DNA of 20,372 bases from an uncultured cyanobacterium (GTDB lineage Bacteria > Cyanobacteriota > Cyanobacteriia > PCC-6307 > Cyanobiaceae), in assembly GCA_963697335.1 (NCBI GenBank), contig CAVONQ010000015.1, forward strand, positions 1-20,372, read 5' to 3'. The notes beneath the pieces were generated by a model. The model saw only the letters and a list, made by a program, of their open reading frames with translations. It was not told the origin of the DNA and made no database searches. The number at the start of each line of letters is the position of its first letter. The first letter of the stretch is position 1. The position numbers and the translations under genes are program-made. This document shows, piece after piece, positions 1 through 20,372 of this stretch.

Positions 1-725
1 TGGTTACGTCCTTGTGGCCCAGCAATTCCTGGATCGTGCGGATGTCCTGGCCGCGCTCCAGCAGGTGGGTGGGAAACGAATGGCGGAAGGTGTGGCAGCT
101 GGCAGCCTTGGACACGCCAGCTGCAGCGACGGCCCGCTTCACGGCTTTCTGCACGATGCTTGGATCCAGATGGTGGCGCCCCTGGGTGCCTGAGGCCTGA
201 TCGTGCCAGCGATGCGGCATTGGGGTACTTCCTTGCCAGGGCATAGGGCATCAGCACCCGGCCCCAGCCAGCGGCCAGATCCGCCTGATGCAGTCCCCGC
301 ACGCCCAGCAGATGGTGCTGCAGCTCAGCCACCAGGCTCTGGGGGAGGAGGGTGAGTCGGTCTTTACCCCCTTTCCCATCCCGCACGGTCAGTTCCCGTC
401 GCTCAAAGTCCAGATCCTTCACGCGCAGCCGCAGGGCCTCCATCAGGCGCAGCCCGCTTCCTTAGTGCAGCCCCACCACCAGGGTCTGATTCTGGGTGGA
501 GGGGCTCACCTGCAGGTCCACCGCCAGGTGGGTGAGGAAGCTGTTCACCTCGGCGCTGCCCATCTCCCGGGGATGGCGCAGGTTGTGGAAACGAAGAAAC
601 CTTCTCAACCACAGTTCATAGGTCTTCACCGTCCGCCGCGCGTAGTGGCGGGTCTGCAATTCCTCCCGTTAGCGCTGGATCAGAGCCGCGGGCTTGGGTT
701 GCTCTGGCATGGGGGCCTGCGCCAT
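1..725 (-). pseudogene. intI: Integron integrase (IntI-type tyrosine recombinase) pseudogene, runs off the left edge
   Basis: Manual minus-strand translation from ATG 725: ...[91 protein letters not shown]...[10 protein letters not shown]...ALARKYPNA, then a frameshift near 215 into [16 protein letters not shown]...[35 protein letters not shown] stops at 669-671 and 462-464. The segment normally between STQNQ and GSGLR, and the WxWxFP patch, are missing. Confidence 0.93.
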
Positions 726-762
726 GGCGACGACTCAGAGTTGCCACGGCTGCCCAGGCATC

Positions 763-2061
763 TCAGCAATCCAGTGATGTGCGCCGCTCCGCGTCGCTGA
801 TGTCCCCCCGTTCGCGCTGCCACTGGCGGCGGCGCAGCTTGCCGTAGGCCTGGCAGAACTCCTCTCCGAGGGCCTGGCGCAGGCCGGTGTCGGCGTCGAA
901 GGCATCGAGGGCCTCGCCCAGATCGGCCGGCAGCCTTGGGCAGATCTCCGGTCCCAGCGGGCCGGCGTAGTTGTCGTTGTCGTGGCGGGGCCCCGGCTGC
1001 AGCTGGCGCTCGATGCCGTCCAGGCCCGCCGCCAGGATCGCCGCCTGCAGCAGGTAGGGATGGGTTGAGCCATCGGGCAGCCGCAGCTCCAGCCGCTGGT
1101 CGTCGGGGATGCGCAGCATGTGGGTGCGGTTGTTGCCGCTGTAGCTGATGCCCGCCGGGCTCCAGGTGGCACCTGATGTGGTGGGCGGTGCCGCCAGCCG
1201 CCGGTAGCTGTTCACCGTGGGGTTGGTGAGGGCGCACAGCGCTGGCGCGTGCTCCAGCAGGCCCGCCAGGAACTGATAGGCCAGCGCCGAGAGCCCCAGC
1301 TCACCGGCCGGATCGTGGAACAGGTTGGTGTCGCCCGCCCACAGCGAGAGATGGGTGTGGCAGCCGTTGCCGGTGCGCTCGGCGAAGGGCTTGGCCATGA
1401 AGCTGGCCTTGAGTCCCTGCTGCTCCGCCAGGGTCTTCACCATCACCTTGAAGAAGGCGTGGCGGTCGGCGGTGGTGAGGGCGTCGGCGAAGGTCCAGTT
1501 CACCTCGAACTGGCCGTTGGCGTCTTCATGGTCGGCCTGGTAAGGCCCCCAGCCCAGGCCCTCCATCGCCTCGAGCAGGGGCCCGATCAGCCCGTAGCGG
1601 CGCATCAGGGCCAGTTGGTCGTAGCAGGGTTTCTCCTGGTGGTCGGCGGCATCGGCGATGCCGGCGCCATCGGCCCCCAGCAGGAAGAACTCGGCCTCCA
1701 CGCCGCTGCGCAGCTCGTAGCCCAGGGCGCTGGCCCGCTCCAGCTGGATGCGCAGCAGGCGGCGGGGACACTGGGCCATGGGCGTGCCGGCCAGCACCAG
1801 CTCGGCCGCCACCCAGCCCACCTCCGGCTGCCAGGGCAGAGGGGTGAGGCTGGCGGGGTCGGGAATCGCCATCACGTCGCCATCGGCAGGGGAGAGATCC
1901 AGCCAGGCGGCGAAGCCGGCGAAGCCCGCCCCGTCCCGGGCCATGGCCGGGATCGCCGAGGCGGGCACGAGCTTGGCCCGCTGGATGCCGAACAGATCGG
2001 TGAAGGAGATCAGCAGGAACTTGAGCTGCAGCTCACGGGCCTGGCTGGCGAGGTCGGGCAT
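763..2061 (-). CDS. glnT: Glutamine synthetase-like ligase, GlnT/GmaS (gamma-glutamylmethylamide synthetase) type, about 432 aa
   Basis: Real start MPDLASQ at 2061 inside the 697-aa ORF. Motifs FTDLFG-QRAKLVP, GAGFAGFA, GVEAEFF, DHEDANGQFE, FMAKPF, GNGCH, NSYRRL, TTSGATWSP, NNRTHMLRIP, RLELR. Confidence 0.88.
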   Translation of the reverse strand: MPDLASQARELQLKFLLISFTDLFGIQRAKLVPASAIPAMARDGAGFAGFAAWLDLSPADGDVMAIPDPASLTPLPWQPEVGWVAAELVLAGTPMAQCPRRLLRIQLERASALGYELRSGVEAEFFLLGADGAGIADAADHQEKPCYDQLALMRRYGLIGPLLEAMEGLGWGPYQADHEDANGQFEVNWTFADALTTADRHAFFKVMVKTLAEQQGLKASFMAKPFAERTGNGCHTHLSLWAGDTNLFHDPAGELGLSALAYQFLAGLLEHAPALCALTNPTVNSYRRLAAPPTTSGATWSPAGISYSGNNRTHMLRIPDDQRLELRLPDGSTHPYLLQAAILAAGLDGIERQLQPGPRHDNDNYAGPLGPEICPRLPADLGEALDAFDADTGLRQALGEEFCQAYGKLRRRQWQRERGDISDAERRTSLDC

Positions 2062-2081
2062 GGGGAGGGAATCGGGGGAAC

Positions 2082-3083
2082 TCAGGAGGCCAGGAGGCCA
2101 TCCACGATGCGGCGCAGCTGCCGCTGCTCGGGAGCGCTGCTGTGGGGATTGCCCGCCCGGTGGCCGAGCAGGGAGTGGATCAGATGGAATGCGGCGCCCG
2201 GGATCCGCTCGGCGTCGTCCGCCATGTCCTGCGGGGTGAAGTAGAGGTCGTGGTCGGCGGCCACCACGGCCGTGCGCGCCTGGATGCCGGCGAGGCCGGC
2301 TCCGAGATCGCCGCCTGCGGCCACGTCGTGGGCCAGCCAGGTGTCGAGCATGGCGATCAGGTCGCGGGGATCGTGGCGGCGGTAGTGGGGCAGCCACTGC
2401 TCCTCCACGTGCTGCTCCACCGGCATGGCGAGGCTCCGGAAGAAGGGCTGGCTGGCGGCCCAGCTCGCGTAGATCAGGGCATAGGTGCGCAGCCCCTGCT
2501 CCGGTGGCGCGTCGAAGCCCGCGCCGTTCCAGTGGCGATCGGCCGTGAGGGCCTGGCGCAGGCTGAGCAGGAACAGGCGGTTGTGGGGCGAGGTGCGGGC
2601 CGTGCCGCACACACAGCAGATCCGCTGCACCCGTTCGGGGCACTGCACCGCCCACTGGTAGGCCTGCTGGGCCCCCATCGACCAGCCATGGATCAGGGCC
2701 GGCCGCTCCACGCCGAACACCTCCGCCAGCAGCCGCTGCTGGGCGGTCACGTTGTCGCGGTGGTGCACCACCCAGCCCTGTTCGGCCAGGCCCATGGCGC
2801 CATGGCTGGGGCTGGAGGAGGCGCCGTTGCCGAACATGCCGGCGATCACCACGCACCAGCGCTCCGGATCGAACACCGGCCCCGCCAGCCAGGCCAGATC
2901 CTCCACCCGGGCGCCGTAGGAGCTGGGCACCAGGATCAGGTTGGAGCGCTCCGGGTTGGCCCGCCCCAGGGCCACGTAGCTCAGGTGCGCCTCCGGGATC
3001 ACCTTCCCGCAGCTCAAGCGGAAGTCCCCCAGGGGCAAGCGCTGCTCGGTGGGGATGGGGGCCGCTGCGCTGGCGATGCTCAT
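2082..3083 (-). CDS. Alpha/beta hydrolase, homoserine O-acetyltransferase-like fold, about 333 aa
   Basis: Start MSIAS at 3083 overlaps the upstream stop (ATGA). N-terminal LGDFRLSCG..IPEAHLSY, GNGASSSPS, nucleophile elbow GWSMG, putative Asp (DHDLYF) and His (LGHRAG). Confidence 0.85.
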   Translation of the reverse strand: MSIASAAAPIPTEQRLPLGDFRLSCGKVIPEAHLSYVALGRANPERSNLILVPSSYGARVEDLAWLAGPVFDPERWCVVIAGMFGNGASSSPSHGAMGLAEQGWVVHHRDNVTAQQRLLAEVFGVERPALIHGWSMGAQQAYQWAVQCPERVQRICCVCGTARTSPHNRLFLLSLRQALTADRHWNGAGFDAPPEQGLRTYALIYASWAASQPFFRSLAMPVEQHVEEQWLPHYRRHDPRDLIAMLDTWLAHDVAAGGDLGAGLAGIQARTAVVAADHDLYFTPQDMADDAERIPGAAFHLIHSLLGHRAGNPHSSAPEQRQLRRIVDGLLAS

Positions 3084-3997
3084 GCCGGCAGGGCCAGGGC
3101 CTTGAGGTTGCCCAGCAGCTGGCGGTGCACGCTCAGGTAGCCCCGATCCAGATGCTGGAGCCGGGGCCCGATCCAGCCATGGGCCCGGGGCAGGGCGTGG
3201 AAGGGCAACGAGGGATAGAGGTGATGTTCGGCGTGGAACGGCATGTTCCACATCAACCAGCGCACCGGCGCGATGGTGAGGGTGGTGCGGGTGTTGGCGG
3301 TGCCGTCGGCGCCGAAGCTGCAGCCGCTGTGCTCGGCCAGGAGCATGAAGCGCAGGAAGGGCTGGCCTACCGCCAGGGGCAGCAGCCAGCTCCAGAGCAG
3401 GAAACCGTTGGCGTGGATGAAGGAGAGCACCAGCACCAGCCCGTACACCAGGACCTGCAGGCGCACCGAGCGGCGCACCTGGGGGATCACCTCGGGGCTG
3501 AGGTAGGGCAGGCCGCTCAGGTCTCCCCAGAGCAGGCGGCCATAGCCCTTCAGCTTGCCGATCCACCAGTTCCAGCCGCTGAGCTCGAGCAGATAGCCCC
3601 CGAGGCTGGTGGGCACGGGATCCTCCAGCTCCGGATCCAGGCCGGGCTGGTGGGTGAAGCGGTGGTGCCACTGGTGGTAGCGGCGGTAGAAGGTGGCGTT
3701 GTAGAAGCTCAGCACGCCGGCCCACCAGGCCACCGCGTCGTTCACCGCCCGGCTACGGAAGGCGGTGCGGTGGCAGCACTCATGCAGCGGCGCGAAGCAG
3801 GTGGCCAGGGCGATGCCGCTGATCACCAGTCCCGCCAGGCGCAGCGCTAGCGGCAGGCCGGGACTGCGCCAGATCAGCCCCGCCAGCCCGATCGTGAGCA
3901 GATGGCTGAGGAGCCGCACCACGGCAGCGGTGTTGCTGAGGGCATTGAGTTCGGCGAGGGCGGGGCGGTCGATCAGCCCGGTGCTGGAGGTGGTCAT
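3080..3997 (-). CDS. Membrane di-iron desaturase-superfamily oxygenase (MocD/rhizopine-oxygenase-like), about 305 aa
   Basis: Three His boxes HECCH, HQWHH, HAEHH; hydrophobic segments; HRTAF..R..ND, DPEL, AEH.GC, NTRT and WNMPFH motifs typical of the MocD-like subfamily. Start chosen at MTTSS. Confidence 0.85.
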   Translation of the reverse strand: MTTSSTGLIDRPALAELNALSNTAAVVRLLSHLLTIGLAGLIWRSPGLPLALRLAGLVISGIALATCFAPLHECCHRTAFRSRAVNDAVAWWAGVLSFYNATFYRRYHQWHHRFTHQPGLDPELEDPVPTSLGGYLLELSGWNWWIGKLKGYGRLLWGDLSGLPYLSPEVIPQVRRSVRLQVLVYGLVLVLSFIHANGFLLWSWLLPLAVGQPFLRFMLLAEHSGCSFGADGTANTRTTLTIAPVRWLMWNMPFHAEHHLYPSLPFHALPRAHGWIGPRLQHLDRGYLSVHRQLLGNLKALALPA

Positions 3998-4032
3998 GGA
4001 ACGAGTCCAGCAGTCCGACGGGCCGCCCTGCG

Positions 4033-4046
4033 GTAGGGGTTGAAAC
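4033..4046. promoter_or_regulatory. Candidate NtcA box (GTA-N8-AAC)
   Basis: GTAGGGGTTGAAAC, one mismatch from GTA-N8-TAC, in the divergent intergenic region. Minus-strand TGGACT (4009-4004) lies 23 nt downstream toward the desaturase-like gene. Confidence 0.45.
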
Positions 4047-4086
4047 CACGCCATGGCGGGGGGCTGTGACCATGCCTTGCCCTCCC

Positions 4087-4092
4087 TACAAT
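4087..4092 (+). promoter_or_regulatory. Candidate -10 element TACAAT for the small ORF/TIM-barrel unit
   Basis: TACAAT ends 13 nt before ATG 4106 in otherwise GC-rich DNA. Confidence 0.5.
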
Positions 4093-4105
4093 CGGGATGT
4101 CCAGA

Positions 4106-4321
4106 ATGAACACAATCCCCATGGTGTGCGCCGAACAGGTCGCGCTCGACGCCCGACCCGCCCAGGGCGATGGCGATCTGCGCCGTCAGGCGCTGGTGGA
4201 CTCCCTGCGCCATCGCTACGCCGAAGCCGTGAGCCGCGGCGATGCCGCCGCCAAGCAGGCACTCTTCCAGGAAGGCGTGTACCTGAACATTCCTCCCGAG
4301 CAGTTCGTGGGCGCCAACTGA
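4106..4321 (+). CDS. Small hypothetical helical protein, about 71 aa (start could be 4097 or 4121)
   Basis: GC3-rich codons, protein-like composition (RRQALVDSLRHRYAEAVSRGDAAAKQALFQEGVYLNIPP), fills an otherwise empty interval after a -10-like box. Confidence 0.7.
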   Translation: MNTIPMVCAEQVALDARPAQGDGDLRRQALVDSLRHRYAEAVSRGDAAAKQALFQEGVYLNIPPEQFVGAN

Positions 4322-4356
4322 GCAGGCTCCACCCCCGCGTCCAGCCTTCGACTCCC

Positions 4357-5205
4357 GTGCTGCTCCACAGCCTCTGGGGGTTTGATGGCGACCTGCCGCA
4401 GGCCATCAAGCAGGCCTCCAGCGGGGGCTTTCACGGGCTTGAGGCCAACCTCCGCCACCCCGCCCTGGCGGGTCTGGAGCCCCCGGCCGTGGCCGAGGCC
4501 CTGGCCGCCGCGGCCATGCCCCTGGTGCTCGAGCTGGTCACCGGGGGCGACTACGTGCCCCGGCTCGAGCTGGGGCCGGAACACCACCTTCGGGAGCTGG
4601 AATACCTGCTGGCGTCGTGCCCGGCCTACGCCCCACTCAAGGTGACGGTGATCACGGGCTCCGATGCCTGGAGCTGGGCTGAGCAGCAGGAGTTCTGGAG
4701 CCGGGCCATCCCCCTGGCCGAGGCCTCCGGGCAGGCGGTGAGTTTCGAAACCCATCGCTCCCGCAGCCTCCACAGCCCCTGGATGATCCAGGCCTTTCTC
4801 GAGGCCTTTCCCGGCCTGCGGCTCACGGCGGACCTGAGCCACTGGTGCGTGGTGGCTGAGCGGCTCATGACCCCCGAGCTGGCTCCCGTGGCGGCCATGG
4901 CCGCCCGCGTGGACCATATCCACGCCCGGGTGGGCCATCCCCAGGGCCCCTCGGTGGGCCATCCCTTCGCGTCGGAGTGGGCCGAGGCCCTGGAGGCCCA
5001 TCGCCGCTGCTGGCGGCTGTTCCGCCTCAGCCGCACCGGCGCCGCCCTGCCGTTCACGCTCACGCCCGAATTCGGGCCCGACGGCTACCTGCCCGAGCGG
5101 CCCTTCAGCCGTGAGCCGGTGGCCGATCTGTTGGAGATCAACACGGCCATGGCCCGCTGGATCCGCTCCGGTGCCCTCGATGCCGACGTCATCGTTCAGG
5201 CGTGA
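4357..5205 (+). CDS. Xylose isomerase-like TIM-barrel protein (sugar phosphate isomerase/epimerase family), about 282 aa
   Basis: SLWG near the N-terminus, GFHGLE, FETHR, LTADLSHW, HIHARVG, TPEFGP..Y metal-site-type motifs. GTG start at 4357 is inferred. Confidence 0.8.
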   Translation: MLLHSLWGFDGDLPQAIKQASSGGFHGLEANLRHPALAGLEPPAVAEALAAAAMPLVLELVTGGDYVPRLELGPEHHLRELEYLLASCPAYAPLKVTVITGSDAWSWAEQQEFWSRAIPLAEASGQAVSFETHRSRSLHSPWMIQAFLEAFPGLRLTADLSHWCVVAERLMTPELAPVAAMAARVDHIHARVGHPQGPSVGHPFASEWAEALEAHRRCWRLFRLSRTGAALPFTLTPEFGPDGYLPERPFSREPVADLLEINTAMARWIRSGALDADVIVQA

Positions 5206-5211
5206 GGCCCA

Positions 5212-6240
5212 TCACCGCAGGCCCATCACCTCGGCGTAGAGGCGCTGGTGCTGCAGCAGGCGCTGCTCCAGCCGGTGCGGCGGCCCCGGCGCCAGGCCGC
5301 TGCGGTAGCCCCGCTGGGCTGACTCCACCAGGCGGCGATCCTCCTCCAGGAACAGCAGCATGCTCTCCAGCCACTCGGCGGCCAGCGGGGCGTGTTCGGC
5401 CCTGCCCAGCAGCCACAGCTGCATGGCGCAGCGCTCGAGCGATAGGGGCGGGAAGCTGATCACCGCCAGCCGGCCATCGGGCCACACCAGCACATGGGTC
5501 CAGGGGGCGAGCCCGAAGGTGAGGAATTCGCCTCCCTCCATCGGGGTGGCCAGCAGGGAGCCGTGGCGGCTGAGGGCATGGCGGTAGTGCCGCACCGGCC
5601 CCTGCTCCCGGTGCAGCGTGCGCGGATGGGCGATGGCCACGTGGTAGTCGTCGAGGGTGTTGTCGTGGGCGATCTTCCAGTTGCAGGCCAGTTCGCGGAT
5701 GGTGTGGCCCAGCAGCTGCAGAGGCCGGGCCCAGGCTTCCCCCGCCTCCTGCAGCACCAGATCCAGCTGCTGCTCCAGGGGCAGGGGATCGGCGCCGATC
5801 GCCACCCAGATCAGCGGCCCGCTCACGCGGCAGGCCAGAGGTTGGAGCGGCCAGTCGGCGCGGCAGAAGGGCTCGAGGAACTCCCCTTCCCGGGCCGCCG
5901 CCCGCAGCTGGCCATCGAGGCTGTAGGTCCAGCCGTGGTACGGGCACACCAGCCGCCGGACGGCTCGGGCCTGGCCGCCCGGCTCCTGCAGGGCCACGCC
6001 GCGGTGGGGGCAGCGGTTGAGGAAGGCCCTCACCCCTTCACCGGGGGCATGGCTGAGCAGCACCGGCAGGTCCAGCAGTTCCAGCGCCAGGCTGTGGCCC
6101 TCAGGCAGGGCCGCCAGCGGCGCCACCACATGCCAGAAGCTGGGGGCGTAGCGCTCCCGCTCCCGCCGGGCGGTGGCGGCACACGCGTAGGCCTCGGACG
6201 GCAGGAAGCGGGCCGCGGCCTCGGCCGGGCTGGGGTTCAT
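5212..6240 (-). CDS. Rieske non-heme iron oxygenase alpha subunit (choline monooxygenase/GbcA-like), about 342 aa
   Basis: Rieske ligands NRCPHRG...CPYHGW; mononuclear Fe site NWK..HDN..DDYH.AIAH and EEDRRLVESAQRG. ATG 6240 overlaps the ATPase stop (ATGA). Confidence 0.9.
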   Translation of the reverse strand: MNPSPAEAAARFLPSEAYACAATARRERERYAPSFWHVVAPLAALPEGHSLALELLDLPVLLSHAPGEGVRAFLNRCPHRGVALQEPGGQARAVRRLVCPYHGWTYSLDGQLRAAAREGEFLEPFCRADWPLQPLACRVSGPLIWVAIGADPLPLEQQLDLVLQEAGEAWARPLQLLGHTIRELACNWKIAHDNTLDDYHVAIAHPRTLHREQGPVRHYRHALSRHGSLLATPMEGGEFLTFGLAPWTHVLVWPDGRLAVISFPPLSLERCAMQLWLLGRAEHAPLAAEWLESMLLFLEEDRRLVESAQRGYRSGLAPGPPHRLEQRLLQHQRLYAEVMGLR

Positions 6241-7007
6241 GCCGCCAGGGCCGGTTCGAGGCTGCGCAGGCACTGGGCCAGCTCCTCGCGCAGGGTGAGG
6301 AATTCGGGAGACACCCGCAAGTGCCCCATGTTGGTGTGGTCCAGATCCACATGGACGCTGCGCACGATCCGCCCCGGCCGTGGCGCCATGATGTGCACCC
6401 GCTGCGCCAGCAGCAGCGCTTCCTCCAGATCGTGGGTGATCAGCAGCGCCGAGAGGCCGGTGCGGTGCCAGAGCTTATGCAGGAACTCCTGCATCGACTC
6501 GCGGATCTGGAGATCGAGGGCGCCGAAGGGCTCATCCAGCAGCAGCACCTTGGGCTGGGCGGCCAGGGCCCGGGCGATCGCCACCCGCTGCTGCATGCCG
6601 CCGGAGAGCTCCCGTGGCAGCCGCCGGGCGGCATCGCCCAGACCCACCACATCGAGGAAGTAGCTGGTGCGCTCGCGGATCTCCCGCTTGGCCAGCCCCT
6701 GCAGTTCCATGCCGAAGGCCACGTTCTGGGCGGCCGTGAGCCAGGGGTAGAGGCTGTACTTCTGGAACACCATGCCCCGATCGGAGCCGGGGCCGCGCAC
6801 CACCTGCCCATCCACCGTGATCACCCCGGAGGTGGGGCGCTCCAGGCCGGCCACCAGGCGCATCACCGTGGATTTACCGGAACCTGAGCTGCCCACCAGG
6901 GCCACGAATTCGCCGGTGTTCACCTCGAAACTGATGCCATCGAGCACGCACTTGGCGGCGCGGCCCACCCCGAAGGTCTTGGACACATTGTCAACGCTGA
7001 GATGCAT
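6237..7007 (-). CDS. ABC transporter ATP-binding protein, NitT/TauT family (guanidine importer-like)
   Basis: Walker A GSSGSGKS, signature LSGGMQQR, Walker B LLLDEPFGALD, H-loop ITHD. Confidence 0.95.
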   Translation of the reverse strand: MHLSVDNVSKTFGVGRAAKCVLDGISFEVNTGEFVALVGSSGSGKSTVMRLVAGLERPTSGVITVDGQVVRGPGSDRGMVFQKYSLYPWLTAAQNVAFGMELQGLAKREIRERTSYFLDVVGLGDAARRLPRELSGGMQQRVAIARALAAQPKVLLLDEPFGALDLQIRESMQEFLHKLWHRTGLSALLITHDLEEALLLAQRVHIMAPRPGRIVRSVHVDLDHTNMGHLRVSPEFLTLREELAQCLRSLEPALAA

Positions 7008-7019
7008 GGCAGGAATTGT

Positions 7020-7847
7020 TCAGTTGGCCCAGCGGCAGGTGCGCCGCATCAGCAGGCGGAAGCCCAGATCGATCAGCAGGCCGATCAGCCCGATCACGAT
7101 CAACCCGAGGAAGATCTCATCGGTGCGCAGGAAGCGCTGGGCCAGGCTGATCCGCTTGCCCAGGCCTTCATTGGCCGCCACCAGCTCGGCCACGATCACC
7201 AGGTTCCAGGCGGAGGCCATGTTGATGCGGTAGGCATCGATCACCTGGGGAGCGATGCAGGGAGTGATCACGCGCACCAGCACCTGGGAGGTGCGGCCGC
7301 CGAGGGTGAGGGCCGTTTCCACCAGTTCGTTCGGAACGAACTTCACGGCATCCATGATCATCAACGTGTTGAAGAACAGGGTGCCGATGAAGATCAGCAG
7401 GATCTTCGGCAGTTCGCCCAGCCCGAAGTAGATGATCAGCAGCGGGATGAACGCCGGAGCCGGCATGTAGCGGATCAGGGCCATCAGGGGCTCCAGCAGT
7501 CGGCAGATCACCGTGCTGCTGCCCATGGCGATCCCCAGGGGAAGAGCCACCACGGCCGAGAGCGCGAAGCCGGCGAACACCCGGCCCACGCTGGCAACGA
7601 GGTCTGCCCAGAGCACGCCCTGGGCTAACTGGCTCTGCCCAGCGGCAATCACCCCGCCCGGACTCGGCAGGAACAGCGGATCCACCACCCCGGCGCTGCT
7701 GACGACGGTCCAGATCACCACCACGGTGAGAATCCCCGCCAGCCCCAGCACCCAAGGGTGCTGACCCAGGCGCTTCAGCTGTTCCATCGTTGGTGTTGCA
7801 GTGGGAGGGGCATCGGCCGGTGGGGCGTTGCTGGTGGGGACAGTCAT
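7020..7847 (-). CDS. ABC transporter permease, NitT/TauT family
   Basis: Multiple transmembrane helices, LPSP, RYMPAPAFIPL, EAA-like ELVETALTLGG, LVIVAELVAA..GLG. Confidence 0.93.
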   Translation of the reverse strand: MTVPTSNAPPADAPPTATPTMEQLKRLGQHPWVLGLAGILTVVVIWTVVSSAGVVDPLFLPSPGGVIAAGQSQLAQGVLWADLVASVGRVFAGFALSAVVALPLGIAMGSSTVICRLLEPLMALIRYMPAPAFIPLLIIYFGLGELPKILLIFIGTLFFNTLMIMDAVKFVPNELVETALTLGGRTSQVLVRVITPCIAPQVIDAYRINMASAWNLVIVAELVAANEGLGKRISLAQRFLRTDEIFLGLIVIGLIGLLIDLGFRLLMRRTCRWAN

Positions 7848-7867
7848 GACGGTGGGTGTGCCTCAGC

Positions 7868-8911
7868 TCACTTCGCCGCTTTGACGAAGGTGTCCACGAA
7901 CAACCCATCGAGCTTTGGAGGGGTCTTGGCCAGGCCCACGTTCTGCAGGAAGGCACTGATCTCCTCGGCGGCAAAGGGCAGCGAGGCCATGGTGGTGCCG
8001 GGCTCCAGCGCCTTGAGGTTGTCCTCAAGCGTGAAGATCGTGGTGCCGGCGTTGTACTCGGTGTACTCCTCTTCGCTGACACCGGCCCGCTGGCTCATGA
8101 TTGCCAGGGTGGGGCCTGGATTGGCCTTGATCTCGCCCAGGGTGGCGAACCAGGCATCCACCAGTTGCTGCACCTTCTCGGGATTCTTGGCCACGAATTC
8201 CGTGCGGCACACCAGGTGGTCGCTGATGGCGCCGGGGAACTCCTTGGAGGAGAACAGGGTGGTGCTGCCGGGCCGCTTCAGGGCCTGGGTGGTGAAGGGA
8301 GCGAACACGCCCACCGCATCCACCTGGCCGGCCACGAAGGCCGCCGCCGCCGCCCCGGTCTCGAGCGGAACGAAGGTGATGTCGTCGGCGCTCAGACCCG
8401 CCTGTTTGAGGCCCAGCAGCAGCAGGTAGTGGTCCACCGTGCCCTCTTCGGCGGCCACCTTTTTACCCTTGAGATCGGCGATGCTGGTGATGCCTTCGGC
8501 GGCAATGATCTGGTCATTGCCCGTGGAGTTGTCGTTGGTGAGCACCACCTGCAGCTCGGCGCCACCGGCGATCGAGCTGATCGTGTCGTTGAGGGTCTGG
8601 CTGTTGCAGTCCAGCTGGCCGGCGTTGAGGGCGTTGATCGAATCGAGGTAGCCGTCGAACCACTGCAGGGTCACAGGAATGCCGAACAGGCCCTTCTCCT
8701 CAGTGACCTTCCAGGGAATCCAGCCCGGCCAGGCGCTGTAACCCACACGCACCGGTGCATCGGAGCCGCTGCCACCCTGCTGGCCGCAGGCCGAGAGGGC
8801 GCCGGCGCCCAGGCCGAGCAGCAGCAGCGTGGCCAGCAGGCGCTGCCGCAGACGGGGCTTGCGCGGTGGGGTTGCCGGCGTGGCGAGGGGCGTGGTGTGG
8901 GGTTGGGTCAT
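7868..8911 (-). CDS. ABC transporter substrate-binding lipoprotein (NitT/TauT family; probable guanidine-binding protein), about 347 aa
   Basis: Basic/hydrophobic signal with lipobox LSAC; GYSAWPGWIPW, WFDGYLDS, NDNSTGND, DLKGKKVA. Ligand inferred from gdmH context. Confidence 0.9.
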   Translation of the reverse strand: MTQPHTTPLATPATPPRKPRLRQRLLATLLLLGLGAGALSACGQQGGSGSDAPVRVGYSAWPGWIPWKVTEEKGLFGIPVTLQWFDGYLDSINALNAGQLDCNSQTLNDTISSIAGGAELQVVLTNDNSTGNDQIIAAEGITSIADLKGKKVAAEEGTVDHYLLLLGLKQAGLSADDITFVPLETGAAAAAFVAGQVDAVGVFAPFTTQALKRPGSTTLFSSKEFPGAISDHLVCRTEFVAKNPEKVQQLVDAWFATLGEIKANPGPTLAIMSQRAGVSEEEYTEYNAGTTIFTLEDNLKALEPGTTMASLPFAAEEISAFLQNVGLAKTPPKLDGLFVDTFVKAAK

Positions 8912-9033
8912 AACAAGGTTGTTGATGGGAAACGGTGCGACTGCAGACAGGACAACGTGGGAAAGGGCAACGGGCCGGGACTGCCGGCCGGTACTCAGGG
9001 GGGAATGCAGCGGCGGAGGGGGCGGGCCATGGT

Positions 9034-10401
9034 TCAGAACAGCTCCAGGTAGCGCTCGGTTTCCCAGCTGGAGATGGCGCTGTGGTAGCTGGCCCACTCC
9101 TCTCGCTTGAAGCTGATGAAGGCTTCGGCCATGGCGTCGCCGAACACCTCCCGGCCAAGGGGATCGGCGGCGAAGGCCTCGATCGCTTCGCCGAGGGTGC
9201 GGGGCAGGGCGTGCAGGCCGCGCGCGGCCCGCTCCTCGGCGCTGAGCCGATACGCATTCACCAGGTTGGGTTCACCGGGATCCAGCCCGTCGCGGATGCC
9301 CTCCAGGCCTGCGGCCAGCAACAGGGCGGCGGCCAGGTAGGGGTTGCAGGAGCTGTCGGCGGCGCGGCACTCCACCCGACTGCCGGCACCGGGAATGCGC
9401 AGCATGTTGGTGCGGTTGTTGTTGCCGTAGCAGATGAACACCGGCGCCCAGGTGAACCCGCTCATGCTTCCCTGCACCACCAGCCGCTTGTAGCTGTTCA
9501 CCGTGGGGGCGATCACGGCGCAGAGCGCCGCGGCGTGGCGCAGGATGCCGGCGATGAACTGTCGGCCCAACGGGCTCACCCAGCTGCCGGCGCCATCCGG
9601 CGGCGTGAACAGGTTGCTGCCGCTCTCCAGATCGGCGAGTGACATGTTGAAGTGGGCGCCGCTGCCGGTGCGATCGGCGAACGGCTTCGGCATGAAGCTG
9701 GCGATCAGGCCGTGCTTGCGGGTGATCTCCCGTGCCATCAGGCGCAGGAAGGTGACCCGGTCCGCCGTGACCAGGGCATCGGCGTAGCCGAAATCAGTTT
9801 CGAACTGGCCGTTGCCGTCCTCGTGGTCGAACGAGTACACGCCCCAGCCGAGCCCGTTCATGGCCTGCACCAACTCATCGAGCCAGTCGAGGTTGTCGAG
9901 CAGCCCGCGCAGGTCGTAGCAGGGTTTTTCGAGGCTGTCGGCGCTGCTGGCGGGGCCAAGGGAACCGTCGGCTCCGCGCCGCAGCACGAAGAATTCGGTC
10001 TCCACGCCCAGGTCGAAGCGCAGTCCCATGCGGGCCGCCTGCTCGCGCACGCGGCTGAGGATGCCGCGGCTGCAGGCCTCGAACGGCTGGCCATGCAGAT
10101 GGAGGGTGCTGGCCATCCACACCGTGTCGGGCCGCCATGGCAACACCGTGGCCGAGGTCGGATCCGGCAGGGCGGCCACCTCGTCGTCGCTCACGTCCTG
10201 GGGCACGCCATCGAGGGCGGCTCCGGTGAACAGTTCGGAGCCGGCCAGCATCGCCGGCAGGTGGGCGATGGGCACCGCCTTGGCCTTGCACACCCCATGC
10301 AGATCCACGAAGCTGGCCAGGGCGTAGCGCACCCCACGGGCCTCGAGCTCGGCCTGGGTGTGCAGGGCGCCTGGGCCCGCCATCACAGCGGTGCTGCTCA
10401 T
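9034..10401 (-). CDS. glnT: Second glutamine synthetase-like ligase, GlnT type, 455 aa
   Basis: [65 protein letters not shown]. Start overlaps the hypB-like stop (ATGA at 10398-10401). Confidence 0.88.
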
Positions 10402-11132
10402 CGAGCCACGAGTACGGCAGGAGCGGTGGCGGCCTCGGTGCTGGCCGCCGTGCCGCTGGCCGTGGCGGCGCGCTGATCCCGCAGCCAGGCATGCCAGGCC
10501 TCCAGGCCCTCGCCGCTGGTGGCCGACACCCGGATCACGGCGCAGCGGGGGTTCACCTGGCGGATGTGGGCTTCAATCCGCTCGACATCCACAGGCAGAT
10601 AGGGCAGCAGATCGGTCTTGGTGATCAGCACGCAGTCGGCCTCCCGGAACATCACCGGGTACTTGAGCGGCTTGTCCTCCCCTTCGGTGACGCTGAGCAG
10701 GGCCACCTTGCGGTGTTCGCCCACCGCGAACTCCGCCGGACACACCAGATTGCCCACGTTCTCCACCCAGAGGATGTCGAGGCCGGCCGGATCCAGCCGC
10801 TGACGCAGCAGCTTCAGGCCACCGGCCACCATGGCGGCATCCAGATGGCAGGCACGGCCGGTGGTGATCGGCACCACCGGTACCCCCACCGCCTCCAGCC
10901 GCTCGGCATCGAGCTGGGTGGTCATGTCGCCCTCCAGCACCGCCATGGCGTAGGTGTCGGCCAGCTGGGCCAGGGAGCGCTCCAGCAGGGAGGTCTTGCC
11001 GGCACCGGGGCTGCTCATCACGTTCAGGCAGAGCAGCTGCCAGGCGTCGAAGTGCTCTCGGTTGTGGGCGGCCTGATGGTCATTGGCGGCCAGCAGGTTG
11101 AGGCCGAGGCTGTCTTCCAGGGGCATGTGCAT
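10398..11132 (-). CDS. hypB: HypB/UreG-type Ni-insertion GTPase (guanidine hydrolase accessory, GhaB)
   Basis: [44 protein letters not shown]. Confidence 0.93.
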
Positions 11133-11137
11133 GGCGA

Positions 11138-11527
11138 TCAGCTGCAGGGGGCGAGGTGGGACGAGGAATGGCTAGAGAGGCTGTAATCAATCGAGCGGAT
11201 CTTCAGCTCACGGCCCTGCACGATCTCCTCCATCGGGTGCAGGCAGCAGGGGGAGCGGTAGCCCTGCTCGGCCCTGGGTGAGTAGGTGCCGTTGCACAGC
11301 ACACAACGGCCCAGCAGGGGCACCGATTCGATCGCCAGCCGGGCACCGGCCAGCCAGCTGGATTGCACGGCCACCTGCCAGGTGGTCACGAGTTGCTCGG
11401 GCTCCACGCAGGTGAAGGTGCCCACCAGCAGGTGCACGGTGGAGACCTTCGGTGTGGCTGGGGCGTGGCGCTGCTTCCACTCCTCCATCGAGAGCAGCAG
11501 GCAGCGGGTCATGTCAACTTCATGCAT
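11138..11527 (-). CDS. hypA: HypA-type Ni metallochaperone (guanidine hydrolase accessory, GhaA)
   Basis: N-terminal MHE, CVLC and SPCC Cys motifs, C-terminal [14 protein letters not shown] Shine-Dalgarno in the end of gdmH. Confidence 0.92.
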
Positions 11528-11530
11528 GCC

Positions 11531-12733
11531 TCACCTCCACTTCTGATCGACCTGCATGTTGCAGGCCTCCTGCAGCCAGGCCGGCTTCTCTTTGCGGGGC
11601 AGCTGGCCGCTCACCACCAGGTGGGCCATGGTGTCGCAGATCACCCGGGTGGCCATCAGGGAGGTCATGTCACTGATGTCGTAGGGGGGCGACACCTCCA
11701 CCACCTCCAGGCCGCAGACCGGCACGTTGCGCACGATCAGCTCCAGCAGCTTGAGCGCTTCGCGCGGCAGCAGGCCGCCCGGTTCGGGCCAGCCGGTGCC
11801 GGGCACGAAACCGGCGTCGATGCAGTCGATGTCGAAGGAGATGTAGACGCAGTCGGTGCCATCGGTGGCGCGCTCGATCGCGTACTGGGCGGCCGCCTCC
11901 AGGCCCATGTCGCAGATATCGGTGACGGTGAGCACGTTGGTGCCCCGCTCGCGGCACACCTTCACCCCTTCGCGCGGCACCTGCCAGCCGCCGATGCCCA
12001 GTTGCACCAGGTTTTCGGCGGGGGCATTGGCCATGTTCGTGGCGTGGAACCACGGGCAGGTGTGCATGCGCTCGTCGAGGTCGATCTCCTGGGTGTCGAC
12101 ATGGCGATCGAAGTGGATGATGCCCACCTTCTTGTCGCCCAGGTGGCGGCACACTCCCCGCACGGTGGGAAAGCCGATCGAGTGATCGCCGCCGAGGATG
12201 ATCGGGAAGGCGCCGCTGGCGAACACATGCGCCACGCCCTTGGAGATCTGATCGAAGCTCTTCTCGTTGTTGGCGGGAATCGTGAAGATGTCGCCCACGT
12301 CGCAGAGCCGGATCGACTCCCGCAGGTCAACGCCCATCTCGTAGTTGTAGGGCGTGTAGAGGGCCGAGATGCGGCGGATGCCCTGGGGGCCGAAGCGGGT
12401 GCCGGGCCGGTAGGTGGTGCCGGAATCGTGGGGTACCCCCAGGATCGCCACATCGAATTCGCCGACGCGATTCACATCTTCGATGTAGGGCGCCTTCATG
12501 AAGGTGTTGATGCCCGCGTAGTGGGGCAGCTCGCCACGCGAAAAGGTGGAGATGCGCCGATCGACGATGCTCTCAGCCGCCTCCAGCCCGTAGCGCAGGC
12601 CCTGGTCCACCTCCTGCTGCCAGCCGGTGAGGGGCAGGCGGGCTTCTTTCTCCAAGGCTTCGGCGCCCTGGCGGCCAGTGGCCGCTGTGGTGCGGCGGTC
12701 AAAGGCCCCTTCAGGGCCTGGCGATGCGGTCAT
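11531..12733 (-). CDS. gdmH: Ni-dependent guanidine hydrolase (ureohydrolase family, Synechocystis Sll1077-like), 400 aa
   Basis: LPLTGWQQEVDQGL, FSRGELPHYAGINTF, GGDHS, HFDRHVDT, MHTCPWF, SFDIDCID, GTGWPEPGG closely match GdmH as I recall it; riboswitch upstream and hypA/hypB downstream. Confidence 0.95.
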   Translation of the reverse strand: MTASPGPEGAFDRRTTAATGRQGAEALEKEARLPLTGWQQEVDQGLRYGLEAAESIVDRRISTFSRGELPHYAGINTFMKAPYIEDVNRVGEFDVAILGVPHDSGTTYRPGTRFGPQGIRRISALYTPYNYEMGVDLRESIRLCDVGDIFTIPANNEKSFDQISKGVAHVFASGAFPIILGGDHSIGFPTVRGVCRHLGDKKVGIIHFDRHVDTQEIDLDERMHTCPWFHATNMANAPAENLVQLGIGGWQVPREGVKVCRERGTNVLTVTDICDMGLEAAAQYAIERATDGTDCVYISFDIDCIDAGFVPGTGWPEPGGLLPREALKLLELIVRNVPVCGLEVVEVSPPYDISDMTSLMATRVICDTMAHLVVSGQLPRKEKPAWLQEACNMQVDQKWR

Positions 12734-12761
12734 GGCACAGCACGGAGGTGGGGGTTGCGGT

Positions 12762-12879
12762 CTCCCGGGCTTTTATCCCTCCGTGCAACCGGGTGACCCC
12801 GGTGAGCTTCTCTCGGACCAGACGTCTCGCCGGTGGGGCCCTGGGGCCATACCTGGACGGGACCGGAACCCTAGAAGCT
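12762..12879 (-). ncRNA. Guanidine-I riboswitch (ykkC-yxkD motif)
   Basis: Minus strand: AGCUUCUAGGGUUCCG...UGGUCCGAGAGAAGCU (P1 arms 12879-12873 and 12811-12805), CCGGGGUCACCCGG (P2), then CACGGAGGGAUAAAAGCCCGGGAG, the conserved 3' element. Confidence 0.95.
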
Positions 12880-12893
12880 GCTTCCGCCATCAG

Positions 12894-12935
12894 ACCCTCT
12901 CCCAGCTGACGGCGGCGCGTTGTGGTGGTTGTTAC
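12894..12935 (-). promoter_or_regulatory. Candidate NtcA-activated class II promoter
   Basis: Minus strand GTA-ACAACCAC-CAC (12935-12922), 22-nt spacer, then GAGGGT (12899-12894) as a degenerate -10; the implied start site falls just before the riboswitch. Confidence 0.6.
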
Positions 12936-12958
12936 CGCGGCTCGAAGCCGGCCCCAGC

Positions 12959-14364
<1,406 letters not shown>

Positions 14365-14368
<4 letters not shown>

Positions 14369-14994
14369 CGCCCGCTCAGCACCTCGGTGTTGAGCTCGTT
14401 GAAGCTCACGGTGCCGCTGCTCTTGAAGCTGTCGGGCAGCTCCAGGCCCGTGGCCTGGCTCACCGCCGGGTTGATGCGATCCAGGCCCACCTGCCCCTCG
14501 GCATCGAGCAGCACCTGGCCCTTGCCATCGAGCACCACCACCTGGGGGGTGTGGCCGTGCCAGTAGTAGGCCGGATCCGAAGGCCCCGTGGCGGCACGGT
14601 TCTGGAGGGGGTCCGTCACCAGGGGGATGAGCTCGATGCTGGTGCCCCAGAGCCGCTGCAGCTCAGACACCACCGGGGCGAAGGCCTTGCTGGCGCTGTC
14701 GTCATCGAGGTAATAGACCACCAGGGCCGGCCGGTGCTCCTCGAGGGTCTGGGCCAGGCTGGTGCGCGGTGGCACCAGGGAGCCGTTGCCGGCGTAGAGG
14801 GCGTAGATGTTGCCGTCGTAGCTGTTGGTGGTGAGGGCCGCCTGGGCGGGAGCGCCGCTGAGGCCGAGACCCAGCCACAGAGCCAGCGCCAGGGCTGGGG
14901 CCAGCAGCCTGCTGATCAGGTGGCGCCGCTCGCCGCTCCTGGGCGTTCGCGGGGCAGACCGCTGATCTGTGGCTGTGCGGTGCATGGTTGGCAT
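14365..14994 (-). CDS. Cyanobacterial thioredoxin-fold protein (thylakoid photosystem I accumulation factor family)
   Basis: Signal peptide ending AQA, conserved [19 protein letters not shown] and YLDD; stop overlaps the fumC start. Start 14994 or 14985. Confidence 0.8.
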
Positions 14995-15050
14995 CGGGCC
15001 CCCGGCGATGGGGTCATTGTGAAGGGCGACTGGCGCCGGCCCGGATCGGG

Positions 15051-16721
15051 CTAGGGGTTGCTGGGCCGCCGGCCCATCCCCTGCAGGATGCCTCTGCCGA
15101 TCAGCCCGATCGCCCGGCCCACCACCTGGGTGAGCAGCACCACCACCAGGTTGCCGAGCCCCTGCACCAGCTGGCGCAGCTGGGGGGCCACCGCGTCACG
15201 GCTTTCCAGGGCCAGGGTCACCAGTTGCTGCAGGGGGCCGAGTCGGCGCAGTTCCCCATCCCGGGGTTCCACCAGGTTGAGGGTGGCAATGCGCCCGGCC
15301 TCCACACACAGCAGCTGGCGCCGGCTCTCGTAGATGGCGATCGGTCGCTCGAACCAGTCGCTCCAGCGCTGCTGGGCATTGAGCTGGTTGCGCAGCCGCT
15401 CCAGGTTGCGGGTGGAGAGCAGTTCGGGCCTGAGCAGGTAGCGGCGCAGCTCCGGCCAGGCCCCACAGCAGCTCAGCACCTCCGCCGCCAGCAGCTCAGC
15501 GCTGCGCATCAGCCAGTTGGCCACCAGGCGCTCCAGGTGCAGCACGGCCTGGAGCTCATCGGCGGCCACCAGCTGGCCCTCCACCAGCAGCGGCTGGGCC
15601 AGCACCAGGGTGGCCAGCATCGCCTGGGCGTCCGGCAGCTCCGGGTCGCTGGCCGTCAGATCGCTGGTCTGCACCAGGGCCGTGGCCACCGGTTCGAGCC
15701 TGCCCTGGCGGGGGAGCTGCACGTAGGGGCTGGCCATGGTGCGCAGGGCCTGCTCGCGCAGCTGGGGCTGCAGTTCCAGCCAGCGCTGCAGCAGCGTGTT
15801 CGCCGCGCTGGGCTCGTCGGCGAGCTGCTGGCGCAGGCTCTCGAGCTGGTTCAGCAGGGCCAGGAGCAGGTCGTGGCAGCGCTGCGGGCTGAGCCCCTCG
15901 ATGGCCAGCAGCTGGCCGCTGCGGTTGTCGAGGCCGGCACCGATGGCCGCCTCCAGCCGCAGGCGCACGGCCTGCCAGATGCCGGCGGCGTTGCGCTGCT
16001 GCAGGGTGAGACTCGTTCCCCGGCCGGGGTTGCCGCTGGACCTGGGCGGCGGTGTCTGGGGCTCCGGCAGGGCCCAGGCCAGGCTCAGCGGGCCCCAGAT
16101 CAGCAGCAGCAGCTGGCGGGCACTCGCCAGCTCCCTCAGCCTTCCCTCCAGCATCCAGCGCTGCAGGGGGGCCTGGGGAGGCGGATCCAGCAGCCTCAGA
16201 CAGAGGGCGCTGGCGGCATCGATCTGCTCCAGGCCGTCGAGCAGGAGACGCTGGCCCAGGCCCAGGCCCGTGCCCCAGCTGCTGCCCATGTCTGCTGCGC
16301 TGCCGGCCTGGTTCGGGCGGGCGGCGTTGGCGGCATCGCCTGGCAGCATCGGGTCCTGGAGCTGCAGCACCCTGCCGCCGGCCCGCAGGGTGCGGATCGC
16401 CTCCAGCAGCTCTTCACTGCCCGGGGCCTCCAGCAGGCCATGGGCACTCAATTGCAGCAGCGATGAGGCGGCGATGCCATGGCCGGCAGCCAGGAGCACC
16501 AGCAGGGGTGCAGGACGCCAGCGCTCCCGCAGCAGCAGACACTCACGGCGCAGGTCGGCGGCGGCGGTGGCGGCCGCGGGGCGCCAGATCACCAGCTGGG
16601 GGGCCCCCACCAGCTCGGAGGGGTTGGTGACCACCACCAGGTCATCGCCTTGGTCCTGGATGAGGCGGGTCAGTCCGCCGGCCACCAGCGGTTCAGCGAA
16701 CAGCAGTAGCTGCGGAGTCAC
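15051..16721 (-). CDS. ycf55: Ycf55/DUF3685 protein with degenerate N-terminal receiver domain
   Basis: GLEQID, LEGRLRELASA, LLSTRNLERLRNQLN, PIAIYES, LALESRDAVAP, LTQVVGRAIGLIGRGILQGMG. Confidence 0.88.
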   Translation of the reverse strand: MTPQLLLFAEPLVAGGLTRLIQDQGDDLVVVTNPSELVGAPQLVIWRPAAATAAADLRRECLLLRERWRPAPLLVLLAAGHGIAASSLLQLSAHGLLEAPGSEELLEAIRTLRAGGRVLQLQDPMLPGDAANAARPNQAGSAADMGSSWGTGLGLGQRLLLDGLEQIDAASALCLRLLDPPPQAPLQRWMLEGRLRELASARQLLLLIWGPLSLAWALPEPQTPPPRSSGNPGRGTSLTLQQRNAAGIWQAVRLRLEAAIGAGLDNRSGQLLAIEGLSPQRCHDLLLALLNQLESLRQQLADEPSAANTLLQRWLELQPQLREQALRTMASPYVQLPRQGRLEPVATALVQTSDLTASDPELPDAQAMLATLVLAQPLLVEGQLVAADELQAVLHLERLVANWLMRSAELLAAEVLSCCGAWPELRRYLLRPELLSTRNLERLRNQLNAQQRWSDWFERPIAIYESRRQLLCVEAGRIATLNLVEPRDGELRRLGPLQQLVTLALESRDAVAPQLRQLVQGLGNLVVVLLTQVVGRAIGLIGRGILQGMGRRPSNP

Positions 16722-16757
16722 GCACCCAGGCCCTGGTGATGGCCCAAGGTAACGGCC

Positions 16758-17264
16758 TCAGCCACGGAGATCCACAGGCTGATCTGACGTTCTGTCGCCG
16801 GGGCGACGACCCGTGAGGTTGAGGGTGTACGACTCAATGCGGTAGCCGGTGCGCTGCTCGATCTGCTCGAGGAGTTCGGCGGGGAGGGCCACATCGAGGT
16901 CTTCGATGGCACCGGAATCCAGGCAGGTGATGTGGCTGTGGGGATCACTGCGGTAGCCGTAAAGACGGCCACTGGCGCGGTCGAGGCACTCGATCACGCC
17001 AGCCGATTGCAGCGCTTCCAGATTCTGATAGACGGAGGTGTGGCCGATGTTGCGGCCCAGGTCGTTGAGCTTTTCGAAGATGTCACGGGCGCTCAGATGG
17101 CTTTTCTCGGCCCAGAGGAGATCGAGCACCATGCGCCGTTGGCGACTCAGCCGCATGCCCAGATCGCGGCACCGCTGATACACCCCATCCACGCTGGCAG
17201 GAACGGCCAGGGCGCTAGCCACGGCTCCACGGCCTGGCGGAGCTGTCTGGGCCGCAGAGCTCAA
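16758..17264 (-). CDS. furC: Fur-family regulator, cyanobacterial FurC/PerR type
   Basis: GMRLSRQRR..L.LLW...HLSARDI, IGHTSVYQNLEAL, HSHITCLD without CxxC motifs. TTG start uncertain. Confidence 0.85.
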   Translation of the reverse strand: MSSAAQTAPPGRGAVASALAVPASVDGVYQRCRDLGMRLSRQRRMVLDLLWAEKSHLSARDIFEKLNDLGRNIGHTSVYQNLEALQSAGVIECLDRASGRLYGYRSDPHSHITCLDSGAIEDLDVALPAELLEQIEQRTGYRIESYTLNLTGRRPGDRTSDQPVDLRG

Positions 17265-17357
17265 CCGAACAACCTGTTCACAGAGTTCTGTTATAGGCCA
17301 ACCCGCAAGTGATCCGTGTACGGCCAGGCCGGTGCAAGCCGGCTCAGGTGACGGGGC

Positions 17358-18131
17358 TCAGGCGATCGAGGCGCTGGCTGGTGGCAACGGCACGTCCTGG
17401 AGCCTGCCGTCGGCCACGGCGGCCATCGCCTCCGCCAGGTCGACGCGGCCGTCGTAGAGGGCGCGGCCCACGATCACCCCCTCCACCCCCAGGGGCACCA
17501 GGCTCAACAGAGACAGCAGGTGCTCCAGGCAGCCGATGCCCCCGGAGGCGATCACCGGTATGGCAGTGGCATTGGCCATGGCCCGCAAGGCCTCCAGATT
17601 CGGGCCGGCCAGGGTGCCGTCGGTGGCGATGTCGGTGCTGATGATCGCCGCGATGCCGCTGCCGTTGAAGCGCCTGGCCAATGCCGTGGCCTCCAGGCTG
17701 CTGCCATCCAGCCAGCCGCGGGTGGCCACCTTGCCGTCGCGGGCATCGATTCCCACCACGATCCGCCCCGGATGACGGCGGGCCAGCTCGTCCACCAGCT
17801 GCGGCTGTTCCGCGGCCACCGTGCCCAGGATCACCCGATCGAGCCCACAGGCCAGCAGCTCCTCGGCCCGCTCCGCCGTGCGCACGCCGCCCCCCAGCTG
17901 CACCGGGATCGTCAGGGCGGCGGTGATCGCCTTCACCACGGCGTCGTTGAGCGGGGTGCCGGTGCGCGCCCCATCGAGGTCCACCAGATGGAGTCGCTGG
18001 GCGCCCTGGGCCTGCCAGGCCAGGGCCTGGGCCACCGGATCGCCCGAAAAGCGCGTCACCTGGTCGTAATCCCCCTGGTGCAGCCGCACGCACTGTCCGT
18101 CCAGCAGGTCGATGGCGGGAATGATCTGCAT
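17358..18131 (-). CDS. hisA: ProFAR isomerase, about 257 aa from the canonical start
   Basis: MQIIPAIDLLDGQCVRLHQGDY, LHLVDLDGA, QLGGGVR, GIDARDGKVATRGW, TDIATDGTLAGPN, ASGGIG, GRALY. Confidence 0.97.
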   Translation of the reverse strand: MQIIPAIDLLDGQCVRLHQGDYDQVTRFSGDPVAQALAWQAQGAQRLHLVDLDGARTGTPLNDAVVKAITAALTIPVQLGGGVRTAERAEELLACGLDRVILGTVAAEQPQLVDELARRHPGRIVVGIDARDGKVATRGWLDGSSLEATALARRFNGSGIAAIISTDIATDGTLAGPNLEALRAMANATAIPVIASGGIGCLEHLLSLLSLVPLGVEGVIVGRALYDGRVDLAEAMAAVADGRLQDVPLPPASASIA

Positions 18132-18347
18132 GGGGCGCCCCAGCTGTTGCCAGCCAGGCTGCCAGAGCCGCCTGTCGCGCAGCTGCTGCAGCGGCACCAG
18201 CAGCCGCAGACTCGGATCCAGCACCGCGGCCAGCTCCACGGCGCGGCCGGCGGCCCTGCCCCGCTGGCCCACGAGGGTGAAGTGGCGATAGCCCCGGGTG
18301 TCCTGCGGCGCGGCGGGCTGGGCGGTGTAGGCCGGGCTTAGACGCAT
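18132..18347 (-). CDS. TIGR02450-like (Trp-rich family) small domain, 72 codons, in frame with hisA with no stop
   Basis: AYTA...GYRHF...VELAAVL...R..V...L.D...WQPGWQQL resembles the TIGR02450 pattern; reads directly into hisA ATG. Confidence 0.65.
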
Positions 18348-18419
18348 GGGCTGAACAGCATCGGAGCTGGGGGTGCTTGGGGAGCCTGGAGAATGGCGCT
18401 CCAGTTGCGCAGCAGTGCC

Positions 18420-19367
18420 ATGCAGATCCTCGTCATGGGCGGAACCCGCTTCGTGGGCAAGCCCCTGGTGGAGCAGCTGCTGGCCTGCGGCCACGAGCTC
18501 ACCCTGTTCACCCGCGGCCGCAACCCGGTGCCGGTCGGCACCAGGCACCTGGTGGGGGATCGCAGTGATCCCGCCGCCCTGGAACTCCTGGCCGGCAAGC
18601 GTTTCGATGTGATCGTGGACAGCTCCGGCCGCAGCCTCGAGGATTCCCGCGCCGTGCTGGAGCGCACCGGCGCCCCCAGCCATCGCTTTGTCTATGTGAG
18701 CTCGGCGGGGGTCTACGCCGATTCCGACCTCTGGCCCCTGGATGAGGATGCCCCCACCGATCCGGCCAGCCGCCACGCCGGCAAGGCGGAGACCGAAACC
18801 TGGCTGCGCCAGCAGGGCATCCCTTTCACCAGCTTCCGGCCCACCTACATCGTGGGTCCGGGCAACTACAACCCCGTGGAGAGCTGGTTTTTCGATCGGA
18901 TCCTGCATGGCCGGCCCCTGCCCCTGCCGGGCGACGGCAGCACCATCACCCAGCTGGGCCACGTGAGGGATCTGGCGGCCGCCATGGCGCGCTGCATCGA
19001 GGTGGACACCGCCACCAACCGCATCTACAACTGCACCGGCAGCAAGGGCGTGACCTTCCGGGGGCTGGTGGACGCCGCGGCCCGGGCCTGCGGCCAGGAT
19101 CCCGCCGGCGTGGACGTGCGCAGCTTCGATCCCGCCGGCCTCGACAAGAAGGCCCGCAAGGCCTTCCCGCTGCGGCTGGCCCACTTCCTCACCGACACCA
19201 CCCGGGTGCGGCGGGAACTGGCCTGGGAGCCCGCCTTCGACCTGGAGGCCACCCTCAAGGACAGCTACAGCCGCGACTACGCCCTGCGGGCGCCCGGCAC
19301 CCCGGACTTCTCCGCCGACGAGGCCCTGCTCAGCGGCTCAGGCGCGGCGCAGGTAGCCCCAGGCTGA
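18420..19367 (+). CDS. NAD-dependent epimerase/dehydratase, CSP41b-like RNA-binding protein
   Basis: ILVMGGTRFVG, LFTRG, YVSSAGVY, RPTYIVGPGNYNPVE.WFFDRI, KARKAFP.R. Alternative start 18393. Confidence 0.9.
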   Translation: MQILVMGGTRFVGKPLVEQLLACGHELTLFTRGRNPVPVGTRHLVGDRSDPAALELLAGKRFDVIVDSSGRSLEDSRAVLERTGAPSHRFVYVSSAGVYADSDLWPLDEDAPTDPASRHAGKAETETWLRQQGIPFTSFRPTYIVGPGNYNPVESWFFDRILHGRPLPLPGDGSTITQLGHVRDLAAAMARCIEVDTATNRIYNCTGSKGVTFRGLVDAAARACGQDPAGVDVRSFDPAGLDKKARKAFPLRLAHFLTDTTRVRRELAWEPAFDLEATLKDSYSRDYALRAPGTPDFSADEALLSGSGAAQVAPG

Positions 19368-19838
19368 GCTCAGGGCCAGCAGCAGGGAGGGCCAGAACAG
19401 CCACCAGCCCAGCGGCACCAGCACCGCCTGGCCCGGCCAGGGCCAGAGCAGCAGCAGCAGGCTGCTGAACTGCAGCACGGTTTTGAGCTTGCCGGCCAGG
19501 GAGGCGGGGCCGCCGCTGCCCTGGCCGGCCCGCCAGCCGGAAATCAGCAGCTCGCGGGCCAGCAACAGCCACACGGCCACCAGGGGCAGCACCCCCCGGG
19601 CCCCGAGCCACAACAGCGGCGCGCTGATCAGGATCTTGTCGGTGAGCGGATCGAGGCGGGCACCCCACACCGAACCGCCGCCGGCGCGGCGGGCCAGCAC
19701 GCCATCGGCCCAGTCGCTCAGGCCCCCCAGCAGCAGCAGCAGCCAGGCCAGCCTGGGGAGGCCGGCTTGCAGGGCCAGCAGCAGGGGGAGCCCCAGCACG
19801 GCCCGCATCAGGGTGAGGCCATCGGCCAGGCGTCGCAT
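19338..19838 (-). CDS. pgsA: CDP-alcohol phosphatidyltransferase (PgsA-like), about 166 aa
   Basis: LTLMR, SDWADGVLARR...GARLDPLTDK, ARELLISGWR, GKLKT. Overlaps the epimerase 3' end by 30 nt; start 19838 or 19853. Confidence 0.85.
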   Translation of the reverse strand: MRRLADGLTLMRAVLGLPLLLALQAGLPRLAWLLLLLGGLSDWADGVLARRAGGGSVWGARLDPLTDKILISAPLLWLGARGVLPLVAVWLLLARELLISGWRAGQGSGGPASLAGKLKTVLQFSSLLLLLWPWPGQAVLVPLGWWLFWPSLLLALSSAWGYLRRA

Positions 19839-19905
19839 CCTGTTGCCCTTCATCCCGGCTCCCGGCCACAGGCTCAGAATGGCCGACACGCCGTTCCAGC
19901 AGTCC

Positions 19906-20370
19906 ATGGTCCAACAGTCGGTTTCCGCCGTGATGAGCAGCCCGGTTCTGAGCGTGGCGGTGGACACGCCCCTGCAGGAGGCGGTGAAGCTGATGAGCGA
20001 GCACCACATCGGCGGGCTGCCGGTGGTGGATGGGGGCGGTGCCCTGGTGGGCGAGCTCACCGAACAGGACCTGATGGTGCGCGAGAGCGGCTTCGATGCC
20101 GGCCCCTACGTGATGCTGCTCGATGCCGTGATCTACCTGCGCAATCCCCTGCAGTGGGACAAGCAGGTGCACCAGGTGCTGGGCAGCACCGTGGGAGAAG
20201 TGATGCGCCCCAGCCCCCACACCTGCCCGGCCGAGCTGCCCCTGCCGGCGGCGGCCCGCCAGCTGCACGAGAGCAGCACCCAGCGGCTGTTTGTGGTGGA
20301 TGGCGGGCACCGCCCCGTGGGCGTGCTCACCCGCGGGGATGTGGTGCGGGCCCTGGCCAGCGAGAGCTGA
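19906..20370 (+). CDS. CBS-domain pair protein, about 154 aa
   Basis: HIGGLPVVD, GELTEQDL, LLDAVIYLRNPLQW, VGEVM, GVLTRGDVVRALA. Alternative start 19879. Confidence 0.9.
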   Translation: MVQQSVSAVMSSPVLSVAVDTPLQEAVKLMSEHHIGGLPVVDGGGALVGELTEQDLMVRESGFDAGPYVMLLDAVIYLRNPLQWDKQVHQVLGSTVGEVMRPSPHTCPAELPLPAAARQLHESSTQRLFVVDGGHRPVGVLTRGDVVRALASES

Positions 20371-20372
20371 TC

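Follow-up and report, generated by a model that had tools for sequence, protein, structure and literature searches.

The region divides into three distinct functional modules, with one further gene (GS1) as a bridge, and does not form a single pathway. The window, a 20,372-nucleotide stretch of DNA from a freshwater picocyanobacterium, carries the known guanidine core (Guanidine-I riboswitch, gdmH, ghaA/ghaB, also termed hypA/hypB, and gimABC), a Rieske oxygenase gene, and a triad of FAD, ABH and GS2, with FAD as its first gene. The label FAD refers to a desaturase-family di-iron enzyme, and no flavin is meant. The identity, order and co-occurrence of the genes, as well as the catalytic residues, were observed directly, and profile searches together with reading of the sequence confirmed the genes and ATGA overlaps described in an earlier sequence-only reading. 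The features are as follows.

12760..12885, minus strand: Guanidine-I riboswitch aptamer (Rfam RF00442, 82.7 bits against a gathering score of 63, full model 1-107)
11531..12733, minus strand: gdmH, Ni-dependent guanidine hydrolase of the arginase family (Pfam Arginase, 261 bits)
11138..11527, minus strand: ghaA, hypA-like nickel chaperone (Pfam HypA, 80.8 bits)
10398..11132, minus strand: ghaB, hypB-like nickel GTPase (TIGR00073, 281 bits against a cut-off of 121)
9034..10401, minus strand: GS1, GmaS-like gamma-glutamyl ligase of a distinct subfamily (TIGR03105, 566 bits)
7868..8911, minus strand: gimA-like substrate-binding lipoprotein, NMT1/SsuA family (Pfam NMT1 and TIGR01728, 212 bits)
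7020..7847, minus strand: gimB-like ABC permease (Pfam BPD_transp_1)
6237..7007, minus strand: gimC-like ABC ATPase (Pfam ABC_tran)
5212..6240, minus strand: alpha-only Rieske non-haem-iron monooxygenase, CntA/Stc2-like (Pfam Rieske and Ring_hydroxyl_A)
about 4354..5205, start uncertain, plus strand: xylose-isomerase-like TIM-barrel ORF (Pfam AP_endonuc_2, 26 bits, under the cut-off of 31)
4097..4321, plus strand: conserved 74-aa ORF (tblastn conservation; without Pfam or NCBIfam match)
3080..3997, minus strand: FAD, membrane di-iron enzyme of the fatty-acid-desaturase family (Pfam FA_desaturase, 126 bits)
2082..3083, minus strand: ABH, MetX/PRK07581-like alpha/beta hydrolase (NF005757, 319 bits against a cut-off of 332)
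763..2061, minus strand: GS2, GmaS orthologue (TIGR03105, 595 bits)

The guanidine core and the Rieske oxygenase

The riboswitch occurs in a single copy genome-wide, and its 3′ end lies 26 nt ahead of the gdmH start codon. The gdmH product matched PDB entries 7esr/7oi1 with 772 bits across residues 20-400, and relatives with 80-99 % identity were present in 123 of 301 family genomes. The gimA gene starts 122 nt past the GS1 stop and encodes a lipoprotein-type N-terminus, the start and signal peptide being read from the sequence. Synechocystis GimA is described as binding guanidine with high affinity, at 97 nM, in the report from which the gha gene names were also taken (PMC12704784). GimABC imports guanidine, which the riboswitch-controlled gdmH-ghaA-ghaB convert to urea and ammonium; a urease is encoded elsewhere in the genome.

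The start of the Rieske gene overlaps the end of the gimC ATPase gene as ATGA. Its cluster and iron ligands (C77, H79, C99, H102, H200, H205 and D301) were invariant in 24/24 aligned relatives. The AlphaFold model (pLDDT 92.5) gave CntA (TM 0.82-0.84) and Stc2 (TM 0.83) as top fold matches, and these quaternary-ammonium monooxygenases were the nearest relatives by sequence as well as by fold. Both oxidise the carbon adjoining a cationic nitrogen. The pi-cation Tyr203 of CntA is replaced by Thr at the equivalent position; absence of an aromatic residue there marks the demethylating subgroup Vb.

In its distribution the Rieske enzyme follows gdmH, not the ligases. gdmH was present in 84 of 85 Rieske-positive genomes, at a distance of ≤12 kb in 77, on another contig in 6 and far away in 1, while a GmaS-like gene (E ≤ 1e-70) was missing from 16 of the 85. 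In Prochlorococcus and marine Synechococcus without a GmaS-like gene the Rieske gene still stands behind gimC, and in Prochlorococcus loci without a ligase it closes gdmH-hypAB-ABC. Rieske and GS1 also vary independently among gdmH genomes (Rieske without GS1 in 23, GS1 without Rieske in 9). The pairing of this oxygenase with a ligase, as proposed from the sequence alone, was not borne out by these counts, and the accompanying chemistry of ligation and oxidation was unsupported for it. A Rieske gene downstream of the guanidine operon is already in print, with no function assigned.

That the enzyme acts on a guanidino substrate has close to an even chance of being correct, on the short side. 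It would hydroxylate a substituted guanidine, once imported, at the carbon attached to a guanidinium nitrogen; methylguanidine is the simplest case, and a guanidino acid is possible. Breakdown of the product would yield an aldehyde and free guanidine, the latter feeding GdmH. The known substrates of CntA, Stc2 and GbcA are quaternary ammonium carboxylates and not guanidines, which counts against a guanidino substrate, as does the high affinity of the Synechocystis importer protein GimA for guanidine itself. In the proposed role the Rieske enzyme would parallel the MgdH/MgdL system without homology to it; as described in PMC12508155, an oxygenase and a lyase encoded in a guanidine-riboswitch operon demethylate methylguanidine. 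The same source reports that N-(hydroxymethyl)guanidine is stable and requires the lyase, which counts against demethylation by the Rieske enzyme alone. No MgdL-like partner was evident alongside the Rieske gene.

The FAD-ABH-GS2 triad

The triad is an independent module, separate from the guanidine operon. Its FAD and ABH genes overlap as ATGA, it was colinear and intact in 20/20 family loci with FAD, GS2 always being part of such an operon, and a GmaS-like gene was present in 118/118 FAD-positive genomes, although related genomes are non-independent samples and co-occurrence counts such as these overstate the evidence. gdmH was missing from 23 of the 118 triad genomes, and in 11 others it lay on the same contig at 36-750 kb. 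Among other cyanobacterial families, 8 of 24 FAD-bearing genomes held the triad with no gdmH nearby; the triad recurs on a Leptolyngbya plasmid (FAD with 51 %, ABH with 50 % and GS2 with 59 % identity), and a Nostoc plasmid has an ABH-GmaS pair. The sequence-only reading had seen one expanded guanidine cluster and suggested a neighbourhood survey for co-occurrence without mgs/mgd; the triad proved conserved but not tied to gdmH, which contradicts a single cluster. In triad-only genomes fumC adjoins the triad, at the spot that the gdmH operon occupies here, so that a common site of insertion may account in part for the adjacency of triad and gdmH.

Two plus-strand ORFs, unmentioned in the earlier reading, lie between the Rieske and FAD genes, and the triad unit is thus taken as a transcription unit separate from the gdmH operon. 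The TIM-barrel ORF converges on the Rieske gene and belongs to the variable accessory genes; relatives with 57-66 % identity occupy the same spot in loci L003, L004, L007, L019 and L020, and lie upstream of gdmH in L002. By tblastn, the 74-aa ORF was found with 43-70 % identity in 14/14 freshwater-type loci that include the gdmH/gim operon's 3′ end, and was not found in 8 triad-only loci; searches of Pfam and NCBIfam returned no match.

GS2 aligned end to end with Rhodovulum GmaS (7cql, 551 bits). All catalytic and methylamine-pocket residues named for that enzyme are kept in GS2, as in 24/24 GS2-clade sequences, and by these sequence criteria GS2 is a true GmaS orthologue. The translation of ABH shows a GWSMG nucleophile elbow, its top PDB matches were 5e4y (164 bits) and 5d6o (142 bits), and its relatives score 456-496 bits with NF005757. 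The hydrolase of the earlier reading is, by profile and PDB matches, more exactly MetX/PRK07581-like. Relatives of ABH also occur in unrelated nitrogen-catabolic settings, for example beside a Deinococcus carbamoylase. The FAD translation shows three His boxes; its match to the arginine hydroxylase GntB was faint (45 bits, cut-off 380). FAD orthologues (41-52 % identity) occur without ABH or GmaS in 9 of the 24 other cyanobacterial genomes, and at least 2 of these 9 adjoin a fused hydroxylase/SDR gene, so the substrate of the FAD family may be a lipid.

The mgs/mgd genes, noted earlier as absent from the window, were not found across the whole 98.8 %-complete genome, nor in the 5/5 triad-bearing cyanobacterial genomes checked. 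In all five, the GXGXG domain occurred only within a 1,550-1,660-aa GOGAT frame and SoxD was absent. The alphaproteobacterial positive control, G302, yielded both signals, which validated the search. Since mgs/mgd were not found, a methylamine route bypassing N-methylglutamate is a fair reading. In one cyanobacterium (L138) the triad stands directly behind tmm, encoding trimethylamine monooxygenase (770 bits, over the cut-off of 675), and a gene resembling that for TMAO demethylase, whose 786 bits fall short of the 1100 cut-off; neither tmm nor tdm was found in the contig's own genome. Together with the identity of GS2 and its co-occurrence with FAD, the setting in L138 makes the proposed ligase-plus-oxygenase bypass plausible for the triad; for the Rieske enzyme it is unsupported.

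GS1 and competing explanations

The GS1 ATG overlaps the ghaB TGA as ATGA, which suggests translational coupling; from this overlap and its place downstream of the riboswitch, GS1 is probably riboswitch-controlled. GS1 scored 377 bits against PDB 9qur, ‘Glutamate--methylamine ligase’, and ≤271 bits against any glutamine synthetase. Its pocket signature, T48/S175/D188/F189, recurred in 9/9 cyanobacterial and 3/3 alphaproteobacterial GS1-type sequences, and one alphaproteobacterial relative has an arginase-family gene on one side and a Rieske gene on the other. Both ligases anticipated earlier are GmaS-like, but GS1, with its altered amine pocket, departs from the standard GmaS; its residues place it in a GmaS-like subfamily of its own, in which the pocket is more acidic. 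gdmH was present in 70 of 71 GS1 genomes (≤6 kb away in 68), and FAD in 71/71.

A single pathway, in which GdmH or a side activity frees alkylamines from substituted guanidines, GS1 and GS2 gamma-glutamylate them, and both oxygenases dealkylate the products to glutamine and aldehyde, appears unlikely. Gamma-glutamylation followed by an oxygenase is known from isopropylamine degradation. GS1, Rieske and triad occur together in 61 of the 123 gdmH genomes, and Rieske genes adjoin GS1-like or other GS-family ligases in four non-cyanobacterial loci: L025 and L120 (Alphaproteobacteria), L026, which also adjoins a gene for a glutathione-dependent formaldehyde-activating enzyme, and Leisingera plasmid L118, where an ABH relative is found as well; this speaks for a pairing of ligase and oxygenase in those Alphaproteobacteria. 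The aniline and 1-naphthylamine pathways are described as using the same logic (PMC11335346). However, 16 of the 23 gdmH genomes with Rieske but not GS1 are without any GmaS-like gene, where ordinary GlnA would have to supply gamma-glutamylmethylamide, and the 9 GS1 genomes without Rieske add to the mismatch. Moreover, it is the gene for the importer ATPase, and no ligase gene, that the Rieske gene overlaps, and the nitrogen of a gamma-glutamylamide is not cationic, in contrast to the substrates of the closest characterised Rieske relatives.

It is rather improbable that GS1 and GS2 instead join glutamate to ethylamine, ethanolamine, a polyamine or a hydroxylamine-type compound, with FAD and ABH hydroxylating and then hydrolysing or acylating the product, or with a gamma-glutamyl amide as the product made; the isopropylamine or putrescine gamma-glutamyl pathways would be the models. 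The changed GS1 pocket, the faint likeness of FAD to an amino-acid hydroxylase and the kinship of ABH to acyltransferases and esterases would fit, and Rhodovulum GmaS is reported also to take ethylamine, propylamine, hydroxylamine and dimethylamine (PMC7948447). The intact methylamine pocket of GS2 and the tmm/tdm-like setting argue against it, as does the absence of biosynthetic genes around the triad in the loci read. A largely coincidental assembly, a variable island by fumC with spare synthetases mopping up ammonium from guanidine or urea and with lipid or ester enzymes, is highly improbable. The fumC neighbourhood, the lone FAD orthologues and an integron-integrase-like fragment (profile match) at the contig terminus are compatible with it. 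Both ligases, however, lack the Asp50′ and Glu-flap residues, with Ala or Thr, and Trp, instead; in glutamine synthetase these residues serve ammonium use. The genome already encodes GlnA and GlnN, the FAD and ABH genes overlap, all 118 FAD-positive genomes have a GmaS-like gene, and the triad moves onto a plasmid as a unit. The coincidental view also has in its favour that the GS gene by gdmH in Synechococcus WH8020 was read in PMC12704784 as a mere sign of nitrogen assimilation.

A proposed route for methylamine nitrogen

The substrates and reactions of the Rieske enzyme, FAD, ABH and GS1 are those that we infer. The modular scheme as written, with core, Rieske enzyme, triad and GS1, is possible though short of an even chance, and that the triad handles methylated amines is somewhat favoured. 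GS1 may trap an amine from the guanidine branch, such as an alkylamine freed on hydrolysis of a substituted guanidine, and pass it to the triad, thereby bridging both modules. GS2 would form gamma-glutamylmethylamide from methylamine, glutamate and ATP; the membrane di-iron FAD would hydroxylate its N-methyl group, and the MetX-like ABH may hasten carbinolamide breakdown or hydrolyse an N-formyl product. The output would be glutamine and a C1 unit, which glutathione-dependent formaldehyde enzymes could remove; the genome encodes formaldehyde dehydrogenase (694 bits) and S-formylglutathione hydrolase (398 bits). The triad would stand in for MgsABC and MgdABCD, and methylamine nitrogen probably reaches glutamine through it by a route new to science.

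Organization of the locus and the guanidine core

The window is the entire 20.4-kb contig C15 of a genome of 2.58 Mb (98.8 % complete, ~70 % G+C), whose closest relatives are freshwater and brackish picocyanobacteria of the Synechococcus/Cyanobium type. Analysis of the window ORFs confirmed the genes, the ATGA overlaps and the two minus-strand units described by the sequence-only reading, in which a pair of opposite-strand ORFs between the units had gone unmentioned. The position of this pair indicates that the second minus-strand unit is a transcription unit of its own. The features are as follows.

12885–12760, minus: Guanidine-I riboswitch (RF00442, 82.7 bits against a gathering score of 63, model positions 1–107 of 107)
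Minus: gdmH (772 bits to the Synechocystis enzyme of known structure, 7esr/7oi1), then hypA/ghaA and hypB/ghaB
Minus, directly after hypB: GS1, a glutamine synthetase (GS)-like gene whose start codon overlaps the hypB stop as ATGA
Gap between GS1 and the substrate-binding protein (SBP) gene: 122 nt
Minus: NitT/TauT-type ABC importer (lipoprotein SBP, permease, ATPase)
Minus, after the importer ATPase gene: Rieske oxygenase, its start overlapping the ATPase stop as ATGA
~4354–5205, plus: xylose-isomerase-like TIM-barrel ORF (weak match), convergent on the Rieske gene
4097–4321, plus: 74-aa ORF, convergent on the Rieske gene
3997–3080, minus: FAD (here a gene name, not the flavin), a fatty-acid-desaturase-family di-iron protein
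3083–2082, minus: ABH, a probable MetX/PRK07581-like alpha/beta hydrolase, with an ATGA overlap onto FAD
2061–763, minus: GS2, the second GS-like gene

The first unit carries a described guanidine assimilation system, riboswitch/gdmH/ghaAB/gimABC (PMC12704784). GdmH was assigned by close similarity to the Synechocystis enzyme over the full length, with hypA and hypB directly downstream, and the riboswitch by a match to the whole model above the gathering score. The putative gimABC-like importer was assigned by NMT1/SsuA family and by position beside gdmH. In Synechocystis, gimABC has a promoter of its own and GimA binds guanidine at 97 nM, with W59, W62, F205, D135 and D233 as guanidinium-binding residues (PMC12704784). 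The window shares with sll1077–sll1082 of Synechocystis sp. PCC 6803 the riboswitch, gdmH, both nickel chaperones and the NitT/TauT-type importer, in the same order, but differs in having GS1 between ghaB and gimA and the Rieske gene after gimC. A GS gene adjoining gdmH in Synechococcus WH8020 receives a passing mention (PMC12704784). The passages of Dore et al. 2023 that concern the Rieske gene describe it as Synechococcus/Cyanobium-specific relative to Synechocystis and give no function, the only remark offered being iron as cofactor (PMC10119275). The association of the Rieske gene with the guanidine cluster is thus already in print, without a function; the FAD-ABH-GS2 triad and the GS1 subfamily were not found in open-access papers or preprints.

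The 74-aa ORF had no family match, and only 'hypothetical protein' clusters were returned from the Protein Atlas. It occurred at 43–70 % identity in 14/14 freshwater-type loci holding the 3′ end of the gdmH/gim operon, and remained there even where the triad lay on the other side (loci L101 and L113); in 8 loci with only the triad, no match to it was obtained. Relatives of the TIM-barrel ORF were present in five loci (L003, L004, L007, L019, L020) and upstream of gdmH in L002, and were absent in others, e.g. genome G106. At the contig end, an integron-integrase-like fragment (3–443, minus; TIGR02249, E = 3e-25, model positions 133–209 only) is overlapped by a 170-aa ORF (288–800, plus) without a family match, a counterpart of which (48 % identity) follows GS2 in G106. 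The cluster may occupy a variable spot in the genome.

No exact GTA-N8-TAC NtcA site occurred in the window, and one-mismatch boxes were not above chance (11 against 8.2 expected). One of these (12922–12935, GTA-N8-CAC, minus) has its centre ~42 nt ahead of the 5′ end of the riboswitch, at a spacing equal to that in the Synechocystis gdmH promoter (PMC12704784). Another, at 4033–4046, lies between FAD and the 74-aa ORF, ~58 nt upstream of the start codon of the latter. Though well placed, both boxes would count as leads and nothing more. A promoter and terminator scan of the window was uninformative in DNA of ~70 % G+C.

Co-occurrence of the genes within the family

The same 301 genomes of the family, the window genome included, were searched with four window proteins. 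GmaS-like genes were called at E ≤ 1e-70 and GS1 orthologues at ≥ 72 % identity. As the genomes are mutually related, the counts are descriptive and are not tests.

Table. Genes in the 301 genomes, and gene combinations in the gdmH genomes (n = 123).
gdmH: 123/301
Rieske: 85/301
FAD: 118/301
Any GmaS-like gene (E ≤ 1e-70): 119/301
GS1 orthologues (≥ 72 % identity): 71/301
gdmH genomes, GS1+ Rieske+ FAD+: 61
gdmH genomes, GS1+ Rieske− FAD+: 9
gdmH genomes, GS1− Rieske+ FAD+: 7
gdmH genomes, GS1− Rieske+ FAD−: 16
gdmH genomes, GS1− Rieske− FAD+: 18
gdmH genomes, GS1− Rieske− FAD−: 12

The Rieske gene was found with gdmH in 84/85 genomes, the exception being a genome that is 75 % complete. In 77 of these 84 the two genes were <12 kb apart, in 6 they were on different contigs and in 1 they were far away from each other. 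GS1 occurred almost only beside gdmH (gdmH was present in 70/71 GS1 genomes, <6 kb away in 68) and only in triad genomes (FAD in 71/71). FAD and gdmH were present together in 95 genomes, <15 kb apart in 47, 36–750 kb apart on one contig in 11 and on different contigs in 37; 23 genomes had FAD without gdmH, and 28 had gdmH without FAD.

The FAD-ABH-GS2 triad

FAD, ABH and GS2 were colinear in 20/20 FAD-containing family loci (L003, L004, L006, L019, L020, L100–L114). The triad was far from gdmH in complete genomes (L103–L105, L114) and present in genomes lacking gdmH (L106–L109), in three of which it stood beside fumC, the position of the gdmH operon in the window. On a 78.5-kb plasmid of Leptolyngbya sp. 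BL0902 (NZ_CP046158.1, 7000–10377; L116), genes for FAD, ABH and glnT/GmaS (51, 50 and 59 % identity) were flanked by replication and partition genes, suggesting that the cassette moves as a unit. A phylum-wide sample of 381 genomes held FAD matches in 28 genomes outside the family, and the context of all 28 was examined. Among the matches of 41–57 % identity (n = 24), 8 belonged to a triad, 6 to FAD-ABH only and 1 to FAD-GS2 only, and 9 stood alone; gdmH was within ~7 kb of FAD in 0/28. The FAD-ABH-GmaS module appears to be mobile as one unit and is not tied to guanidine.

GS2 aligned end to end with the Rhodovulum GmaS (7cql) at 551 bits. GmaS is distinguished by catalytic Asp177, Glu186 and Arg312 and by pocket residues Lys30′, Tyr147, Gln175, Glu179 and Asn188; relative to GS, Trp300 replaces the flap Glu and Ala48′ replaces Asp50′ (PMC7948447). 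Ten of 11 such positions were kept in GS2 and in 24/24 sequences of its clade, with Arg312 located in GS2 only and the clade column tabulated being that of ATP-binding Arg317, kept in 24/24. The Asp50′ and flap Glu of ammonium-using GSI were absent from both GS1 and GS2, which have Thr or Ala, and Trp, at these positions. The window genome has true GlnA and GlnN genes at other sites.

FAD scored 126 bits against PF00487, the family of membrane di-iron enzymes of the desaturase type (cut-off 29.7), and both the window protein and its orthologue from genome G022 show the HX3H, HX2HH and HX2HH boxes. In some genomes, FAD and GS2 matches carried internal-stop flags suggestive of broken genes; for the G022 FAD, the one inspected, the flag marked the natural stop codon at the alignment end, and the other flags are presumed to be of this kind. 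No match to FAD was found in a PDB sequence search; the Protein Atlas returned only 'fatty acid desaturase' clusters, and a wide protein search only close picocyanobacterial relatives of the same name. Scores against the GntB-type arginine hydroxylase model (NF041365) were below the cut-off of 380, namely 45 bits with the window protein and 62 bits with that of locus L138, and serve as a lead only. ABH, scanned as an over-long ORF, scored 319 bits against the PRK07581 model (cut-off 332) and has the GWSMG nucleophile; relatives scored 456 bits (L118) and 496 bits (L138). Its best solved relatives, 5e4y and 5d6o, bear the PDB title 'homoserine O-acetyltransferase', and we take them to be esterases of a MetX-like subfamily. 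ABH itself may act as an acyltransferase, an esterase or a lyase.

The absence of mgs/mgd genes noted by the sequence-only reading was found to hold for the whole window genome. In this and four other genomes (G077, G106, G498 and G494), the GXGXG domain (MgsB) was found only in GOGAT-length frames and SoxD (MgdD) was not found, while an alphaproteobacterial control (G302) gave stand-alone GXGXG and SoxD. GS2 resembles the GmaS of methylotrophs and marine Roseobacters as a full-length orthologue with the same catalytic and pocket residues, but instead of a gmaS-mgsABC-mgdABCD arrangement, gmaS is here the third gene of an operon, behind those for a di-iron desaturase-family enzyme and a MetX-like hydrolase. 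The window genome contains a glutathione-dependent formaldehyde dehydrogenase and an S-formylglutathione hydrolase; tmm and tdm were not found in it.

Strong homology suggests that GS2, as GmaS, forms gamma-glutamylmethylamide. We infer that FAD would then oxidise the methyl group and that ABH would aid release of the C1 unit, leaving glutamine. Isopropylamine degradation (IpuC, a P450 and a hydrolase) and putrescine degradation (Puu) both depend on gamma-glutamylation. So does aniline and 1-naphthylamine catabolism, with a GS-like ligase and a Rieske dioxygenase (PMC11335346). The combination of GS-like ligase, oxygenase and hydrolase in the window has the same logic. Compared with these systems, the window lacks an amidotransferase-like subunit, a dioxygenase beta subunit, a reductase and a P450. 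An aniline-dioxygenase-type system (AtdA1–A5/TdnQ) was rejected because the scanned window ORFs contained no domain of an amidotransferase, a beta subunit or a reductase. Nothing relevant to the ligases, to the desaturase-family gene or to another fate of gamma-glutamylmethylamide in cyanobacteria was found in open-access papers and preprints.

Several loci place these gene families in other settings. In L138, from another cyanobacterium (G498:C1:3671000-3687000, ~3486–11277), the order is trimethylamine monooxygenase (770 bits, over its cut-off), a DUF1989-GcvT protein resembling TMAO demethylase (786 bits against a cut-off of 1100, and ~150 residues short of the model length), a 176-aa ORF, FAD, ABH and GmaS; the triad stands at a place where one would usually expect dimethylamine monooxygenase and the enzymes of the N-methylglutamate pathway. 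In L123, also cyanobacterial (G376:C1:1358000-1374000), GmaS, divergent from FAD-ABH, directly adjoins urease structural and accessory genes. A Leisingera thetidis plasmid (NZ_CP109788.1, 509–7996; L118) carries a Rieske gene, gloA, a cupin gene, a GS-family ligase, a NitT/TauT-type ABC transporter and the PRK07581 hydrolase, i.e. the gene families of the window without gdmH, and no ureohydrolase gene.

The Rieske oxygenase, GS1 and the guanidine branch

The Rieske protein was identified as an alpha subunit by its CXH...CXXH cluster ligands and its 2-His-1-carboxylate iron site, with residues C77, H79, C99, H102, H200, H205 and D301 invariant in 24/24 aligned relatives. Its model (pLDDT 92.5) best matched the folds of CntA (TM 0.82–0.84) and the stachydrine demethylase Stc2 (TM 0.83); these were likewise the top relatives in the protein sequence search, and the best NCBIfam match was GbcA. 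Enzymes of the CntA/Stc2 type hydroxylate the carbon beside a cationic nitrogen, resulting in C–N cleavage or N-demethylation; group Va has an aromatic residue at the position of CntA Tyr203, which the demethylating subgroup Vb lacks (PMC7948474). The π-cation Tyr203 aligns with Thr195 in the window protein, which by this residue appears to resemble the subgroup Vb demethylases. The likeness to group V (CntA, Stc2, GbcA/BmoA) extends to the alpha-only composition, the best sequence and fold matches, the Rieske and 2-His-1-carboxylate ligands and the position of the bridging carboxylate. However, the window enzyme is only 20–25 % identical to this group, is shorter (342 aa), has Thr in place of Tyr203 and no reductase partner gene nearby, and is encoded alongside a guanidine importer and hydrolase instead of quaternary-amine genes.

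The sequence-only reading had joined both oxygenases, two gamma-glutamyl ligases and the hydrolase in one expanded N-alkylguanidine/alkylamine pathway. The gamma-glutamyl, oxidative and mgs/mgd-independent part of this idea fits the FAD-ABH-GmaS module. Pairing of ligase and oxygenase does not hold for the Rieske enzyme, whose place is with the guanidine importer and hydrolase; 16/85 Rieske-bearing genomes had no GmaS-like gene at all, and in Prochlorococcus single-cell genomes a Rieske relative (~35 % identity) ends a gdmH-hypAB-ABC series with no ligase there. The simplest reading is that the Rieske enzyme would convert a substituted guanidine to guanidine. In Vreelandella boliviensis, a guanidine-riboswitch operon with an ABC importer encodes MgdH and MgdL, a 2-oxoglutarate/Fe(II) dioxygenase and a dedicated lyase, by which methylguanidine is converted to guanidine and formaldehyde, feeding the guanidine carboxylase pathway (PMC12508155). 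The window operon is alike in holding an oxygenase with riboswitch and importer, and in the proposed logic of substituted guanidine to guanidine and formaldehyde, but its enzyme is a non-homologous Rieske monooxygenase that would feed GdmH. Two observations count against a guanidine dealkylase: no lyase partner for the Rieske enzyme was seen, and GS-like genes adjoin Rieske genes in other phyla (L025, L026, L118, L120).

GS1 matched GmaS structures at 377 and 338 bits, against ≤ 271 bits for any glutamine synthetase; the Asp and the flap Glu with which GS handles ammonium are both missing from it. Arg317, Trp300 and the catalytic Asp and Glu are conserved. The GmaS pocket, in contrast, is altered in 9/9 cyanobacterial GS1 (Gln175 to Ser, Asn188 to Asp, Trp189 to Phe, Ala48 to Thr), and the T48/S175/D188/F189 signature was also present in 3 alphaproteobacterial relatives. 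In a tree, the GS2 clade was separate (support 0.94). GS1 is filed, on these residues, as a putative GmaS-like subfamily and not as GmaS. In our reading, GS1 would ligate an amine formed in the guanidine branch, and its product would need FAD and ABH.

The alphaproteobacterial relatives of GS1 have either a creatininase-family gene as neighbour, adjoining a canonical gmaS-mgs cluster (L119), or an arginase-family gene on one side and a Rieske gene on the other (L120). Four ligase loci from outside the cyanobacteria (L025, L118, L119, L120) were scanned for a guanidine riboswitch and none had one; an arginase-family gene was present in one of the four. A plasmid search with GS1 returned only matches of ≤ 45 % identity annotated glnT; it led to an ABH-GmaS pair on a Nostoc plasmid and to no GS1-type genes.

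Picocyanobacteria of fresh and coastal waters rank among the major primary producers, and methylamines and guanidines form a poorly charted share of the dissolved organic nitrogen pool. We tentatively propose, while considering it on balance rather improbable as a whole, that many cyanobacteria use an undescribed O2-dependent route for methylated amines without N-methylglutamate, in which GmaS, a di-iron hydroxylase and a MetX-like hydrolase yield glutamine, together with a Rieske methyl- or alkylguanidine dealkylase unrelated to MgdH and with GS1 linking guanidine-derived amines to the route. If true, the amine route would be used by ~40 % of the sampled species in this picocyanobacterial family, and here and there in other lineages, among them those of Leptolyngbya and Nostoc. 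Dealkylation of substituted guanidines by the Rieske enzyme, if confirmed, would mean that the MgdH/MgdL reaction had arisen a second time independently, and would account for a gene noted beside the marine guanidinase cluster with no function assigned. The gene gmaS now serves as a marker for heterotrophic methylamine users. Should the triad work as proposed, gmaS would also mark phototrophs, which would take nitrogen only, by chemistry unlike that of the N-methylglutamate pathway.
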